Of a stretch of 64,000 bases of DNA, positions 1 through 64,000 are shown one piece after another. A program made the translations under genes and the position numbers. The notes under the pieces are model-generated. The model was not told the origin of the DNA. It ran no database searches and saw nothing but the letters and a program-made list of their open reading frames with translations. The stretch spans positions 21,829 through 85,828 of the forward strand of contig DAIMCS010000004.1 in assembly GCA_036726225.1 (NCBI GenBank), read 5' to 3'. This DNA comes from Patescibacteria group bacterium (GTDB lineage Bacteria > Patescibacteriota > Doudnabacteria > UBA920). Position 1 is the first letter of the stretch; each line of letters starts with the position of its first letter.

Positions 1-1581
1 TAAAATTGGGTTGTCCCGCGTGGTGTTGGAGATTACCGCAGTCAAGTTTAAAAAGAAAGCCATTATGGGAGTAAAGAAGGCGTACTTTAAAAACTCCTGC
101 CACCACTTGGCCCTATAGCTGGCCATGGAAGGCAAAACCCCGCAAGCAAACGCGACAGGGGAAATTAACAACAAAATCCACAGCGCAATAATTCGGATCA
201 TTAAAAATGCGGCAATGGCGCAAAAAACAATAAACGCTCCCCAAGAAAGCGCCAAATAAAAAAGCGGCGTTACAATTGATGAAAAAGATGAACTGTAGCT
301 GCCAAAAGATGTGGCATCCAAAAATGACGAACGCCAATTTTTGACCATTAATTCCCCTGCCAGACTGCGTATTACCTCAACATTAGCCGGCAAAAATTGC
401 GCTTGGATAGTGTCTGCAAAACCTAAAATTATTTGCCCTATAACCAAACTAAAATTTATGGTCAAAGCCGCAATAATAAGCTGGACCAATAAGTGCTTGT
501 ACTGGTAGCTCTCAACCCTAAACAGCGTAGCCAGGCCAATAATTATTAAAGCTAAAATGAAAAGTATGTTACAAATATTCCTGACAATTTCCCAACCCGG
601 ATAGATTACCGCCACAAAAGTATCTGTATACGGATGAATTGAGAGCATGGCCTGGATAATTGGTGCCACCAAATAGAAGAACACCACGTACACAAATTCC
701 TGGAGCAAACCAACTGCAAAATTAACAACCTGGCCTAAAAACCCCACCAATGAAGTAGGGCTACTTTTGCCTTCACCTTCTTTTTGTTCATTACCCGTAA
801 TTTCCACCAATATGGGTTTGGCAGAAATGGTAGTACCGTCGCTAAGCGCTGCGATAACGGTCAATTCATAGCTCTGTTTGTTTAAAGGGTAAATGCAGGT
901 AAGCTGGGTGGCTGTCCCGGACAAATTTTGTGGCTTGCTCAATTCGCCACTGCCTTTTGCATCACAAATAAAAGTGTAAGAATTTACGGAAATAGAAGTT
1001 CCGGCGTTGAGGTAAGTAACGGTATATACCTTATTCACGCCTTTGTTAACAAAAGAATCTTTTGGAGTAATTTGTATCTCCGGCGACGAATTGCTTGCGG
1101 GTGTTACTTCCAGCTCAACTAAAGGCGAAAGTATGGACTGGGAGTTTACAGTCTCGCCAACAACTTGAGTCATACCTATATACCCGCCTATGCTAAAAGT
1201 AGTCTTTTTCGATACCAACAAGTGGCCTCCAACTGTGTAAGCAAAACTGCCTGAAAAAGCAGTGCCTATATTTCGGGAAACTAAATTGGAGGCCGTTACC
1301 TTTGCGCAACCGGGAAGCCCGGCCTGTGTAGGGCAAACCCCAACATACAAAGTTTTCTGTTCCTGCGCATACCTTTCTAACAGCTCGGGGTCTGTTACAC
1401 TGTAAGTAATGGTTACTGAATCCCCAACCTTGGCTGTAGCAGGACTAATGCTCATATTTAAGCCGTCGCATACTGTATCTGACCCGCCAACACCGCTGTT
1501 AGTTGTGCAAGCAGCCAAAGCTGTTTGCTGGAAATAAAATACGCCCGCCAAAACTACCAAAGCGGGTAATATAAATTTCAA
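1..1581 (-). CDS. Partial CDS running off the window edge: secreted protein with a C-terminal multi-pass membrane domain, possibly TrbL/VirB6-like
   Basis: Reverse-strand frame open from ~1581 (TTG start, then MKFILPALVVLAGVFYFQQTALA signal peptide) to position 1 with no stop. A Cys-containing extracellular region is followed by at least five hydrophobic helices. It is absent from the ORF track, probably because no stop lies inside the window. Confidence 0.45.
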   Translation of the reverse strand, partial: MKFILPALVVLAGVFYFQQTALAACTTNSGVGGSDTVCDGLNMSISPATAKVGDSVTITYSVTDPELLERYAQEQKTLYVGVCPTQAGLPGCAKVTASNLVSRNIGTAFSGSFAYTVGGHLLVSKKTTFSIGGYIGMTQVVGETVNSQSILSPLVELEVTPASNSSPEIQITPKDSFVNKGVNKVYTVTYLNAGTSISVNSYTFICDAKGSGELSKPQNLSGTATQLTCIYPLNKQSYELTVIAALSDGTTISAKPILVEITGNEQKEGEGKSSPTSLVGFLGQVVNFAVGLLQEFVYVVFFYLVAPIIQAMLSIHPYTDTFVAVIYPGWEIVRNICNILFILALIIIGLATLFRVESYQYKHLLVQLIIAALTINFSLVIGQIILGFADTIQAQFLPANVEVIRSLAGELMVKNWRSSFLDATSFGSYSSSFSSIVTPLFYLALSWGAFIVFCAIAAFLMIRIIALWILLLISPVAFACGVLPSMASYRAKWWQEFLKYAFFTPIMAFFLNLTAVISNTTRDNPIL

Positions 1582-1804
1582 ACTAAAAAATATGTTTTCT
1601 TTGTATTTTTGTCTCAAATTTGTGCTGGGCAAGGCTGTAAATCCTTAATAAAATAAGACTTTTTCCAAGCTCAATTAGAAAAATTATACCACATAAATTC
1701 TAAAAACACAAAATTCATCCACAGTTATGAACTTTTTAAAAAATATAAGCCAATTTCGCGCAAAATGGCTTTAAATTTTTAATGGAAATTTGTATTCTTA
1801 ACCT

Positions 1805-2293
1805 ATGGACCTAAGGAAACTTAAAAAATTATCCCTGCTGCTTTCAATTATTTGCCTAACTTCTGTAGGTTGTTCCAAACCCACCGCGTCATTTGAAGGA
1901 ACAGACCCTTATAACCGCAAGCTGCTGGTGTCAAACCAAATTTTGTGGGTGGAAATTGCGGACACGGAGGAAAAAAGGCGGCGGGGACTGTCTGACAGGA
2001 ATTTTATGGCTGAAGATGAAGGGATGCTATTTTACTTCGAAGCAAAAAATCCCGAACCGGTTTTTTGGATGAAAGACACAAAATTTAATTTGGATTTAAT
2101 TTGGATAAAAAGAAATAAAATTGTTAGCATAACTCAAAACGTCCCGGCGCAAAAGCCTGGGACGCCAGATAAAGATTTGCCTCGCTACTCTGCCCCTTCC
2201 CTTGTCGATGCAGTCTTGGAGGTTAACGCGGGCTTTGCTGAAAAAAATGGGATAAAAGTCGGAGATGAAGTAAGGCTAATTGAACAAGATTAA
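1805..2293 (+). CDS. DUF192 (COG1430) family lipoprotein
   Basis: Lipobox-like LTSVGC near the N-terminus; conserved DUF192-like core (LWVEIADT...GL, FWMKDT, LDLIW). Confidence 0.7.
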   Translation: MDLRKLKKLSLLLSIICLTSVGCSKPTASFEGTDPYNRKLLVSNQILWVEIADTEEKRRRGLSDRNFMAEDEGMLFYFEAKNPEPVFWMKDTKFNLDLIWIKRNKIVSITQNVPAQKPGTPDKDLPRYSAPSLVDAVLEVNAGFAEKNGIKVGDEVRLIEQD

Positions 2294-2306
2294 ATAAGAT
2301 TTACCT

Positions 2307-2345
2307 GCCTGCCGGCAGGCAGGAATGATTGAACATGATTTTTTT
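2307..2345. terminator. Perfect palindrome cctgcctgccggcaggcagg followed by a T-run, between convergent genes
   Basis: Seen in sequence; 20-bp perfect inverted repeat then tttttttatt. Confidence 0.5.
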
Positions 2346-2360
2346 ATTCTTGTCATTCTT

Positions 2361-3200
2361 TTAAATCATGTCAATCTTGTCACTCAACTTTACCCAATCC
2401 TCAATTGAAAGTTCCTGGGGCCTTACGGTGGATTTTATGTTTAGTTCAGATAAAATTTTGAGGACGAAATTTTTGTCTTGTCCCAAATTGTTTACCAGCG
2501 TGTTATGAATTTGTTTTCTTTTGCCGGCAAAACAGGCTTTTATTATTTTAAAAAACTTTTTTTCGCCTGCAATTTTATATTTGGGCTTTTTAAATAAATC
2601 TATTTTCAAAATTGCGCTGTCAACTTTTGGGGCAGGATAAAAATTTTTTGCCGGTACAATTTGGACTAATTCCGGCTTGCCAAAAAGTTGGACGGAAATT
2701 GCGAGGATAGATAAGTCCCCTGCTTCGGCCGTAATATTCTGCGCAACTTCTTTTTGTGTTAAGACAATAACAGATGTCGGTTTAAATTTTGCGGTCATAA
2801 ACATTTGCAAAATTTTTCCCGTAATAAAATAGGGAATGTTGGCAACAACCTTGTAACTGCTAAAACCCTGCTCTTTAAAAAATTCCTGGAAATTAAATTC
2901 TAAAGCGTCCGCAATTTCAAAACGAAAATTTTTCTTGTGGTCTTTTTTTATTGAGTGGAGTATGGGGAAAAATTTTGCATCTTTTTCTATGCTCAAAACA
3001 AACCCCGCTTTTTGGCAAAGCAGCTCTGTCAGGTTGCCTATTCCCGGGCCAATTTCTAAAACCGCATCCTCAGAAGTTAGCTCAGCCGCATCCACAATAT
3101 CCAGCAACACTAAATCATCCACCAAAAAATTCTGTCCGTAGGTGAAATTTGGCCGCAAGTTATTGCGTTTTAACAGTTGTTTAAGTTGCTCAAGGTTCAT
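2361..3200 (-). CDS. rsmA: 16S rRNA (adenine1518/1519-N6)-dimethyltransferase
   Basis: GQNFLVD motif; SAM-binding EIGPGIGNLT; length 279 aa typical of KsgA. Confidence 0.9.
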   Translation of the reverse strand: MNLEQLKQLLKRNNLRPNFTYGQNFLVDDLVLLDIVDAAELTSEDAVLEIGPGIGNLTELLCQKAGFVLSIEKDAKFFPILHSIKKDHKKNFRFEIADALEFNFQEFFKEQGFSSYKVVANIPYFITGKILQMFMTAKFKPTSVIVLTQKEVAQNITAEAGDLSILAISVQLFGKPELVQIVPAKNFYPAPKVDSAILKIDLFKKPKYKIAGEKKFFKIIKACFAGKRKQIHNTLVNNLGQDKNFVLKILSELNIKSTVRPQELSIEDWVKLSDKIDMI

Positions 3201-3203
3201 AAA

Positions 3204-5357
3204 CTATTCGTTAGTTATTTCATATTCAAGTTCGCCGTCTGCTTCTTTAAAATGCTCCTTAGCCATGCCTCTGTAATCTATTTTGTCCTTTGGCAAAGCC
3301 TTTAAAATCCGGGAAGGCAGGCTGCTTTGCAAATTACCAAACACCCTGCGGGCATGGGTATACACTAAAAACAAACGTTTACGGGCGCGGGTTAGGCCCA
3401 CATAAGCCAGGCGGATTTCTTCGGAAAGCTCCTCCGGGTCAATAAGGCTTCTGGAATGCGGCAATATCCCCTCTTCTAACCCGACAAAAAATACGTTGTC
3501 AAACTCAAGGCCTTTAGCCGAATGAAGCGTCATTAAGGTTACCGCGTCTTTGCTTTCATCCTTTTGGTCAATTTCGGAAATTAGCGCGACTTCCTCCAAA
3601 AATTCCGTGGCCGCTTGCCTCCAGGGCAGATTTTTAAATTTATGCGCAACGTTAATTAATTCCAAAACGTTTTCGTAACGGGATTCTCCCGACTCGCTAC
3701 CGTCCCGCAAATATTTTTCATACCCGCTTTTTTTAACTATTACTTTCATTAATTCCGGAAGGGTAAAAGATTCATTAAACAGGAAAAATTCTTCCAGGAG
3801 AGCAAAAAAATTTTGTGCGGCTTGCCACGCTTTTGGCTGGAGTTTAATTTCAGAAAAAGCAATTCTGAATTCTGCTATGCTTCTGTCTTTTCCATTATTA
3901 GTAAAATTTAAAATAAAATCGCGAATTCCTTCGTACGACTTGTCACCAATGCCCCTGGGCGGCTCGTTAATTACCCGTTTTAGCGAAACTAAATCTTTAA
4001 AATTTAAAGCCAGGCGCAGGTAAGCCAGCACGTCTTTTATTTCCATACGTTCGTAAAATTTCAGACCGCCGACAATTTGGTAAGGGATAGAAGCTTCAAT
4101 AAGCGCTTCTTCCAAATTTCTGGATTGCGCATGGGTGCGGTACAGGACACAGTACTCTTTAAGCGATTCGTGTTTTTTTGGCATTTGCGGAAGCAGGCCC
4201 CTGCCAAAGCCGGCGGAATAATTCGCCTGCATTTTTTTAGCTTTAATAAACCTGTCCAAAATAGAAAATGCCGGCTTGTCGTCGCCAAGATTGTGAGTAT
4301 TGTCCAACGCATATTCCAGGTCGCCGGGCTGGTTTGTAGAAAGGCTAATTATAGTCCGCGCCACAAATTCTGCTTCCCCCCTTTCGTCGTCCTCGCAAGT
4401 TAAAATAATTTTCTCCCCCTGCTCATTGTTCGTCCACAAAGTCTTTTGCTTTTGCTGCGGGTTTAGCTCAATGACTTTTTGCGCCGCGTCCAATATATTT
4501 TTAGTGGAGCGATAATTTTGCTCAAGCTTAATAAGCAGCCCTTCGGGGTAATCTTTTTCAAAATTTAAAATGTTAGTTATGTCCGAGCCGCGGAATTTGT
4601 ATATGCTTTGCGCGTCATCGCCCACCACAAAAATATTGCGGTGAGTGGCCAAAAGCGTTAAAAACAGGTATTGGGCGGCGTTCGTGTCCTGGTACTCGTC
4701 TACCAGTATATAACTAAACTTTTTGCGGTATTTTTCCAAAACTTTTGGGAAATTTTGGAAAATTTTAACTGTCAGCATAAGCAAATCGTCAAAATCCAGT
4801 GCATTTTGCCTGTATAGTGAATCCTGGTATTGGCTATAGACTTCCAAAAGCCTTTCCCGCAAAGGCGATTCCAAACCTAAATTTAACTCCGAAGGGAGCT
4901 GCAAAATATTTTTTGCCCTGGAAATAAGCGCACCAAACAGTGAAGGCGGCATACGTTTGGTGTCTATTCTTAAATTTTCCAAAATCTCCTTTATGACTTT
5001 CTGCTGGTCCTGGCTGTCAAAAATTACAAAATCGTTGCCGTATCCTAAAACGCCTATTTCGTGGCGCAAAATTTTGGCGCACACGGAATGGAACGTTCCC
5101 ATGGTTAAATTATCTGTTGCAGATGTGTACCTGGCCAACAAAGCAGAAATCCTTTGCCGCATTTCTTTAGCCGCCTTGTTGGTAAAGGTTAGGGCCAAAA
5201 TATTCGCCGGATGCGCCACTTTCTTTTCTATTATATAAGCAATGCGGTGGGTTAAAGTTTTGGTTTTCCCGCTGCCGGGCCCGGCCAATACCAAAACCGG
5301 ACCCCCGGGGGCTTCTACCGCCTGCCTTTGCATATTGTTTAAGGAAGATAAATCCAT
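3204..5357 (-). CDS. pcrA: ATP-dependent DNA helicase, UvrD/PcrA/Rep family
   Basis: Walker A GPGSGKT; UvrD helicase motifs (TFTNKAA, DEYQDTN, VGDDAQSIY, YRS, LMTLHSAKGLEF). Confidence 0.9.
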   Translation of the reverse strand: MDLSSLNNMQRQAVEAPGGPVLVLAGPGSGKTKTLTHRIAYIIEKKVAHPANILALTFTNKAAKEMRQRISALLARYTSATDNLTMGTFHSVCAKILRHEIGVLGYGNDFVIFDSQDQQKVIKEILENLRIDTKRMPPSLFGALISRAKNILQLPSELNLGLESPLRERLLEVYSQYQDSLYRQNALDFDDLLMLTVKIFQNFPKVLEKYRKKFSYILVDEYQDTNAAQYLFLTLLATHRNIFVVGDDAQSIYKFRGSDITNILNFEKDYPEGLLIKLEQNYRSTKNILDAAQKVIELNPQQKQKTLWTNNEQGEKIILTCEDDERGEAEFVARTIISLSTNQPGDLEYALDNTHNLGDDKPAFSILDRFIKAKKMQANYSAGFGRGLLPQMPKKHESLKEYCVLYRTHAQSRNLEEALIEASIPYQIVGGLKFYERMEIKDVLAYLRLALNFKDLVSLKRVINEPPRGIGDKSYEGIRDFILNFTNNGKDRSIAEFRIAFSEIKLQPKAWQAAQNFFALLEEFFLFNESFTLPELMKVIVKKSGYEKYLRDGSESGESRYENVLELINVAHKFKNLPWRQAATEFLEEVALISEIDQKDESKDAVTLMTLHSAKGLEFDNVFFVGLEEGILPHSRSLIDPEELSEEIRLAYVGLTRARKRLFLVYTHARRVFGNLQSSLPSRILKALPKDKIDYRGMAKEHFKEADGELEYEITNE

Positions 5358-5478
5358 CCCGTTAGAAGAAAATTAAAAATTGTATTTATAGACAAAAATC
5401 GAACAGATTGAAGAAAACTAATACCCGTTAAAAATATTAAACTTCTAACGGGATCCATTAGGTCATCTTATCATACAA

Positions 5479-5540
5479 TCATTTTATCATTCTAACATCC
5501 GATAATTTTTTTACTTGAATTTTGGCAAGATGATAAAATG
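5479..5540. repeat. Cargo-less inverted-repeat pair TCATTTTATCAT ... ATGATAAAATG, related to the repeats flanking the four-helix-bundle gene at 15224-15636
   Basis: Seen in sequence: TCATTTTATCATTCTAACAT at 5479 matches TCATTTTATCATCTTAACAT at 15224 (20/22). Its reverse complement GATGATAAAATG lies at 5529-5540, about 38 bp away. Confidence 0.45.
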
Positions 5541-5668
5541 TCAAAATATGCTTTATTTAAGCCATAAATCATTAATTTTCTTATAAATAAAGCCTCAACT
5601 GACAACTTGTGGATGAAAAACCTTGTCCCATAAAAGCATCCTTGCTAAACTAGTCAAAGATAAAAAAC

Positions 5669-6985
5669 ATGGACTTGCAAAATATAAAATATCGGCTTAC
5701 TAAAGCGAGAAAATTACTTTTCAAACTCTTTTTCTTCGCTCAATATTTCACTAAAAGACTGTTTTTCCAAATTAAGCGGCGCGCACCGCTTCTTAAGAAG
5801 CTCCATTTAGAAAGTTTTCCCGCCATCCATTTGAATAAAATGGATTGGATGGATTTTACACTCAAGTTCGCAGGCGAATTATTAGTATTGGTTTTGGCCC
5901 TAATGGTAGTGGGCTTAAACCTTTTTTATTTTGGAGGAGCCAAAGATTCTGTTTTTAAAGACTTTAGTTTGGCTTCGGTTTTCCTAAACCGCCACACCCA
6001 GCTAAACCCAAAGCTCTATGCCAAAAACAGCCAGGTGGTCACCGTGGTTTCCAGCGGCGGCCTGTTCCCCACTGCCTTGGCCGACGACTTTGCGGGCCTG
6101 GATAATTTAAACCTTGCTGCTTACAGCGCTGAATATGAAGATGAAAACTTATTGCTCGGCAACGAAAGCACTATTTTGGCCCCAAACCCGGACAGTGTCC
6201 AGAGCTTGATTGAAAAACAAATCCAGGTTTACCAAACCCAAAGCGGAGACACATTGGGCTCGGTGGCTCAAAAGTTCGGCATTAGCCAGCAAACCATTAT
6301 TTGGGCCAACAACCTGCCTTCCAACCTAATTAAGCCGGGCTGGTATTTGTTAGTTCTGCCGGTAGACGGTGTTGCGGTAAAAGCAGACAGCAACGACACC
6401 CTGCCCGATATTGCGGCCAAGTACAACCCTCAAAGGTACAACACGGACAAAAAAATTAGGGATGAAGCGGCCGAAAAACTGCTTGATAAAATTATTTCTT
6501 ATAACGCGCTGGAAAACGCCGAAGATATTGACGGCGGACAGGTTATTATAGTGCCCGGCGGGGCCATTACCCAGGCTCCGGCGGCCCCAAGACCGGTGAC
6601 ACAACCAAAGCCCACGGGCAGCGGAGCTTCCGACGTCGTAACCAGCATAGGCTCAGGCTATGACGGCATTGGTCACATTTTCCCCAAAGGTTACTGCACT
6701 TGGTATGTAGCTTCCCGCATGAAAATTACTTTTGGCGGCAACGCCAAAAACTGGTTAGCCAACGCCAAAAGCTCCGGTTATGTGGTTAAAGGGCCTTCTG
6801 AACCCTCGGCCAGGACAGCTGTAGTTACAACCGACGACAAACGCTTCGGCCACGTAGCCCTTGTAGAAGAGGTTACTGACACTGCCATCTTTGTCACGGA
6901 AATGAATTTTGTAGGCTTTAACAAAATTAGCCAACGCTGGATTCCGAGAAACAGCAAAACCATTCGGGGTTACATTTACCCATAA
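5669..6985 (+). CDS. Peptidoglycan hydrolase with two LysM domains and a C-terminal CHAP domain
   Basis: LysM-like segments (YQTQSGDTLGSVAQKFGIS, AVKADSNDTLPDIAAKYN). CHAP signature with Cys (GYCTWYVASR) and His (GHVALVEEV). N-terminal TM segment; the true start may be an internal Met. Confidence 0.75.
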   Translation: MDLQNIKYRLTKARKLLFKLFFFAQYFTKRLFFQIKRRAPLLKKLHLESFPAIHLNKMDWMDFTLKFAGELLVLVLALMVVGLNLFYFGGAKDSVFKDFSLASVFLNRHTQLNPKLYAKNSQVVTVVSSGGLFPTALADDFAGLDNLNLAAYSAEYEDENLLLGNESTILAPNPDSVQSLIEKQIQVYQTQSGDTLGSVAQKFGISQQTIIWANNLPSNLIKPGWYLLVLPVDGVAVKADSNDTLPDIAAKYNPQRYNTDKKIRDEAAEKLLDKIISYNALENAEDIDGGQVIIVPGGAITQAPAAPRPVTQPKPTGSGASDVVTSIGSGYDGIGHIFPKGYCTWYVASRMKITFGGNAKNWLANAKSSGYVVKGPSEPSARTAVVTTDDKRFGHVALVEEVTDTAIFVTEMNFVGFNKISQRWIPRNSKTIRGYIYP

Positions 6986-7010
6986 AGCATTTATAAATCA
7001 CCAAACGCAA

Positions 7011-7048
7011 AGCGGCCGTCGAATTTAATTCGATGGCCGCTTTTCTAT
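7011..7048. terminator. Hairpin gcggccgtcgaatttaattcgatggccgc followed by ttttc, between convergent genes
   Basis: Seen in sequence; 13-bp stem with one G-T mismatch. Confidence 0.5.
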
Positions 7049-7080
7049 TAGATACGAAGGCTTAATCTAAATAAATTTTG

Positions 7081-8913
7081 TTATTCCTGCACCGTTCCCT
7101 TATTAAAACCATCATTGCCCGGCAGGCTGCCGGTATTTAAATCTTTGGCGCTTGCGCTAACCTCTTGCAAAGTGAATGAATCTCTGGCCGTAAATTTAAT
7201 ATCTTTTAGCAAAACCGGGCTCGTGCCCACCTGGGTTTGATTCGGGTTAAACACCAACTGGAATTCCACGGCTTTAGCGGTAGTAAATTTGCCTGAAAAA
7301 GCGGGCAAGTTGCCAAAATTCCAGGTAAGCTTACCGGTGCTGGCATCGAAGTCTATTTTCTCGCCCGAACTTACGCTGGAACTCACAAAACTGCCAAAGC
7401 CAAGGGGAATATAAGCAGTAAGCTGGCCGTTGCCTAAGTCGTTACTGGAATTATTTAAAGCCAGTCTAACTTTGTAAGTGGTGGACAAACCCAGCTTTGG
7501 CGGGAGCTGCCCGGAAAAAAAGCTTAACGTTGCGTTAATGCTGGAGGGGCTGGAAATTTTAAAGCTTAGGCTGTTGCCCGGGAAAAACGACTCGTATTCG
7601 CTGGATTTAATTTTAATATTTGAAACCAAAGTTAAATTTTTAGAGGAATCTTTGGTGGCCGGGTCGCTAATTTTAAAATTAAAAGACAGCTGGCCGGACT
7701 CATTGGGCGCTAAAGTTTCCAGCTGCGAAACAGTGGACGCGTTCCAACTAATTGTGTTGTTGTTTATTTGCCCGCCCTCGGAACGGATTGAGCTTAAGTC
7801 AACGGCTTTAGAGTCTAAAGTAACGGAAATATTGACTCCATGGGCTAAAACACTGGAATTGTTCTGGTAGCGGACGCTGAAATTTAAAGTGTCTCCGGGG
7901 CTTGCAACGCCACTTAAATTTTCCGGATTCAGTCTTTGTTCCACCAGCAAAGGCAAATTGGATATTTCTGTTATAAAAGACGAGCTGTTTTGGACAAAAA
8001 ATTGCCCGCCGTCACCTAAAATTAAAAACTCTGCTGTCGCGGTTTTGTTCTGGCCAGGAATTGACGAGCTAAAAGTACCCTGGATTTGGATGCTGCCTGA
8101 AGCCGCCTCAGCCAAGGCGCCAATATCCCAGGTGTCAGAACCCAGGGAGGGTGAAGGATTAGCTGAAGCAAAAACAAACCCTTCAGGATATATCATTTTA
8201 ACTCTTGCGCTTTTTATTGCGGTATCAGAGTTGTTTTGGTATTTAATTAAATATTGGACTAATTGGGCATTGTTAGTGCTTGCCGGCCCTTCTAATTCAA
8301 TTATTACATTGGAAGCTACGAGGGTTATTTCGGACTGAGCCTGTTTAACAAATTCAGAATTAAAATTGGCGTATTTGTAATGAAGCTTAATTTCTAAAGT
8401 TTTTTTCTCATTTAAATTACCCGATGCCTTGGTTTTTACAAACACCACTGCGTTCTGGCCGGAAATTAAATCGGGCATTTCAAAAAGGCTGTGGGACAGG
8501 TTGGAAGCATTGGGACTGCTGCTTTGGTACACTACCCCGCTTGGATAAGCAAGCTCTAACTCTAAATCTACCAATTTTTGCGGGTCATTGTTTTGGACTG
8601 TAATTTTGTACACGGCCTCGCCTCCGCTGGGCACATTTTGCGGCACTTCCACTGAAATATTTACGTTAGCCTCTAAAACCGGAGCAGGTGCGCTGGGTTT
8701 GAACGCAAAATAGGCCAAAACCGAAATTAACACTACCCCAACAAAAATAGCCCAAAAATAAATCTTATTGGCTTTATAAAAACCAAAAAATCCCCCTCCT
8801 TGGAGCTGCTCCCTTACAAACGAGCCCGTGGACGTGTTTTCCACAGACTTGGTTACAAACCCTTGGTTAGAAACTGCTTTATTTGGTTCAGAATTATTTA
8901 TTTCTTCAGGCAT
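7081..8913 (-). CDS. Large cell-surface protein: N-terminal TM anchor and repetitive beta-rich extracellular domains
   Basis: TM helix (IYFWAIFVGVVLISVLAYFAF) then about 530 aa of Ser/Thr/Asn-rich repeats; no catalytic motif recognised. Confidence 0.55.
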   Translation of the reverse strand: MPEEINNSEPNKAVSNQGFVTKSVENTSTGSFVREQLQGGGFFGFYKANKIYFWAIFVGVVLISVLAYFAFKPSAPAPVLEANVNISVEVPQNVPSGGEAVYKITVQNNDPQKLVDLELELAYPSGVVYQSSSPNASNLSHSLFEMPDLISGQNAVVFVKTKASGNLNEKKTLEIKLHYKYANFNSEFVKQAQSEITLVASNVIIELEGPASTNNAQLVQYLIKYQNNSDTAIKSARVKMIYPEGFVFASANPSPSLGSDTWDIGALAEAASGSIQIQGTFSSSIPGQNKTATAEFLILGDGGQFFVQNSSSFITEISNLPLLVEQRLNPENLSGVASPGDTLNFSVRYQNNSSVLAHGVNISVTLDSKAVDLSSIRSEGGQINNNTISWNASTVSQLETLAPNESGQLSFNFKISDPATKDSSKNLTLVSNIKIKSSEYESFFPGNSLSFKISSPSSINATLSFFSGQLPPKLGLSTTYKVRLALNNSSNDLGNGQLTAYIPLGFGSFVSSSVSSGEKIDFDASTGKLTWNFGNLPAFSGKFTTAKAVEFQLVFNPNQTQVGTSPVLLKDIKFTARDSFTLQEVSASAKDLNTGSLPGNDGFNKGTVQE

Positions 8914-8926
8914 GGTCTTTCATTAA

Positions 8927-9691
8927 TTATAGCATATTTTCCTGTTTTAAATATTTTTCCGAATTAACCTTACGTTCCAATTGATTTTCTATAAACTGGG
9001 ACAGAAAAGTCTGCAGTGGGCCAATGCCCGGCAGCCCAAAAAGCGATGGAATTTCCGGAAAATTGCTGCTTTTCAGTTTTTTAAATAATTCATCGTTGCG
9101 GTCCGGAACACCTAATCCCGAAGCCTCCAGAATTCCAATTTTAAATTTCGCCAGGCCTAAATCTATAATTCTGTCCGGATAAGATTCGGGGTTAAACAAT
9201 AGTGTTCGACCTTGTGGAGAACCTATTGTTTGATCTTTGGCTCCATTAGCACTTCTCGACTTCGCTCGAAGACTATTTTGACATTCGTCATTTAAAAATT
9301 GTAAAAAATCCTGTAGCAGATTAAACAAAACTTCGTTTTTCTGCTCATCGGCAGTTATTTTTAAAGTCAGTTCTGTGGCGTAAAAAGCCGTCTTCATTGC
9401 CTGCAAATTTTCGCGTAAGTGATGATACACCTTTACTGTTTCGGCGGATATTATTTTCGGCATTTTTCCCAAAGTCAGCCTAACCTCCACTAAAAACAAA
9501 GCCTGCAGCTTTTGCTGCAGCTTTGACTTTGGCGATTTAACGGATTTTGCCAGGGCGCGGATTTTACCCTGTTCTTTTGTGAAAAAAGTAATAATTTCAT
9601 CCGCTTCTTTGTAAGCCTGTTTTTTGAGGATGATTGCGTGATAAGTTTGTTCTCTCATAAATACATCGAATCTACGAATAAGGCGAATCAA
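8927..9691 (-). CDS. recO: DNA repair protein RecO
   Basis: N-terminal OB-fold region (YHAIILKKQAYKEADEIITFFT) typical of RecO; length 254 aa; no Cys-rich zinc finger. Confidence 0.7.
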   Translation of the reverse strand: MIRLIRRFDVFMREQTYHAIILKKQAYKEADEIITFFTKEQGKIRALAKSVKSPKSKLQQKLQALFLVEVRLTLGKMPKIISAETVKVYHHLRENLQAMKTAFYATELTLKITADEQKNEVLFNLLQDFLQFLNDECQNSLRAKSRSANGAKDQTIGSPQGRTLLFNPESYPDRIIDLGLAKFKIGILEASGLGVPDRNDELFKKLKSSNFPEIPSLFGLPGIGPLQTFLSQFIENQLERKVNSEKYLKQENML

Positions 9692-9762
9692 CGAATAACA
9701 ACGAATTTACGAATTTTATAATTCGTAGCCCTTCGCAGATTCGTTCAATTCGTTGATTCGAA
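9665..9762. repeat. Imperfect palindrome of about six CGAAT pentamers followed by about five ATTCG pentamers, in the ileS-recO intergenic region
   Basis: Seen in sequence: tcgaatc tacgaat ggcgaat aacgaat aacgaat tacgaat | ttat | aattcgt ... attcgtt aattcgtt gattcgaag. The central 8-bp arms are perfect and the outer arms match cgaatcaacgaat / attcgttgattcg. Confidence 0.5.
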
Positions 9763-9767
9763 GTATT

Positions 9768-12700
9768 CTATATTTTTATCATACCCAGCCATATTGGCTT
9801 ACCTGAAATCTCTGCCTGGATTTCAAAATCCACCTCTACTTCCAGGCTTTTGTTAATTTGGTTTACAAAAGTTTTCTTGCGGTCAAGCCCGGAAAGCAGT
9901 GAACTTTCCAAAGATTCATCCTGGGTGTTGTAATACAAGTCCACCAGCTCCCCTACTTTAAGGCCGCTCTTTTTGCGCAAATCCTGAACCTGGCGTTCCA
10001 GTTCCCTGGCCACACCTTCTTGTTTTAATTCAGGAGTCAAATTCAAATCCAAATAAAAATTCTTAACAAACTTAGTGCCCGGCAAAACCTCCACGCCTTC
10101 GGGCCGCAAATCTTTATCCAGCAAAGCATTGTCAAGCTTTTTAACATTGAGTTCGGCCAAAATTAGTTCAACTAATTCTGAACTGAGCAATGTTTTTTCG
10201 TCCTGCAATTCAAAAGCAAAATTCGCAAGCGGTTGGCGCACGGGTAGGGATTTTTGTTTGCGCACGGCCAACCCCAAAGACACAATCTCCCTTACAATTT
10301 CCATATTAGTAAGCAACTGCCCGTCAGCAGCGTCTAGGGCGGGCGTCCAGCTTTCTAAATGCACCGAATCTTTTCCGGTAAGGTCGCGGTAAATGAATTC
10401 AGACAAAAACGGCATAAACGGAGCAAGCAGCTTTGCTAGCTCGGAGAGCACAAAACTTAAAGTAACCAGGGAATTATGGCCGTCCTCCCCGCCCAGCTTA
10501 ATTCTGTCACGGCTTCTTCTGACATACCAGGTGGATAGGTCGTTTATAAAATCTATAATTTCTTTACCCGCCCTTACGGTGTTGTAGTTATCCAAATTCC
10601 CGGTTACAGATTTATGCAATTCAGATAACCTGGCCATAACCCATTTGTCTAAAACGTTTTCTGACTGCCCGACTTTATGGTATTCCAGCTTCCTGCGCTC
10701 ATACAGCCTTAAAAAACTCCAGCAATTGTAAATTAGCGCGTTAACTTTGCGGCTTATTTCAAGTACGCCTTTTTCGCTGAAATTTAAATCTTCCCCGGTA
10801 ACTACCGGGCTAGAAAGCAAATAAAAACGCAAAGCATCCGCGCCGTATTTTTCTATCACCAAATTCGGGTCAGGATAATTATTTTTGGACTTGGACATTT
10901 TACTTCCGTCTTCGGCCAGAATTGTTCCGGTGGTAACCACATTTTTAAACGGCGCGTGGCCAAATAAAATTGTGCTAATAACATGCATAACGTAAAACCA
11001 AGCCCGGGTTTGGGGGATGTATTCCACAACAAAGTCTGAAGGAAACCTTTTTTCAAACAGGTCCTGGTTTTCAAAAGGCGCGTGTAATTCGGCAAAAGGC
11101 ATACTGCCGCTTTCCACCCAGCAATCAACAACTTCAGGCACACGATTCATTGGCCCGCCGCATTTTTCGCATTTAAACCTTATTTTATCAATGTAAGGCT
11201 TATGGAGGTCAATTTGGGTTTGGGTATCGGGATAAACCTCGGAATAATTTAAAGATTTTTCCTTAAGCTCGTTAATAGAACCCACACAAACAACATTTCT
11301 GCATTCTTTATTTTCACATTTCCAAAACGGCAAAGGCGTGGCCCAGTAGCGGTTGCGGGAAATATTCCAGTCCGGCGCATTTTCTATGCCCTGTTTAAAC
11401 CTGCCGTCCTTTAAATGCTCCGGGTACCAATTTATAGCCTCATTATTTTTAAGCAAATCGCCCTTTATTTCCTGAATATTAATAAACCAGGCAGGCAGCG
11501 CGTTATAAAAAAGCGGCGTGCCGCAACGGTAGCAGTGCGGGTAGCTGTGCAAATAACTTTCAGTTTTATAAACCAGGTTATTTGCCTTTAGCTCTTTGAG
11601 AACAATTTTGTCAGCGTCTTTAAAAAATACGCCCCGCAAATGTTCTGAAATGTTAGGCTGATTTAAATACCTGCCTTGGTGGTCCAGCATATCTTCTTTA
11701 GGCAAATTTTTCTCTTTGGCTAACTGGTAGTCTTCTTCACCATATAAAGCTGCGTTGTGGACTATGCCGGTACCGTCAGTGGTGGTTACAAAATCGGCCA
11801 CATAAATTTTGTGAGCCTTCGATGAATCTCCACTTCCGCGTGACTGCGCGGCTGCAGTGTTTTCCGCGTGATTCCGCGATGCTACAACACCCGGGTACAA
11901 AGGTTCGTATAAAAGCCCTTCCAGCGCAGCAGCCGGAAACTCTGTAACCATTTCGTATTCCCCTTCTATGACGGATAAACGGTCTTTAGCAAGAATGTAC
12001 CTCTCTTTTGTTTTTCCGCGTCTGTCCGCCGAAGCTTCAGCGAAGGCGGATGATTCCGCGCCTGTCCCGACGCTTGCGGTACGGGACTCCGATACTAACG
12101 TCGGAGCAGCAGCTTCCGCGTGATTCCGCGCCTCTTGCTCTATCATCACATAAGTTATTTCCGGTCCAATGTTGAGCGATGTATTTCCCGGCAAAGTCCA
12201 GGGTGTAGTTGTCCAGGCCAGCGCATAGGTGTTGTCGTTGGTTAAGTCGTTAATTATTCTTTGTCCTTTAGGCAGCTTGAATTTTGCGTACACCGATTCT
12301 TCCGTAACTTCGCGGTAGGAATTGTCCATAGCGACTTCAAAATTGGAAATTGGCGTTTCACAGCGTGAGCAATACAAAAGCACCTTACGGTCTTCGTAAA
12401 TTAAACCTTTATTCCAAATTTGCTTAAGCGCCCACCAGACACTTTCCATATAGGAAGTGTCCATAGTTTTGTAGGAATTATCAAAATCCACCCAGCGGGC
12501 AACCCGCTTAATGGTTTTACCCCACTCTTCTGCGTACCTTAAAACATTTTCCCGGCACTCCTGGTTAAACTTTTCTACACCAATTTCTTCAATTTGTTTT
12601 TTTCCGGAAATTTTTAGTTTTTGCTCCACAATATTTTCAATCGGCAAGCCGTGGCAGTCCCAACCCCAACGCCTGCGAACAAACCTGCCTTTCATGGTTT

Positions 12701-12923
12701 GGTAGCGCGGCACGGCATCTTTAATTACCGAGGGTAAAATGCTGCCATAATGCGGCAAACCGGTAGCAAAAGGCGGCCCGTCATAAAAAATAAAAGGCTC
12801 GCCGGTTTTGGTTTGCTCTAAAGATTTTTCAAATATTTTATTCTCGTCCCAAAATTTTAAAACCTCTTTTTCAAGGTCATTAAAATTTGGAGGACCTGAT
12901 GGTTGTTGTTTCTCTTCTGACAT
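9768..12923 (-). CDS. ileS: Isoleucine--tRNA ligase
   Basis: HIGH-type motif (PHYGSILP) and KMSKS; class I aaRS editing and anticodon-binding regions. At 1051 aa it is long because of two low-complexity in-frame inserts (see findings). Confidence 0.95.
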   Translation of the reverse strand: MSEEKQQPSGPPNFNDLEKEVLKFWDENKIFEKSLEQTKTGEPFIFYDGPPFATGLPHYGSILPSVIKDAVPRYQTMKGRFVRRRWGWDCHGLPIENIVEQKLKISGKKQIEEIGVEKFNQECRENVLRYAEEWGKTIKRVARWVDFDNSYKTMDTSYMESVWWALKQIWNKGLIYEDRKVLLYCSRCETPISNFEVAMDNSYREVTEESVYAKFKLPKGQRIINDLTNDNTYALAWTTTPWTLPGNTSLNIGPEITYVMIEQEARNHAEAAAPTLVSESRTASVGTGAESSAFAEASADRRGKTKERYILAKDRLSVIEGEYEMVTEFPAAALEGLLYEPLYPGVVASRNHAENTAAAQSRGSGDSSKAHKIYVADFVTTTDGTGIVHNAALYGEEDYQLAKEKNLPKEDMLDHQGRYLNQPNISEHLRGVFFKDADKIVLKELKANNLVYKTESYLHSYPHCYRCGTPLFYNALPAWFINIQEIKGDLLKNNEAINWYPEHLKDGRFKQGIENAPDWNISRNRYWATPLPFWKCENKECRNVVCVGSINELKEKSLNYSEVYPDTQTQIDLHKPYIDKIRFKCEKCGGPMNRVPEVVDCWVESGSMPFAELHAPFENQDLFEKRFPSDFVVEYIPQTRAWFYVMHVISTILFGHAPFKNVVTTGTILAEDGSKMSKSKNNYPDPNLVIEKYGADALRFYLLSSPVVTGEDLNFSEKGVLEISRKVNALIYNCWSFLRLYERRKLEYHKVGQSENVLDKWVMARLSELHKSVTGNLDNYNTVRAGKEIIDFINDLSTWYVRRSRDRIKLGGEDGHNSLVTLSFVLSELAKLLAPFMPFLSEFIYRDLTGKDSVHLESWTPALDAADGQLLTNMEIVREIVSLGLAVRKQKSLPVRQPLANFAFELQDEKTLLSSELVELILAELNVKKLDNALLDKDLRPEGVEVLPGTKFVKNFYLDLNLTPELKQEGVARELERQVQDLRKKSGLKVGELVDLYYNTQDESLESSLLSGLDRKKTFVNQINKSLEVEVDFEIQAEISGKPIWLGMIKI

Positions 12924-12981
12924 ATTAGTGAAATTAATTTCTGTAGGCTTCTGTAGTGTTTCTTATTTGTAGTTCTGTAGC

Positions 12982-14730
12982 TTACATTTCCTCCGGCGCT
13001 TCAACTCCGAGCAAATATAACCCATTTTTTATTACTTGGGCGGTTGCCGTTATTAAATTAAAGCGAAATTCTTTCAATTGCTCATTAGTTTCGGCAAGCA
13101 CGGGAACTTGCTGGTAAAAATTGTTAAAACTTTGTGAGAGCTCAAATAAAAAATTACAAAGGTTATTGGGAAAATAATCTTGCGTTACCTGCTCAACTAT
13201 TTCCGGAAATTTAATTAATTTTCTTAATACCGCCAACTCAGAAGGTTCTAGCTGCAAGGTGCTGGGTTCAAAACTAAAACCTGAAACCTCCAACCTTGAG
13301 CCTTTTCTTAAAATCCCATGAATTCTGGCGTGTGTGTACTGCAAATACGGGCCCGTGTTACCTTCGAAAGACAGCGCTTTGTCCCAGGTAAAAGTAACTT
13401 CTGTTTTTCGGTTGTGCGAAAGGTCAAAATATTTTATGGCTGCAAGCGCAACTTTTTTCGCCACCTCTTCCTTATTTTCCAAGCCTGCATTTTTTTCTTC
13501 TATAATTTTTAAAGCTCTTTTGTCAGCTTCGTCCAGCACACTCCTAAGACTGACGGTTGTACCTTTACGCGTAGAAATTGCGCCTTCCGGCAAGGACATA
13601 AAGCCAACATCTACATGGACGCTGTCTGAATTCGCGGGATAACCGGCCAGTTCCAAAACTTTAAAAATTTGTTTGAAGTGATGTGTTTGCCGGTTGTCTA
13701 CTACATAAATATTTTTTTGGAAATTGAACTGCTGTTTTCTGTAAGTGTAAGTTGGCAAATCCCGTAAAAGATAGGTGGTTGCTCCGTCGCTTTTAACTAA
13801 AATAGCGCGGCCCAGTCCATATTGTTCTAAATCTACATACAATTCGCCCTGCTCGCCTTTGGTAATTAATTTTTTCTCCTCCAGCTCTGCCAAAACTTCC
13901 GGCATATGCTTTTCGTAAAAACTTTCACCTAAGTTATAGTCGAACGGAAAAACTTGAAGTTCGGCCCGGTAATTTTCAAAATCTTTTAGAGATTCGTCCA
14001 CAAACCATTTCCAAAGCTTTCGGTTTTGCTCGTCGCCGTCTTCTAATTTTTTAAATTCCTGCTTTGCCGCCTCGCGTAAGCTTGGGTCTGCCTCTATTTT
14101 CGCCGACATTTCTACGTATAAGCGATTCAGCTCGGTTATAGGGTCTTTTTCTAAAGCCACGCCGTCCGGCTTTAGTGTTTTGTAAGCGAGGATAAGAATT
14201 CCAAACTGCACTCCCCAATCGCCAATGTGCGTGTCGGAAATGGTCTTATACCCTTGGGATTTAAAAATCCGCAAAAGACAGTCGCCAATAACCGCGCTGC
14301 GTAAATGGCCAATATGCGGCGGCTTGGCTACATTGTTTTGGAAATATTCAACAATTATGTTTTTGCCTTGTCCGTTTAACGAGCACCCGTACAAATCCCT
14401 TTGCTCCAAAATAGCGCTAAGGTTTTTTAACAAAAAGCTTTTGGAAAGCTTAAAATTTACAAACCCGTTCTTTTCTTCCACAGCCTCAAAGATATTTTCG
14501 GTGTCCGCTTTTTTAACCTCTGCAATTAATTTGCCACTTACGTCTTTGGTGTCAATTTTGCCCTTTTTGGCCAATACCAAAGCTATGTTGGTTGCGTAAT
14601 CGCCAAACGCGCTGTCAGGCGTGCTAACCTCAATTTTGTCCACAAAAGGAGCAGCTTTTAACTCGGCAAGCGCTACTGAAAGCAAATGGGAAAGATAATT
14701 TTTGGTTGTTTCACTCCTCATAATGTTCAA
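12982..14730 (-). CDS. argS: Arginine--tRNA ligase
   Basis: HIGH motif region (PPHIGHLRSAVIGD); Arg-tRNA synthetase N-terminal and DALR-type C-terminal domains; 582 aa. Confidence 0.95.
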   Translation of the reverse strand: MNIMRSETTKNYLSHLLSVALAELKAAPFVDKIEVSTPDSAFGDYATNIALVLAKKGKIDTKDVSGKLIAEVKKADTENIFEAVEEKNGFVNFKLSKSFLLKNLSAILEQRDLYGCSLNGQGKNIIVEYFQNNVAKPPHIGHLRSAVIGDCLLRIFKSQGYKTISDTHIGDWGVQFGILILAYKTLKPDGVALEKDPITELNRLYVEMSAKIEADPSLREAAKQEFKKLEDGDEQNRKLWKWFVDESLKDFENYRAELQVFPFDYNLGESFYEKHMPEVLAELEEKKLITKGEQGELYVDLEQYGLGRAILVKSDGATTYLLRDLPTYTYRKQQFNFQKNIYVVDNRQTHHFKQIFKVLELAGYPANSDSVHVDVGFMSLPEGAISTRKGTTVSLRSVLDEADKRALKIIEEKNAGLENKEEVAKKVALAAIKYFDLSHNRKTEVTFTWDKALSFEGNTGPYLQYTHARIHGILRKGSRLEVSGFSFEPSTLQLEPSELAVLRKLIKFPEIVEQVTQDYFPNNLCNFLFELSQSFNNFYQQVPVLAETNEQLKEFRFNLITATAQVIKNGLYLLGVEAPEEM

Positions 14731-14784
14731 TTATTATAGCATAAAATTGCTGATGTTTCATCAAAATTGTGATATTATTATGGC

Positions 14785-15216
14785 ATGCGCAGTTTCGCGG
14801 AAAATAGAAGGGCAAAATTTGACTACGACATTAAAGAAAGCTTTGATGCCGGTTTAGTTTTGTCCGGCGCAGAAGTTAAAAGCATAAAAGGTGGGAATGT
14901 GTCTTTAGAGGGTTCATACGTAAGTGTTTCGGCTAACGGAGCCAATTTAATTAACTGCCATATTGGCCCTTACAAATACGCCCCCAATGAAAAGTATAAC
15001 CCCACACAGCCACGAGCCCTGCTTTTAAACAAACACGAGATAAACCAAATGTTAGGCAAAGAAAAAGGCTTAACCGTTATTCCGTTAGAAATTTATTTAG
15101 GCAAGCGAGGGCTTTTAAAAATTAGAATCGGCTTGGGCAAAGCGCGGAAAAAAACCGACAAAAGGGAATACATAAAAAAACGAGAAGCCCAAAAAGAAAT
15201 TCGCAGCTCATACTAA
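14785..15216 (+). CDS. smpB: SsrA-binding protein SmpB
   Basis: Conserved SmpB segments (NRRAKFDY, GLVLSGAEVKS, CHIGPY) and basic C-terminal tail. Confidence 0.9.
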   Translation: MRSFAENRRAKFDYDIKESFDAGLVLSGAEVKSIKGGNVSLEGSYVSVSANGANLINCHIGPYKYAPNEKYNPTQPRALLLNKHEINQMLGKEKGLTVIPLEIYLGKRGLLKIRIGLGKARKKTDKREYIKKREAQKEIRSSY

Positions 15217-15223
15217 CATACTA

Positions 15224-15636
15224 TCATTTTATCATCTTAACATGGAACAAAAGCAAAATAATTACTTCGAGCAAATAAAAAACAAAATGGATTTATATGT
15301 CCATTTTGTATACCAATTAACTAAAAAATTTCCTAAAGAAGAGCTATACGGATGTACTTCTCAGCTCCGTCGCTCAACCCTTTCAGTTGTTTTAAACTTC
15401 ATTGAAGGCTTTGCAAGAAGAAAAATTGCAGTAAAAAGAAACTTCTGGGAAACTTCCTATGGCTCTTTACAAGAATCCAAATATTTGTTGAATTTTTGCT
15501 TTGTTGAAAAATATATTCAACAAGATGACTATAAAAAGGCGGCCGGAATGGCGGAAGAAATCGGAGCAATGCTTTGGCGTGCCTTGGAGCCTTTGTCTGA
15601 ATGATAAAATGTTAAAATGATACGATGATAAAATGA
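15224..15636. mobile_element. Small cassette: four-helix-bundle protein gene flanked by 13-16 bp terminal inverted repeats (TCATTTTATCATC)
   Basis: Left TCATTTTATCATCTTA at 15224-15239; the reverse complement of the right end (15621-15636) is TCATTTTATCATCGTA. An extra ATGATAAAATG copy overlaps the stop codon at 15601. Confidence 0.45.
15242..15604 (+). CDS. Four-helix-bundle protein (TIGR02436-like, the '23S rRNA intervening-sequence protein' family)
   Basis: About 120 aa with a family-typical core: LYGCTSQLRRSTLSVVLNFIEGFAR. Confidence 0.75.
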   Translation: MEQKQNNYFEQIKNKMDLYVHFVYQLTKKFPKEELYGCTSQLRRSTLSVVLNFIEGFARRKIAVKRNFWETSYGSLQESKYLLNFCFVEKYIQQDDYKKAAGMAEEIGAMLWRALEPLSE

Positions 15637-15854
15637 AACCGAGCACCAAAGAAAAACTATATATTTTAGTAATAATTTTTCTAATTGGCATTAGTGCCCA
15701 GTTCTATTACACTTATAGTTACGAGCCAAATAATAGAATACAAGTTTACTATAACCAGGAGCGGGCGCTAAATACGGAACTCATAAGTCTAATTCGTGAC
15801 GCGGATGAATTTGTATATTTCGGGGTTTACACTTTTACGAGAGCGTATTCGTAA
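15633..15854 (+). pseudogene. N-terminal fragment of a PLD/Nuc-family (HKD) protein, truncated by the GC-rich island
   Basis: TM/signal segment, then LIRDADEFVYFGVYTFT typical of the start of a Nuc-like PLD domain. It stops right where GC content jumps, and the matching C-terminal fragment lies at 22374-22526. Confidence 0.6.
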
Positions 15855-15948
15855 TTCCAGAATGCTTGCCTTTAGCCTAGTAGCAGCGTTGCCTGCTCCT
15901 CCTGTAAATGCGAGTGAATCGGTGAAGCGGCTTTGGCGCGAATCGACT

Positions 15949-16272
15949 TCAATGGTATGAGATTACGTATAAGACTCGGCTTCGACCCAGATCATTCACC
16001 AGCGTGAGATATCGGTGGCCTTTGCGAAACGCCTTTTCATCGACTCCAATGTGCGTCACCGGTTCCGCTTTCCGTCGCTTCAGCCCACGTTTGACCGCGC
16101 GATCCATGATGCCGTGAATTTCATCCCAACTCAGATGAAGCTGTTCAGCAACCGCCTTCTGACTGGCCACCTTCAACCAATCGATCGCCAACCGTTCAAA
16201 CAGTGCGGTGAATCGGCTACCCGGCTCCGCCCAGGAGAGCTTCACCACTTTAACCCCGTGCTCGACCGGCAA
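15949..16272 (-). pseudogene. ISL3-family transposase fragment (HTH region and start of the DDE domain)
   Basis: HIGVDEKAFRKGHRYLTLVNDL matches the start of DDE_Tnp_ISL3; TTG-initiated with a TGA two codons upstream; lacks the catalytic core and C-terminus. Confidence 0.65.
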
Positions 16273-16390
16273 ACTTCAGCGAGCTGAGGATCAGTTTTCT
16301 GTGGGGAGGGAGTGGAAGGCTCTGTTTTGCCGGAAGTTTCGTAGATTGGTTTCAGGAAAGATTGAGGGCTCACCAGTGTGGAGGAAAACA

Positions 16391-16813
16391 CTACGAATTT
16401 CGTCGCTTTATCCCATATTTCTCATACCAACCATATGTCTTGAGCCACTGATACAACGCATCTCGACTAATTCCAAGCAACTGCGACGCCTCTCCAACCT
16501 CTTTGGTTACTTCAAAAACACGGGTAATTAGCCATTGTTTTAAGAGTTTGTCATGCTCTCTAAATTCTAACTTGCCCAACCGAATGTCCTCACCTGTAGG
16601 AGCCTGTATTAAAAAGTCACGACTGCAGCTCTCGACTTGTTCACGAATCTTCATCGCGTGTCTATGGAGCCCATCATGCTCGACGACCCCCTTGAGTTGC
16701 TCCCAAATCTGAAGCTGATTCTTAGCGCTGAGGATGTCCTGAGTCTCCACGTAGGTTCGCGCCAAGTATAAGGAGAGTACGGCCCTCAATTTTGCATCCG
16801 GCATTCGAGGCAT
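16391..16813 (-). CDS. Hypothetical protein with a C-terminal Fis-type helix-turn-helix
   Basis: ASQLLGISRDALYQWLKTYG resembles the HTH_8/Fis DNA-binding motif; no AAA+ motif in the flanking ORFs. Confidence 0.35.
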   Translation of the reverse strand: MPRMPDAKLRAVLSLYLARTYVETQDILSAKNQLQIWEQLKGVVEHDGLHRHAMKIREQVESCSRDFLIQAPTGEDIRLGKLEFREHDKLLKQWLITRVFEVTKEVGEASQLLGISRDALYQWLKTYGWYEKYGIKRRNS

Positions 16814-17917
16814 AAACGAATCTTGCGGTGAAGGACCCTGCTTTCACTCCGCTGTGATGTACTTGACTCGCGATGAAGGTTGCAAAAAACAGCCTCACCA
16901 TCTCGCACGCACAATCGTGCCCTTTCAGTTTGCCCGAGATAGTCATATACCTGCGACAGGAGACAGCGCAATTCTACTTGCGGTATTAGAGCCCCGTCCC
17001 AATGGCCGTCAGCGACAGAACGAGGTATAACCCACCCAAAAAGCGAATTGGCAAGGTGCGTCGTTTCTTTTACAGCCAACCGACCGTGATGCCAGGCATT
17101 CGCCAACTTCTCGTAGGACGACTTGTGATCCTCCAGCCGGTCAGTGGTTTCTTCAGGCCATTTGACGAATCGATTTTCTTCTTTCACATGGAATCCGTTG
17201 TAGGAGCCACCGACATTTCACATCAGTTTAATCAATCACTATTGAAAACCCTTGATTTCACGATGTCAAGAAAACCTAGAGTTTGTCATTTTTGTCGACA
17301 AATCCCTTGAAGCTTTTGAGATGGCATTTGCGATAGTGTTAAGTGTTTCGGGATTGGTTGACCAGAGGCTTCGAGTCCAGCGTTCCTTGAACTTCCTCTG
17401 TCTTTGTAAAGTCCCCCGACGTTTATGGTGCTTTGGCTCGTGTTCTGGCCAGGGCAACATGTTATGAGCTTTCTGGCAGCCTGAAGCGGATGCGGTGTCG
17501 GAAAGCTTAACGTATTTCGCAATTCTTAAGAACAGGCTTTGTCCTTCGCTGGTAAGGAATTCTGTTTGTAATGGATTCGAGACAAAGACTTGACTAGCTC
17601 GTGATTTGCTATTTGCTGAATTGGTCCTTCTGTTGCTGGCAGCGTCGCGCCTTGTAGTGTGTCTGAAACTTGACAGACGTGGACTTAATGCTGTACATTG
17701 AGCGCAAGGTATTGGGATTAATTCATTTGCAAGATACTGCCTATAGTGTTCTTGTCTCTGAGGTAAGAGATTTGGTTCTTGTCGCAGTTCGGGATCTTCG
17801 GCGCTCTCAGGTCTTGCTTCGCCGGCCATGCTCAAACAGGCCACCGTTCCCCAACCCTTCCTTTAGCCCGTACCATTTCCGTTTGACGTACCCAGAAGCA
17901 GAAGGAGGAATCTTGCA

Positions 17918-18427
17918 ATGTTAGGGCGAACTGTGATCTTTACGGCCGCGGGTTTGTTGCTGTTAGGCGGTTTGACAACCACTGCCGGCTTATTAGCCAC
18001 AGCGGTTGCTGTTGGCCAGCAGCGACCCGCATGGCCGCCACCATTACTGCCAGGTTATTCGTATGCACAACCGAGACATCCTGGACATCGGTGGGCGATG
18101 GTTAAATATCGTACACCCGTTAAGTTTCAGGACGCAGCTATAGAGATCTTACTCGACTCGTCTGTTTCCACGCCTGCCCTCCGCAAGGTGGAAATTCGGG
18201 ATGTAGGCAACTCCGTGGTGGCGACGAAAGAGTGGAGCGCTACTACCGTCGAGGGAACTGTTCAAAGTCAGGCTTTCTATCAGTATCGGATCAGGGATAT
18301 CTTCTCAAGTGTTCCGCCACCGAGCGCAGCTGAAACTCGAACTCGAACTTATGTAGTTCGCATATCGGCTTTCGATCGCCGCGAGGTCATAGAAACGATG
18401 GAGTTTCGGCTGGAACTCGTCCCATAG
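17918..18427 (+). CDS. Hypothetical secreted protein (island cargo)
   Basis: Hydrophobic N-terminal signal/TM region; GC-rich codon usage; no motif recognised. Confidence 0.35.
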   Translation: MLGRTVIFTAAGLLLLGGLTTTAGLLATAVAVGQQRPAWPPPLLPGYSYAQPRHPGHRWAMVKYRTPVKFQDAAIEILLDSSVSTPALRKVEIRDVGNSVVATKEWSATTVEGTVQSQAFYQYRIRDIFSSVPPPSAAETRTRTYVVRISAFDRREVIETMEFRLELVP

Positions 18428-18540
18428 GTCGGTTAAAGAACGTTCTTTGGTAGAACGTTCTTTTTTTGGTTCTCAGTTTCCCAAGAGACCACCCTCCTTC
18501 AGCAGCAACAAGCAAGTACAGGTTTAAGAAAATATGGAGC

Positions 18541-19275
18541 ATGGAGCGGAAATTGCGTCTGCTGATTCTAAATGTAATTGTTTTACTTAGCATACTGCTT
18601 GCGAGTTTTTCTCACCGCACGGCAGAAACGCAAACACCGCAAGCTCAGAACAGCCCAGCTTCTACGCGGCCCTATTGCTATTCAATTTTCGGTAGAAGAC
18701 CGATTCCAATGGTTACGTACCAACTAATATTGTCTTCCAAGGTTGCTATGCCTAATGCCTGGACTACTGCAGTATCAAATGCAGCGACCGAATGGAATAT
18801 GGTTGGGACGGCGTTTACGCTAACAGGGGGGAATACGATTATTCTCGCGACGGACGATACTGTGATTCGCGTACCCGGCGGCAACGTTTTGATCCAAAGG
18901 GGAAATGCAATACAAGCCACTATCGCCGGTACAACTATTACGATTTCCGTCGCGCTCACAGATGAAGAATTACGTTCTACCCAAATTGGTGCGAGCGTTG
19001 CAACAACTTCAACCGAATTCAACGAACTTACTCGTGCTGTTTTCAGCAGAGAGATAGTTGTGAACGGACGGGCAAACTGGATACTAACCGGCGCTATACC
19101 CACAAACGGGTTCGACCTTCAAGGCGTGGTTGCGCATGAGTTTGGACATATCGCCGGTTTGGCAAATGTGTCATGTCCTGGGCCCGTTATGCAGGAAACC
19201 ATAGAACCTGGGCAACCACGCAGACTCACGGATGACGATAGACAAGCTCTCAGGCAAATTTATCCATCTAAGTGA
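18541..19275 (+). CDS. Secreted zinc metalloprotease-like protein (HEXXH, metzincin/snapalysin-like)
   Basis: Signal peptide after MERKLRLLILNVIVLLSILLASF; motif VVAHEFGHIAGLAN. The track ORF starts at 18466, but the internal Met at 18541 fits the signal peptide better. Confidence 0.55.
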   Translation: MERKLRLLILNVIVLLSILLASFSHRTAETQTPQAQNSPASTRPYCYSIFGRRPIPMVTYQLILSSKVAMPNAWTTAVSNAATEWNMVGTAFTLTGGNTIILATDDTVIRVPGGNVLIQRGNAIQATIAGTTITISVALTDEELRSTQIGASVATTSTEFNELTRAVFSREIVVNGRANWILTGAIPTNGFDLQGVVAHEFGHIAGLANVSCPGPVMQETIEPGQPRRLTDDDRQALRQIYPSK

Positions 19276-19370
19276 GAGAGACAATTCCCTAATCGAGAAA
19301 ACCCTTCTTGATTCATCGAAGCGTGTTCAATCGTCGCCCCGAAAAAAGGCTCTTCCGGGTTTTTAGTGGG

Positions 19371-19763
19371 TTACGGAGCCAGATCCAGCCCGCCACAGTG
19401 GAAGTAAATCGCATTGATGAAGTTCCTCTGATTGCGGAATCCGCGTGCCGTGTACTTCACCCACTGGATCTTGGCGTTCAAGGATTCGCTGGCCGCATTG
19501 GTGATCCGATGTTTGATAAACGTCAGAATATTTTCGAGACGACGTTTCAGCATGCGACCGGCTTCGATCATTGGCTTCAAGCGGCAGCGTGAAGCCCAGC
19601 TATACCAGCGGTCGAAGAATGACCGTGCCGCTCCGGTATAAACATACGTGAACAGGGTCGTGTAGTACTTGCGGAAGCAGTGGATGGCTGTTGGCCACCG
19701 GTTTGGGCTGCCATTCAGCAGAACGAAGCGTTCGGTAAATCCCTTATCGAAGATGTCGCTCAT
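19371..19763 (-). pseudogene. ISL3-family transposase C-terminal fragment
   Basis: WYSWASRCRLKPM, ITNAASESLNAKIQWVKYTARGFRNQRNFINAIYFHCGGL match the DDE_Tnp_ISL3 C-terminal region. It lies upstream on the strand of the N-terminal fragment, so the two pieces are not contiguous. Confidence 0.65.
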
Positions 19764-19908
19764 GGCAACTTTTTCGGAAGACAGGCTAATTCGTTGCCGT
19801 CGACTGAGGTTGAACTTGCGGATCTATACATTTGGGTGGTCCGGCGATATCCATATAGCGTCGAGCTCTGTCAGCAGTAGCCGGTCCCGTTCCTGCAAGA
19901 CTAATCCA

Positions 19909-21315
19909 TCATTGCCAGTCATCCAGCGCCTCCTCGGTGGACAGCGCCAAGGCGGCCCTGACGTTGATATCGTGCTCGATCTCTGAGCGGGGCATGGCCC
20001 ATCGTCCACGGCATCGCGAAAGCAAATCTCCAGAGGAGGGCAATGCCTTGATCTCCGGCACTTGAATTTGCGACCAGCGATAGGAGCCGCTTTTGACAAT
20101 CATTTGACGGTGAGGCAGGTGGCGGAGCAGTTCAGATAGCTGCTTTCCGCCACCCAGGGCTGATGCCATCTTGCTGGCATCATCGCTGGAAAGCTGAAAC
20201 AGAACGTGCGTGCCGACAGCAAGGATTGCGGCCTTCATCTGCGGTGGATATTGCTCCAAGAATTGGTTGGCCGAGACGACTGAAATGCCGAACTTCCTGG
20301 CTTCGGACAACAGTGTGTCGATGCCGGCGTCGAAGGTCACGAGATTCTGGATTTCGTCGCAATAGAGCGTAAAAACCCTCCTCGATTTTCTTCGAAAAAT
20401 CGCATGCTTGAGCTTGGCAAGAAATAGGCTGCCCAAGGTCGACGCCTGTTCGCCCAAACGGCCTTTGTCCAGGTTGAGAATGATCCAGTAGCCGTTATCC
20501 ATCGCATCGAGTAGAGAAAAACTCGAGTGCTCCTGACCCAAGATGTGGCGAAAGTGCGGGTCCGCGGTAAACGCCGTCGTCTTATTCAACACCGCCTCCC
20601 TAAATGCAGCCTGCATCCCCTCGCTGATTCGGTCATATCGCGTCTCGAAATATCGGCGGACTTCAGGATTGCGAACATGCTCCAGGCATGCTGTCCGAAA
20701 GGCGGAATGAGTCAGCAGCGGTGCGATCTCAAGGAACGTGAGACGGCTTTCCGACAAGACATACAGTGCGTTCCTGAGCAGCTCTTCTGTCCTGGCCCCC
20801 AACGCGTCCAGATGCCAGCGTTGTTTCAGTATCTGTGCGAACTCCGAAATCTGGACGAAATTGGAATCGGCTGCTTTGGGCTGTTCGAGGACATTGAGAC
20901 CGACGGAGTAGCGGGGATCACCCGGTTCGATGACGATCAGCTTTTGAGTTAGGTCCTCATTACGCGATCGTTCCCTTTGCGCGATGGCCGCGAGCAGGAA
21001 GCTTTGAGCGTCGCCATGGAGATCGAAGAAGACAAAACCGCGATTGGCCTCGATGTCCTGCAAAACAAAATGTTTGAGCAGAGTCGACTTGCCCGTGCCC
21101 GTCTTGCCCAACACAGCGATGTGCTCCGGCCGACGAGCGTGCGGTAACAACGACATTGAAGGATGGAGCGGCAGTATGCTGGCCCGTCCCAGTTTGGATC
21201 GTCTCCGCGACGATGCGACAAAAGGAAGTTTTGATGCCGTACTGCTCAATGATGTAGACCGCCTAGCCCGCGATGTTGCGCATTTGGGAATAATCAAGCG
21301 GGGTTTCGAGAGCAA
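19909..21315 (-). CDS. TraD/TraG/VirD4-like conjugative coupling-type P-loop ATPase (soluble form lacking an N-terminal TM domain)
   Basis: Walker A LGKTGTGKST; Walker B-like FVFFDLHGDA; C-terminal LYCDEIQNL...ARKFGISVVSANQ typical of the T4SS DNA-transfer (TraD/HerA-like) ATPase domain. Confidence 0.55.
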   Translation of the reverse strand: MLSKPRLIIPKCATSRARRSTSLSSTASKLPFVASSRRRSKLGRASILPLHPSMSLLPHARRPEHIAVLGKTGTGKSTLLKHFVLQDIEANRGFVFFDLHGDAQSFLLAAIAQRERSRNEDLTQKLIVIEPGDPRYSVGLNVLEQPKAADSNFVQISEFAQILKQRWHLDALGARTEELLRNALYVLSESRLTFLEIAPLLTHSAFRTACLEHVRNPEVRRYFETRYDRISEGMQAAFREAVLNKTTAFTADPHFRHILGQEHSSFSLLDAMDNGYWIILNLDKGRLGEQASTLGSLFLAKLKHAIFRRKSRRVFTLYCDEIQNLVTFDAGIDTLLSEARKFGISVVSANQFLEQYPPQMKAAILAVGTHVLFQLSSDDASKMASALGGGKQLSELLRHLPHRQMIVKSGSYRWSQIQVPEIKALPSSGDLLSRCRGRWAMPRSEIEHDINVRAALALSTEEALDDWQ

Positions 21316-22374
21316 ACACGTTCAGTTGGTCTTTCGCAAATTGCCTTCAGACAACAGTCCCACGTACAACCTGATGGTCAATATCCTCGGCAGTTTCGCT
21401 GAGTTCGAGCGGGAACAAATTCTTGATCGAATGCGCCGAGGCAAACGCCACAAGGTGGAGGTCCGAAAACAATATGTCGGCTGCATCGCTCCTTACGGCT
21501 ATCGATACCAAGTCGGTAGTGCAACGGTCGGCCGCGAAGCTCAGATCGAGATCATCTCCAAGGAAGCCGAAGCCGTAAAGAAGATTTACACTTGGGCATC
21601 GGCGGGCATTTCAATGAAAAGAATTGCACGCAACCTCGACGAATTGGGTGTGCCAACACGAACTGGCAGGCCCGCCTGGGCTGCCAGCATCGTTCATCGG
21701 ATCCTCCATAACGAAACGTATGCTGGTGTCTGGTCCTACTGCAAACTGGAGGCATGCGAACCGATCCGTCCAAAAATCCGCACTACATATAGACGCATTT
21801 CGCGCTCGAGTCGTCGGCGGATGCGCTGGAATCGATTATGTGGACGTCCCTACGGGAGGCTCTTTTGAACCCGAAACACTTGAAGCAGCGAATTCTCAGG
21901 GCGCGAAACCGGATTGCAAAGGAAGGCGCTGCGGCCACTAAGACCCAAACTTCCGTTGAAAAGCTCGACGAAGACACTCGTCTGATCCAGCGCTATCGCT
22001 CCGGTGTCATCACAGCGCAAGAATTAACAAATGGTCTCGAGGCTATAAAAGCTCGTCGTCAGGAGCATCGAGCCGATCATTCCAATAAGCAGAGTCGAAA
22101 TCACCCATGGCCCGGGATTACAAAGATGTGTCGTCGCTTGGCAAAACGACTGGAAGATCCCGCGCCAGCATCGCGCCAACAAATATTCCGGGACTTAATC
22201 GACGAAGCTACGGTCTTTGTCGATGAGGTGAGAATCCGCGGCAAGATTACCGCTGAGTCTCTGAGCGGTAGTACGGTCGTTAACCAAATGGCAGGAACAC
22301 GCGAAAATCTGATGGCGATTCAATCTGCGAATGAATTGTCTTGTGAGATTGCATCATCTCAATCAAGGTTTTAG
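21176..22374 (+). pseudogene. Large serine recombinase, 5'-truncated and frameshifted
   Basis: Frame A (to 21868) has the resolvase-domain C-terminal half (LDRLRDD, DRLARDVAHLGIIKRGFESKHVQLVF, ILGSFAEFEREQILDRMRRGKR) and the recombinase domain. Frame B (21838-22374) has the coiled-coil tail. The catalytic-Ser N-terminus is missing and overlaps the TraD-like gene. Confidence 0.6.
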
Positions 22375-22526
22375 TGACTGAAAAGGCTTATGCTTCGGGT
22401 TCGTTTAACTGGACAGCGGCGGCAACCAATTTGAATGACGAAGTGCTGGAAATAGGTTATGATGAAGCCGTGAGGCAAAAATACCAAAATATTTTGGAAG
22501 AAATATTTAAAAAATATAATAACTAA
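22374..22526 (+). pseudogene. C-terminal fragment of the same PLD/Nuc-family gene (carries the GSxNxT part of the HKD motif)
   Basis: Translation TEKAYASGSFNWTAAATNLNDEVLEIGYDEAVRQKYQNILEEIFKKYNN begins exactly at the island's right edge. Confidence 0.6.
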
Positions 22527-22536
22527 CCTAAACAAT

Positions 22537-22797
22537 ATGACGAATGATTTTTTGAAACAAGATATTTTCTTTTTCGTTACAACTATTGCGGTAATAATCC
22601 TCACCCTGCTTGTGTCAATTTTAATAATTTATTTTATTAAAATTTCCAGGGACGTAAAATATCTGCTGACCAAGGCAAGGACTGGCGCAGATATAATAGC
22701 AGACGATATGTCCGACCTTCGCGATAATATTAAAGCCGAAGGTTTTAAGCTTAAATACTTGTTCAGGTTTTTGAGCCGCTTAAAGAAAAAAAGATAG
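22537..22797 (+). CDS. Small membrane protein (DUF948-like)
   Basis: Single N-terminal TM helix then a charged helical tail, 86 aa; often paired with YtxH-like genes. Confidence 0.45.
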   Translation: MTNDFLKQDIFFFVTTIAVIILTLLVSILIIYFIKISRDVKYLLTKARTGADIIADDMSDLRDNIKAEGFKLKYLFRFLSRLKKKR

Positions 22798-22807
22798 CTT
22801 TAAATTT

Positions 22808-23179
22808 ATGACAAAATCATCTTCAGTAGGCAGGGTAGCAGCAGGTTTAGGCATTGCGGCTTTAGCAGCCACAGCTGCCGCAGCTTACTATTTCTCCGGA
22901 TCTTCGGGTAAAAAACACCGCAGGCAAATAAGCGCGTGGGCAAAAAAGGCCAAAGCGGAAATGGTGGGTGAAATTAAAAAAATGAAAGTTGTCAGCAAGT
23001 CAGCTTACGAAAAAGCAGCCAAAGAGGTAATGGCAAAATATAAGCAAGCCAAAAACGTTAAGCCCGAAGAACTCGCCGCTTTAGGCAGAGAACTTAAGGG
23101 CCACTGGAATAAAATTTCAAAAACTGTTTCGGCGCTTGGCAAAAAGAAAGAGGCCGTTAATAAAAAAAGATCCCCTTAA
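22808..23179 (+). CDS. YtxH-like protein
   Basis: Gly/Ala-rich hydrophobic N-terminus (GLGIAALAATAAAAYYFSGSSGKK) then a Lys/Glu-rich coiled region, typical of the YtxH family. Confidence 0.5.
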   Translation: MTKSSSVGRVAAGLGIAALAATAAAAYYFSGSSGKKHRRQISAWAKKAKAEMVGEIKKMKVVSKSAYEKAAKEVMAKYKQAKNVKPEELAALGRELKGHWNKISKTVSALGKKKEAVNKKRSP

Positions 23180-23196
23180 GGGGATCTTTTTTTGCT
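23165..23196. terminator. Bidirectional rho-independent terminator
   Basis: aaaaaaagatcccc-ttaa-ggggatctttttttg: 9-bp perfect stem, A-run before and T-run after, between convergent genes. Confidence 0.75.
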
Positions 23197-26087
23197 TATT
23201 CCGCTTTTAGCATAAAGTGCGTTGGCACAACTTTGCCGTTATGTTTAAATTCTCCAAAAATATGGTACGCACCCGGGCCGGGGAAAGTTAATCGGGACTC
23301 AATATTGGGGCCGAATTTTTCCGGCAAAAATAAATGTTGGGTATGAATGCCGGTGCCTAATATTTTATTAAGGCCGGATTTCGGCAACCAGCCGTGAGTG
23401 TGCATAAACTTTGACAAATCTTCTTTTATAATACTTATATGCATTGGCGAATTTAAATAGGCCTGCAAATCTGTAACCGGATTGTCGGCTTTTTTTATAT
23501 TGTATTGTAAAATAATTTCTTCTCCGGATTTTATTTTGGCCGGTGATGTTTTTAAAGCTACCTGGTAACTATTGAAATTTTTTGATAACGAAAAATCTTT
23601 TTGTAAATTTGCTTGCAGGCTTAATCCGCCAACATTAACAAAAAAGCTTTCGACAAAAAGTTTAGACCTCACGGTAAAATCTACGGCAACTAAATATTTG
23701 CCGGCTTTTGGAAAAACATAACTAATGGGAAATTTTCCCTGCTTAATCATTTCTTCGCTAACAGGATTAAGGTCTTCCACATGCAGGTGGCTAAATACGC
23801 TAAAATCCTCAGAAACAACAACAGCGTGCAATATTCGGTCATGATCCAAATTCAGCTCCCCTACCGGCTGACCGGTAAAGTCCCTAATGTTGAAAACTAA
23901 AATAGCAGGTTTGCCGGCTTCAAACTCTTTAGGCTCTATGCTTAAACCTGCTTGAGCCTGAACCGGGCGGATAAAATATAAAAATTCCCGTATGTCAGCA
24001 AAATGGTATTGACCGAGCCCATTGCCAACCATACAGCCCGGCACGGCAATATCTGAGGTTGCCTGTCCGGCCCTTTGGGGCACATTTTCGTGCCAAACAA
24101 AAAAAGTTTGGTTGGCATTTTTTTCGCATAAAATTTGAAAATCGCTTTTAAACAAAGTAACATTGTGTCTGCCCCCCAAGAAAGACAGAACAAACAGACC
24201 AAAAACCAAAGGCACGCTCCACGCTCCCCTGTCGTACAATAAGCTTATAGGTGTTGGGTTACTGGTAATAGTTTGTGGTTGCCCAGATAATTCGTTTAAC
24301 CGATCACCATGGCGATACAAAAAAACAGCTGTCAGTAAAATTAAAAGCGCTATAAAAATATTTATCATCTCAAAACGGTCAAAGCTCCTGTCTTGAGAAT
24401 GCGCTTTGGCAAAATCTATTTCCCCAGGATAATTTACCGCAAAAGAAGCCACTGCATCGTAAGCGCTCGGTCTTTGTGCGGTAATATCAATTTTCCATAC
24501 CCCCTGCGGGCTTAGCAGCTCTTGGTCAAAAACAAAACCACCTAAAAAACGCTGCTCAATAGGAACTATTACCGGCCCAATGTTTTTTTCAGAGTTAGTT
24601 AAAGTTATGGTTAATTTGTGAATATCGGGACTTGTCTTACTATTAGCAGACGTCAAAGTAACTAAAAATTTGCTTAGCTCATAAGGATGCTGAGTTAAAC
24701 TAATATTAATCCCCTGGCTTTGTTGCTGTTTTAAAAAACTATAATGGGGTGCAATGGGCGGCGTTGTGATAATTAAATTACCGGTAACTAAAAGTATAAA
24801 AATACCCATGCCCGCCTCGAAACTCAAGATTATTGGCAGCCAGGAAGCAATAACTTTTTTCTTTAGCCAAAGCTGGCTTAATATACGGGCGGCAAACAAA
24901 GCGGCCGCGAAAATACTTAAAATAATAAATTTTTCTCCCCACGAAGTGCTCAAAACGTTACCAAAACTTTTTAAATGCAGCCAAATAACATAAACCCCGG
25001 TCACCCCTGAAACTGCCAGGGAAATGGCAACAATTTTGGAAAAACTCGTAAGGATAAAAAGCGAAATTTTGGCATTTTTTAATTTGCCAACAACCGGCGA
25101 CAGCAAAATTAACAAAGCCAAAACTCCGCCAATCCATAAATCTTTAAAGTACAAATGGACAAAATTAATAAAAATTGAAAGCTCGGGATAAAAAGCAGAC
25201 GCCGCCGCGTGGCTTACTCTGGCCCTGGCGAGCGCAACAAAAGCTAAAAGTAAAAATAAAAATACTTCCGTTTTGCTAATTTTTTCATTAAGCAAAATTT
25301 TCTTTCGGGCTGACCAAAAAACTAAAAAGAAAGTTATAATGGCAAGCATCCGGTAAAAAGTATACTTGGCCGAAACCGTGGAAAAAAATAACCAAAAAGT
25401 ATGGCTAATAGTTGATTGCTGCAGCTCTGCAAGCTGATTAGTTTTTAAAATAAAGTAAACTATTCCCCCGCCCAGGACTAAAAGCGTTGCTGCAACCAAA
25501 GCAAAGCTTAATCTTTTTTGTAATAATCCTTCTGTAAGCTCAAGCTCTGCGCTAAAATATTTCCTTCTGGCCGGACGCCAAATAAAGACAATTACTAACA
25601 AAACTCCCAAAGCCAAAGCTTCACCTAAAAGCTCAATGCCAACTGTTAAGCCTTCCGGAACAGAAGAAATATGCCTAACTTCTACGCTTTGAGAAACACT
25701 AGCTGCATTTACCGATGTCTGCCCAACGGAAAAAACAAAAGCGCCTTTGGTAAAATGGCCATCATCTGCGGAAACTACCTGCCAGGAAACAGCGTAGCTG
25801 CCTTCACCGGCGTTTTTTAAACCGACAACAAACAACCTGTTGTCTTTTGAGTCAACGTGTGCGTCGTTATTGTCTGCCCTGCTGCCGTCCGGGGCAAAAA
25901 CAAAAATACTACCGGCTTTTGCTTCCAGCCTTTCGCTAAAACGGATTCTAACTTCAACGGGCGCTTTTAAAACCACCGAAGAAGCTTCGGGTTGGTAGGA
26001 AAAAGGCGTAGCATGGGCAAAAGCCCGGCCAAACGGAAACAAACAAAGCAAAACAAAAAAAGCAGCTTTAAAAAATTTAGCGCTCAT
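23196..26087 (-). CDS. Copper transport/resistance protein, CopC-CopD fusion (YcnJ-like) with a large C-terminal extracytoplasmic extension
   Basis: Signal peptide ending FAHA so the mature N-terminus is His. CopC-like domain (ASSVVLKAPVEVRIRFSERLEAKAGSIFVF...YAVSWQVVSADDGHFTKGAFVFSV). Then about 10 TM helices (CopD-like) and a ~400-aa C-terminal region with His motifs (SHLHVED, MHTHGW). Confidence 0.75.
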   Translation of the reverse strand: MSAKFFKAAFFVLLCLFPFGRAFAHATPFSYQPEASSVVLKAPVEVRIRFSERLEAKAGSIFVFAPDGSRADNNDAHVDSKDNRLFVVGLKNAGEGSYAVSWQVVSADDGHFTKGAFVFSVGQTSVNAASVSQSVEVRHISSVPEGLTVGIELLGEALALGVLLVIVFIWRPARRKYFSAELELTEGLLQKRLSFALVAATLLVLGGGIVYFILKTNQLAELQQSTISHTFWLFFSTVSAKYTFYRMLAIITFFLVFWSARKKILLNEKISKTEVFLFLLLAFVALARARVSHAAASAFYPELSIFINFVHLYFKDLWIGGVLALLILLSPVVGKLKNAKISLFILTSFSKIVAISLAVSGVTGVYVIWLHLKSFGNVLSTSWGEKFIILSIFAAALFAARILSQLWLKKKVIASWLPIILSFEAGMGIFILLVTGNLIITTPPIAPHYSFLKQQQSQGINISLTQHPYELSKFLVTLTSANSKTSPDIHKLTITLTNSEKNIGPVIVPIEQRFLGGFVFDQELLSPQGVWKIDITAQRPSAYDAVASFAVNYPGEIDFAKAHSQDRSFDRFEMINIFIALLILLTAVFLYRHGDRLNELSGQPQTITSNPTPISLLYDRGAWSVPLVFGLFVLSFLGGRHNVTLFKSDFQILCEKNANQTFFVWHENVPQRAGQATSDIAVPGCMVGNGLGQYHFADIREFLYFIRPVQAQAGLSIEPKEFEAGKPAILVFNIRDFTGQPVGELNLDHDRILHAVVVSEDFSVFSHLHVEDLNPVSEEMIKQGKFPISYVFPKAGKYLVAVDFTVRSKLFVESFFVNVGGLSLQANLQKDFSLSKNFNSYQVALKTSPAKIKSGEEIILQYNIKKADNPVTDLQAYLNSPMHISIIKEDLSKFMHTHGWLPKSGLNKILGTGIHTQHLFLPEKFGPNIESRLTFPGPGAYHIFGEFKHNGKVVPTHFMLKAE

Positions 26088-26090
26088 AAT

Positions 26091-26642
26091 TTAATATCTT
26101 TTTTTGCTTTTTACAAAACTGTAGGAACCCAAAATTAAACCAAAACCTAAAATGCCGACTATTGCTCCGCCGGCAAAATTAGCCCAATCTTTTTTGGAGT
26201 TTTTAGGCGGTTGTTCGTAGTAAGCCTGTAAAACATCAAGTTTAAAGGCCGCTTCGGCGATTGATTCATCCCCCGTCTTGTAACGCACTCTAAACTTGTA
26301 AGTCCCCCCTTTAGGGAAAGTATATATCCAGGTATTGGGGCCCTCGGGCTTGGTTTTTATGCTGCCGTAAAAAGTAATAGGCTCCGGTTCCTGGCCAATA
26401 TCGACCACTACTTCACTAAAGCTCACCGGATTATTGTTTGAGCTTTGATACAATTGAAAATCAAACAAAGTTGGCTCGCCTGCAACCGGTGTTGGCATTA
26501 AGGAGTCGTAGCCCACATCTACCAAATAACCGTCTACCTTCTGATTTAGCGACTGCCCAATAGCGTGGGCTAAAACCGAAGTTGCAAAAAGCAAACAAAA
26601 TCCAAAAATAACAAATATTTTTTTAATATTATTTAATTTCAT
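26091..26642 (-). CDS. Secreted, C-terminally membrane-anchored protein whose predicted mature N-terminus is His (YcnI/DUF1775-like)
   Basis: Signal peptide ...SVLA|HAIGQ; beta-rich ectodomain; C-terminal TM (GAIVGILGFGLILGSY) then KSKKRY. Confidence 0.4.
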   Translation of the reverse strand: MKLNNIKKIFVIFGFCLLFATSVLAHAIGQSLNQKVDGYLVDVGYDSLMPTPVAGEPTLFDFQLYQSSNNNPVSFSEVVVDIGQEPEPITFYGSIKTKPEGPNTWIYTFPKGGTYKFRVRYKTGDESIAEAAFKLDVLQAYYEQPPKNSKKDWANFAGGAIVGILGFGLILGSYSFVKSKKRY

Positions 26643-26663
26643 AACCGCCTCAAACTCAAAAAT

Positions 26664-27380
26664 TTAAGGATTTTTTTGGCCTCTAAAAAACCCGCGACCT
26701 GAAGCAGCCAAGCTTACTGCTGCCAAAGCTAAAGCAGCAATCGCCAAACCCTTGGAACCGGAACCGGATTCTGCGGCTGCGGCATTGACCTTTGAATTTA
26801 ATTCATTATTGGTCACTGCGCTTTCCGGAAATCCCAAGTCCGCCTTGGCTGTTGGACAGCCAAAAGCCCCGGCTGCCTCAATGCGCAAAACCCCTTCAGA
26901 CACCCTAACCTCACTTTTATCCTCAGCTGCCTGCGGGTGGCCTGCGGGGTTACAAGTCCAGGTATAGTCAAAAGGAATGCTATCAATAGCCCCAAACAAT
27001 CGGTAACTAAAAGTAGTTTGAACTGTTGGAATAAAATTAGCCTTATACGCGCCCGGGGTATTGTAGACCGGGCTGATGTCTAATATTTTTTTCTTTCCTG
27101 ACGCTATTAGCTCAACTTTTAATGTTTTATCTAAGCCTACCACAGGCGTTGTAGTATGATCATCCTCTAAATGCCCGGCCATGTTAGCCACACGTAAATC
27201 AAGACCGGTTTTGTCGTCTACGGCAACCGGCTCATTGAGTGAGCCTATTGTGAATGAATACACTTTTCCATTAATCTCAAACACCGTGTGGCCGTGTGCT
27301 AAGACATTAGCCGGAGCAAGCATTAACAAACTAAACAAAAAAACCAAAAAACTGCAGAAATATTTTTTCATTTTACACAT
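26664..27380 (-). CDS. Second secreted protein whose predicted mature N-terminus is His, with a C-terminal TM anchor (YcnI/DUF1775-like)
   Basis: Signal peptide ...NVLA|HGHTVFEING; C-terminal anchor GLAIAALALAAVSLAASG. Confidence 0.4.
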   Translation of the reverse strand: MCKMKKYFCSFLVFLFSLLMLAPANVLAHGHTVFEINGKVYSFTIGSLNEPVAVDDKTGLDLRVANMAGHLEDDHTTTPVVGLDKTLKVELIASGKKKILDISPVYNTPGAYKANFIPTVQTTFSYRLFGAIDSIPFDYTWTCNPAGHPQAAEDKSEVRVSEGVLRIEAAGAFGCPTAKADLGFPESAVTNNELNSKVNAAAAESGSGSKGLAIAALALAAVSLAASGRGFFRGQKNP

Positions 27381-27474
27381 CCCTTATTGATTATTTATAT
27401 TACTTGTATTATACACGTTAGCCTAAACCAATAAAAGATGCTAAACTGAAAAAACAAATAATTAAACTAACAAA

Positions 27475-28107
27475 ATGTCTGACAATAAAACAGTGCTAAC
27501 AAGTACGTTAAAAGCCTGGGCGCCCCTGGCCGTTGTAATTGTAATTTTCGCAGGGCTAATTTACGCCACGGCGCAGCAAAACTACCGCCAAAATGCTAAC
27601 GACCCCCAAATCCAACTCGCCCGTGATGTGGCAGACGCCATTTTACAGGGAACGCCGGCTGACGCTATAGTCCCCCAAGTGGGCAACACAGACCTTAAAA
27701 AAAGCCTTTCCCCTTTTCTCATAATTTTTGACGCTTCGGGCAAACCGCTTGGCTCTTCTGCAATATTAAATGGCCAAAATCCCGAATATCCAATTGGTAT
27801 GCTTGAAGAAGCCAAAAAGACCGGTGAGCACCGTGCAACTTGGCAGCCCGAACCCGGAGTGAGAATTGCTGCAGTAGTGGTGCATTATAGTGACAAAGAC
27901 CAGTCTGGCTATGTGGTAGCCGGCCGCTCGCTTACAGAAATAGAAGCCCGGGTTGCTAAAATAGCTGCCCTGGTCGCTATGGCCTCTGCCGCTGCCTTAA
28001 TTATTAGCTTGCTGTTAATTTTTATATTTAAAAAATTATGTAAAAACTGCCTCCCACAGCACCATCAACACACGGAAATAACTATAGATTCAACTAAGGA
28101 AGTCTAA
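27475..28107 (+). CDS. Hypothetical membrane protein (N- and C-terminal TM helices, His-rich tail QHHQH)
   Basis: Hydropathy pattern and ORF context only. Confidence 0.45.
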   Translation: MSDNKTVLTSTLKAWAPLAVVIVIFAGLIYATAQQNYRQNANDPQIQLARDVADAILQGTPADAIVPQVGNTDLKKSLSPFLIIFDASGKPLGSSAILNGQNPEYPIGMLEEAKKTGEHRATWQPEPGVRIAAVVVHYSDKDQSGYVVAGRSLTEIEARVAKIAALVAMASAAALIISLLLIFIFKKLCKNCLPQHHQHTEITIDSTKEV

Positions 28108-28114
28108 TTATCCC

Positions 28115-28208
28115 TGTCATTGCCGCGTCGTCACACCTTTTTGCATAAAAAAGGTGTGACGACGCGGCAATCTTAAAATAGATTGCTTCGGATGCACTCG
28201 CAATGACA
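28115..28208. repeat. ~94-bp palindromic element with TGTCATTGC... / ...GCAATGACA termini and an internal perfect 19-bp hairpin
   Basis: tgtcattgccgcgtcgtcacacc-tttttgcataaaaa-ggtgtgacgacgcggcaat ... gcactcgcaatgaca; related to the element at 45928-46026. Confidence 0.5.
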
Positions 28209-28222
28209 CTAAATCTAAAATC

Positions 28223-28642
28223 ATGCCGAAGGTTCAGGTTAATGAAGAAGAATTAAAAAAGAAACTCACGCCCGAGCAGTACCATATACTGCGCGAAAAA
28301 GGGACGGAAGCGCCGGGTACGAGTGAGCTTTTACATGAAAAAGGTAAAGGGATGTTCAATTGCGCCGTTTGCGGCCAGCAATTGTTTGCATCGGACAATA
28401 AATTCGACAGCGGCACCGGCTGGCCTTCCTTTGACCAAGCCCTGCCCGGAGCTGTGGAGTTTAATGAAGACAAAGATTTAGGCATGAGCCGGACCGAGGT
28501 AACCTGCTCGAACTGCGGCAGCCATTTAGGCCACGTATTTGATGACGGCCCAACAAAGACAACCGGTAAAAGATTTTGTATTAATGGCGCGTGCCTAATG
28601 CATAATCCTGAGCCCGTCGAAGGGCACCAGCCTAAGCAGTAA
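28223..28642 (+). CDS. msrB: Peptide-methionine (R)-S-oxide reductase
   Basis: SelR/MsrB fold: two CxxC pairs (CAVCGQQLF; CSNCGSHLGHVF) and the catalytic region; 139 aa. Confidence 0.9.
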   Translation: MPKVQVNEEELKKKLTPEQYHILREKGTEAPGTSELLHEKGKGMFNCAVCGQQLFASDNKFDSGTGWPSFDQALPGAVEFNEDKDLGMSRTEVTCSNCGSHLGHVFDDGPTKTTGKRFCINGACLMHNPEPVEGHQPKQ

Positions 28643-28680
28643 CTGTGCCCTGCCGGAGCTATTAGAAATCTATATATGGA

Positions 28681-28738
28681 TCCCGGATATTTTGCTTTAG
28701 CAAAATTCCGGGATGACACGCTCATAAGAGCGTGTCAT
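28681..28738. terminator. Two tandem hairpins between convergent msrB and the alkA-like gene
   Basis: cccggatattttgc/gcaaaattccggg, then atgacacgctc-ataa-gagcgtgtcat (perfect 11-bp stem). Confidence 0.5.
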
Positions 28739-29334
28739 TTTAAATTCAAGCTCGCCCATAAGTACCTTGCCGCAGTCGTTCGATGCGGGCTCCAAGACTC
28801 TACCAGCTTATGATATTTTTTAGGATGAACTTTTATTTCCAGTTTATACCAGCGCTTAATTGCGTTTTTAAGACCCAAGTCGCCGTGCGAAAATACGTCA
28901 GGCCGGGCCAGCGAAAACATTAAAAACATTTCCGCGCTCCAGCGGCCAATGCCTTTTAACTTAGTAAGGCTGACGATAATTTCTTCATCAGCCATTTTTT
29001 TAAACTGTTTAAAGTCTATTTCTTTTTTAACAATAGCCCTGGCAATACCTTTTATATAATTTACTTTTTGGCCCGAAAGCCCGGCTTTCCTAATACTGGC
29101 TGATGATTTACTTAAAATTTCAATCGCTGACGGGAATCGTCGCCCGCCGAAAATCATCCGAAACCTTTTTTCAATTGTATCTGCCGCCTTGGTGGAAAGC
29201 TGCTGGTTAATAATGGCCACGCATAAAGCTTCAAAGTAACGGTTGTGGGGTTTGTAAGGCTGCAGTTTAATTTGCCTAACAATCTTTTTAAGCACCGGGT
29301 CAACCTCCTCCAAATGCTTACTACTCTTATGCAT
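28735..29334 (-). CDS. HhH-GPD family DNA glycosylase (AlkA / 3-methyladenine glycosylase II-like)
   Basis: HhH-GPD hallmark LTKLKGIGRWSAEMFLMFSL...PDVFSHGDLGL with the catalytic Asp region. Confidence 0.7.
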   Translation of the reverse strand: MHKSSKHLEEVDPVLKKIVRQIKLQPYKPHNRYFEALCVAIINQQLSTKAADTIEKRFRMIFGGRRFPSAIEILSKSSASIRKAGLSGQKVNYIKGIARAIVKKEIDFKQFKKMADEEIIVSLTKLKGIGRWSAEMFLMFSLARPDVFSHGDLGLKNAIKRWYKLEIKVHPKKYHKLVESWSPHRTTAARYLWASLNLK

Positions 29335-29338
29335 AATT

Positions 29339-29932
29339 TTAACTTGGTTTCTTTTTTAAAATTACTTTCCAAAGAATAACGGTAATTAATATTCCGCCAA
29401 TTACCCAAAACCACCAGGAAATTTTATTAAAATATTCCCAGTTAGTTCCGAGCAAATACCCAAGCAAGCAAAACAGGGTAACTTCCGTAAGTTCCCCCAA
29501 AGATTCGTAGAGCAAATACCTTTTATAAGAAAGTTTGGAAAGTCCGGCGGCAACGTTTATAGCCGGCGCAATGGAAGTAAAAAAACGGGTGGAGTAAATA
29601 GTTAAAATAGGATGCGTGTCTAACTTGTCCCTGGCAGCCTCCAGCCTCTCGGGCTTAAAAAACCTGCCTAATTTTATTTTGTTCATAGCAGACATACCAT
29701 AATGCCTTACTAGCCAGTACCCCGCATTGTCGCCTAAAATGTTGCCGGTTAAGCCGACAATAAAAACCGAAACAATATTAAAATGCCCACCTAAGGAAAA
29801 AGCGGAAGCGGCCATAAGTATGCTGCCCGAAGGCAAGGGCAACGCAAAAGCGCCTAAAAACGTAATAAGAAACAGGGCAATATATTTGTAAACTAAAACA
29901 AATGAAAGTAAAGAGGCAAAAATTCCGGCCAT
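29339..29932 (-). CDS. DedA/VTT-family membrane protein
   Basis: Multi-TM; conserved GLTGNILGDNAGYWLVRHYG segment typical of DedA (SNARE-associated) proteins. Confidence 0.75.
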   Translation of the reverse strand: MAGIFASLLSFVLVYKYIALFLITFLGAFALPLPSGSILMAASAFSLGGHFNIVSVFIVGLTGNILGDNAGYWLVRHYGMSAMNKIKLGRFFKPERLEAARDKLDTHPILTIYSTRFFTSIAPAINVAAGLSKLSYKRYLLYESLGELTEVTLFCLLGYLLGTNWEYFNKISWWFWVIGGILITVILWKVILKKKPS

Positions 29933-29935
29933 AAT

Positions 29936-30556
29936 TTAAGCAATTTTGAGCAACTGTGGAAACTTTTTTTTAAATTTTTCCAGCTTGGGGTTAATAACTG
30001 CCTGGCAATAAGGGTTATTAGGATTGTTTTTAAAGTAGTCTTGATGGTAGTTTTCAGCCACATAAAACTTATCAAGCTGCCGGACTTCGGTGACTATGGG
30101 AGCGCTGTATTCTTTTTGAACTGACTGTATATATTTTTCCGATGCCGTTTTTTGCTCGTCCGATGTAAAAAAAATTGCCGAACGGTACTGCTGCCCGACA
30201 TCGTTGCCCTGGCGGTCTTTTGTTGTCGGATCATGAGTGGCAAAAAAAACTTCCAGCAAATTTTCGAATGATATTGTTTTTGGGTCAAATTCAATTTTTG
30301 CCGCTTCAATATGGCCTGTTCCGCCGGCGCATACCATTTCATAGGTGGGATTTTCAGCTAACCCGCCCGTGTAACCCGGCAAGACAGATGACACGCCCTT
30401 TAAATTTTGGAAAATGGCTTCTGTGCACCAAAAACAACCACCCCCAAGGACGGCCACTTCCGCTGAATTTTGTTGATTTTGATCCATAAAAATTTTTAAC
30501 GGGATTTTACTGGTTGTTTTTGGAAAAAGCCTTGCCCCGTACCATGCCGAAGGCAT
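29936..30556 (-). CDS. msrA: Peptide-methionine (S)-S-oxide reductase
   Basis: Active-site GCFWC motif (AVLGGGCFWCTEAIF); PMSR fold length. Confidence 0.9.
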   Translation of the reverse strand: MPSAWYGARLFPKTTSKIPLKIFMDQNQQNSAEVAVLGGGCFWCTEAIFQNLKGVSSVLPGYTGGLAENPTYEMVCAGGTGHIEAAKIEFDPKTISFENLLEVFFATHDPTTKDRQGNDVGQQYRSAIFFTSDEQKTASEKYIQSVQKEYSAPIVTEVRQLDKFYVAENYHQDYFKNNPNNPYCQAVINPKLEKFKKKFPQLLKIA

Positions 30557-30598
30557 TGGTTCGGGGAACCTCCGCCGAATACTGCTGTTTCCATAAAA

Positions 30599-30997
30599 TT
30601 ATTTTAACCTATACTTGCTAATATCTAATTTAAAATCTTTTGTCACTTTTATTCCGTCCTTAATCAATAACTCTCTTTGCAATTCTTTTGTTGCCGTCCA
30701 ATTGCCTTTTATGCTAATTATCCCGTGATTATTTACAACTCTCCACCACGGGACAATAGCCCCTCCCGCCTTAGCGTGCAAAATTGGTTTTGCCCGCTTC
30801 GGCCTACGGGGCTTTGCCCCTTTCCCCAAATTTCCAATGGAAATTTGGGGGCCCCCTAAAATATCAATACTCCTTAAAATCCCGCCTACCTGCCTAGCTG
30901 CCCTTGGAGATCCCGCAGCGGCTGCCACCTGACCATAGCTCACCACTTTGCCTTTTGGAATTTTTTTAACAAATTTTAAGACTCTGTCTTTAAACAT
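30599..30997 (-). CDS. MGMT-family alkyltransferase-like (ATL) protein lacking the active-site Cys
   Basis: VVSYGQVAAAAGSPRAARQVG (HTH of the O6-alkylguanine-DNA-alkyltransferase DNA-binding domain), and VPWWRVV where Ogt has PCHRV. The probable start is the internal Met (MFKDRV); the track ORF extends to 31105 and overlaps the upstream gene. Confidence 0.6.
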   Translation of the reverse strand: MFKDRVLKFVKKIPKGKVVSYGQVAAAAGSPRAARQVGGILRSIDILGGPQISIGNLGKGAKPRRPKRAKPILHAKAGGAIVPWWRVVNNHGIISIKGNWTATKELQRELLIKDGIKVTKDFKLDISKYRLK

Positions 30998-31538
30998 GGA
31001 AAAGCTGCTTGCGTAGAGTTTGATAATTAGGGATGGCTTTTCCAACCAACTGCCAAAAATTTTTACTGTGGTTAAATTCGGCCAAATGGCAAAGCTCGTG
31101 GACAACTAAATAATCTTGCAGCTCACCTGGCAAATGGAGAATTTTGTAATTAAAATTTAAATTACCTTTTCTGCTACAGCTCCCCCATCTGGATTTATGG
31201 TTTTTTATATTCACCCGATTATAATTAAACCCATAAAATTTATTCCATTGTTGAACTTTTGCCAATGCTAATTGTTTTGCCTCATCGCGGTAAACTTTAT
31301 ATTCCCGCTTACCAAACTTTACAATTGGCCGACTTTTAAAGGTTTGGAAGTATGCCAAACTTTTTTCTATCCAGGCAAGCTTGGATTGAATAAATTTATC
31401 AACTAAATTCAAATTAAAGCTAAAAGGCAGGGTAACTACTACCGACAAATCGCAATATACCGCAATTCGCATCCTTTTTGCCCTCGAGCTTACCCTTACA
31501 GAATAAGCTATTGATTTTTGTTCTGTCTTTGCAGCCAT
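30990..31538 (-). CDS. YgjP/DUF45-family metal-dependent hydrolase (M48/WLM-like)
   Basis: HELCHLAEFNHSKNFW zinc-binding motif characteristic of DUF45/YgjP. Confidence 0.7.
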   Translation of the reverse strand: MAAKTEQKSIAYSVRVSSRAKRMRIAVYCDLSVVVTLPFSFNLNLVDKFIQSKLAWIEKSLAYFQTFKSRPIVKFGKREYKVYRDEAKQLALAKVQQWNKFYGFNYNRVNIKNHKSRWGSCSRKGNLNFNYKILHLPGELQDYLVVHELCHLAEFNHSKNFWQLVGKAIPNYQTLRKQLFHV

Positions 31539-31726
31539 TGTTTAATTTTGGTCCACCATGCCAACCGAATGCCAATAAACTCCAAGCCTACAAAAATTAG
31601 CCAGGCTCCCGGAGTCAGCGGAGTTATAAGGGCCAATAACCCAATTACTATTAAAACTATCCCAATAATTTTTTTACCTCTTGGGTATTTTTCTGAAAAA
31701 TTCTTGTATCGTTGCTTTATGTCCAT
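31508..31726 (-). CDS. Small PGPGW-motif transmembrane protein
   Basis: ITPLTPGAWLIFVGLEFIG resembles the PGPGW family core; 72 aa, two TM helices. Confidence 0.45.
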   Translation of the reverse strand: MDIKQRYKNFSEKYPRGKKIIGIVLIVIGLLALITPLTPGAWLIFVGLEFIGIRLAWWTKIKQWLQRQNKNQ

Positions 31727-32172
31727 TAATGGTGTTTATGCTTTTTGACCTGATGCCACAGTACCCAAATAAGAAGCAACAAAACCACCCACACCAAACC
31801 AATGGTAAAAATAACCATTAGGCCAAACCATTTGTGCAGATCCCCAAAAGCTTTATCACCCATTATTTTATAATGGAACTGTCCCGGCATTTCGCTTACC
31901 GCCATGCCCAAGCCTTGGGTCATTATGCCGTACATTTCCCTCTGCTCTTGGCTAGACAAAGTTCCGCTTTGCATTTTTGTCATAAACCCCTGCATTTTTT
32001 GCGCAGCGGCCGGCACTACAGAAGCATTCACCATAGTTCCGGCTTGTCCGGGAACATAGGTAGCGGCCAGCACAAAAACAGGGAGCGCCAACAAAAATAC
32101 AGAAAGCGAAATTAACAATATTTTTTTCATTTTTGTTAGTTTAATGATTTTTTTCATTATAACACACTTCAT
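31726..32172 (-). CDS. Met-rich secreted/membrane protein with a His-rich C-terminal tail
   Basis: Signal peptide; many M-x-x-M/M-x-M motifs (QKMQGFMTKMQSG...REMYGIMTQGLGMAVSEMPGQ); C-terminal TM then HQVKKHKHH. Confidence 0.45.
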   Translation of the reverse strand: MKCVIMKKIIKLTKMKKILLISLSVFLLALPVFVLAATYVPGQAGTMVNASVVPAAAQKMQGFMTKMQSGTLSSQEQREMYGIMTQGLGMAVSEMPGQFHYKIMGDKAFGDLHKWFGLMVIFTIGLVWVVLLLLIWVLWHQVKKHKHH

Positions 32173-32221
32173 AAACCATAGAATTTGTAGGCAATGCCAT
32201 GGACTTACCTAACCAAAAAGC

Positions 32222-32872
32222 CTAAACCTTCTTCCACTCCACGAGCTTGCCCGCTGCAATTTCTATTTTGTCCGCCCTTCTAAGATGGCGGATTTGTTTT
32301 TTATTTAAAATTTTAAAATGCTTAATCTTGTCCAGCTTGTGCGGGATAGCAAAAAGGTTTTTGGCCGATGTCCGCCAGTTAAGTTTGTCAAAATATGCAA
32401 GGTCAAAAAGATGGGAATATTCCCTCAAGGTTTTTTTTCCGTTGTCTAAAAAATATTCGTGGAAAAAAGAAAGCGCCAATTCCCTTACAGTTTTATAAAT
32501 TGGCTCCCGATAGCGCAAAACTCCGTGGTTAGTCTTGGAAATTGCGCCGTAGCAGCCAAATTGCTTAAAAACGGCCACCACATGATCGTCATCATAAGGC
32601 TTAGCCGAACGAAGGTCTAAAACATACGGCCGCGCCCCGTTAAATTCCAAAACCGCGGCCGCAAACATTGCCCCTTCCATACAGTGCGCTTTTTGGGTTT
32701 TTATAACAAAACGGGGCGACATACACGTCTCCCCGCCCTTTTCAAAGTTGATTTTTATGGAATTCAAATAATCCTGAATTTTTTTGGGCGAATTCAGTTT
32801 CTTAAACAGTAAAAGTTCATTCTTGGAATAGGCAAATTTGTTGCTTGTCACTTGTAACCTGTTACTTGTCAC
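32222..32872 (-). CDS. Hypothetical protein with a possible Cys/His/Asp papain-like fold
   Basis: Only CMEGAMFAAAVLE ... DDDHVVAVF ... NHGVL spacing noted; weak. Confidence 0.3.
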   Translation of the reverse strand: MTSNRLQVTSNKFAYSKNELLLFKKLNSPKKIQDYLNSIKINFEKGGETCMSPRFVIKTQKAHCMEGAMFAAAVLEFNGARPYVLDLRSAKPYDDDHVVAVFKQFGCYGAISKTNHGVLRYREPIYKTVRELALSFFHEYFLDNGKKTLREYSHLFDLAYFDKLNWRTSAKNLFAIPHKLDKIKHFKILNKKQIRHLRRADKIEIAAGKLVEWKKV

Positions 32873-33782
32873 TCTTTACCCCATGCCCGCCAAATTGTTT
32901 GCGAAGGAGTGCCACAATTTTGTTTGAAAATTTTTGCTGATTTTCAGCCTGCGACGATTCTTTACGAACATTTAAAGCATCTTCAATCACCCTTACATCA
33001 ACTCCCAACTCTTTTGCCGTACTAACAGTCCACTCCCCTTCTCCGCTCGATGCAATTTCACCGCTCACAGAATCGAAATTTTCCTTTTCAAAAATATTCC
33101 TGGTTAAATCAATTAGCCACGACCTCACCACAGTTCCTTGCTGATAAATCTTGGTGACCTGATTTAGATCAAGATTAAAATTAGATGCATTTAAAACACC
33201 GTAGCCTTCGGCAATAGCTTCCATCATTCCGTATTCAATGCCGTTGTGCACCATTTTTACAAAATGTCCGGCGCCATTTGCTCCAACTAAACCGTAATTT
33301 TCACCCGATGATAAAGCTTTTATTGCCGGTTCAATAATATTCCAATGCTCATGAGGTCCCCCGACCATTAAAGCAAAACCGTTTTTTAAACCCCACACCC
33401 CGCCTGAAGTGCCGCAGTCATAAAATATCACGCCCTTAGATTTCAAACTCTCCGATCTTTTAATGGAATCTTTATAAAAACTATTGCCGCCGTCTATAAC
33501 AATGTCGCCGGCTTTTAAATGCGGCCCGAGTTGGTTTTGCAAAAAATCTTCCACAATTTCATGCGGAAGCATAAGCCAAAAAACTCTTTGCCCAAAAAGC
33601 TTGCCTACTGCCTCAGAGACATCCGATGTTGCCCAGCCGCCAAAATTTTTTAATTCCTCTACTGGTTCACTTGAGCGATTCCAGGCAAAAATCTCAAAGC
33701 CATTTTTATGCAGCCGCTTGGCAATTTGCATACCCATTCTCCCCAAACCAAAAATTGCAATTTGCATAATTTTTCCCTTCAT
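32862..33782 (-). CDS. gnd: 6-phosphogluconate dehydrogenase (decarboxylating), short ~300-aa form
   Basis: N-terminal Rossmann IAIFGLGRMGMQIAKRL; 6PGD family conserved segments (GGNSFYKDS, HFVKMVHNGIEYGMM). Confidence 0.85.
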   Translation of the reverse strand: MKGKIMQIAIFGLGRMGMQIAKRLHKNGFEIFAWNRSSEPVEELKNFGGWATSDVSEAVGKLFGQRVFWLMLPHEIVEDFLQNQLGPHLKAGDIVIDGGNSFYKDSIKRSESLKSKGVIFYDCGTSGGVWGLKNGFALMVGGPHEHWNIIEPAIKALSSGENYGLVGANGAGHFVKMVHNGIEYGMMEAIAEGYGVLNASNFNLDLNQVTKIYQQGTVVRSWLIDLTRNIFEKENFDSVSGEIASSGEGEWTVSTAKELGVDVRVIEDALNVRKESSQAENQQKFSNKIVALLRKQFGGHGVKSDK

Positions 33783-33797
33783 ACTTCATACTTCATA

Positions 33798-35264
33798 CTA
33801 CCTAGTCCACCACTCTTTGCCATCTTTTTTTATTAATTCTTCTGCCTGGGCTGGCCCATTGGAGCCGGATTTGTAACTTAAAACCGGCAGTTTTTTAAAA
33901 GCAGGACTTTCGGTGATGGAATCTACAAACTGCCAGGCAGCCTCAATCTCGTCACTGCGGATAAACAGCCTCTGGTCGCCTTCTAAAAAATCTAAAAGCA
34001 AACGTTCGTAAGCGCCGGGAATTTCTCCCTTAAATGCCATTTTGTAGCTAAAATCCAAATTCCCCTGGTGCAACTTTACCCCAAAACCCGGAATTTTGTT
34101 GTTAATAAGCAGGTTTACGCTTTCGTTAGGCTGGATTTGCAGGGTAAGCACGTTGGCGCTGCAGCCCTCAAACAGGCAACGGACAGGCTCTCTAAAATGA
34201 ATGGAAATTTGCGTAAGCTTTTTGGAAAGTTTTTTTCCTGTGCGCAAATAAAAAGGGACACCCTGCCAACGCGGCAGGTTAATATAGGTTTTTAAAGCAA
34301 AAAAAGTTTCGGTATTGCTGCTGCGAGCAGCCTCTTTTTGGTAGTCCCCATACTGGCCCAACGCCAGGCGCAACGGTAATTTTTCCGCCGTCAAAGATTC
34401 TAAAGCCCTTAAGACTTTTAGTTTTTCGTCGCGAATAAACTCCGCGGTTAAATTGTAAGGCTCATCCATGGCAATTAACGCCAACATTTGGAGCATGTGG
34501 TTTTGCAAAAAATCTTTAATCGCCCCGGTTTGGTCGTAAAAATTTATTCTGCCGCCTGCCCCGTCCTTCTCCAGCACCGAAATTTCCACATGGTCAATGA
34601 AGCGGTTGTTCCAAAGCGGTTCAAACAAGCTGTTGGCAAACCTTAGCACCATTAAGTTTTGTACTGTCTCTTTGCCGGCATAATGGTCAATGCGGTAAAT
34701 TTGGTCTTCTTTAAAATATTTAAGCAACAACGCATTTAGAGCTTGCGCCGATTTTAAATTAAAACCAAAAGGCTTTTCCACTAAAATCCTGACTTTCCGC
34801 TCGTGGGCCTCACAGGTCATAAGCAAGCCGGTTTTCTGCAAAATTTTAGTTAAAGAAGCAAACTGCTGCGGGCTGGTGGCAAAATAAAACAGCCGGTTGT
34901 AGCAAACGTGTTTGGGTTTTTCCTGGTCTGCCAAAATTTTGGCCAGGCCTTCAAAATTTTGGGTCTCTTCAAAGTTGCCTTCAAAATAAACCAAATGTTT
35001 TAAAAATTGCTTTTTTTTGGCCGGAGAAATTTTTTTTAAAACTTTGGATTTCTTTAAAATAAAATCCAAAAAAGATTTGGCCGTAAGCGGCCTTCTGCCC
35101 ACGCAAACCAGCTTAAAGGTTTTAGGCAAAAGCTTATGCTCGTCCATATGCAAAAGCGCGGGCAGTAAATAGTCCGCGGACAAATCCCCGGTGGCCCCAA
35201 AAATTGTGAGAATGGTGGGCGGGAGGTGCTTGTTTAAAAATTTAAAATGAATGTCTTTGGCCAT
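33798..35264 (-). CDS. zwf: Glucose-6-phosphate 1-dehydrogenase
   Basis: IFGATGDL NADP-binding; active-site region RIDHYAGKE; 488 aa. Confidence 0.9.
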   Translation of the reverse strand: MAKDIHFKFLNKHLPPTILTIFGATGDLSADYLLPALLHMDEHKLLPKTFKLVCVGRRPLTAKSFLDFILKKSKVLKKISPAKKKQFLKHLVYFEGNFEETQNFEGLAKILADQEKPKHVCYNRLFYFATSPQQFASLTKILQKTGLLMTCEAHERKVRILVEKPFGFNLKSAQALNALLLKYFKEDQIYRIDHYAGKETVQNLMVLRFANSLFEPLWNNRFIDHVEISVLEKDGAGGRINFYDQTGAIKDFLQNHMLQMLALIAMDEPYNLTAEFIRDEKLKVLRALESLTAEKLPLRLALGQYGDYQKEAARSSNTETFFALKTYINLPRWQGVPFYLRTGKKLSKKLTQISIHFREPVRCLFEGCSANVLTLQIQPNESVNLLINNKIPGFGVKLHQGNLDFSYKMAFKGEIPGAYERLLLDFLEGDQRLFIRSDEIEAAWQFVDSITESPAFKKLPVLSYKSGSNGPAQAEELIKKDGKEWWTR

Positions 35265-35302
35265 ATATTTATTCTAACATCCTGCCGCAAATAAAACCAC
35301 CT

Positions 35303-38011
35303 TCAAGATATTGGGCGCCTTCTCAAGAAAAATTTGCGCACTTCGTCCACAAAAATTACCGCCAAAGCCAAACACAGCACGGTTACCCATTCTGCCAAAG
35401 TAAGCGGCGTGGTTTTTAATATTTTATTAAACCACCCGTTGTGCACGGCCAAAACCTGGACAAATGCATTTACCAAAAAAGCGAGCCAAATATATTTGTT
35501 GCCAAAAATTCTTTTGTTAAAAACGCTTTGCTTAATAAAGCGGCAATTAAAAGCGTTATACCACTGGAATGCGGCCAGTAAAGTTAAAGCCATGGTCTGC
35601 GCTTTAAGCGAATTTACAAAATAATACTGGTTATAAATATAAATGGCCCCCACGGCCATAATCAGCCCAATAATAACCATATGCGTTAAGGTTGAGGGGG
35701 AAACAAAAAACCTGCCTAAAGGAGATTCCCTTTTTTTCAGCACATCTTCCTCCTCCTCTTCCAAAGCAAGCGCAGCGCCGGAGAGCGGGTCGGTAATTAA
35801 ATTTAACCATAAAATTTGTACAGCCGTTACCGGCAAGGGCAAGCCCAGCAAAATACTAATGGAGATGGTTAGAAGTTCACCCAAGGAAGTAGAGAACAAA
35901 AACTGCAAAGCTTTTTTTATATTCGCGCGCATTACCCTGCCCTCTTTAATGGCAGTCACTATGCTGCGCAAATTGTCGTCCAAGAGCACAATGTCGGCTG
36001 CCTCTTTGGCTACCTCGGTGCCAATTTTTCCCATAGCAACGCCAAGGTCTGCGGCAACCAAAGACGGGGCGTCGTTAACCCCGTCGCCCGTCATGGCAAT
36101 AATTTGCCCCGCCCCTTTGTAGGCTTTAATAATTTTCATTTTGTCCTCGGGCGTAACGCGGGCAAAAACAGAGACCTTTTGTAATTTTTCATCTAACTCA
36201 TTGGGTGAAAGCTGGGCCAGCTGGTCTCCGGTAAGAATTTCGTCCCCGGCTTTGAAAATCCCGGCCTCCTGCGCAATGGCTCTGGCAGTAATTTTAAAAT
36301 CTCCAGTTATCATAACCACTTTAAGCCCGGCCTGCTGCGCCGCCATTACGGAAGTTTTAGCCTGCGGCCTGACGGCGTCTTCTATCCCATAAAACCCCCC
36401 GAAAATTAGGTTATCAATATTGTCCAAAGCGTGGGTTTTTTCCAAAAGCTTATAACCAAATGCCACTACCCTCAAACCTTTTTGGGCAAATTCTTCTAAA
36501 ACTTCAGCACAAACCTTTTCATCGGCCCCGGTTTTACTTCTGCTTTGGCCGTTTTCCATTACAGCGGTGCTGCTGTTTAAAATAACTTCCGGCGCGCCGG
36601 CAACCGCGCAAAATACTTTTTGTTGGTGCTCATAAAAAACCGCATGGTATTTATTTTTATGTTCAAAAGGGATTTCCCCGCTTTCTTTGTAGTGTTCCTT
36701 TAAATTGTCGCGCGAAAGGCCGAGCTTTTCAGCAAAGACCAGCATGGCTGCCTCGGTCGGGTCGCCTGACACTTTGTAAGTTTGTGTTGCTTCCATAAGC
36801 TGCACTGCCGCCTTGCCGGTAAGGCCTGCAATTGTAGCTGCCATTTTTACATCCGGGCTATTAGTCTGCACAGCATCGCCTAAAAGCACAAAACCTTTGG
36901 GCTCGTAACCGTCACCGGTAACTTTGTAAATTTTACCGGCCACAAACAGCTGTTTTACCACCATTTGGTTTTCTGTAATGGTACCGGTTTTGTCCACGGC
37001 TAAAATGGTGGCCTGGCCCAAAGCTTCCACGGCCTGAAGTTTTTTTACCAGCGCATTTTTTTTGCTCATGCGCCAAACCCCGTGCGCTAAAATTAAAGTT
37101 AAAATAACCGGCAGGCCTTCGGGAATTACGGACAGCGCCAAAGAAACCACAATAGAAAACATTTCACGGGGCGGGATGTTGGCCTGGATGCCCAAAGTAA
37201 AAAGTGCCACGGAAACAGCCGCAACAAAATAAATAATAAACTTAGAAAGTGCCTTAATGTTTTTCTGGAGCGGCATTTGCTCCTCGGGCATAAGCAAAGC
37301 CCGGCTAATTTTTCCCATTTCAGTAGCCGCGCCCACGGAGACAACCACTGCCCGGCCAAAACCCGAAAGCACAGCCGTGCCTTTAAATATAACGTTGTGC
37401 TGCGAACTGGCCGGCAAATTTTCCTCGTGCAAAACGGTTTCGTGTTTGTTTACCGGGCCCGACTCTCCCGTTAGCGCCGATTCATCTACTTTTAAATTAT
37501 TGCTAAAAATTAGCCGGGCATCGGCAACTACCCGCTGGCCTTCGGAAAGTTCCAGCACATCCCCCATTACTATTTCTGCCTCCGGCACTATTATTTCCTT
37601 GCCGTCACGAATAACCGTAGCCTCGGCAAAAGAAAGTTTTTTTAAACTTTGCAAAATTTTGCCGGCCCTGCCCTCCTGCACCGCCCCAATTAGCGCGTTT
37701 ATAAGCAAAACTACGGCAATAATTATGGAGTCGGCGGTCTCGCCCAAATAAAAAATAATTATTGCGCAGACCAGTAAAATATAAATTAGCGGGCTTTTAA
37801 ATTGCCGAAAAAAAATAACCCACCAGCTTTCCGGCGGTTTTTCGGGAAGTAAGTTGGGTCCGTTTTCTTTTAAACGTTTTTCAGCCTCGGCAAAAGACAA
37901 ACCTTTTTCTAAATTGGTTTTAACTTCGGCTTCAATTTGGCTTTTGATGTACTGGTGCCAGCGCATATAAAAACTAAAAACCTTAAGAATTAACAACTGA
38001 CCGCCTGTCAA
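35303..38011 (-). CDS. P-type cation-transporting ATPase (IIA/Ca2+-type-like)
   Basis: Phosphorylation motif DKTGTITEN; hinge motif MTGDGVNDAPSL; TGES-like motif TGESGPV; about 10 TM helices. Confidence 0.9.
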   Translation of the reverse strand: MTGGQLLILKVFSFYMRWHQYIKSQIEAEVKTNLEKGLSFAEAEKRLKENGPNLLPEKPPESWWVIFFRQFKSPLIYILLVCAIIIFYLGETADSIIIAVVLLINALIGAVQEGRAGKILQSLKKLSFAEATVIRDGKEIIVPEAEIVMGDVLELSEGQRVVADARLIFSNNLKVDESALTGESGPVNKHETVLHEENLPASSQHNVIFKGTAVLSGFGRAVVVSVGAATEMGKISRALLMPEEQMPLQKNIKALSKFIIYFVAAVSVALFTLGIQANIPPREMFSIVVSLALSVIPEGLPVILTLILAHGVWRMSKKNALVKKLQAVEALGQATILAVDKTGTITENQMVVKQLFVAGKIYKVTGDGYEPKGFVLLGDAVQTNSPDVKMAATIAGLTGKAAVQLMEATQTYKVSGDPTEAAMLVFAEKLGLSRDNLKEHYKESGEIPFEHKNKYHAVFYEHQQKVFCAVAGAPEVILNSSTAVMENGQSRSKTGADEKVCAEVLEEFAQKGLRVVAFGYKLLEKTHALDNIDNLIFGGFYGIEDAVRPQAKTSVMAAQQAGLKVVMITGDFKITARAIAQEAGIFKAGDEILTGDQLAQLSPNELDEKLQKVSVFARVTPEDKMKIIKAYKGAGQIIAMTGDGVNDAPSLVAADLGVAMGKIGTEVAKEAADIVLLDDNLRSIVTAIKEGRVMRANIKKALQFLFSTSLGELLTISISILLGLPLPVTAVQILWLNLITDPLSGAALALEEEEEDVLKKRESPLGRFFVSPSTLTHMVIIGLIMAVGAIYIYNQYYFVNSLKAQTMALTLLAAFQWYNAFNCRFIKQSVFNKRIFGNKYIWLAFLVNAFVQVLAVHNGWFNKILKTTPLTLAEWVTVLCLALAVIFVDEVRKFFLRRRPIS

Positions 38012-38046
38012 TTGTTAATCGTAAATTGTCAATTGTATGTTTTGTT

Positions 38047-39063
38047 TCAGTCTTTAAAACCTGTACGGTAAATGTTGAGCAGTGTAATAAACACAGCCAT
38101 CATAATTGGCCCAAGCAAAAACCCTAAAACTCCAAAAAGTTGGATGCCGCCCAGCACTGCCAGCAAAACCACCAAAGGATGTAAGTTAGCTTTGCTGCCA
38201 ATAACTCTGGGGCTAATAAAGTTGTCTATTAAACCAACAGCTACCGCCCCCCAAATAACCAATCCCACGGCTGCGCCCGTGTGGCCGGTAAGCAGCAAAT
38301 ACAAAACCGCCGGAACAATGGACAAAGATGTGCCAAAGGTAGGCACTAAGGCAGCCAGCACGGTGACCGCTCCCCAAATAAACGGATGGGGTACGCCAAA
38401 AATTAAAAAACCGACTGTGGCAACGACACCCTGTGTAAGCGCAATTAAGAACGAACCCTTTACCACTCCGGAAATTGCTTTTTCCAATTCATCTATTAAT
38501 TTTATTCCGTGGGCCCGGGAGAGCGGGAAAATTGCGCCTGCTAATTCTTTAATTTTGTCGCCGTCGCGCAAAAAATAATACAGGCTAAAAAATACCAAAA
38601 AACACCCGAGCAAAAAGTTGGCAACGTTAGACAGGATGGTAGTTACGCTGCGAACTGTGGCTCCTGCTAAAGTGGAAACCCTTTCAGACAAGCCTATTAA
38701 AAAACTTCTTCCCAAATCCTGCAGAGCCTCCGGCAAAGCTTTCACAAGCCCGTTTTCGCCTAAATTCAATCCGCCATTGGCAAAGCTGTTGTAGAGGTTG
38801 ACAATTTCACCATACAAAGCGTAGCCAATTAAAAACAAAGGCACTAAGACAATTATTAAAACCAATAACACGGTAAGCAGCCCGGCAGAAGTTTCGGATT
38901 TTGTCTTTCTTACCAAACGCTCATACCAAGGCTTAAAAAGCACTGCCAAAATTCCGGCCAAGGCGAGTAATTCTAAAAATGGCCAAAACAAAAAAAGGGC
39001 TAAAATAGCGGCAGCGCCTAAAAGAATAAAAAAACCTATATTTTGAGTCCGCTCATTAAACAT
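38047..39063 (-). CDS. AI-2E family transporter (PerM/YhhT, UPF0118)
   Basis: About eight TM helices; overall UPF0118-like layout; 338 aa. Confidence 0.7.
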   Translation of the reverse strand: MFNERTQNIGFFILLGAAAILALFLFWPFLELLALAGILAVLFKPWYERLVRKTKSETSAGLLTVLLVLIIVLVPLFLIGYALYGEIVNLYNSFANGGLNLGENGLVKALPEALQDLGRSFLIGLSERVSTLAGATVRSVTTILSNVANFLLGCFLVFFSLYYFLRDGDKIKELAGAIFPLSRAHGIKLIDELEKAISGVVKGSFLIALTQGVVATVGFLIFGVPHPFIWGAVTVLAALVPTFGTSLSIVPAVLYLLLTGHTGAAVGLVIWGAVAVGLIDNFISPRVIGSKANLHPLVVLLAVLGGIQLFGVLGFLLGPIMMAVFITLLNIYRTGFKD

Positions 39064-39186
39064 ACACTATTATTATAACAGATTTATCCCAGTAGACAAA
39101 AACCCCTGTTTATGCTATATTTTATGTATCTTTCCCGAAAAGAAAACGCGGGATTTTTTTATGAAAAGCGAGCAGCCCCATACTTT

Positions 39187-39245
39187 CCTCTCCCCTTGCG
39201 GGAGAGGATGTTCTGACAAAGTCAGAACAGGTGAGGGGAAATAGG
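39187..39245 (+). promoter_or_regulatory. Structured GC-rich element in the typA 5' leader
   Basis: 8-bp perfect hairpin cctctccc-cttgc-gggagagg, then ttctgac-aaag-tcagaa and GGTGAGGGGAAA; a related copy lies inside typA at 40481-40534. Confidence 0.3.
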
Positions 39246-39254
39246 CACTAAATT

Positions 39255-41165
39255 ATGAAACGAGACAACATTAGAAACATTGCAATAATCGCGCACGTCG
39301 ACCATGGGAAAACGACTCTTGTCGACGCCATGCTTAAGCAAACCCAAACCGTAAAAGACAATCCTGACACCAAGGATTTAATTATGGACAGCATGGACCT
39401 GGAGCGCGAGCGCGGCATTACCATTCGGGCGAAAAACGCTTCGCTTATTTATAATGGCACGAAAATAAATATTGTAGATACCCCCGGACACGCTGACTTT
39501 GGCGGTGAAGTGGAACGTACTTTAAGAATGGCCGACGGAGTTTTGCTGCTTGTAGATGCCAAAGAAGGCCCCATGCCGCAAACCAAATTCGTGCTTAAAA
39601 AAGCTTTGGAGCTTGGCCTTAAAGCCATTGTGGTAATAAACAAAGTAGACAAGCCCGATGCCCAGGTGGAAGCCAGCATCAACAAAACTTTTGACTTGTT
39701 TGTAAAATTAAATGCGAATGACCAACAGCTCGATTTCCCTATTATTTACGCGGCCGGCAAAAAGGGCTTGGCCGACACTGACTTAGAAAAATTAAAAGCT
39801 AAAATTACTTCGGAAAGCACGCCCGATGTTTCTCCTTTGTTTGAAGCCATTATAAAATATATTCCTGCGCCCGATGTTAAACCCGAGGACCCATTTGCTA
39901 TGTTGGTCTTAGCTTTGGTTTACGACAACTACAAAGGTAAAATGGGCATTGGCAAAATTGTTTCCGGCTCCATAAAAAAAGCCCAGAATATTGTCCGCAT
40001 TAAGCCGGACGAATCAAAAACATTAGGAAAAATTTCTTCCTTACAAATGTACGAAGGCCTTAAGCCTGCCGATGTAGAAGAAGCCGTAGCCGGCGACATT
40101 GTGGCTATTGGCGGCTTTGACGACATCTCCATTGGAGAAACTTTAACTGACCCTACAAATCCCATTCACTTAGAGCCCGTAGAAATTGAACCGCCCACAA
40201 TAAAAATGACTTTTGGCGTAAATACTTCTCCCTTTGCCGGACGAGAAGGTAAATTTGTCACCTCCAGAAATTTGAGAGATAGATTATACAAAGAACTTGA
40301 AATTAACGTGGCTTTGAAAGTTGAACCGAGTGAAGAAGGTGCGGAAAGCTTTTTAGTTAGCGGCCGCGGTGAACTTCACCTTGGAGTTTTAATTGAAACT
40401 ATGAGACGCGAAGGTTTTGAACTGCAAGTTTCCCAGCCACAGGTTATTTATCACTACAAAGCGCCGGATGGCACAATATTACCTTCTCCCCCCGCGGGAG
40501 AAGGTGGCCAAAGGCCGGATGAGGGGGAAAAGGGCTACACAAAAATGGAGCCTTACGAAGTAGTTACTATTGATGTACCCAGCGAATACCAAGGCGCTAT
40601 GATAGAAAATTTGGGCAAACGCGGCGCAGAAATGCTGCATATGGATTCTTCCAACAACACTGAACTCCACGCCGAATATCTCATACCCACTCGTGGTTTA
40701 ATTGGTCTTAAAAACCTGCTTTTAACACAGACCCGCGGCACAGTTATTTTAAATAATTTGTTCGACAGCTACAAACCCGTTCACGAAATAGATGCCCATG
40801 CTAATGAGCACGGCAGTTTAATTGCTTCTGAAACCGGAGTCTCCAATGCCTACGGACTTAACAATGCCCAAGAACGCGGCATTATGTTTATTGGCCCGGC
40901 CGTGGAAGTTTATGAAGGTATGGTTGTGGGACAAAATGCTTTGGATACCGACCTTGAGCTTAACGTTTGTAAAACTAAAAAACTTACCAACATTCGCTCC
41001 AGTGGAACCGACGAAGCCATTATCCTCACCCCTCCCCGTTTAGTTGAACTGGACTTTGCGCTCGAATACATTGGGCCGGACGAACTTGTTGAAGTAACTC
41101 CAAAATCTATTCGCATCCGCAAAAAATTATTAGACGCCAACGCCCGCAAACGCGCAGCACGGTAG
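39255..41165 (+). CDS. typA: Translational GTPase TypA/BipA
   Basis: G1 AHVDHGKTTL; G3 DTPGHADF; G4 NKVD; EF-G-like domains and the BipA C-terminal domain; carries an extra ~18-aa Pro/Gly-rich insert. Confidence 0.95.
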   Translation: MKRDNIRNIAIIAHVDHGKTTLVDAMLKQTQTVKDNPDTKDLIMDSMDLERERGITIRAKNASLIYNGTKINIVDTPGHADFGGEVERTLRMADGVLLLVDAKEGPMPQTKFVLKKALELGLKAIVVINKVDKPDAQVEASINKTFDLFVKLNANDQQLDFPIIYAAGKKGLADTDLEKLKAKITSESTPDVSPLFEAIIKYIPAPDVKPEDPFAMLVLALVYDNYKGKMGIGKIVSGSIKKAQNIVRIKPDESKTLGKISSLQMYEGLKPADVEEAVAGDIVAIGGFDDISIGETLTDPTNPIHLEPVEIEPPTIKMTFGVNTSPFAGREGKFVTSRNLRDRLYKELEINVALKVEPSEEGAESFLVSGRGELHLGVLIETMRREGFELQVSQPQVIYHYKAPDGTILPSPPAGEGGQRPDEGEKGYTKMEPYEVVTIDVPSEYQGAMIENLGKRGAEMLHMDSSNNTELHAEYLIPTRGLIGLKNLLLTQTRGTVILNNLFDSYKPVHEIDAHANEHGSLIASETGVSNAYGLNNAQERGIMFIGPAVEVYEGMVVGQNALDTDLELNVCKTKKLTNIRSSGTDEAIILTPPRLVELDFALEYIGPDELVEVTPKSIRIRKKLLDANARKRAAR

Positions 41166-41198
41166 ACTGTCATTGCGAGCGAAGCGAAGTAATCTATC

Positions 41199-41228
41199 CA
41201 AAGTATAAAACCCCGCTATCGGCGGGGT
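41199..41228. terminator. Rho-independent terminator after typA
   Basis: aaaaccccgc-tatcg-gcggggtttt, with flanking A/T runs; it is bidirectional. Confidence 0.7.
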
Positions 41229-41238
41229 TTTATCTTAA

Positions 41239-42417
41239 CTATTTCTTTGCTCGATGAGCACGAAAACCATCATCGAAGATTTCGTAATAATCGGCATATA
41301 TATATTTTTGAGCATATTCCGTCTCGCCAAGAGGTTCTAGAATTCTTAACTTTTGCAAACGCTCAATCATATTGTAGGCACCCTGAGGAGAAAAACCAGT
41401 CCACTTCATAATTTCCGAAATACCTACTATGGGCTGACTGAAAAGCTTGCGGACAATTTCCAAAGTTGATTCTGCCGATTTTTTGCCAAGCTTTTGCATT
41501 TTAGCAAAATCGCGATCGCGCAATGCAGTAATCTGAGCACATGTTTCTATACCAGATTCGGCTATTTCCGCAATTCCCTCAAGAAAAAAATCGAGCCAGC
41601 CATAGACGTCAGAATCTTCATCATGATACGCCTGAAGTTTCTGATAATATACTTTTTGGTATTTTTTGAAGTAGCTTGAAAGATACAAAACTGGTAACTC
41701 TAACAACTTTGCGTGATGAATATACATGGCAATTAACATCCTTCCAGTACGTCCGTTACCATCGGTAAACGGGTGAATAGTCTCAAATTGTGCATGAATT
41801 AAACCTGCCTTTACTAATGAAGGGTAATCATCTTTAGTGTGAATAAATTTCTCTAAATCGCCCATGGCTTTATTCATGTCATGTGGCGCTGGGGGGACGA
41901 ACGAAGCATCGGCGGGAGTTTTTCCACCAATCCAATTCTGAGTACTACGAAACTCACCTGGATATGCATGTTGTGTAGAACGAGCACCCGTCATTAATTT
42001 TTCATGTAATTCACGAATAAAACGCAAAGAGATCGGGAATTCCTTTGTTCTGTCAACGCCGTAATTCGCAGCCTTTATATAATGTTCAATATCGTCCACG
42101 TCAGGATTTTTCCTGTCTTTCTCCTCTGTCACTGGCGCGGCAACGGCATCTTGCAATGTAGCCTTAGTACCTTCGATCTGACTTGAGTAAGTAGCATCTT
42201 TTACTACGAACATAGAAATAAAAAAATCCTTATCAGGCAATAGACGCATAATACCATCTAGTTTACCAACCAACCTAATAGCCTCTTCGTGCTTTTTATA
42301 AAGTTTTGGGCTAATATTGAAACCAGCTTTTGGCGGGAAATCCAAAGGCGTGAAGGTCTTATAACCTTCTTTTTGTTGTATATACTTGCCAATTTTCGGT
42401 TTGTTGATATCATTCAT
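41239..42417 (-). CDS. Fic-family protein (AMPylator-type) with an N-terminal inhibitory motif (class II-like)
   Basis: Fic motif HPFTDGNGRTGR; N-terminal SSQIEG matches the (S/T)xxxE(G/N) inhibitory helix; C-terminal wHTH-like region. Confidence 0.85.
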   Translation of the reverse strand: MNDINKPKIGKYIQQKEGYKTFTPLDFPPKAGFNISPKLYKKHEEAIRLVGKLDGIMRLLPDKDFFISMFVVKDATYSSQIEGTKATLQDAVAAPVTEEKDRKNPDVDDIEHYIKAANYGVDRTKEFPISLRFIRELHEKLMTGARSTQHAYPGEFRSTQNWIGGKTPADASFVPPAPHDMNKAMGDLEKFIHTKDDYPSLVKAGLIHAQFETIHPFTDGNGRTGRMLIAMYIHHAKLLELPVLYLSSYFKKYQKVYYQKLQAYHDEDSDVYGWLDFFLEGIAEIAESGIETCAQITALRDRDFAKMQKLGKKSAESTLEIVRKLFSQPIVGISEIMKWTGFSPQGAYNMIERLQKLRILEPLGETEYAQKYIYADYYEIFDDGFRAHRAKK

Positions 42418-42521
42418 AGCAATATCAACATATTAGGCTATTTAGTTGATATTGTCAAGAGAGATGTCAACTGTTTTGAAAATGCTCATTTTAATGGGCC
42501 ATGTCCCCATTTTTTATTAAG

Positions 42522-42716
42522 TTATTTGGCTAAGTCGGCAGCGGCTTGCAGTAAATTTGTCCTTTCCTTTTCTTTTGCTTGCGGGCCCATTTTGTCTGAC
42601 TTATCCAATTCCTGCATTAAGATATTAGTAGCTTCATGCAATTCCTTACCTTCTTGCATAAAAGCCTGCAGACGATTTTTGTAGTCAGTTGGTTGTTCTG
42701 GTCCTTTTTCTGGCAT
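42522..42716 (-). CDS. Small charged helical protein, hypothetical
   Basis: 64-aa ORF between the NERD and Fic genes; no motif recognised. Confidence 0.3.
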   Translation of the reverse strand: MPEKGPEQPTDYKNRLQAFMQEGKELHEATNILMQELDKSDKMGPQAKEKERTNLLQAAADLAK

Positions 42717-42755
42717 AAATAATTCTTTAATATTAATATATTACCTTATTTACCT

Positions 42756-43520
42756 CTATTTTCCAATATAAGGCTTTAAAAATTCAACTACGGCAATAAC
42801 ATTTAAAGGTTTTTGCGAGTGAGCGTAATTTTGCAAAAAATTAAACAATACTCGTTGATGAATGACAGGAATGCCTAAAACCGGTCCGTTTATGTCAACA
42901 TAACATTTAGGATTTGCAAAAACTAAAACTGGAATAATTGGAAATTCGTGGCCCATTTTATGAAATAAAAAATCTTTTAAGATTCGCTCCTGCAGTCTTA
43001 CTTGGCTTAAAATATTTTTTGGGAAAGGTCTCCCATTCCATAAAAGCTTGCGGCCATCAAAAGATACGCGGCCAGCATGATTTTTTACTTCAAGACTAAA
43101 AACCTCATTTGGCCTTGTTAAAACAAAATCTATATTACCTACACTACCTAAGTTAATATCTTGCAAAACATGATTATCGTCTGGTAATTGCTTGAGCGTA
43201 TTAAAAACCAAAAGCTCGCCTGCCCTGCCGGATTCATAATTTTTGGATCTCCTTTCTCTTTGGCTATAAAAGTATAAAAACGCTGCGCAGGCAATAAAAA
43301 TTAAAAATAAAATTATAGCGAGTCGAAGAATACTCAACTCTTGTATTGGGACGCTTTTAATAACTGTTAAAATCAGAGCTACTATTACGCCCCCGATTAT
43401 TAAAGCAATAAAATAATGTCCTTTTGAAAACCAAGTATTGGTTTTCTGTTGTGTAATTAAATATTTACTCTCCGAACCGTATATTTGAGCCATGTATAAA
43501 TTATAAGACTTTCTTTCCAA
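42756..43520 (-). CDS. Membrane-anchored NERD (nuclease-related domain) protein
   Basis: Two N-terminal TM helices, then a NERD-like core: GRAGELLVFNTLKQL...GNIDFVLTRPNEVFSLEVKNHAGRV. Confidence 0.65.
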   Translation of the reverse strand: MERKSYNLYMAQIYGSESKYLITQQKTNTWFSKGHYFIALIIGGVIVALILTVIKSVPIQELSILRLAIILFLIFIACAAFLYFYSQRERRSKNYESGRAGELLVFNTLKQLPDDNHVLQDINLGSVGNIDFVLTRPNEVFSLEVKNHAGRVSFDGRKLLWNGRPFPKNILSQVRLQERILKDFLFHKMGHEFPIIPVLVFANPKCYVDINGPVLGIPVIHQRVLFNFLQNYAHSQKPLNVIAVVEFLKPYIGK

Positions 43521-43559
43521 AAAAGAAACGCACCGAGAATGCTGGTGCGTATTCCTTAG

Positions 43560-44009
43560 TTAGACCGGAAAAGTTTCGGTACCAAAGAGCTCCAACTGTA
43601 GTGGCTTTTTGTATTTCTGTCCGAACCTCTCTATAAGACGGTCGAGTTCTTCCATTGTTTTGACGCCAACCCCGTAAAGGTCGGTAATTTCTTGTCGGGT
43701 TCGCTGACACACATCTTCCAAGGTCGATATTCCATGTTTTTTGTGTAGTCTTGTCAGCCCGTGAGTTTCGGTTGTGAATTCGTGTGCTAAACAAATTTTG
43801 CTCCGACTCACGGCGAAATGAGTAGTCCGGATTGGGTTAGAAATGACAATAGAGAAAAATACCACGTTATGCCATATGGAATTCTCCCTGTTTAGCATTT
43901 CGGAGGTCTTTCCTGCTTCCCCAATTTCGGTGAGGTCTCTTAATATCTTACACAAGCCACAGTCTACCTGAGAACATATGGCCAAATCTCGCTTCTGCCT
44001 TTGCGTCAA
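43560..44009 (-). CDS. Hypothetical protein with a C-terminal HhH motif (RNA polymerase alpha-CTD-like)
   Basis: ITDLYGVGVKTMEELDRLIERFG resembles an alphaCTD/HhH segment. Confidence 0.35.
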   Translation of the reverse strand: MTQRQKRDLAICSQVDCGLCKILRDLTEIGEAGKTSEMLNRENSIWHNVVFFSIVISNPIRTTHFAVSRSKICLAHEFTTETHGLTRLHKKHGISTLEDVCQRTRQEITDLYGVGVKTMEELDRLIERFGQKYKKPLQLELFGTETFPV

Positions 44010-44136
44010 AATGTTTCCTCCATTCTGTAAAGTTCTCGTCCACCGGACGAGCCCTTAAGCAATTGGAGGTTGCAAAAGTGTCGTCGAGATGGATATATTA
44101 GCGTATACCCATCAAAAATATATGTCAACAAAATTT

Positions 44137-44166
44137 TAAAAAACCTGGACAAAGTCCAGGTTTTTT
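44137..44166. terminator. Rho-independent terminator, bidirectional
   Basis: aaaaacctggac-aaa-gtccaggtttttt. Confidence 0.65.
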
Positions 44167-44169
44167 AGT

Positions 44170-45897
44170 TTACATTTGAGGCTGGGGGGCTGTTGGGGCT
44201 ACGGGTTTTATAGGATCTATTTCGTAATCTTCAAAGTATTCTAAGGAATTATCCTTCCTGGGCACGCGGCTTTCGTCGCCTTCTAAGGCTGGGTCGCCAA
44301 TGTAATTTATCCGTCCGGCGTTAAAAATTCTATACTTTAACACATCTGTCACCCAAACATTGGCGTGGGAAGAATTGCCAGCGGTAATATTTGCGTTGGC
44401 GGCTTTGAGCGCGCGGGAATCCAAATTGGAAGCGTTTTGAAGTGTAGCATTAAAGTTTTGGGCTTCGCCGGCAACTTTAAAAAAACTGGAATTTAAAAGA
44501 TTGGCATTTAAAGTCTGGCCTTTAAAAGTAAATCCGGCGCTGGCAGAGTTTGAAAGATTTATAGTTGTAGTAGTTGCGGTTAAAGATGCACTTTGCACGT
44601 TAGAAGAATTTCTTGCGGTAATTTCTTCAAAGAAGGGCGCGGTTATTTCTACCAATGTGTCGCCGCTTATGCAAAAGAAGCAATGGCCTTCTGATTTCTT
44701 TGTAATTTTAAGCAAATCCCCTTCTTGGGTAACTTCAAGCCTGTCTACATCCATTGCCCAGCCCTGGCCTCGAATTTTAAATTCATTGCCTTCAACTAAT
44801 TTATAGTCTATGGAATTAGAAACATCTATTCTTTTGAAATCTCTATGATCAAAAGTTTTAGATACTGTTTGAAGCTCGGGACTGTTTTTTACCTGCTGCA
44901 CATAGCCCGGAATGTAGCGGCTGCCCAAAACCCCGGCAAAAACCAAGGCAATTAGCCAAACCCCAAACAAGCTAAAACCAACAGTGGAGCTGACAATTTT
45001 GCGCTTGCTAAACAAAGCCACAAAAAGCAATAGCAAAAAAATTAAAGGAACAATAACCAAAGCATAGGCAATAACCAACAAAAAATGGAAACCGGCCCCG
45101 TGGGCAATGGTTGAAAGAGGAAAACCAATGTAAGGCGAGTTAACATTAAAAAGCAGGGAAACAAACGCCGTGGTAAAGAGTGCTGTGGCAAAAGCAAAAC
45201 CAACTACCAACAAAAACGAAAGCACTTTAACTAAAATACTAAGAAGCCTTTTTAAAATTTCCCCTACCCGCGAGAAAAATTCATTCAGAGAACCGCCTAC
45301 TCGCTTTTTTTTTACGTGCTCCTCAAACTCATGCGCACGCTCTTTTATGGTTTGTCCTATGGAATCTAAATTAAGCGGCTCGCCGCGCATTTGCATTTTT
45401 TCGGTTGGCGTTTTAGCTTCGGGCATTATAAGCCACAAAACTAAGTAAATGGGGATCATTGTACCCCAGGCAAATAATAAAACCACAAACCCCAAACGCA
45501 CCCAAAAAGGGTCAATGTCAAAATATGCGGCAATGCCCGAAGCTACACCGGCAATAACTTTGTTGGAGCCGTCGCGCATTAGTTTTTTTGGCGCAAAAGA
45601 AGTCTTTTCTTCGGACCTTTTACCGCTGTCTTGGCCGGTTATGTCTTCCACACTGCCAAGCTCTTGTATGAGTTTTTCAGCGTCGCTCAAAGTAATTACC
45701 GCCTGCGTGTTTCCTTGGTGTTGCTCGGAAAACTTTTCCGCAATCCGGTTTTCCATGTCTTGAACAATTTCCTCGCTTCCCGGGTACCTGGCAAAATGCG
45801 CCCTAATAGAGCTTAAGTACTCGTCCAGTTTTTTGTAGGCGTCTTCTTCTATAAAAAAGTTTGTGCCGCCTAAATTTATGCTTATTGTTTTATTCAT
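44170..45897 (-). CDS. PspC-domain membrane protein with a C-terminal DUF4097/DUF2807 (LiaG-like 'adhesin') beta-region
   Basis: PspC core KKLMRDGSNKVIAGVASGIAAYFDIDPFWVRLGFVVL; several TM helices; C-terminal Asn/Ser/Thr-rich beta-repeat domain. Confidence 0.7.
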   Translation of the reverse strand: MNKTISINLGGTNFFIEEDAYKKLDEYLSSIRAHFARYPGSEEIVQDMENRIAEKFSEQHQGNTQAVITLSDAEKLIQELGSVEDITGQDSGKRSEEKTSFAPKKLMRDGSNKVIAGVASGIAAYFDIDPFWVRLGFVVLLFAWGTMIPIYLVLWLIMPEAKTPTEKMQMRGEPLNLDSIGQTIKERAHEFEEHVKKKRVGGSLNEFFSRVGEILKRLLSILVKVLSFLLVVGFAFATALFTTAFVSLLFNVNSPYIGFPLSTIAHGAGFHFLLVIAYALVIVPLIFLLLLFVALFSKRKIVSSTVGFSLFGVWLIALVFAGVLGSRYIPGYVQQVKNSPELQTVSKTFDHRDFKRIDVSNSIDYKLVEGNEFKIRGQGWAMDVDRLEVTQEGDLLKITKKSEGHCFFCISGDTLVEITAPFFEEITARNSSNVQSASLTATTTTINLSNSASAGFTFKGQTLNANLLNSSFFKVAGEAQNFNATLQNASNLDSRALKAANANITAGNSSHANVWVTDVLKYRIFNAGRINYIGDPALEGDESRVPRKDNSLEYFEDYEIDPIKPVAPTAPQPQM

Positions 45898-45927
45898 AGA
45901 TTTAAGATTAAAGATTTATGATTTTAG

Positions 45928-46026
45928 TGTCATTCCGAGCGAGGCCTTTTGGGCCGAGTCGAGGAATCCCTTTAATTTGATATTTATCCCGGATTAAGGG
46001 ATCCCTCCACTTCGGTCGGGATGACA
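45928..46026. repeat. ~99-bp palindromic element with TGTCATTCCGAGCG / CGGTCGGGATGACA termini and a nested internal inverted repeat
   Basis: Terminal inverted repeat of 14 bp (12/14 match); internal gaatccctttaat ... attaagggatcc; intergenic between the padR-like and pspC-like genes. Confidence 0.5.
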
Positions 46027-46032
46027 TGCAGA

Positions 46033-46401
46033 TTAGGAGGCATACTTACTAATTAATGATTTAATGCTTTTTGAAAGTTGGTCCCAATTTTTTTCTAAAG
46101 CCTTTAAGGTTTGCCTGCCGCTCTCCGTTAGCCGGTAATACTTACGGGGCGGTCCGGCTTTACTTTCCACCCATTTGTATTCAAGCAGTCCGCCGTCTTT
46201 AAGGCGGCTTAAAAGCGGATAAAGCGTGCCTTCAACAACTATAAGGTCAAAATCTTTTAGCTCTTTTAAGATGTCCGACGGATAGATCTCTTCTTTGGAG
46301 ATAATAAGCAAAATACAAAATTCTAAAATGCCTTTGCGCATTTGGCCTTTGGTATTTTCTATGTCAAAGTCGTTTGTATTTGTCATAATGGAATTATACA
46401 C
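46033..46401 (-). CDS. PadR-family transcriptional regulator
   Basis: wHTH with LYPLLSRLKDGGLL...YYRLTESGR; 122 aa. Confidence 0.8.
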   Translation of the reverse strand: MYNSIMTNTNDFDIENTKGQMRKGILEFCILLIISKEEIYPSDILKELKDFDLIVVEGTLYPLLSRLKDGGLLEYKWVESKAGPPRKYYRLTESGRQTLKALEKNWDQLSKSIKSLISKYAS

Positions 46402-46455
46402 GATAGTAGTTTGTAATGCAAGGTACTGGGCTGTGGATAATTCTAAAATTTAAGT

Positions 46456-46485
46456 TTGACTTTAAATAAGCGAATAATATATAAT
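46456..46485 (+). promoter_or_regulatory. Near-consensus sigma70-type promoter (TTGACT-N18-TATAAT)
   Basis: Seen in sequence; followed by SD AAGGAG at 46522 and ATG at 46537. Confidence 0.4.
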
Positions 46486-46536
46486 CTACTTAACCCACCG
46501 GTGTTTTGGTGGGAAAACAACAAGGAGAAAACACAA

Positions 46537-46878
46537 ATGAAGCGAAAAGATCGGCCTCTGCTTTCGGTTGTGGTAGTGATTGTTTTGTTGCTCTTGGTCG
46601 GAACTTTGGGCAACGCGGCGTCGAAATCCGCTATCGACGAGCCCGTTGCAAATAGCATTGAATCGACGAACGAGTCTTTTGGTCCTGCGCCGGCCGTCAA
46701 CATTGATATCGACGCCACGCAGACTCTGGTCGCTTTTGGCACGGCGGCTCGCATTGCCGGAACGCACCAAACCGTAACGACGACGATTGCAATAACGGCT
46801 ACGAACCTGGGCAGGAGGTTGGAAACTTCTTCTCCACCGCCTGCAAAGACAACGGCCGTGTACCGACTAAACGTGTAG
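46537..46878 (+). CDS. Small secreted/membrane protein in a visibly GC-rich (foreign-looking) patch
   Basis: Strong SD (aaggagaaa, 7 nt upstream); signal/TM RPLLSVVVVIVLLLLVGTLGNAAS; terminator at 46918-46955. The GC-rich DNA also yields antisense ORFs, so the strand call rests on the promoter, SD and terminator. Confidence 0.4.
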   Translation: MKRKDRPLLSVVVVIVLLLLVGTLGNAASKSAIDEPVANSIESTNESFGPAPAVNIDIDATQTLVAFGTAARIAGTHQTVTTTIAITATNLGRRLETSSPPPAKTTAVYRLNV

Positions 46879-46917
46879 TTCCCTCCCCCCTAGCAGGCGA
46901 TTCCAGTCGTGCTGCAA

Positions 46918-46955
46918 CCCCCATCCAGCTTCTGCCGGATGGGGGGTTCTTTTTT
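46918..46955. terminator. Rho-independent terminator
   Basis: cccccatcc-agcttctgcc-ggatggggg, then ttcttttttaaaa. Confidence 0.65.
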
Positions 46956-47958
46956 AAAACAACTGGCTTACTATTAAATCTAACAAAACTTTAGGCGGAA
47001 CATTGGAGGATTTAAGCTCCTCATCCAGCGCCACTAATTTGTTTAAAAATTCCAAAACTTTTTTGGGAGAAAAGGTTTTGGCAATTTTCTTTAAAACAAA
47101 AAGTTTGCCGCTCTTCCAGCCCGTAATTTCTAAAATTTGGCCGTCCCCAATTTTGCGCGACAAAAAATCTTGCGTGCTGGCCACATTCCTAAACTGCTGG
47201 GAAAGGAGGGCGTTTAACTGAATAACCGTCCCCTTTTCGTCGCTACCGGTCTGATTAAATAAAAATTTATGCAAAAGCTTCATTGCCTGCTGTTTTTTGC
47301 CGTCGGCAATGGAGTTGGTCAGCTCAAACACATCCACTTCGAAAGTTTGGTTCACCAACTGTAAAACATCGTTTTCATTTATTTCCCTGCCATTGGCAAA
47401 AGCCAAAAGTTTTTTTATTTCCGCATCCGCCTGCCAAAGGCTGTAAGCCTCCTCTACTTCCACTACCCTGCCTCCGAATTTGGTTTCTTTGGCGTCGTCC
47501 CTGCCTAAAGCAACCGCCAAACTTTCGGTAGCAGCAGAAGTTATTGTGCCTCCTAAGAGCTTTATCCTATTTGTAATCCATTGGTTTAATTCCCGGCCAT
47601 GCGGCAAACTAAATTCTTGCACCGTGATATTTTTATTTGCCAATAAATCTTTATTTTCCTTTTTTCGCTTGTCTAAAGATTTAATGCTAATGACAATTTG
47701 GTTTGGGGATTTTACCAAGGCTGATAAATCTTCCGGAAGCTTTGGGATTACAGAGTCAAACACAAAAACTTTAGGCTTGGAAAACAAATCTGTCCCAAAT
47801 AGGTCTGAAGCTTGGGGTAAGTTATCTATCTCCACAAATTTAACCAAATCCGCCCTTTTTTCTTTAACCAGGGAGGTTATAAAGTCATTTTTAAAAAAAT
47901 CGTCCGGACCGAGTAATAAATAGAGCATAAATTTATTTGCGTATTTACAATAACACAA
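46954..47958 (-). CDS. holA: DNA polymerase III delta subunit-like (HolA)
   Basis: N-terminal LYLLLGPDDFF and overall delta-subunit clamp-loader layout; the true start is probably MLYLLLG at 47928. Confidence 0.6.
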   Translation of the reverse strand: MCYCKYANKFMLYLLLGPDDFFKNDFITSLVKEKRADLVKFVEIDNLPQASDLFGTDLFSKPKVFVFDSVIPKLPEDLSALVKSPNQIVISIKSLDKRKKENKDLLANKNITVQEFSLPHGRELNQWITNRIKLLGGTITSAATESLAVALGRDDAKETKFGGRVVEVEEAYSLWQADAEIKKLLAFANGREINENDVLQLVNQTFEVDVFELTNSIADGKKQQAMKLLHKFLFNQTGSDEKGTVIQLNALLSQQFRNVASTQDFLSRKIGDGQILEITGWKSGKLFVLKKIAKTFSPKKVLEFLNKLVALDEELKSSNVPPKVLLDLIVSQLF

Positions 47959-48190
47959 ATAAAAAAACCCTGCTATAAGGGCATTTTTGGCGGGCCGCTA
48001 TCCAGGCCTTTAGAATCTTTTGTCGGTATTCCCAAAAAATTCAGATTTGATTCTTTTGTCGGGGCCCCCAAATTTTCATTCCGGAATTTTCAAAGGAAAA
48101 TTTGGGGCAAGGGGCAACGCCCGAAACGAAGTGAGCTTTTTGTCCGCCAAAGAAGGACAAAAACGAACGAAGTGGAGGGCGATTGACCCG

Positions 48191-48266
48191 TGGTGGGTTG
48201 GGTGGGGATCGAACCCACGACAAGCGGATTAAGAGTCCGCTGCTCTACCAACTGAGCTACCAACCC
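48191..48266 (-). tRNA. tRNA-Lys (anticodon CTT)
   Basis: Manual fold: acceptor GGGTTGG/CCAACCC, D-arm GCTC-AGTTGGTA-GAGC, anticodon arm GCGGA-CTCTTAA-TCCGC, T-arm GTGGG-TTCGATC-CCCAC, discriminator A, encoded CCA. Confidence 0.85.
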
Positions 48267-48398
48267 GGAAATATAAATAACCTTGATATCTTACACTAAA
48301 TAAGCAGCTTTTTCAACCCCAGATATTAGGGCTCCCAAAAATTCAATGCATTTTTGGGATGAGGGGCAACGAACGAAGCGAGGACAATTGACCCGATG

Positions 48399-48480
48399 TG
48401 GTGACCCCGGTAAGATTTGAATCCCTCGACTTGGCTCAGGACAGGCTCTACTGCCTCGTGGTTTAAAGCCGGGCGCTGCT
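48399..48480 (-). pseudogene. Degenerate partial copy of tRNA-Arg (pseudo-tRNA)
   Basis: Matches tRNA-Arg from the D-stem 3' side to the CCA end (AGCGCC-C/T-GGCTT..AACCA.GAGGCAGTAG...TTCAAATC.TACCGGGGTCACCA). The 5' acceptor cannot pair, the anticodon loop is mutated to CTTTAAA, and about 26 nt are inserted in the T-arm. Confidence 0.4.
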
Positions 48481-48508
48481 CCCCCGCCCGACTCGCTTTA
48501 GTATTATA

Positions 48509-48585
48509 TGGTGACCCCGGTAGGATTTGAACCTACTGCCTCCTGGTTCGAAGCCAGGCGCTCTATCCAAATGAGCTACGGAGTC
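48509..48585 (-). tRNA. tRNA-Arg (anticodon TCG)
   Basis: Manual fold: acceptor GACTCCG/CGGGGTC (one G-U), D-arm GCTC...GAGC, anticodon arm CCTGG-CTTCGAA-CCAGG, T-arm GTAGG-TTCAAAT-CCTAC, discriminator A, CCA encoded. Confidence 0.85.
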
Positions 48586-48825
48586 ATGTCAGGCGAGTCG
48601 GGCGGGTATCCAACATGAGCTACGGGTGCATGCCGCATTTTTCTTTTGGCGTTCCCATATAGTATAGCTAAAAAAAGCAAAATTGAAAATTCAACCCCGT
48701 TAGAAAATTCTTCAATTCTTTTGGATAATTTAAAGGTTTTTTACCCAAAAATAATTCAAAAAACAGAAAATCTATAAAAAAATTTTCTTATAGGGTCAAT
48801 TTTTGCTTTTCCTTATAAGCTAATT

Positions 48826-49200
48826 TTATTCAGGACTTTGCAGCAATCCGCTGCTTTCGTCGTAGTTTGACGTTCCTTCGCCTAAAGGCGCGCTCTCCTC
48901 AACTGGCGCCCCAAGGTTAAACGGATTCCTGCGAATCCCGCCCGTCGGCCTGAAATTTTCCGCGTCCTGTATGCGTTTTACAACCTGGTTATAGTTGTCA
49001 AAATTTATCCTTACTCCCTTAACCGCCACCATGGGAGCGGCTTCTTCGTTGAAATTTAAAATTATATCCACTGACTTTTTTATCTGGATGGCTTCAAAAA
49101 TCAACAAAATTATAAACACCACAAAAAACAACAGGCTTAAATTTTTGGTCAGCTGTACAAGAAAATGCTTGGGATTTATAGAAAATTTAAGTTTAGCCAT
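48826..49200 (-). CDS. Small TM protein at the distal end of the pilMNO operon (PilP-like or minor component, hypothetical)
   Basis: Single TM helix then a periplasmic domain; operon position only. Confidence 0.3.
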   Translation of the reverse strand: MAKLKFSINPKHFLVQLTKNLSLLFFVVFIILLIFEAIQIKKSVDIILNFNEEAAPMVAVKGVRINFDNYNQVVKRIQDAENFRPTGGIRRNPFNLGAPVEESAPLGEGTSNYDESSGLLQSPE

Positions 49201-49204
49201 AAAA

Positions 49205-49762
49205 TTATTTATCTTTCTTTAAATAAAAATTCGCGGTCATATTTACGTTTACCGTGCTTTGGTCAGCGGAACTAATGGAAATGTTACTTACGTTGGTAAT
49301 GAACCTCAAATTCTCCAGGGTTTCTATAAAATCCACGACCCGGGGTAAACTCCCGTTTACATTAATGCTGTAAGGGATTACCCCCAAAGGCGTTATGGTT
49401 TTGGCTTTTGAGACCGTATGAATAGTCCCGCTAACGCCGCCAATTTGCATTTTAACTCCCAAGCGCTGGCCCAAAGCTTCCAGAACTTTAAGCTCATTGA
49501 CTAAAGTAATGTCCCGGCTGAAAAAATCTTCGGGCTGGATATTTTCTTTGGCCAGGGTGTCTAAATCCCACTGGGCCTGACTTTCGCTTTGCTGCTCGGC
49601 TTTGAGCTGAGCCAGCTCCTTTTTTTGTTTATCAACCGACAATAAAGTGAGTTTGTTCGCCCGGTCCAAAATTTTGAAAAAATAACCAAAACTTATGGCG
49701 CTTAAGCCAAACCAAACTATGAGCAGGACAACAATTTTATTTTTTGCTGAAAAATGGTTCAT
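49205..49762 (-). CDS. pilO: Type IV pilus assembly protein PilO-like
   Basis: N-terminal TM, coiled-coil then a periplasmic domain; position after pilN. Confidence 0.55.
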   Translation of the reverse strand: MNHFSAKNKIVVLLIVWFGLSAISFGYFFKILDRANKLTLLSVDKQKKELAQLKAEQQSESQAQWDLDTLAKENIQPEDFFSRDITLVNELKVLEALGQRLGVKMQIGGVSGTIHTVSKAKTITPLGVIPYSINVNGSLPRVVDFIETLENLRFITNVSNISISSADQSTVNVNMTANFYLKKDK

Positions 49763-49766
49763 ACAA

Positions 49767-50321
49767 TTACTTTAGGAGTTCGTCTTTAATATAAAAAGTA
49801 AAATGGAAAGTAATTTCTTTTGGCTTGGCTACATTTTCCAGCGGGTAATCAATGTCATAAAAATTTTCTTTGTCGTCTAAAATATTATTGTAAAGCTGGA
49901 TAACCAGCTCACGCGTGGGGCTAAAACCGTTTATATTAATGCTTTTTCTCTGCGGGTCTATGGCAAAGCTGTTAATTTTGACTCCCGATGGCGGCAATGG
50001 CACAAAAGCTTTAATGACCTTTGACCAGCGGGGCGTTAAATCTACCAAATTTTTATAGTCGGAAACCAGGTCATTCGCCGCTTTAACCTGAGCTTTGACC
50101 TGGGAGTTTTCGTTCTTTTTTATTAATTCCCGAAGTTTGACAATGTCATTTTCCAAAACAACAATTTGGTTTTTTAAATACATCTTAGTGGCCATTTGCG
50201 CAGCCACCACCAGCACAAAGGTTGCAATGGACATGAAAAAAATTACAAAAAGGGCGTGCAAAACAGTAATGAACCGCAGTTCCGTTTGCCTCTTTTTTGG
50301 CAATAAATTTATTGTTTTCAT
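49767..50321 (-). CDS. pilN: Type IV pilus assembly protein PilN-like
   Basis: Short cytoplasmic N-terminus, TM helix, coiled coil, then a periplasmic domain; directly downstream of pilM. Confidence 0.55.
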   Translation of the reverse strand: MKTINLLPKKRQTELRFITVLHALFVIFFMSIATFVLVVAAQMATKMYLKNQIVVLENDIVKLRELIKKNENSQVKAQVKAANDLVSDYKNLVDLTPRWSKVIKAFVPLPPSGVKINSFAIDPQRKSININGFSPTRELVIQLYNNILDDKENFYDIDYPLENVAKPKEITFHFTFYIKDELLK

Positions 50322-50336
50322 AAAATAAACAAATAA

Positions 50337-51437
50337 TTATAACTCAAAATCTATTCCCCGCATGGCCAATCCCATAGCCGTTATATAACTTAATGCTTCT
50401 TCCGCGCTTAAGGGGGAAGCTTTAAACTTAGGCAGGTTTTTCCAGGGATTTGCCAATTCCACATTTATTATACCCGAAGCCTGCAATTGCGGGGTTAAAA
50501 ATTCGGGTAAATTTTTAAGCCTGGAAGCTCCGCCTAAAAGCATAACTTTTGAAACCTGTTTTTCGGAGTGCTCGCCGTGGAATTTTAAAACATTTTTTAT
50601 TTCTTCGGCCAAATTATTCAGCACCGGCAAAAGCGAAGTGGTAATGTTGGGGTATTCAACCGTATTTGCAATTCCAACCTTCTTTTTTATTTCTTCGGCT
50701 TTGGCGTTGGAAACCCCCAAAGCTCTGGCAATACTTTCGGTAAAGGAATTGCCGGCAACCGGAATGGTAGAAGTAAACTGCAAATTCCCTTCTTCTATCA
50801 TTATCATAGTGGTCTTAACCGTGCCAACGCGGGCCAAAAGCGTGTTATCGGTCTTTATTACCCCGGAAAGCGCCCTTTGAATGCTTTGAGATTCAACTTC
50901 CAAAGCTACCGGCACCAGCCCGGCCCGGTCTAAAATTTCTAAATATTTTTCCGCAAAATCTTTTGGGGAAGCGACAATTAAAATGTTCATTTTATCCCCG
51001 CTCACCCCAATTTGCTGCCAGTCTAAATATACCTGGTCAATGGGCAGGGGGATAAAACTTTCAGCCTCAAAAGGCACGGCGTTTTCTGCTTCCGCCGCGC
51101 TCATTTGCGGCATTTGGATAACCCTGACAAACGACTTAGACTCCGGCAGGCTCGCAATTACATAGTTAGTGCTAATCCTCCCGAATTGCGGCTGCTCCAA
51201 AGCTTTTTTTAGCACGGCATTAAAATTCTTTTCATTGACAATTGATTCGTTGACCACCGTTTCCGGAGGCAGCGCGCTGCTGTGGTAACTTTTAATGGCC
51301 AAATCCTGGCCCTTTTTTTCCATCTGCATTATTTTTATGGCGCTGCCGCTTAAATTCAAACCGAATGCAGGTAAAGTTTTAGAAAGGAAATTCATAAAAT
51401 TATTGAATGCTTTGGCTAATGCTATAAATAGGTGCAA
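50337..51437 (-). CDS. pilM: Type IV pilus assembly protein PilM (actin-like ATPase fold)
   Basis: 366 aa; PilM/FtsA-like segments (LDIGSS-like GLNLSGSAIK, MLLGGASRL) and operon context. Confidence 0.75.
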   Translation of the reverse strand: MHLFIALAKAFNNFMNFLSKTLPAFGLNLSGSAIKIMQMEKKGQDLAIKSYHSSALPPETVVNESIVNEKNFNAVLKKALEQPQFGRISTNYVIASLPESKSFVRVIQMPQMSAAEAENAVPFEAESFIPLPIDQVYLDWQQIGVSGDKMNILIVASPKDFAEKYLEILDRAGLVPVALEVESQSIQRALSGVIKTDNTLLARVGTVKTTMIMIEEGNLQFTSTIPVAGNSFTESIARALGVSNAKAEEIKKKVGIANTVEYPNITTSLLPVLNNLAEEIKNVLKFHGEHSEKQVSKVMLLGGASRLKNLPEFLTPQLQASGIINVELANPWKNLPKFKASPLSAEEALSYITAMGLAMRGIDFEL

Positions 51438-52611
51438 TTAACGCTACGGCCAAAAGCCCGACCACTCCTCCAATTACCAGCAAAAGCAAAGGCTCAATGA
51501 CCGATGAAAGATTGCCTAAAATACTGTCCACTTCTTCTTCATAATGCACGGCCAGTTGTTCTAAAATTTCCTGGACTGTGCCGCTCTCCTCTCCCACTTC
51601 TATCATTTGCACAACCAACACCGGAAATAAAGTCTCGTCTTTGCCTAAAGAATCTGTGAGTGACTTGCCCACTTTGACGTCCTGGGCAGAATTGCTTACC
51701 AGCTCCCTGTACGGGATGCTGCCTAAAGACTCGCCGGCGACTTCCAATGCCTGGATTATGGGAATGCCGCTTTTAAGCAGGGAGCTCAAAATTCTGGAAA
51801 ACCTCGCCAGGTTTATTTTTTTAACAATATTATTAATTATAAAAAAATGCAGGAAAAATAAGTCGAACATACGCTTGCCGGGATAAGTTTTATAAATCCC
51901 GAATACCCCTACCAGCGTCCCCACCATCCCTAAAACCACCAGCACAGAATGCGCGCTCATAAAGTCGGAAAACCAAATTACAATCCGAGTAGAAAGCGGC
52001 AGCGTACCGCTAAACTGCTTAAATACTGAAGTCAGCTGTGGCAGGACGAAAATTGCCATAAGCGTTCCTATAATAACCATAGCAGAAACAATGACTGTCG
52101 GGTAGATCATTGCCCCCCGAACTTTACTTTTAAGGTCTGCTTCGCGGTGGAGTTGGATGCTTAAATATTCCAAACTTTTGTCCAAATTCCCGGAAAGCTC
52201 CCCCACTTTAACCATACTGTGAAAAATATTAGAAAAAACTCTGGGGTATTTTTGCAAAGCTTCAGAAAGCCCTTTGCCCTGCTGCACCATGTTGTGGATA
52301 TCTGTAATTATATTTTTAAATTTGATATTCTTTGTCTGTTTAACCTGTATTTGAAGTCCGCGGCTAATAGAAATACCGGCTTTCAGCATTATGCTTAAAT
52401 TTTCCACAAAATTAATTTTTTCATTCAAAGAAACAGAGGAAATATTCCTTAAAAAATCCAAAGACGCTTTGCTGGAGCCCTGTTCAGCAATTTCCATTGG
52501 CAAAAGGCCCTGCTCTTTAAGCATACGTCCGGCTGCGGCCAAATTAGGCGCCTGGATTACCGAAGTTTGCCTTTTGCCGTCCTTAGTTACTGCTGTGTAA
52601 TTAAAATCCAT
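51400..52611 (-). CDS. pilC: Type IV pilus inner-membrane platform protein PilC (GspF family)
   Basis: Two T2SF repeats with three TM segments; 403 aa; immediately downstream of pilB. Confidence 0.85.
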   Translation of the reverse strand: MDFNYTAVTKDGKRQTSVIQAPNLAAAGRMLKEQGLLPMEIAEQGSSKASLDFLRNISSVSLNEKINFVENLSIMLKAGISISRGLQIQVKQTKNIKFKNIITDIHNMVQQGKGLSEALQKYPRVFSNIFHSMVKVGELSGNLDKSLEYLSIQLHREADLKSKVRGAMIYPTVIVSAMVIIGTLMAIFVLPQLTSVFKQFSGTLPLSTRIVIWFSDFMSAHSVLVVLGMVGTLVGVFGIYKTYPGKRMFDLFFLHFFIINNIVKKINLARFSRILSSLLKSGIPIIQALEVAGESLGSIPYRELVSNSAQDVKVGKSLTDSLGKDETLFPVLVVQMIEVGEESGTVQEILEQLAVHYEEEVDSILGNLSSVIEPLLLLVIGGVVGLLAVALIAPIYSISQSIQ

Positions 52612-52729
52612 AGAGTAAACGGTGCTGGATTAAATAGAATTGAACAAAATTATATAGAATTAAATAAAATTTATTATTAAACTTTGGTTTTCAAATTTTA
52701 CTTAATTTTATTTAATTAAAAAATTTTAA

Positions 52730-54481
52730 TTATTCTTTACTCACTCTTACAATTTCTTCCAAAGTGGTTATACCCCTGGCTGCTTTTATAAATCCGTCTT
52801 CCCACATAAGAATCATCCCCCCCTTTTCGGCCTCATCCTGGATTTCGTTGGAACTCTTATGTGCCATAATCATATCCGACACGGCCGGGGTAACTTCCAA
52901 AATTTCGTGAATGCCCACGCGGCCCCTGTACCCGCTGCGGTTGCATTTGTCGCAGCCCTGGCCCTTAAAAAATTTAACTTCCTCCAGGCTTTTAGCTTTG
53001 GCTGCTGCCACGCCCACGCGAATAAGTATTGGCAGGATTTTTTCCAAATGGAATTCTTTGGAAAGGGCTTCAAGTGCCGTCTCGTCCAAAGGCGCTTCCA
53101 CCTGACAATCTTTACAAACCACCCTTACCAGCCTTTGCGCAATTACCGCGTTGACTGTGGAGGCAATTAAATAGGGTTCAACGCCAATGTCCAAAAGCCT
53201 GGGCAGCGCTCCGGCCGCGGTGTTGGTGTGAAGGGTGGAAAACACAATGTGTCCGGTCATAGCGGCGTGCACCGCTTCTTCAGCGGTTTCCTTGTCGCGA
53301 ATTTCACCAATCATAATTATGTTCGGGTCCTGCCTAAGCAACGCGCGCAAACCCACGTCGAACGTCAGGCCAATTTTTGGGCTCACCTGCATTTGGTTGG
53401 CGCCCACAATCCTATATTCAACCGGGTCTTCAATGGTGGAAATATTAACGGCTTTGGTATTTAAAATGGAAAGCACTGTATACAAAGTAGTAGATTTACC
53501 GCTACCCGTAGGTCCGGTAACCAGCAACATACCGTGGGGTTTTTTAATATTGCGGGTAATGGCGTCTAAAGCTTCCTGTTCAAAACCCAGTTGTTCTAAA
53601 GTTAAAGCCTTGGCAGATTCGTCCAAAAGACGGATAACAATTTTTTCCCCGTCAAAAATAGGAATGGTGGAAACACGCAAAGAAAACTTGTAACCGTCTT
53701 TTTCTATTTTAAAGCGTCCGTCCTGCGGCAGCCTCCTTTCGTCTATTTTCAAATTGGATAAAACTTTTACCCTGGCCGCAATTGCCGCCTGAATCACTTT
53801 TGGCAAAGTCATAACGTCGTGCAGCACACCGTCAATGCGGTAACGCACCATTAAAGAATTTTCCTGCGGTTCAATATGAATGTCAGAAGCTTTTTCAAAG
53901 ACCGCATATTCCAGCAGTGTGTCCACCACGCGAATAACCGGCACCTCCTCGGCCATTTTTTTTAAGCTATCGTCCTGGCTTAAACCTTCCGGACTGGTGG
54001 AAAACGGCTTATCGTCGGGAGTAAAAAGATGCTTTATTTCTTTTTCCAGTGAGGAGTGGTATTTGGAAAGCCCGTAATCTAAGGAGCTCTTGGCAATCAA
54101 AAACGGCTTAATTTTCAGCCCCGTCTTCTTTTGCATAAACTCCTTGGTCTGCAAATCATCCGGGTCTATCATCGCTATAGAAACCTCTTCTTTGGTTTTG
54201 GCAAAGCTGATGATTTTGTGGCGGTGGGCAATTGGTTCAGGCACCAAATTCAAAATTTCCTGGGGGATTTGCTTGTCTGTTAAATCTATGGTCGGAACCC
54301 CCAACAGCGCGGATTTCAGCTCTAACAGGGCTTCCTCTGTCAGGACTTTTTTTTCAATTAAAAAATCTTCCCAGGGTAAGCGAATTTTTAGCTGGCCCAG
54401 TTCCTTTTCCAGGGCAGACAGCTTGTCATCCGATAAAATTTTGCTTTGTTTTAAGGCCTTATTTAACTGCTGTTTATCCAT
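52730..54481 (-). CDS. pilB: Type IV pilus assembly ATPase PilB (GspE family)
   Basis: Walker A GPTGSGKSTTLY; Asp box; His box; tetracysteine motif (CKDC...CDKC); N1/N2 domains; 583 aa. Confidence 0.9.
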   Translation of the reverse strand: MDKQQLNKALKQSKILSDDKLSALEKELGQLKIRLPWEDFLIEKKVLTEEALLELKSALLGVPTIDLTDKQIPQEILNLVPEPIAHRHKIISFAKTKEEVSIAMIDPDDLQTKEFMQKKTGLKIKPFLIAKSSLDYGLSKYHSSLEKEIKHLFTPDDKPFSTSPEGLSQDDSLKKMAEEVPVIRVVDTLLEYAVFEKASDIHIEPQENSLMVRYRIDGVLHDVMTLPKVIQAAIAARVKVLSNLKIDERRLPQDGRFKIEKDGYKFSLRVSTIPIFDGEKIVIRLLDESAKALTLEQLGFEQEALDAITRNIKKPHGMLLVTGPTGSGKSTTLYTVLSILNTKAVNISTIEDPVEYRIVGANQMQVSPKIGLTFDVGLRALLRQDPNIIMIGEIRDKETAEEAVHAAMTGHIVFSTLHTNTAAGALPRLLDIGVEPYLIASTVNAVIAQRLVRVVCKDCQVEAPLDETALEALSKEFHLEKILPILIRVGVAAAKAKSLEEVKFFKGQGCDKCNRSGYRGRVGIHEILEVTPAVSDMIMAHKSSNEIQDEAEKGGMILMWEDGFIKAARGITTLEEIVRVSKE

Positions 54482-54665
54482 TTAGTTTTTATTTCAAAAA
54501 AATTTAGACTTTTTTAGGCAATACTGTGTATAAAAAGTGCTAGATATCCAAAATTATAACATAAAATTAAAAATCCGCAAAACCAATGCTGCGGATAAAC
54601 TAACTGTCCAATTTAAGGCAAATCGGATGCCCTGTCTTTGTTAATAAACAAAGGCTTCGGGCGCT

Positions 54666-55976
54666 TTACCGGCCTTGCCAGGTAAAAATATAATAGACAG
54701 TTTTTAAAATTATTTCTAAATCAAAAATAAAGCTGCGATTTTTAATGTAGTATAAATCGTATTGTAGCTTTAGCCTTGTTTCTTCCGTGTTGCCGGCGTA
54801 AATGTTGTTAATTTGCGCCCAACCGGTAATGCCGGGTTTTACCAAATGCCGCTCGTCGTAAAAAGGTACCTGTTTTTTGAGCTCTTCTACTATATGCGGC
54901 TGCTCGGGCCTGGGCCCGACCAAGCTAATGTTGCCCAAAAGCAAATTAATAAACTGCGGCCATTCGTCAATGCGGCTTTTTCGTAAAAATTTGCCAAAGG
55001 GCGTAATGCGCGGGTCGTTAACCGAGGTCCAGGTGTTGGTCGGCCCGCCGGACATAGAGCGGTATTTGTAGACCCTAAAAACTTTGCCTTTCTTGCCCAC
55101 CCGCTCCTGGATAAAAAATACCGGCCCTGTGCTTGAAAATTTTATTGCCAGCGCGCAAAAAGGCAGGCTTATTAAAAATCCCAGCATACCCACCAGCCCA
55201 AAAACAATGTCCAATATTCTTTTGACAAGGTTGTAAAAACGTTTTTCCTGGTAATCCACATTTTCCAAAAACCAAACTTCATTTAGCTGGGAAAGGTAAA
55301 CGCGCCTAAGCAGCTGCTCGTAAAATTCTTTATGGTTATAAAAGCCCACGCCCAAAGTGCGCAAACGGTAAAATTTATTTAAAATTTCCGGCTTGGTCTG
55401 CAAATTTTCCGGCAAAATAATTGCCGAACCCTGGCTTAGGTCTGCTGTGCTTAAAGTTTGCTCATTTAAATGCCCCAAAACTTTGTAACCCAAATAGCTG
55501 TGGGCGGTAATGGCGTCCTCCAGTTCTTTAAGCTCGTTGTTAAAAGAAAAAATATAAATGTTTTCAACCAGCCGGTTTTGTAAAAAATACTTTAGAAGCA
55601 AATGCCAAATTAAAAGCAAACCAAAAGCAATGCCCACTTCTATGAGCAAAAACCTTCTGGGAGTTAAAATTAAGTTGGGTTGAAAGTAAAAATAGGCAAT
55701 GGCGACAAAAAGGTTAACCGCCATAGCGGAAAGCAAATTAAAAATCAGTCCGCTAAAACGCCTGAAAGAGGCAATGTCAAAAAGCCCGTGGATAAAGAAA
55801 ACCAAAAGCCACAAAAGAAAAATTACCGAAAAAGCGGAATAGTGCGCGCTGCTCTGTACCGGAGAAAGTACCTGCTCATAACGGACGGCAATTGCAATTT
55901 TCAAACTTAAATACAGCAAAAGCAAATCGGGTAAAATTATTGCCCAGAGGTTTAAATTTTTTCTGCTGGAGGTCAT
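54666..55976 (-). CDS. Polyprenyl-phosphate sugar phosphotransferase (WbaP/WcaJ/EpsL-type bacterial sugar transferase)
   Basis: Four to five N-terminal TM helices; C-terminal bacterial sugar transferase domain (SLVGPRPE, KPGITGWAQIN). Confidence 0.85.
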   Translation of the reverse strand: MTSSRKNLNLWAIILPDLLLLYLSLKIAIAVRYEQVLSPVQSSAHYSAFSVIFLLWLLVFFIHGLFDIASFRRFSGLIFNLLSAMAVNLFVAIAYFYFQPNLILTPRRFLLIEVGIAFGLLLIWHLLLKYFLQNRLVENIYIFSFNNELKELEDAITAHSYLGYKVLGHLNEQTLSTADLSQGSAIILPENLQTKPEILNKFYRLRTLGVGFYNHKEFYEQLLRRVYLSQLNEVWFLENVDYQEKRFYNLVKRILDIVFGLVGMLGFLISLPFCALAIKFSSTGPVFFIQERVGKKGKVFRVYKYRSMSGGPTNTWTSVNDPRITPFGKFLRKSRIDEWPQFINLLLGNISLVGPRPEQPHIVEELKKQVPFYDERHLVKPGITGWAQINNIYAGNTEETRLKLQYDLYYIKNRSFIFDLEIILKTVYYIFTWQGR

Positions 55977-55981
55977 AAAAT

Positions 55982-56728
55982 TTATAAAAACAGCCTAAAT
56001 TTCATTAAAATATTGGCAAAAAAAGCGTAAGGATAGTCTTTTTTTTGTTTATTAATTAAACCTAGCTGTTTGCCCAAAAACGCGCTTTTCTTCTCCTTAT
56101 TATAGTTTGGCTGCCTATATTTCGCAAAAACTTCATTAAAATTGGCCATTTTGCCTAACTTCCCCATTCTTAGCCACAAATCGTAATCTTCTGCCAAATC
56201 CACGCCATCGTTAACAAAACCTCCTACCTTTATTGCCGCAAACCTCCTAAACATAACTGTGGAAGTAAAAAAATTATTCCTAAACAACATTGTTTTTCGA
56301 ATCTGCTCGTCTTCTGTTGGCCTAAACTTTGTCACTTGTAACTTGTCACCTGTTACTATATTTATTCCTCCCCCCACTAAAACAACATCCGGATGGTTAT
56401 CTAAAAATTCAACCTGTTTTTTTAACTTATCAACATCTGTCCATTCATCATCGTCATCTAAGATAGCAACATAATCCCCTTCACTCATCATCAATGCTTG
56501 TTGACGACTGTATGTTATACCCATCTGTTCAGTATGACTGATCATTCTTAAATTTGGCCCTGACCGTGAGACAAATTCTTCTAACGCTTTCTTATGCTGA
56601 TCATCGGAAGCATCATCAACTATCCATACTTGAAAATCTTTAAAACTTTGTGCATTCACTGAATCTAAAGCCAGCTTTAAAAGCTGGCTTCGGTTTTTGG
56701 TTAAAATATTTACAGAGACTTTGGTCAT
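55982..56728 (-). CDS. Family 2 glycosyltransferase
   Basis: GT-A N-terminus VSVNILTKNRSQLLKLALDSVNAQSF...IVDDASDD and a DxD-like DDDDE motif. Confidence 0.75.
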   Translation of the reverse strand: MTKVSVNILTKNRSQLLKLALDSVNAQSFKDFQVWIVDDASDDQHKKALEEFVSRSGPNLRMISHTEQMGITYSRQQALMMSEGDYVAILDDDDEWTDVDKLKKQVEFLDNHPDVVLVGGGINIVTGDKLQVTKFRPTEDEQIRKTMLFRNNFFTSTVMFRRFAAIKVGGFVNDGVDLAEDYDLWLRMGKLGKMANFNEVFAKYRQPNYNKEKKSAFLGKQLGLINKQKKDYPYAFFANILMKFRLFL

Positions 56729-56729
56729 C

Positions 56730-57923
56730 TTACTTAAAAAACTCCCAAAACACCCAAATAATATAATCTAAATCTGCTTTGGTTAAGCTTTGGTGAATGC
56801 CAATGTAAAACCCGTTGGCATTGAGTTTTTTAGCCACCGGATATTTTGGTTCTAAGTTTCCAAAGATTTTTTTATAGACCGGCTGGTTAATAAGCGGCAT
56901 AAGATAACGGGTTTCAACACCATGGTGTTCCAAATGTAAAATTAATTTGGTGCGGTTGACTTTCGGGTCAACAATAACTATAGGATAGCCTAAATATGTG
57001 TGTTTACTATAATTAGGAATGCCGGGCAGCTGCAAAGCGCGGCCAACTTTTTTTAAGCCCGCAGTTAAGTACGCTGCGTTTTGTTGTCGCTTGTCAATAA
57101 TTTTTTTAATAATTCTCATTTGCTCAAGTCCCAAAGCCGCTTCCATTTCCGTTAAACGATAGCTATAGCCCACATCTACAAAAGAGAATCTTCTGTCAAT
57201 TAAATAAAAAGCGGATTTGTCGGTTTCTTTGGAAATTTTATCGTCATCGTCAATACTTAAATATACCGCGTCCCTGCCGTGGTTCATAAGGCTTTTCATT
57301 TTGACTGCGTATTTGGCATTATTGGTTGTTGCCAAGCCCCCAACACCGGTGGTAATGATGTGCGCAACATAAGTGGAAAAACAGCCAATGTCACCCATAC
57401 TCCCGACTTTTTTGCCTTTGTAGCTTGCACCCACGGCCTCGCAGCCGTCTTCTATTACCTTAAGCTTATGTTTTTTAGCAATTTTTAAAATTGCGTCCAT
57501 TTCCGCCGGCAAGCCAAAAGAGTGGACTGCAATAATTGCCCGCGTCCGTTTGGTAATATGTTTTTCAATTTGGCTTGGATCTATGTTGTAAGTTTTGCTG
57601 TTAACGTCAACAAATACAGGTTTTAAGCTGTTTTGGATGACAATATTGGAAACCGCAATAAAAGTTACGGCCGGGACTAAAACTTCGTCACCGTCTTTCC
57701 AGTTATGCAGACTTTTTAGCGCATGCAATGCAATTTGCAAAGCGCACGTGCCGCTGGCCGTAAAAATACCAAACTTGCAATCGTGATAATTGGCAAATTC
57801 ATTTTCAAATTTGGCGCTCAAAGGACCATAAGAAAGCCGGCTGTCGTCTAAGGTCTTGTTAATTAGCTGTTTAGCGTACTTGCCGATTTCCAGGGTGCCA
57901 ATTGTAATTTTGCGTTTTTTCAT
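56730..57923 (-). CDS. DegT/DnrJ/EryC1/StrS-family PLP-dependent sugar aminotransferase
   Basis: Characteristic N-terminal segment and PLP-Lys region (SFVDVGYSYRLTEMEAALG-like); 397 aa. Confidence 0.8.
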   Translation of the reverse strand: MKKRKITIGTLEIGKYAKQLINKTLDDSRLSYGPLSAKFENEFANYHDCKFGIFTASGTCALQIALHALKSLHNWKDGDEVLVPAVTFIAVSNIVIQNSLKPVFVDVNSKTYNIDPSQIEKHITKRTRAIIAVHSFGLPAEMDAILKIAKKHKLKVIEDGCEAVGASYKGKKVGSMGDIGCFSTYVAHIITTGVGGLATTNNAKYAVKMKSLMNHGRDAVYLSIDDDDKISKETDKSAFYLIDRRFSFVDVGYSYRLTEMEAALGLEQMRIIKKIIDKRQQNAAYLTAGLKKVGRALQLPGIPNYSKHTYLGYPIVIVDPKVNRTKLILHLEHHGVETRYLMPLINQPVYKKIFGNLEPKYPVAKKLNANGFYIGIHQSLTKADLDYIIWVFWEFFK

Positions 57924-58822
57924 TTTTTTAAATAATTTTTCACACTTTCCTCTACCCCTGCTTGAAGGGAAACTTTAGGCGCCCAATGCAATTCTTTTTT
58001 CATTAAACTTACATTTAAAGCACGTTTTGAAACTTTCATTCCTTTTTGCCAGATAATTTTTCCCTTAAAATTTAAAATTTTTGCAACCAACTCAAAGACT
58101 TTGGAAATTTTTACGCTTTTGCCTGTGCCAATATTTATAAGTGCGGGCATATTTGGCTTTTTCAGCATAAGCTGAAGCGATTTTGCAGCGTCGTCCACAT
58201 ATAACAAATCCACCGGGTGGTGTCCGTTGTTGCCGGCAACCAAACTTTTTGCATTATGTTTTTTTGCCTTATGTACCTGCTTAATTGCGCTTGGCACCAA
58301 CGGCGGCGGGTTGAAATTAAATTTGTCTTTTGGTCCGTACAAATTTGGAAAAATTACGCAGGCGGTTTTAATGCCGTATTGCTGCGCGTATGATGCTGCA
58401 ATTACATCCGTAATTCTTTTGGCGTAGCCATAAGGCATATTGCCCTGGGGCGGGCCTTTCCATAAATCTTCTTCTTTTAGCGGCAGTTTGCCCGAAGGGT
58501 AAGCGGTAATAGAACTAATAAATATTAGCTTTTTTACGCCGTTTAGTCTAGCTGCTTCGGCAATATTTAAAGCCGCTGCCACATTTTGGTAAAAAACCTC
58601 GCCCGGCCTTTGCATTTGTTCAATTCGGCTCAAAACCAAACCGGCCGTATGGATAACAATGTCCACATTCCTTAAGGCGGCTTTGGCCCTGTTTAGGTCG
58701 GTTAAATCAAAAGCCTTGTGGCTTATGCCCCTGACTTTAAACTTTTTTTCGGCCTTTAAAACTTTTAAAATGCTTTGGCCTAAAAAACCGCTTGCGCCTG
58801 TAATTAATACTTTTTGCTGCAT
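57920..58822 (-). CDS. NAD(P)-dependent epimerase/dehydratase, GDP-L-fucose synthase (Fcl)-like
   Basis: ITGASGFLG Rossmann; YxxxK in YGYAKR; PNLYGPKDKFNF matches the Fcl TNLYGPHDNF segment. Confidence 0.7.
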   Translation of the reverse strand: MQQKVLITGASGFLGQSILKVLKAEKKFKVRGISHKAFDLTDLNRAKAALRNVDIVIHTAGLVLSRIEQMQRPGEVFYQNVAAALNIAEAARLNGVKKLIFISSITAYPSGKLPLKEEDLWKGPPQGNMPYGYAKRITDVIAASYAQQYGIKTACVIFPNLYGPKDKFNFNPPPLVPSAIKQVHKAKKHNAKSLVAGNNGHHPVDLLYVDDAAKSLQLMLKKPNMPALINIGTGKSVKISKVFELVAKILNFKGKIIWQKGMKVSKRALNVSLMKKELHWAPKVSLQAGVEESVKNYLKK

Positions 58823-58834
58823 TCTGTTAGAAGT

Positions 58835-59719
58835 TTAGTCTTTTAAATAACTATGAAAAGAAACCGAGTTATACTTGTCCCCATACTTTGCCCTTAACAT
58901 CTGCCAGTCAGTAAGCTTGGACGGGCCTAAGCCTGTATTATAAAATATTTTGCGGATAACTTTTTGTGGATATTTGCAATACACCCAATGGGCGTAATTT
59001 TCATAATCCGCAATGCTGGACAGCTCACTTCTGTCCACTGCCGCAAGGTAAGCTTTATACCATGGCATATTATGCTTCTTTTCCATTTCATCCTTGCACT
59101 CTTTGAGAAGCTGTTTGTTAAAAATCATCATATGCACAATAAAAGACAGCGGGCATTTAATGCCAAAACCGAACAGCCTTTTAAAAGCGTCAAAGTACGG
59201 CGGGTTCCATTCCTCGCTGTTGCCAAAAACAAATTTGCCGCCCTGCAAAAAACCTACGGGATTTAAAAAAATGGTGTCAGATTCCAAAATTAAAAAATTC
59301 GGCATTTCCACAAAACTGTCCGCGCCAAATTTTAATAGCTGCTGCAGTATCCAGCCGCTCCTGTCCCAACCCTGGACTTTTAAATTAATATCCTCCTTCT
59401 TTACGGGAAGGTAAGAATTTTCGTCTATAAAAACACAGTTATAAGTACTACAAATGTTTCTAATTTCAGGGTTGTCGGTGGAAACAATAAAAATTTTATT
59501 GATGGTATGGCAAACGTTACTTAAAGAAGAAATTGATTTAACCACCGCTTTATAATCTTTTTGGATGGTGACCAAAACTACGTCAATGGCCACCTGGTCA
59601 AAGTCACTCCGGCTGTGTTTAAAATCTGCTTTAAACAGTTTTTTAAGTTTGTACAAAAAATAGGGCGGCAACAACCAGGGCTGCTTTAAACGCTGTTTAA
59701 TTTCAAAAAGAAAGCTCAT
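58835..59719 (-). CDS. Hypothetical protein in the glycan cluster (possibly a nucleotide-sugar transferase-like fold)
   Basis: Context only; no clear motif. Confidence 0.3.
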   Translation of the reverse strand: MSFLFEIKQRLKQPWLLPPYFLYKLKKLFKADFKHSRSDFDQVAIDVVLVTIQKDYKAVVKSISSLSNVCHTINKIFIVSTDNPEIRNICSTYNCVFIDENSYLPVKKEDINLKVQGWDRSGWILQQLLKFGADSFVEMPNFLILESDTIFLNPVGFLQGGKFVFGNSEEWNPPYFDAFKRLFGFGIKCPLSFIVHMMIFNKQLLKECKDEMEKKHNMPWYKAYLAAVDRSELSSIADYENYAHWVYCKYPQKVIRKIFYNTGLGPSKLTDWQMLRAKYGDKYNSVSFHSYLKD

Positions 59720-60639
59720 TTATTTTTTAACTGGTTTACAAGATTTAAAAATAATTTTGCGCAAACTGAGTCAGTCATATTTTGCAAAACCCACTGCCTG
59801 GGCGAAAATTTATTTGAAGTTAAAGATGTAACTAAACTTTTTAACTGCTCAACATTTTCCCAATATTCTCCGGTGGCTTTTGACAGAAAAGGCGCCGGGT
59901 CATCTGTCATGTCCGCAAAATGCGGATGCGGTTTTTTTGGGTTCCAGACAAAAGTCGGCACATCCATTGACCAGCTTTCTGCCAAAGCAATTCCCTGGCT
60001 TTCAGACTGGCTAAAAAAAATGCTTGCCTTGCTTTGGCTTAAAGCTGCTTTAAAACTTGCGGCCGAATATTTACCGTAATTAACCCGCAAGGCTTTAAAA
60101 CCCAAATTTTCAACCAAACTTTTGGCCTGTAAAATTAATTCTTCCGGTGCATTTTTTGAATACAATAAAATGCTTTTACGATTTTCTGCCCGGTTATCTT
60201 GGGTCCAAAATTGCTCATTTACTCCAGTATACCATACGTAAATTCGTCCCAAAAGCTTTGGATTGTACCTTTCGTAAGCGGTTTTTACCTGTTGTGACGG
60301 CACTAAACAAACATCAACTTCCGCCCTGGCAATAAGTCCGTTATTGTCGTTGGACGTGTAAACAACATTTGGTCCGGCAAGCAAAAATTTTATTTTGCCC
60401 GCTCTTTTTTGCTCAACTGCCCAGGCTAAAACGTTAGCGCCGCTAAGCACACATACCACTTCTACGGGATTAACTATGTTTTGGTTTACTTTAAAGTCTG
60501 CCTGTAAATTCGTAAGTCCGCGGGTTAAGCTTCCAAATACGGCGGCAGGGCCGCTGTTTTTTTTACCCAGTAATTTTTTTATTGCCAACTTCAACCTGCC
60601 CGACAAAAAAAAGTCCTGATTGTATAAAAATACAGGCAT
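59716..60639 (-). CDS. GT-B (family 1-like) glycosyltransferase, probably truncated or atypical
   Basis: C-terminal segment ...SESQGIALAESWSMDVPTFVW resembles Glycos_transf_1 (E...G..l.EAma.G.P). Confidence 0.45.
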   Translation of the reverse strand: MPVFLYNQDFFLSGRLKLAIKKLLGKKNSGPAAVFGSLTRGLTNLQADFKVNQNIVNPVEVVCVLSGANVLAWAVEQKRAGKIKFLLAGPNVVYTSNDNNGLIARAEVDVCLVPSQQVKTAYERYNPKLLGRIYVWYTGVNEQFWTQDNRAENRKSILLYSKNAPEELILQAKSLVENLGFKALRVNYGKYSAASFKAALSQSKASIFFSQSESQGIALAESWSMDVPTFVWNPKKPHPHFADMTDDPAPFLSKATGEYWENVEQLKSLVTSLTSNKFSPRQWVLQNMTDSVCAKLFLNLVNQLKNK

Positions 60640-60640
60640 C

Positions 60641-61465
60641 CTATTTAAAATCCTTAAGCCTCTTGCTTGCAGCCAAAAAATTGGTAGTCACAAAAATTTC
60701 AAAAAATTCGCTGTAATTAAGCGGCCTTAAACCGTCTTTTACAATTCTAAAAATATTAAACCGGCCTTTTAATAAATTTACAAAATCTCTCAAAAAAACC
60801 CGCGCGTCTATGTCTGCGCCGCCAAATTCAAATTGAATGAAGTCCACAGCGTCAGCTTTAAGCAAGTCTTGGGCGCCTTTTAAAACTTCCATTTCATTGC
60901 CTTCAACGTCGAGTTTTAAATAATTAATTTTTTCAATCCGGCTTTCTTTGCAAAATTTGTCCAGTGTGGTAATTGCCACTTCTTCCTGCAAATTAAAATC
61001 TATTTTAAAGTACGACATATCCCGCTTATAAAGCGAAGCCATACCCGAAGATTGCTCATCGAAATAAAGCACGGATTTGGCCTCGGCCGAGCCCAAACCA
61101 AAATTGTAAGCAGTAACTTCCCCGTAATTAGCGGCGTTTTTTTTAAAGGTTTGGTAAGCTGCGGCAGAAGGCTCAAAAGCAAAAATTTTAAACGGGAAAT
61201 TATGCGTTTTTAAAATATCCCTAAGGCTTAGTGAATATTCACCTTTGTTTGCGCCGACGTCGAATATGGTTACCTTAGATGCGTCTTGCCATAAATTTTT
61301 TGCAATTTGCTTTATGACTTGAGTCTCGCCGCTGTCCTGCAAAAAAGAACCGCCGCCCACATTCATACCCCTTAAGCTAAAGAAAAAAAGCCTTTCAAAA
61401 AACGGCTGAAAAATTTTCCTTCCCCAAAAAATCCCTAAAAATGATTTTACAATTTTCTTAAGCAT
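60641..61465 (-). CDS. FkbM-family methyltransferase
   Basis: IFDVGANKGEYS and FAFEPS motifs typical of FkbM. Confidence 0.75.
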   Translation of the reverse strand: MLKKIVKSFLGIFWGRKIFQPFFERLFFFSLRGMNVGGGSFLQDSGETQVIKQIAKNLWQDASKVTIFDVGANKGEYSLSLRDILKTHNFPFKIFAFEPSAAAYQTFKKNAANYGEVTAYNFGLGSAEAKSVLYFDEQSSGMASLYKRDMSYFKIDFNLQEEVAITTLDKFCKESRIEKINYLKLDVEGNEMEVLKGAQDLLKADAVDFIQFEFGGADIDARVFLRDFVNLLKGRFNIFRIVKDGLRPLNYSEFFEIFVTTNFLAASKRLKDFK

Positions 61466-61544
61466 AACCTATGTATTTTAACACAAAAACCCTGCCTAAA
61501 ACAAAATTCCCCCGTCAATTGGCGGGGGAATTTTTTTTGCTGTT

Positions 61545-62111
61545 TTATTGAGCCGGAGCCCCGGTTGGGTTGGCTTTGTAAGCTTCTATAGCCTTAACTA
61601 CACTGCCTTCTGTTTTCAAATCTTCGTAGAACAAAATTTGCGAGCGGGAAATGTGCATTTCATCTTCAGGACCGTGGAGTTCATTACCCAACTTGACCAA
61701 AGAAATGGACTGTTGGGCATTTAGGGCATCGGTTCCGCTTCCCTGCTGTGGTCCAACCTGCAAGTAGTAAATATCCTTTAAGGTAACATAGTTATCTTGC
61801 GTATTGGAAATTTGGCCAAAGTACACTTGTCCGTTGGTCAAAAATACAGCCTGGTAGGTTGAAGCCTGGTCCGTAGCAGTGCCTAAAACATCGCCGCCTG
61901 AACCTTTAAAGAGTTTGCCTCTAAAAAGTACACCCAAAACTACAATAACAATTACGACTATGGCCAGAATTATCCAGGGCATTTTGGAAGATTTTCTCGG
62001 TTCTTCTGACATTTGCATTTGTGGCTGTTGTTGCATACCGCCCTGCATACCAGGGGTTTGTTGTGGGCGATTTATTCTAATTTCATCTGACATATATTTT
62101 AATCCTTTCAA
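61545..62111 (-). CDS. Hypothetical single-pass membrane protein with a Gln/Met/Gly-rich cytoplasmic N-terminus
   Basis: PQQTPGMQGGMQQQPQMQM, then a TM helix (WIILAIVVIVIVVLGVLF), then an extracellular domain. Confidence 0.4.
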   Translation of the reverse strand: MKGLKYMSDEIRINRPQQTPGMQGGMQQQPQMQMSEEPRKSSKMPWIILAIVVIVIVVLGVLFRGKLFKGSGGDVLGTATDQASTYQAVFLTNGQVYFGQISNTQDNYVTLKDIYYLQVGPQQGSGTDALNAQQSISLVKLGNELHGPEDEMHISRSQILFYEDLKTEGSVVKAIEAYKANPTGAPAQ

Positions 62112-62204
62112 AAATTAGTATTAAGTATCTCGTATCACGTATAAAGTATTAAAAGCAAAACACACGTTGCTTAATACATAATACCTTATACTCTGTACTA
62201 ATCT

Positions 62205-62789
62205 TTAGCACCTAAGCACCATAAGCCTGTGCAGGGAAAAAATGGACTTAAAGCTGCTAGTAGCTTTAAAGCTTTTGGAAACCGGAAGTTTTTTTAGTTC
62301 AAATAAGCTTACCAAAAAGACAAACGCGGCTAAAGGCAAAACCGGAAGTCGGCCGGTAACGGGAGCTGGGGCTAAAGAAGGGCTTTGAATTTTGGCCGGC
62401 GGAATGACGACTACAACTTTAGGAAAAGTTTGCTCATTTGCCGAAACAGAAAGTTTTGGATTAACAGCCCTCTGGAAAGCTATTTGCAAATTAAAACAAT
62501 TGGCGGGTTGGTTTAAATTTAAGCCCGCGGTGGGTTGGACCAGGTCTTGGGTATTGCCCAAAGAAAGCAGACATTCTGCTCCCGCAGTTACTTGTTTTCC
62601 GCTCTCTACCACTGCTCTGACCGAAGGTTTTGGCTGCGCAAAATGGACAAAAACCGTCGGGGCATTTGCAAGGCTTGGTGCTTCAGTTTTTTGCTGCTCC
62701 AGGTTGCTGCCAAAAACGCCCTGATTCTGCAAAATTAGGCTTAAAGAAAAGGAGAATATTAAACTAAAGGCTAGTATTTTTTTCAACAA
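62205..62789 (-). CDS. Hypothetical secreted protein
   Basis: Signal peptide, and an AAFVFLVSLF hydrophobic segment near the C-terminus. Confidence 0.35.
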   Translation of the reverse strand: MLKKILAFSLIFSFSLSLILQNQGVFGSNLEQQKTEAPSLANAPTVFVHFAQPKPSVRAVVESGKQVTAGAECLLSLGNTQDLVQPTAGLNLNQPANCFNLQIAFQRAVNPKLSVSANEQTFPKVVVVIPPAKIQSPSLAPAPVTGRLPVLPLAAFVFLVSLFELKKLPVSKSFKATSSFKSIFSLHRLMVLRC

Positions 62790-62865
62790 AAAATTGCTAC
62801 TAATTTATATAAAAATTATAGCAACATTAGTGTTAATGCCCAAAGAAGTTATACACAGCAGCCCT

Positions 62866-63348
62866 TTAATTCGGGAACATTTTTTGCAAATCTTCCAAAT
62901 TATTTATATCCGTAGTTTTTATTAACCGGACAAAAAACTTTTTGCCTAAATCGGAAAGCTCTTTTTCAATTTCTTCGTCTAAAAAATACGGCGAAACCCA
63001 AATACTGTTCTGCCATTTTTTAAAATGAAGCTGTTTTAGTTTTGCGCGAAGAACGGTGCGTACATATTTATGCTTTTCCGGAATGTCAAAAATTACCAGT
63101 TTCCAAACCCCGTCTTTTTGCGGCAAAAGGCGTTTAAGTAATTTTTTACCTTCCGCGGTAATTCCGGCTGTGCTCTGCGTTTTGTTTATGTACCCCTGCT
63201 CGGTTAGCCTGAAAAGGTAATTATAAAAATCTTTGCCTGAAAGTTTTTCGGCACAAGCGGAATGGATTTGGCTAAATTCTACAGGCTTCTCTTTTTCAAA
63301 AAGAAAATTTAAGATGGAAATTGTAATTGGATTATAAACTCTGGCCAT
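62866..63348 (-). CDS. PaaX-like transcriptional regulator (N-terminal wHTH plus PaaX_C-like domain)
   Basis: VWKLVIFDIPEKHKYVRTVLRAKLKQLHFKKWQNSIWVSP matches the PaaX pattern W.lv.yDiPe..r..R..Lr..L...Gfg.lq.svWvsP. Confidence 0.5.
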   Translation of the reverse strand: MARVYNPITISILNFLFEKEKPVEFSQIHSACAEKLSGKDFYNYLFRLTEQGYINKTQSTAGITAEGKKLLKRLLPQKDGVWKLVIFDIPEKHKYVRTVLRAKLKQLHFKKWQNSIWVSPYFLDEEIEKELSDLGKKFFVRLIKTTDINNLEDLQKMFPN

Positions 63349-63435
63349 TCTTTGATTATACCAAACCTGGCAAAAATTTCGAGCCTAAAATAAAAGGATG
63401 CCTTTTTTAGGGGAATCCTTCTATTAAAAATATTT

Positions 63436-64000
63436 TTAAGGCGTTTCTCCGCCTCCGCCGCCGCTGCCACCGCCACTCTGTGAACCACCGCCCCCACTGC
63501 CGCTGCCCTCACCGCTGCCGGTGCCCCCGCTGCCTCCGCCAACTTGAGTCGGGCCGCCCCCGCTGCCATCTCCTGCGCCGGTGGTTCCGCTACTTGTAGC
63601 AAAGCCCCAACAAAAAGCATTATTACCCAGGTTAACATTACCCGTGTTACTTACTAAAGCTGAAGTGGCCGTACAACCGGAATCCATTACAAAAACATTG
63701 GTCACATTACTTTGGGTGGAATTAAAATGCACCAGCCAGCGGGTGCCCAACATATCTGACCTTATAATTATCCGGCTCGCTCCGCCGGTAATGGAAAAAT
63801 TAGAAGCAATGGTAAACAAAGGCGTGCTGCCGTCTACCGAGGCGCCAAAACGCAATTCCTTGCCCGTGGAAGTGGCGGTTACATTGTAAAAAATTACGGA
63901 GCTGCTGGCGGTAATTGTAGTAGTGGCTACAGGTGCAAAAAACACAGTGCTCGTATTGTGGACAAAAGTACCTGCAATGACAAAATTGCCGGAAATTGTT
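63436..64000 (-). CDS. Partial CDS: secreted Gly/Ser-rich repetitive protein, runs off the window end
   Basis: C-terminal GGSGGGGGETP-type tail; the frame stays open to the window edge; a GC-rich repeat creates an Ala-rich antisense ORF. Confidence 0.35.
   Translation of the reverse strand, partial: TISGNFVIAGTFVHNTSTVFFAPVATTTITASSSVIFYNVTATSTGKELRFGASVDGSTPLFTIASNFSITGGASRIIIRSDMLGTRWLVHFNSTQSNVTNVFVMDSGCTATSALVSNTGNVNLGNNAFCWGFATSSGTTGAGDGSGGGPTQVGGGSGGTGSGEGSGSGGGGSQSGGGSGGGGGETP

Follow-up and report, generated by a model that had tools for sequence, protein, structure and literature searches.

Why does the gene of a conserved translation GTPase carry a GC-rich hairpin inside its reading frame, and why does a similar hairpin lie just upstream of its start codon? 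The question is raised by typA (bipA) in a stretch of 64,000 nucleotides, here called the window, from the Doudnabacteria-like genome of a Patescibacteria (CPR) lineage of about 42% GC. The product has Pfam matches to GTP_EFTU, GTP_EFTU_D2, EFG_III (weak), EFG_C and BipA_C, and it matches the structures of E. coli BipA at E = 5e-180. The gene and the extra segment within it are as follows.

39255..41165, + strand: typA/bipA, 636 aa, intact, with the complete BipA domain set (open reading frame, Pfam and structure matches)
40455..40526, + strand: 72-nt, 24-codon insertion relative to the nearest insert-less ortholog, encoding YKAPDGTILPSPPAGEGGQRPDEG (protein and gene alignment)

The original prediction described an atypical Pro/Gly-rich insert of about 18 aa, and suggested that a TypA loop tolerates a small insertion element. 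An insert of this composition is present, although the ortholog alignment makes it 24 aa (residues 401-424), with boundaries that are ambiguous by a few codons. About 15 of the 24 codons are repeat and 9 are flanking inserted codons. In the alignment with E. coli BipA, query residues 401-428 stand in place of residues 391-394. No insert is present in the nearest ortholog, P0004, at 95% identity, and the insertion is the sole indel between the window gene and that of locus L162, where it is aligned as 6 + 66 nt. The homologous loop is only 8-10 aa long in 142 of 147 TypA loci from other lineages. The insert is also polymorphic between close relatives: in a protein alignment of 120 of them, very different inserts occupy the same site in about 19 of 117, and some 100 have none. 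Insert-bearing TypAs are scattered among insert-less ones, both in a neighbour-joining tree and by nearest-neighbour bootstrap. Together, the nearest ortholog, the outside loci and the scattered carriers argue for an insertion rather than an ancestral loop, which bears out the suggestion of an insertion element.

The insert lies in the linker between domains III and V, after the EFG_III match (which ends at residue 391) and before the EFG_C match (which starts at 430). A weak model places it between two predicted strands and gives residues 409-425 a pLDDT below 50. Since this AlphaFold model, built on 52 close homologs, is poor (mean pLDDT 60) and surface exposure is not provable from it, the loop placement is based on the BipA alignment and the Pfam boundaries. 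The intact frame suggests that the insert is translated. Its portion YKAPDGTIL lies outside the repeat and is common to other long-loop alleles, so the history of the loop is older than this copy of the repeat. The spread of a single insert-bearing allele was also considered and rejected: the carriers are no closer to one another in the ±45 flanking residues than elsewhere, and in the 99%-identical pair P0027 and P0047 the DNA diverges uniformly over the gene apart from 24 nt beside the indel. An intron or intein was dismissed as well: the insert is too short, the frame is kept and there is no stop codon.

The original prediction had further seen a 9-bp hairpin with a G-rich tail in the insert, and the same layout in the 5′ leader. 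Both are there as described, and the tail proves to be a mirror repeat of the purine arm. The two copies and their parts, in which Y and R denote the pyrimidine and purine arms, are listed below.

39186..39237, + strand: leader copy of the triplex-type repeat, ending 17 nt 5′ of the typA ATG (sequence, 9/9 triads, shuffles, fold)
39186-39194, + strand: leader copy, Y-arm TCCTCTCCC (sequence)
39195-39199, + strand: leader copy, loop 1, CTTGC (sequence)
39200-39208, + strand: leader copy, R-arm GGGAGAGGA (sequence)
39209-39228, + strand: leader copy, loop 2, 20 nt (sequence)
39210..39228, + strand: leader copy, 8-bp hairpin of loop 2, GTTCTGAC-AAA-GTCAGAAC (sequence and fold)
39229-39237, + strand: leader copy, mirror tail AGGTGAGGG (sequence)
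40482..40525, + strand: coding copy of the triplex-type repeat, inside the typA frame (sequence, 9/9 triads, shuffles, fold)
40482-40490, + strand: coding copy, Y-arm CCTTCTCCC (sequence)
40491-40495, + strand: coding copy, loop 1, CCCGC (sequence)
40496-40504, + strand: coding copy, R-arm GGGAGAAGG (sequence)
40505-40516, + strand: coding copy, loop 2, 12 nt (sequence)
40506..40516, + strand: coding copy, small hairpin of loop 2, GGCC-AAA-GGCC (sequence and fold)
40517-40525, + strand: coding copy, mirror tail GGATGAGGG (sequence)

Chance does not account for the two copies. In 64 kb, 0.11 matches to CTCCCC-N3-6-GGGAG would be expected and two are seen; for GGGAGARG-N4-30-TGAGGGG two are seen where 0.00 would be expected. 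A Y/R hairpin of 8 bp that has a perfect mirror tail no more than 45 nt away is found twice in the window, both times on the + strand, and in none of 200 first-order shuffles. Neither the patterns nor the hairpin and mirror-tail scans gave a further copy in the window; other copies were found in relatives, in intergenic, leader and coding positions. The canonical short loop 2 is replaced in both window copies by a small hairpin of its own, and single-stranded DNA folding gives two adjoining hairpins with the tail unpaired (z = -5.6 and -2.4). Such a hairpin in loop 2 would keep the third segment beside the duplex. Read as a mirror, each tail makes 9 of 9 triads with its arm; read as a direct repeat, the tails make 7 and 8.

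The two copies, which had been taken for sisters, are not recent duplicates of one another: they differ in arms, loop-2 hairpin and tail, and closer relatives of each are found elsewhere. The leader copy falls in one group with those in the leaders of L003, L094 and L286, with whose loop-2 stems its own covaries (GTCCCGAC in L003, GTTCCGAT/ATCGGGAC in L094, GCGCCGC in L286). The coding copy is of another subtype, with the arm GGGAGAAGG and the tail GGATGAGGG, which is present also in L163 and in Bosea. The repeat is under nucleotide-level conservation and the synonymous sites of its arms are frozen: across typA the third position differs at 41-46% of the codons with identical residues, against none in the arms and tail and one in loop 2.

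We surveyed 33 Doudnabacteria-type sources (32 loci and the window). A mirror third segment, with at most one disallowed triad, lies on one side of 32 of the 68 strand-specific Y/R hairpin entries, compared with 3 of 68 in the wrong-side control. The asymmetric arms show that the tail is a mirror and not a direct repeat: GGGAGAGGA goes with AGGTGAGGG, GGGAGAAGG with GGATGAGGG and AAAGAGGGG with GGGGAGTTT. Across the clade 264 triads are allowed ones (190 G.G, 43 A.A and 31 T.A) and 14 are others, and in 74 of 76 cases an A of the arm meets A or T in the tail. Among 32 elements that had been preselected for a good tail, the fit of the tail is 0.95 to its own arm and 0.80 to the arms of other elements. 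There are at least 24 distinct arm/tail pairs, in which both arms and the mirror tail change jointly. This joint change is comparative evidence that a three-segment architecture, and not a mere hairpin, gets copied or selected. Like the window copies, about half of the clade copies have a loop 2 of 12-49 nt with its own hairpin.

This architecture has a precedent. BoxC/PIT/TMECO repeats have a 30-year history, and to our knowledge neither a function nor a means of spread has been established for them. Their layout is that of the repeat described here: a pyrimidine arm, a loop of 3-6 nt, a complementary purine arm and a mirror third segment of purines and T. They occur as potential intrastrand triplex (PIT) repeats in E. 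coli, other Proteobacteria and Cyanobacteria (Hoyne & Maher 2000; Holder et al. 2015, PMC4666352). The window copies have C-rich/G-rich arms of about 9 nt across a loop of that length, their third segments make G.G-C, A.A-T and T.A-T triads only, and the core words CCCTCTCCC, GGGAGAGGG and GGGTGAGGG are common to both. As in E. coli, the repeats are multi-copy, lie in either orientation and sometimes as inverted pairs, are often placed just 5′ of genes, and are linked with local indels and rearrangements without an associated transposase. By its mirror tail, then, the typA element is identified from sequence as a putative triplex motif of the BoxC/PIT/TMECO type.

The match also has its limits. 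The strict TMECO pattern, CCCTCNCCC-N3-6-GGGNGAGGG-N3-GGGNGAGGG, has a second loop of 3 nt (Holder et al., PMC4666352). It fits the typA inserts of L161 and L163, as well as Bosea, and has no match in the window, where loop 2 is 12 and 20 nt long and the arms are at least one base off. Over 37 nt, the core of the L161 insert matches unannotated, intergenic sites at 92% identity in 4152 of 5426 E. coli genomes. In the published search the loops were restricted to 1-6 nt, and copies with the long hairpin loop 2 found here escape searches of that design. Furthermore, the E. coli repeats have been described as strictly intergenic and so far only between genes, whereas the present ones include in-frame copies in typA and two other conserved genes. 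Triplex formation by the E. coli consensus has been demonstrated in vitro by others; Holder et al. observed it there, whereas in vivo they saw no stable triplex.

The repeat is dispersed, and 30 copies were detected in 495 kb of related loci. L163 alone has about 9 copies in 22 kb, mostly intergenic, and L091 has two near-identical units of about 68 nt, each before a start codon. The same subtypes recur in Bosea, a gut contig and a Rickettsiales MAG, and the exact motif is present in at least 120 IMG/VR stretches. At one site of a conserved 'AHCMEGA..SKTNH' protein the copies are sense in L163 and antisense in L007, L088 and L008, and the site is empty in the window ortholog and eight others. 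Likewise, L163 and L161 have differing copies at one site of a 'QQPCGFFPKRF' protein. The repeat is therefore read in different frames and both orientations, for example as SPLPLGEGQGEG, SPSGRGQGES and NPHPGPSPRGRGG. This distribution suggests that it is mobile. In 32 elements we found no target-site duplication, the longest shared flank word being 3.69 against 3.70 for mismatched flanks. Apart from the internal hairpin, terminal inverted repeats are lacking. Apparent 5-bp flank repeats (CACAA at typA, TTGAC in L163) were dropped, as such sharing is at the level of mismatched flanks. Among the top-ranked papers of a literature search on repeat elements or insertions within coding genes of the Candidate Phyla Radiation, none was relevant. 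typA and its 200-nt leader, 14% of the sampled DNA, hold 15 of the 30 copies, a roughly 3.5-fold concentration that is overstated because orthologous copies are not independent. This enrichment could reflect a typA-specific role instead of mere tolerance.

What, then, is the element? We consider it probable that it is a dispersed, DNA-level repeat of BoxC/PIT/TMECO architecture, which is tolerated and translated in the TypA linker loop and is not needed by TypA. The purine arm would pair with the pyrimidine arm, and with the mirror third segment of G, A and T that follows, a single strand would be able to fold as a purine-motif intrastrand triple helix, or at least as a hairpin. A triplex may form in the cell; the folding computed here is that of the hairpins. 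In its sense orientation the coding copy would yield a Pro/Gly/Glu-rich extension of the loop between domains III and V. It would be retained because this loop tolerates added residues, as the many differing inserts there in related species suggest, and it is presumably neutral for TypA. New copies would arise via DNA-level copying or conversion that leaves no target duplication.

One challenge to this reading is that the leader and coding copies form a joint cis-regulatory device, of RNA hairpins or of a triplex or G-quadruplex in the non-template DNA strand. Such a device would tune transcription or translation of a cold- and stress-related GTPase and be retained at typA for that reason. The concentration at typA speaks for it, with at least one copy in 11 of 35 loci, as do the sense orientation of 12 of the 15 typA copies, a leader RNA fold with z = -4.8, and the single layout of the leader copies of the window, L003, L094 and L286, whose arms, loop-2 stem and tail covary. 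We nevertheless think it unlikely. The other 24 loci have no typA copy and their leaders carry unrelated short repeats, a leader and a coding copy occur together in the window only, and the family is found in unrelated genes and spacers. A mirror tail is meaningless for RNA pairing, purine-motif triplexes are reportedly not formed in RNA, and PIT elements showed neither promoter nor terminator activity in E. coli. No Rfam family matched at gathering thresholds over the whole window; over 39000-40700 a permissive scan yielded no more than matches below threshold, to whalefall-1 (15.5 bits against 37), Chlorobi-1 (16.4 against 50) and SCARNA3. A similar doubt applies to the idea that the relevant fold is a switch between G-quadruplex and hairpin rather than a triple helix. 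Canonical copies such as that of L161 (GGGAGAGGGGCAGGGTGAGGG) do have four G3 tracts, and Kaplan et al. (2016) gave circular-dichroism evidence for both forms in the same E. coli repeats. However, in the window copies most tracts are GG and the loops are long, and the A/T-containing copy of L005 (CCCCTCTTT/AAAGAGGGG/GGGGAGTTT) obeys the mirror rule where a quadruplex is impossible. Nor would a quadruplex require the A or T that meets nearly every A of the arm.

Two further explanations seem to us very improbable. If the insert were a selected, lineage-specific TypA loop, e.g. for contact with the ribosome or a partner, the palindrome would be a by-product of Pro, Gly and Glu codons. The frame is indeed preserved in every insert-bearing gene, the insert class RKYAELDAETRG... 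is kept as a peptide in five proteins, and the flanking residues HY..PDG(S/T) recur. Set against this are the insert-less ortholog and relatives, the low pLDDT of the segment, the invariant synonymous sites and the fact that no peptide is common across insert classes; moreover, the same DNA motif is found in non-coding DNA and, reversed, in other proteins. A classical MITE, moved by a cut-and-paste transposase with staggered cuts, would be short, palindromic, multi-copy and present or absent between species, as this element is. It has neither the terminal inverted repeats nor the shared flanks of one, and the literature reports no transposase association for the E. coli repeats. The repeats might also be more than passengers in these reduced genomes. 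That the folded DNA structure is itself under selection appears unlikely; the argument for it is the three-way covariation at orthologous sites and across phyla, with the concentration at typA. A structure under selection could conceivably act as a governor of typA expression that is sensitive to strand separation, supercoiling or temperature. It is also conceivable as an inbuilt fragile site behind a cassette-like replacement of the surface loop, which would account for the unrelated insert classes at one codon, scattered over the TypA tree.

Other small repeats behave in comparable ways. The Rickettsia palindromic elements (RPE), reportedly described by Ogata and colleagues in 2000, work alike: a bacterium with a small genome carries them, as short palindromic repeats, in frame within conserved protein genes that are unrelated to each other, and they are polymorphic between species and survive where the fold tolerates the added peptide. 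In-frame, polymorphic insertion of this kind is seen here in typA and in the AHCMEGA-type and QQPCGFFPKRF-type proteins. GC clusters and double-hairpin elements of fungal mitochondria are GC-rich modules in an AT-richer genome, sometimes in-frame and variable between strains. They resemble the present repeats as small scattered GC-rich hairpins, some of them two adjacent hairpins, but are organellar, unrelated in sequence and without a mirror third segment. REP/BIME sequences are likewise short, multi-copy, GC-rich hairpins without target duplication or terminal inverted repeats. However, REPs are extragenic, specific to a species in sequence and tied to a RAYT (Y1 HUH) gene, whereas here the same subtypes recur across phyla. 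RPEs, summarised in PMC10969869, are a separate family to which no relation in sequence is expected, and differ in being about 100-150 bp long, with a conserved peptide per family and without the pyrimidine/purine mirror architecture; the repeats described here are 33-52 nt long and variable in frame and orientation.

What is new is that a known intergenic motif is found in the reading frame of a conserved translation GTPase and of two other Patescibacteria proteins. This is a warning that Pro/Gly/Glu-rich 'inserts' in the proteins of such genomes need not be adaptive loops and can instead be repeat DNA. The unrelated, scattered inserts at one typA codon may further serve as a natural series on non-B DNA that promotes local indels or replacement.

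Two elements upstream of the leader copy provide context, and both lie outside the repeat.

39093..39121, + strand: promoter-like site of typA, TAGACA-17-TATATT with a TG extension
39133..39160, + strand: short GC hairpin TCCCG..CGGGA followed by 7 T, at the extreme 5′ end of the leader (read from the sequence)

The short hairpin was missed by the terminator scan because its loop is 11 nt long; it is kept in relatives, where its stems covary.

The typA product of the window hits E. coli BipA structures with an E-value of about 1e-180. When it is aligned with 120 close homologs (74-100% identical), it shows 24 additional residues (401-424, nt 40455-40526) at a site where about 100 of the homologs, 611-613 aa long, read VIYH-EKDG-VKMEPYE. 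The insert that had been predicted is therefore present, although its size is 24 residues and not ~18. Residues 401-428 stand in for residues 391-394 of E. coli BipA, and the site falls between the EFG_III match (ending at 391) and the EFG_C match (starting at 430). This is the linker loop joining TypA domains III and V. It had been asked whether unrelated lineages share the insert as an ancestral loop. They do not, as the nearest homolog (P0004, encoded by locus L162; 95% protein and 84% DNA identity) lacks it, and the loop has just 8-10 residues in 142 of 147 TypA loci from many phyla; loops of 37-47 residues were found in five Doudnabacteria-type loci only. The insert is the sole indel between the typA genes of the window and L162.

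The insert DNA hosts one of two GC-rich repeats in a window of ~42% GC; the other is in the typA leader. The layout of the original prediction, a hairpin and then a tail in each copy, was confirmed on re-reading the sequence, and each copy has five parts.

Features of typA and its two repeat copies
39186-39194, + strand: leader copy, pyrimidine arm TCCTCTCCC
between the two arms, + strand: leader copy, loop 1 CTTGC
39200-39208, + strand: leader copy, purine arm GGGAGAGGA
39210-39228, + strand: leader copy, second hairpin GTTCTGAC-AAA-GTCAGAAC
39229-39237, + strand: leader copy, tail AGGTGAGGG
39255-41165, + strand: typA open reading frame, 636 aa, all BipA domains (ORF and domain search)
40482-40490, + strand: coding copy, pyrimidine arm CCTTCTCCC
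between the two arms, + strand: coding copy, loop 1 CCCGC
40496-40504, + strand: coding copy, purine arm GGGAGAAGG
40506-40516, + strand: coding copy, second hairpin GGCC-AAA-GGCC
40517-40525, + strand: coding copy, tail GGATGAGGG

These copies are the sole matches of two pattern searches in the 64 kb (expected 0.11 and 0.00), and a stricter structural definition returns the same two sites alone, both on the + strand, with none in 200 shuffles. Folded as single-stranded DNA, each forms two hairpins side by side with the tail unpaired; the second loop, of 12 nt in the coding copy and 20 nt in the leader copy, carries its own hairpin. The two had been called sisters. Their architecture is common, but arms, loop-2 hairpin and tail all differ, and we reject a recent sister relationship. 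Each resembles copies elsewhere: the leader copy clusters with leader copies of other species, and the coding-copy subtype (arm GGGAGAAGG, tail GGATGAGGG) is also found within a gene and a spacer of locus L163, and in Bosea.

Searching the literature for the core words of the repeat led to the BoxC/PIT/TMECO family of E. coli, with the pattern 5'-CCCTCNCCC-N3-6-GGGNGAGGG-N3-GGGNGAGGG (Holder et al. 2015, PMC4666352). That study reports 3610 occurrences across 262 proteobacterial genomes, purine-motif intrastrand triplex formation in vitro, associated local deletions and rearrangements, and positions that are never alongside mobility genes and, in E. coli K-12, 'always located intergenically'. 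In L161 and L163 the inserts in typA match the strict pattern. Of 5426 complete E. coli genomes, 4152 have unannotated sites that share 92% identity with the L161 core over 37 nt.

The mirror geometry of a triplex was tested in 32 related loci and the window, where a third segment had to be a mirror of the purine arm in which n-1 or more triads are of the allowed kinds. Such a segment, on one side only, accompanies 32 of the 68 strand-specific pyrimidine/purine hairpin entries, against 3/68 in the wrong-side control; as every hairpin counts on both strands, the 32 entries represent ~30 of 34 distinct hairpins. Both window copies score 9/9. Asymmetric arms reveal that the tail mirrors the purine arm rather than repeating it directly, e.g. 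CCCCTCTTT / AAAGAGGGG / GGGGAGTTT in L005 (arms/tail). There are 24 distinct arm/tail pairs, and the triads summed over elements are G.G 190, A.A 43, T.A 31 and other 14. The 'G-rich tail' noted originally is thus present, and the mirror geometry and allowed triads refine it to the third strand in a motif of the triplex type. Not all pyrimidine/purine hairpins are repeat copies: the conserved typA codons for SPFAGREG (window 40225-40248, L001 10971-10990) include a native one, CTTCTCCCTTTGCCGGACGAGAAG, that lacks a mirror tail and belongs to ordinary coding sequence.

Judged by sequence and architecture, the window repeats are of the BoxC/PIT/TMECO kind. They depart from two features listed for that family: the second loop is not 3 nt long, and the coding copy is not intergenic. 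Their one main difference from canonical elements is the long, hairpin-forming loop 2. Loop-2 gaps of at least 12 nt, some composite or nested, occur in 18 of 32 detected elements. The hairpin within was seen directly by folding in both window copies and L286, and long-loop-2 variants are also found in Bosea, a gut-metagenome contig and a Rickettsiales MAG.

Inserts of 20-47 residues are found at this exact TypA position in 19/117 close homologs. They fall into several unrelated classes and are dispersed across the TypA tree. In 17 of 18 cases an insert-bearing TypA has a closer neighbour among insert-less proteins than among those with an insert of the same class (bootstrap at least 174/200 for each of the 17, 200/200 in 13), and the flanks of the site give no sign of one shared insert-bearing allele. 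In relatives the insert DNA is made of GC-rich hairpin modules: CCCTCTCCC-TCT-GGGAGAGGG-NNN-GGGTGAGGG in L161 and L163, a module of this type with an additional hairpin ahead of the tail in L008, and one or two related modules, some oppositely oriented, in L002, L083 and L164. The closest insert-bearing relative, L161, carries a different repeat subtype at the identical site. The differing subtypes, behind the common flank HY.xPDG(S/T)I, point to replacement or independent arrival inside an older long-loop allele. Another 20-residue insert, RKYAELDAETRGKLTGHK..., is peptide-conserved at the same site in five TypAs from separate clades (P0009, P0027, P0067, P0070 and P0109). P0027 and P0047, 99% identical proteins, differ by a 57-nt insert of this type and 24 strongly diverged adjacent nucleotides; in L285 (4201-4257) the word CGCGGA(A)C occurs three times, in direct orientation, in the DNA of this insert type.

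Between the typA genes of L161, L163 and L008, third positions differ in 41-46% of identical-residue codons. The repeat arms and tail have no third-position differences, and the loop-2 codon alone varies. This absence of synonymous change implies that the nucleotides are conserved or the copies homogenised; the peptide is not what is conserved.

In-frame copies also occur in two non-typA proteins of relatives. One loop of a conserved protein (AHCMEGA...DHVV...SKTNH) hosts a sense copy in L163 and antisense copies in L007, L088 and L008; the site is empty in nine orthologs, including that of the window (32231-32722, - strand). In the other protein (QQPCGFFPKRF...), a single site is occupied in both L163 and L161, by differing copies. 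In behaviour the repeats are like Rickettsia palindromic elements, but they are much shorter and have no family-specific peptide. The AHCMEGA-type ortholog of L012 (5411-4857, - strand) has a 22-residue Arg/Gln/Gly-rich insert, RGRQDQAQGRDRRTGREHSRQG, at a separate second site that the other species do not use.

Most of the about nine copies within 22 kb of L163 are between called genes, and two near-identical ~68-nt units of L091 lie immediately 5' of two start codons, that of typA and that of the following gene. Leader copies of L003, L094 and L286 share the window leader layout, while their arms, loop-2 stems and tails differ and covary. No target-site duplication was found at the repeat copies. 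The exact TMECO pattern (27 specified bases) is present in at least 120 viral or proviral contig stretches (IMG/VR loci L165-L244), so that phage-borne transfer is possible. Holder et al. report no phage or plasmid association in E. coli (PMC4666352).

Beyond the observed architecture, family link, polymorphism and in-frame occurrence of the repeat, we propose that the coding copy would be translated and so add a flexible stretch, rich in Pro, Gly and Glu, to the linker loop. This is suggested by the intact frame and by a pLDDT <50 for residues 409-425 in a predicted structure that is weak overall. The copy would persist since the loop tolerates length change. Structure-prone repeat DNA may, as has been reported in E. 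coli, favour indels and replacement nearby, and a hypervariable typA site would follow. A typA-specific functional role of the repeats is kept alive as a caveat by their distribution: across 35 Doudnabacteria-type sources (34 loci and the window), half of the copies detected, 15 of 30, are located in typA and its 200-nt leader, 14% of the sampled DNA (binomial p about 4e-6, overstated as orthologous copies are not independent). However, 24 of the 35 loci have no copy there, the window alone combines leader and coding copies, and PIT elements in E. coli have no promoter or terminator effect according to the literature. In 23 of the 30 repeats the purine-rich segments lie on typA's strand, inside and outside the gene, which may be a replication-strand bias; the + strand of the window has negative GC skew throughout.

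The leader has further features. Immediately behind a promoter-like site (TAGACA-17-TATATT), it opens with a short GC hairpin and a T-run (TCCCG..CGGGA TTTTTTT; promoter-like site to T-run, window 39093-39160). The hairpin recurs within 200 nt upstream of typA in L004, L006, L008, L081, L162 and others, its stem covaries across species (TGCCC/GGGCA, TTCCCG/CGGGA), and with the T-run it resembles an attenuator or terminator, conserved at the extreme 5' end of the leader. Leaders with no triplex-type repeat (L001, L006, L007, L009, L008, L010, L011, L084, L088, L096, L164, L285) repeat a short word of the species' own 4-6 times in the last 60-120 nt ahead of the typA ATG, e.g. ATCCGGAT, TTCCGTAG, CGCTGATC, CCGTAAT or ACGAAA/TTTCG. 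Often the first half has the forward word and the second half its reverse complement, so these leaders could form a long imperfect hairpin.

Window 16001-22000 has a GC of 0.49-0.54 against about 0.41 elsewhere, and neither rRNA nor any other Rfam family was detected in it. Immediately 3' of the typA stop codon is tgtcattgcgagcgaagcgaagtaatct (41166-41195), presumably akin to a further short repeat that is frequent in assemblies from metagenomes; the related gcgaagcacattattt lies directly 5' of triplex-type repeats in L003 (9862-9875) and L163 (8709-8722). The product of the gene downstream of typA (41239-42417, - strand), 392 aa long, contains HPFTDGNGRTGR, a motif that we take to be a Fic-domain signature.

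Follow-up and report, generated by a model that had tools for sequence, protein, structure and literature searches.

A tRNA-Arg(TCG) locus in a 64,000-nt stretch of Doudnabacteria DNA (the window, meaning the whole stretch analysed) reads as a nested tRNA gene, in which a working copy sits inside the D-loop of its own decaying older copy. This arrangement was probably produced by a self-complementing cassette, bounded by inverted repeats (IRs), that has recurrently replaced the tRNA-Arg gene while using the old promoter, through an insertion mechanism that we infer. In addition, the gene-in-own-gene layout appears from sequence comparison to recur in related bacteria of the Candidate Phyla Radiation (CPR), which are represented here by 40 Doudnabacteria loci collected via the neighbouring holA gene.

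Layout of the nested locus

Over the 64 kb, ARAGORN reports two tRNAs only, tRNA-Arg(tcg) and tRNA-Lys(ctt), with Rfam tRNA bit scores of 70.6 and 74.6, and both lie with the whole nested locus on the minus strand of the window (Table 1). The initial annotation had expected a tRNA finder to return two tRNAs plus a low-scoring third; the two are there, but no third tRNA was found with Rfam even at E ≤ 10, and at this threshold the interval 47000-50000 yields nothing beyond the two tRNAs and noise, with neither intron nor ribozyme. A 731-nt region is 100% identical across contigs of JGI, ENA and Logan samples, and an assembly artefact is excluded, since five or more independent metagenome assemblies agree on the locus without a difference. 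The perfect 14-bp inverted repeat around tRNA-Arg(TCG), the 23-nt copy of a tRNA 5' end and the trailer repeated 3' of both tRNA-Lys and the pseudo-tRNA, all noted in the initial annotation, are confirmed; the trailer pairings have identities of 82%, 100% and 79%, and tRNA-Lys has a promoter-like site of its own (48288-48316). The 3' duplicate and the stray 5' piece had, however, been regarded as separate leftovers or a tandem duplicate, a description that has to be revised. The 5' piece holds the acceptor 5' strand, the D-stem 5' strand and the D-loop and ends at tRNA position 22, while the 3' piece spans positions about 22-77; therefore, the two are complementary halves of one older tRNA-Arg(TCG) gene, split in the D-loop by the cassette.

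Table 1. Positions of the elements of the nested tRNA-Arg locus and its neighbour in the window
Feature	Position	Strand	Remarks
Promoter-like site TTTTCA-17-TATACT	48661..48689	-	9/12 consensus positions; upstream of outer 5' half
Outer tRNA-Arg(TCG) 5' half, GCACCCGTAGCTCATGTTGGATA	48607..48629	-	tRNA positions 1-22
IR-L, CCCGCCCGACTCGC on the tRNA strand	48593..48606	-	Left arm of perfect 14-bp inverted repeat
Spacer CTGACAT, 7 nt, IR-L to inner tRNA	48586..48592	-	Read from sequence
Inner tRNA-Arg(TCG), intact, CCA encoded	48509..48585	-	ARAGORN; RF00005 70.6 bits, E 1e-14
Spacer TATAATACTAAA, 12 nt, inner tRNA to IR-R	48497..48508	-	Read from sequence
IR-R, GCGAGTCGGGCGGG on the tRNA strand	48483..48496	-	Right arm of inverted repeat
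Outer tRNA-Arg 3' half, D-stem 3' strand to CCA, decayed	48399..48482	-	Alignment to inner tRNA
T-arm insert of outer gene, 25 nt, AGCCTGTCCTGAGCCAAGTCGAGGG	48423..48447	-	Alignment to inner tRNA
tRNA-Lys(CTT), neighbour gene	48191..48266	-	ARAGORN, Rfam
Trailer repeat 3' of tRNA-Lys	48162..48196	-	Partner 48368-48401, 3' of outer Arg 3' half

The cassette consists of IR-L, tRNA-Arg(UCG) and IR-R and measures about 124 nt, 77 nt of them tRNA. It is inserted between D-loop positions 21/22 of the resident tRNA-Arg(UCG), in the same orientation as the resident gene. Its arms, CCCGCCCGACTCGC and GCGAGTCGGGCGGG, show 14/14 inverted pairing across a separation of 96 nt, with a predicted duplex energy of -32.2 kcal/mol, and they terminate the inserted segment exactly, in the manner of the terminal inverted repeats (TIRs) of MITEs and TIR transposons, as the 12-16-nt inverted repeats of relatives also do; no target-site duplication accompanies them, the window having at most one extra G. 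The two arms are the sole copies in the window with up to two mismatches allowed. By chance 0.17 copies are expected, two copies were obtained in 0 of 100 shuffles, and a chance origin of the 14-bp inverted repeat is excluded. The inner tRNA-Arg is a full-length match to RF00005 (70.6 bits against a gathering threshold of 29). In bacterial tRNA-Arg, the Arg identity elements are A20 and C35; direct reading of the D-loop ATTTGGATA shows A20, ARAGORN assigns the anticodon TCG, and the inner gene is presumed to be functional.

The cassette itself appears to be promoter-less, with no -10-like box within 81 nt upstream of the inner tRNA. In un-nested relatives TATAAT stands 15-52 nt upstream of the tRNA; in nested relatives a -10-like box is found solely upstream of the outer 5' half, and the promoter-like site of Table 1 is likely to be the promoter of the whole nested unit. 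The 12-nt spacer TATAATACTAAA makes a -10 box (TTCAAA-17-TATAAT), by chance or as a real element, which is not kept in L014 and L018.

The outer gene (5' half, 23 nt; 3' half, 84 nt) is a decaying pseudogene. Its 3' half can be aligned with the inner tRNA over its whole length, with blocks of 26 nt (92% identity) and 30 nt (87%), and the duplicate is thus clearly homologous to tRNA-Arg, as had been proposed. Neither of the outcomes named beforehand as contradicting the initial annotation, a well-formed third tRNA or a non-homologous duplicate, was found. The degeneracy that it described is also evident. There is a surplus of 3-4 nt at the junction, the anticodon stem CCCGG/CCACG has two mispairs, and the alignment places the mutated loop CTTTAAA at 48462-48468, giving the anticodon TTA. 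Moreover, the final ~24 nt hardly differ from those of the inner gene and consequently form two acceptor mispairs against GCACCCG, and the T-stem is broken by an insert that had been reported as 26 nt long but is 25 nt. When the outer gene is spliced in silico, ARAGORN finds no tRNA in 28 junction variants, with or without the T-arm insert, and its intron and low-score modes find none either. A reading of the CTTTAAA loop as part of a class II or suppressor tRNA (anticodon UUA) was rejected, since three stems (anticodon, T and acceptor) fail to pair. The GCACCCG acceptor type of the outer 5' half is that of intact un-nested genes in seven relatives (L016, L023, L033, L036, L040, L043 and L048); the un-nested gene of many relatives corresponds to the outer gene, which however has decayed.

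The T-arm insert is a separate matter. It is 23/25 identical (92%) in L018, while the cassette spacers of the two genomes cannot be aligned, a conservation that a nested cassette leaves unexplained and that hints at an extra constraint. A high-copy repeat was ruled out, the insert being single-copy in the window, and a class II tRNA D-arm fragment, judged by eye, was dropped for want of G18/G19.

Recurrence among relatives

The same nesting is found in at least 10 of the 40 Doudnabacteria loci. The order 5' half, IR, full tRNA-Arg, IR and 3' half is seen in L009, L014 (two cassettes), L018, L024, L027, L028, L032, L035 and L037, and IR-flanked tRNA-Arg genes without clear outer halves are seen in L012, L021 and L045. 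The IR families differ across cassettes (CCCGCCCGACTCGC, CCCTGTCGCTCATG, CCCCGTCACTTCTGG, CCCCACACTTTC, CCCCGCTAAATT and CCCCGCCCTTTCTT), as do the tRNA-Arg variants among nested loci, and the insertion points vary between the D-loop, anticodon loop and T-loop. Altogether inverted repeats recur at 15 independent cassettes, and all 12 cassettes with recognisable outer fragments run the same way as those fragments, a descriptive count. The neighbouring tRNA-Lys genes provide a comparison: their longest perfect flanking repeat is at most 8 nt (37/37 genes) versus 12-16 nt at eight tRNA-Arg cassettes, and none of the relatives' 37 Lys genes is IR-flanked. The IR arm sequence of the window occurs also in L014, L024 and L163, with close variants in L018, L027 and L045, and the CTGAC spacer is common to the window, L014, L024, L027 and L163. 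Within one IR family the cargo can be a tRNA-Arg of the 77-nt type, of the 75-nt type or an Arg-TCT, a variety that a simple element with fixed cargo fails to explain.

Wider searches added little. Four extra holA relatives (L176-L179) have a plain tRNA-Arg or no tRNA and no further nested case, and all eight viral-contig matches to the IR plus spacer proved to be chance hits in high-GC phage genes with no tRNA. A metagenome scan for IR-L...IR-R gave at least 119 matches, 115 of them loci without a tRNA and most of these chance-like; the pattern is too loose, and among the matches listed L163 alone is informative. A full-text literature search found no published account of a bacterial tRNA nested in a tRNA.

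L163, an unrelated contig, has the IR and spacer of the window enclosing tRNA-Arg(TCT) within a host tRNA-Arg(TCT) gene that is split between anticodon positions 35/36. Taking out CCCGCCC...GGGCGGG gives back CTTC|TAA exactly, just as removal of the cassette from L027 gives back GGATA|GAGCG. The sequences left of the insertions differ (GGATA, CTTC, TTCTTG, TTTTA). In addition, cargo-free GC-rich hairpins of similar style lie precisely inside tRNA relics of L014, L024, L027, L033 and L163.

That junctions are exact in L163 and L027, with no tRNA nucleotide doubled or lost, would suit an explanation at the RNA level, namely that a tRNA-bearing intervening sequence is cut out to yield the inner tRNA and that pairing of the arms joins or holds the outer halves to yield a second tRNA-like RNA. 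Several further observations point the same way: every insertion point is in a tRNA loop, the outer genes of L018 and L163 are tRNA-Arg by ARAGORN once all inserts are removed in silico, the arm changes in L027 and L018 are C-to-U opposite G, so that only on the tRNA-sense strand can the bases still wobble-pair, and the window and L018 share a conserved outer T-arm insert. Split tRNAs of Nanoarchaeum have as their hallmark GC-rich complementary sequences of 12-14 nt past the 5' half and ahead of the 3' half, which the GC-rich arms resemble. Nevertheless, we regard this explanation as very unlikely. The outer gene of the window, with two acceptor and two anticodon-stem mispairs, the anticodon TTA and a broken T-stem, is unable to make a tRNA, and ARAGORN rejects all its joined versions; in both the window and L009 the two outer halves derive from different tRNA-Arg alleles; and L035 lacks the central part of the gene and L032 the 5' half. 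Archaeal tRNA splice sites are bulge-helix-bulge motifs, or relaxed hBH/HBh' forms of them, with two 3-nt bulges and a 4-bp helix between them. No such motif is present here: at the foot of the IR helix the two junctions face each other directly, as seen in the window, L027 and L163, instead of sitting in 3-nt bulges 4 bp apart, and the sole bulge, AGGC in relatives, falls inside the intervening segment and does not occur in the window. Furthermore, we know of no bacterial enzyme set for such archaeal-like tRNA splicing, and Rfam shows no intron or ribozyme.

The position of the helix relative to the tRNA is fairly constant, with IR-R 0-2 nt past CCA and IR-L 4-7 nt ahead of the tRNA 5' end in most cassettes. 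Such tight geometry at the tRNA ends would also fit a purely RNA-level role.

On the HolA tree, nested and plain states are interleaved: the nearest neighbour of the window, L010, is plain, and the plain L033 is sister to the nested L035. The window and L018 are far apart on this tree yet have the insertion site and the outer T-arm insert in common, and therefore either an old event was followed by many losses or there was horizontal spread. This scatter also agrees with a reading in which the IR is a leader-trailer processing helix of one tRNA-Arg allele family, the alleles are copied by homologous or illegitimate recombination after DNA uptake, and the outer halves are scars of that recombination. 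Moreover, the helix keeps a constant geometry to the tRNA ends even where IR sequences are unrelated, the sequence of IR family 1 is conserved across distant lineages, and inner and outer copies have evidently exchanged sequence by gene conversion, the outer anticodon arm of L018 and the outer 3' end of the window being equal to the inner ones. However, homologous replacement is expected to swap a gene rather than nest it, the left homology arm is only about 22 nt, and the tRNA does not need the helix, which about half of the relatives lack and which has decayed in L018 and L012. Thus, this reading is unlikely. In both L018 and L012 the inner tRNA is intact, and the inverted repeat is dispensable once inserted.

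Possible routes to a nested gene

The initial annotation attributed the locus to repeated integrase or recombinase activity at the tRNA 3' end (att-site duplication), or to tandem duplication and decay. On such a model, the fragments would be footprints of integration and excision or of the decayed duplicate, and the IR would be incidental. Its view of a rearranged locus is supported, as the site is a rearrangement hot spot: the orientation of tRNA-Arg/tRNA-Lys relative to holA varies among relatives, and recombination at the locus is therefore frequent. Moreover, direct repeats of tRNA-Arg 3' parts accumulate downstream in L028, L014, L027 and L033 (in L028 the tRNA is followed by a 42-nt 3' fragment, with GAAGTGAYGGGG after each), the outer 3' end of the window is near-identical to the inner one, and a mobile island with a serine recombinase is present elsewhere in the window. 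The proposed agent is nevertheless missing. Neither the window nor any of the 40 relatives has an integrase or island at this site, no ORF of at least 60 aa with recombinase features lies at 47958-48826, and the recombinase closest to the site, a large serine one at 21044-21868, is ~27 kb off; the comparison with relatives that had been proposed as a check for an integrated element revealed recurrent nested cassettes instead. The pattern does not fit either. Duplication of att sites leaves direct 3' repeats around an island and puts no full tRNA inside inverted repeats between two halves; it yields neither an upstream 5' half, nor inverted repeats hugging a tRNA, nor D-loop breakpoints. Here, the fragments are complementary halves of one gene, the direct 3' repeat copies start just 110 nt apart with no element between them, chance does not account for the 14-bp inverted repeat of the window, and inverted repeats recur at 15 independent cassettes. 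An origin by integrase or tandem duplication is hence quite unlikely.

The IR-bounded replacement cassette, in contrast, could work as follows. Hairpin-type elements with terminal inverted repeats would invade the single-stranded loops of tRNA genes. In small genomes with presumably single-copy tRNA genes, the viable insertions would be those that bring a working cognate tRNA in the expressed orientation, and we propose that this restriction is why each surviving case has the appearance of a tRNA nested in its own gene. The inner gene would be transcribed from the promoter of the old gene, and in the transcript the repeat arms would pair into a 14-bp leader-trailer helix, isolating the inner pre-tRNA as a folding domain. 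Ordinary end-processing by RNase P and 3' trimming may then free the pre-tRNA, possibly after a cut of the helix by a double-strand-specific RNase. Repeated rounds, along with deletions and gene conversion involving the inner and outer copies, would leave the piles of tRNA-Arg relics seen in relatives. No insertion enzyme was identified in the window and no further copy of the repeat occurs in its 64 kb, so the argument for mobility is a purely comparative one. A bolder version, which we put forward tentatively, is that CPR bacteria harbor tiny hairpin-bounded invaders of tRNA loops, a subclass of which are replacement-tRNA "Trojan" cassettes that use the old promoter, spread between lineages and repeatedly overwrite tRNA-Arg, leaving Russian-doll relics.

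Interrupted, split and nested tRNA genes are held to be an archaeal and eukaryotic speciality. To our knowledge, the interruptions of bacterial tRNA genes are group I introns and integrase-borne islands. If correct, repeated overwriting of a bacterial tRNA gene from within, by a tiny IR cassette that has the same tRNA as its cargo, would represent a new turnover route, and it would offer a natural model for the origin of split and intron-bearing tRNA genes by insertion with complementary flanking helices. In addition, the helices of 12-16 bp at tRNA ends constitute a testable pre-tRNA processing substrate in organisms with minimal RNA-processing machinery. There is also a warning for annotation, in that standard tRNA finders report the inner gene only and miss the architecture.

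Comparison with known systems

The archaeal split and interrupted tRNAs of Nanoarchaeum equitans, the Thermoproteales and Caldivirga (multi-intron and tri-split genes) resemble the locus in being interrupted in the D-, anticodon or T-loop, in their GC-rich complementary sequences of 12-14 nt and in the gain and loss of interruptions among close relatives. Unlike them, the host is a bacterium (Candidatus Doudnabacteria), the bulge-helix-bulge geometry is lacking, and the intervening segment holds a complete copy of the same tRNA, while the interrupted gene decays rather than being rebuilt. Joined exons form a cloverleaf in archaea; those of the window do not, and only the relatives L018 and L163 do so in silico. 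Archaeal-type splicing also calls for a splicing endonuclease (EndA) and an RNA ligase in the host; the nine window ORFs scanned gave no match to either. A group I intron was ruled out, as Rfam detects no catalytic core (P3-P9), 77 nt of the 124-nt insert are tRNA, and the insertion is in the D-loop rather than the anticodon loop.

Integrative elements that target tRNA genes include phages, ICEs, genomic islands and pNOB8-type elements, the last of which have been proposed to disrupt archaeal tRNA genes (PMC3293823). As in the locus, the incoming DNA keeps the tRNA function, and displaced tRNA fragments stay and may accumulate. In contrast, the unit described here has no integrase or island, is only ~124 nt long, brings in an entire tRNA and not just its 3' part, is flanked by inverted instead of direct repeats, and leaves two halves, 5' and 3', behind.

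In form, the cassette also resembles MITEs and REP/REPIN sequences mobilised by RAYT/HUH enzymes, which are small, non-coding and precisely inserted and have terminal inverted repeats or a hairpin. The missing target-site duplication can be reconciled with single-strand transposition of the HUH type, and the cargo-free GC-rich hairpins inside tRNA relics of relatives add to the similarity. However, the cassette differs from these elements by its functional-tRNA cargo and its cognate tRNA gene target. The insertions compared have no conserved motif to their left, and within the 64-kb window a single copy of the cassette and no transposase near the locus were seen.

CPR bacteria are reported to have abundant insertions in their rRNA genes. 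The intervening sequences of bacterial 23S and 16S rRNA are, like the cassette, hairpin insertions in a loop of a structural RNA, possible RNase III substrates and patchy in distribution. Here, in contrast, the target is a tRNA gene, the interrupted RNA is apparently non-functional, and the insertion itself carries a tRNA.

Architecture of the tRNA-Arg locus

In the 64-kb window, ARAGORN calls tRNA-Arg(TCG) and tRNA-Lys(CTT) and no other tRNA. Their Rfam bit scores are 70.6 and 74.6, respectively, and all features of their locus lie on the minus strand (see table). The locus is flanked by a type IV pilus cluster (pilB/C/M and small pilN/O-like ORFs) and by holA, after which come PadR and PspC genes. 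Close holA homologues are labelled Candidatus Doudnabacteria, and the host is a Candidate Phyla Radiation (CPR) bacterium with a genome of ~42% GC. A 731-nt region is 100% identical among independently assembled JGI, ENA and Logan contigs, so the locus is not an assembly artefact.

Features of the locus, of the surrounding window and of related loci
Feature	Coordinates	Strand	Remark
Promoter-like site	48689-48661	minus	sequence match
Outer 5' piece, 23 nt	48629-48607	minus	GCACCCGTAGCTCATGTTGGATA; tRNA positions 1-22
IR-L	48606-48593	minus	left arm of inverted repeat (IR)
Spacer		minus	CTGACAT; between IR-L and inner tRNA
Intact (inner) tRNA-Arg	48585-48509	minus	
Promoter-like match	48503-48531	minus	TTCAAA-17-TATAAT
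Spacer		minus	TATAATACTAAA; between inner tRNA and IR-R
IR-R	48496-48483	minus	right IR arm
Outer 3' piece, 84 nt	48482-48399	minus	begins about tRNA position 22; ends ...GGGGTCACCA
T-arm insert	48447-48423	minus	GCCTGTCCTGAGCSAAGTCGARGGA
Trailer after outer 3' half	48368-48401	minus	
Trailer region, also listed	48333-48359		
tRNA-Lys	48191-48266	minus	
Trailer after tRNA-Lys	48162-48196	minus	
High-GC stretch	15000-22400		overlapping ORFs, e.g. 19909-21315 (minus) and 21044-21868 (plus)
Palindromic hairpin sites	L033:2640-2720; L027:2660-2760; L163 outer D-loop; L014:2030-2075; L024:2760-2800; L009:2195-2235		
HTH-'LYWAEGSK' gene	L010:2095-2847; L014:2185-2913; L028:2083-2841		also L180-L183

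A repeat finder confirmed the perfect 14-nt inverted pair around tRNA-Arg reported in the initial annotation (CCCGCCCGACTCGC at 48483-48496 and GCGAGTCGGGCGGG at 48593-48606, 96 nt apart). At ≤2 mismatches the window has no further copy of either arm, where 0.17 are expected by chance and none of 100 shuffles attained two; the predicted duplex energy is -32.2 kcal/mol. The reported direct repeats of tRNA copies and trailers are likewise present (repeat pairs D2, D4, D6, D7 and D11), comprising the inner 3' end with the copy that lies downstream of it, the region of the anticodon, the copied 5' end and the trailers.

When joined, the 23-nt and 84-nt pieces outside the repeats are homologous to tRNA-Arg genes from end to end, as the annotation had proposed for the extra pieces. 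Since the former covers positions 1-22 and the latter starts at about 22, they are, on this alignment, the halves of a single tRNA-Arg(TCG) gene whose D-loop is split by the IR-bounded cassette, rather than a tandem duplicate and a stray 5' end. Seven relatives have an intact, un-nested tRNA-Arg(TCG) with an acceptor strand of the same GCACCCG type as the outer 5' half. The outer gene is decayed: its junction has 3-4 surplus nucleotides, its anticodon stem (CCCGG/CCACG) two mispairs, its anticodon loop reads CTTTAAA instead of CTTCGAA, and its T-arm carries an insert of 25 nt (not 26, as first counted). Its last ~24 nt fit the inner gene and not the GCACCCG type, which results in two acceptor mispairs; this 3' end looks like a gene-conversion product. 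ARAGORN rejected every version of the outer gene joined in silico, and an Rfam search gave no further tRNA-like match even at E≤10. Thus, the two tRNAs expected initially were recovered, but the expected pseudogene or low-score hit was absent from both ARAGORN and Rfam results.

Several other features of the locus can be described. The T-arm insert of the window recurs with 92% conservation at L018:2591-2615, a relative's locus, and is similar to the reverse complement of IR-L plus spacer; a like motif, interrupted by a hairpin, lies beside tRNA-Lys(TTT) at L177:1445-1490. The ~35-nt trailer (CGGGTCAAT..CTTCGTTCGTT on the tRNA strand) is followed by A/T-rich hairpins, and related 'CGAACGA' trailers occur in L023 and L027, together with a palindrome abutting the tRNA-Lys CCA. 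The top promoter-like match of the region (48503-48531, 10/12) is built from the inner tRNA T-loop and the post-CCA spacer and directed toward IR-R and the outer 3' half; it may be due to chance, since conservation of the spacer does not extend to L014 or L018.

The initial annotation read the repeats as integrase att footprints or the outcome of tandem duplication. This origin is quite unlikely: the locus has neither integrase nor island, the closest recombinase gene, for a large serine recombinase, lies in an island of 50-54% GC at ~15-22 kb, and the nested topology is wrong for att duplications. The high-GC stretch (49-54%, against ~42% for the genome), which no tRNA adjoins, encodes a TrwB/VirD4-like coupling ATPase and the large serine recombinase (Resolvase and Recombinase domains) as ORFs that overlap on opposite strands. 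The stretch is probably a conjugative or mobile element that has integrated and is partly degraded.

Nested tRNA-Arg genes in related loci

Among 40 species-level loci fetched via holA, the tRNA-Arg(TCG)/tRNA-Lys(CTT) pair upstream of holA is widely conserved in variable orientation (Arg+/Lys-, +/+ and -/- all occur). tRNA-Lys(CTT), and sometimes tRNA-Arg, is flipped relative to holA between species (L009-L048), which indicates recurrent small inversions. The nested layout is also present in L009, L014, L018, L024, L027, L028, L032, L035 and L037, whereas in L012, L021 and L045 tRNA-Arg is flanked by IR and the outer halves have faded. The IR sequences belong to several unrelated families, all with CCC at the outer end; IR-L ends 4-7 nt ahead of the tRNA, and IR-R usually starts 0-2 nt past the CCA, overlapping it in L009 and L028. 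The insertion lies at D-loop 21/22 in the window, L018, L024 and L027, elsewhere in the D-loop in L009, L014 and L032, and in the anticodon loop in L028 and L035; L014 holds two cassettes in one outer gene, the second in the T-loop. The flanking complement is 12-16 nt in eight tRNA-Arg cassettes, whereas no tRNA-Lys has such an IR (at most 8 nt in 37 genes). At L048:1560-1700 (minus), a 13-nt tRNA-Lys 5' fragment (GGGTCGGTAGCTC) followed by GC-rich hairpins lies ~145 nt upstream of the intact tRNA-Lys, and thus relics are not confined to tRNA-Arg.

Cassette and outer pieces share one orientation in all 12 cassettes with recognisable outer pieces. A TATAAT box precedes un-nested genes by 15-52 nt; in nested genes it lies upstream of the outer 5' half only, with none beside the inner gene. 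On this sequence evidence the old promoter must drive the inner gene, which would account for the co-orientation.

A metagenome pattern scan returned mostly noise and, among the matches listed, one informative contig, L163 (1.1 kb, 36% GC). It carries the window's IR and spacer (CCCGCCCGACTCGCCTGAC ... GACGAGTCAGGCGGGCGGG) around a tRNA-Arg(TCT), located between anticodon positions 35 and 36 of a second tRNA-Arg(TCT) gene, which ARAGORN calls once CCCGCCC...GGGCGGG and a separate small D-loop hairpin are removed. Similarly, removing the cassette of L027 gives back GGATA|GAGCG exactly. The insertions are therefore precise and without target-site duplication, and one repeat family, as read from these sequences, goes with different cargoes, each in its cognate gene. 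Downstream of the nested tRNA-Arg(TCT), at a distance of about 250 nt, L163:1-150 (minus) contains a truncated ORF (starting MPQAKCKICDKEFYVKPSHQRRGYGKYCSRDCQ...) with a repeated CxxC/zinc-finger-like motif, for which Pfam gives weak acetyltransferase noise only.

The exact junctions, loop positions and complementary GC-rich flanks would suit an archaeal-like intron or split tRNA, and the outer genes of L018 and L163 are competent in silico. However, there is no bulge-helix-bulge geometry and no Rfam ribozyme, no tRNA can form from the outer gene of the window, and several other outer genes are chimeric or lack their middle, which makes this reading very unlikely.

Beside tRNA-Lys, some loci encode a ~245-aa protein with an N-terminal HTH and a C-terminal domain with invariant 'LYWAEGSK...NSDP', which has no family or fold match. 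The gene ends 6-19 nt ahead of tRNA-Lys(CTT) in 7/7 loci where it was located; the protein has >1000 homologues across CPR phyla at ~60% identity and is absent from the window.

Relics and the origin of the cassettes

Nested, IR-flanked and plain states are intermixed in a HolA neighbour-joining tree: the nearest neighbour of the window is the plain L010, and the sister of the nested L035 is L033, which is plain with a 3' relic downstream. The window and L018 share IR family, insertion site and outer T-arm insert and differ in tree position. Relics, chiefly 3' halves, pile up downstream in L014, L027, L028 and L033. The outer halves derive from different alleles in the window (5' GCACCCG-type, 3' end CGGGGTC) and in L009 (5' GACTCCG-type, 3' end CGGGTGC). 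In L018 the inner and outer anticodon arms are identical, an evident case of inner-to-outer gene conversion. Moreover, the repeat has decayed beside an intact inner tRNA in L018 and L012, so the tRNA can persist without the helix.

GC-rich hairpins, small and free of cargo, are inserted equally precisely in tRNA relics of L014, L024, L027, L033 and L163, and hairpin insertion into tRNA sequences is thus common in the group. Examples are CCTGCCTGCCGGCAGGCAGG, TCCGCCAAGGGCGGA and CCCCGTTGAATTCGCC-AAA-GGCGAAATTCAACCAGGG, with tRNA nucleotides neither lost nor duplicated. The apparently homologous hairpins of L014 and L024 differ at several stem positions and keep pairing in both. In L027:2598-2615 and L033:2626-2643, an 18-nt near-palindrome (TCCCGAYGTRCATCGGGA), conserved in both copies, takes the place of the anticodon arm of the outer or relic tRNA-Arg; in the ARAGORN output this near-palindrome becomes an 8-nt loop whose 'anticodon' has 4 bases.

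Directly established are the nested topology, the intact inner and decayed outer gene, the precise junctions, the co-orientation and the promoter position, as well as recurrence with different repeats, sites and cargoes. We propose that hairpin-type DNA with terminal inverted repeats inserts into tRNA-gene loops, bringing the cassette. With minimal tRNA sets, an insertion would be viable only if it supplied a functional copy of the same tRNA, oriented for expression, and selection for such a copy would produce the cognate, co-oriented pattern. The IR arms are predicted to pair in the transcript (minimum-free-energy fold), and ordinary end-processing would set the inner pre-tRNA free. Hairpin insertion does not account for one repeat family with several cargoes or for the 92%-conserved 25-nt T-arm insert. 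A processing stem spread by recombinational allele replacement would explain the constant helix geometry and patchy phylogeny, but neither nesting nor the dispensability of the helix, and is unlikely.

Comparison with known systems

The full-text literature searched holds no description of a bacterial tRNA within its own gene, which is not proof of absence. The closest systems are archaeal split and intron-bearing tRNAs, tRNA-targeting integrative elements with a replacement tRNA part, MITE/REP-type hairpin elements and rRNA intervening sequences. The window feature fails defining tests of each, while showing partial functional likeness to several. We rate it as belonging with disrupted tRNA genes and insertions targeting tRNA genes, and there is a considerable probability that it constitutes a new class of self-complementing element.
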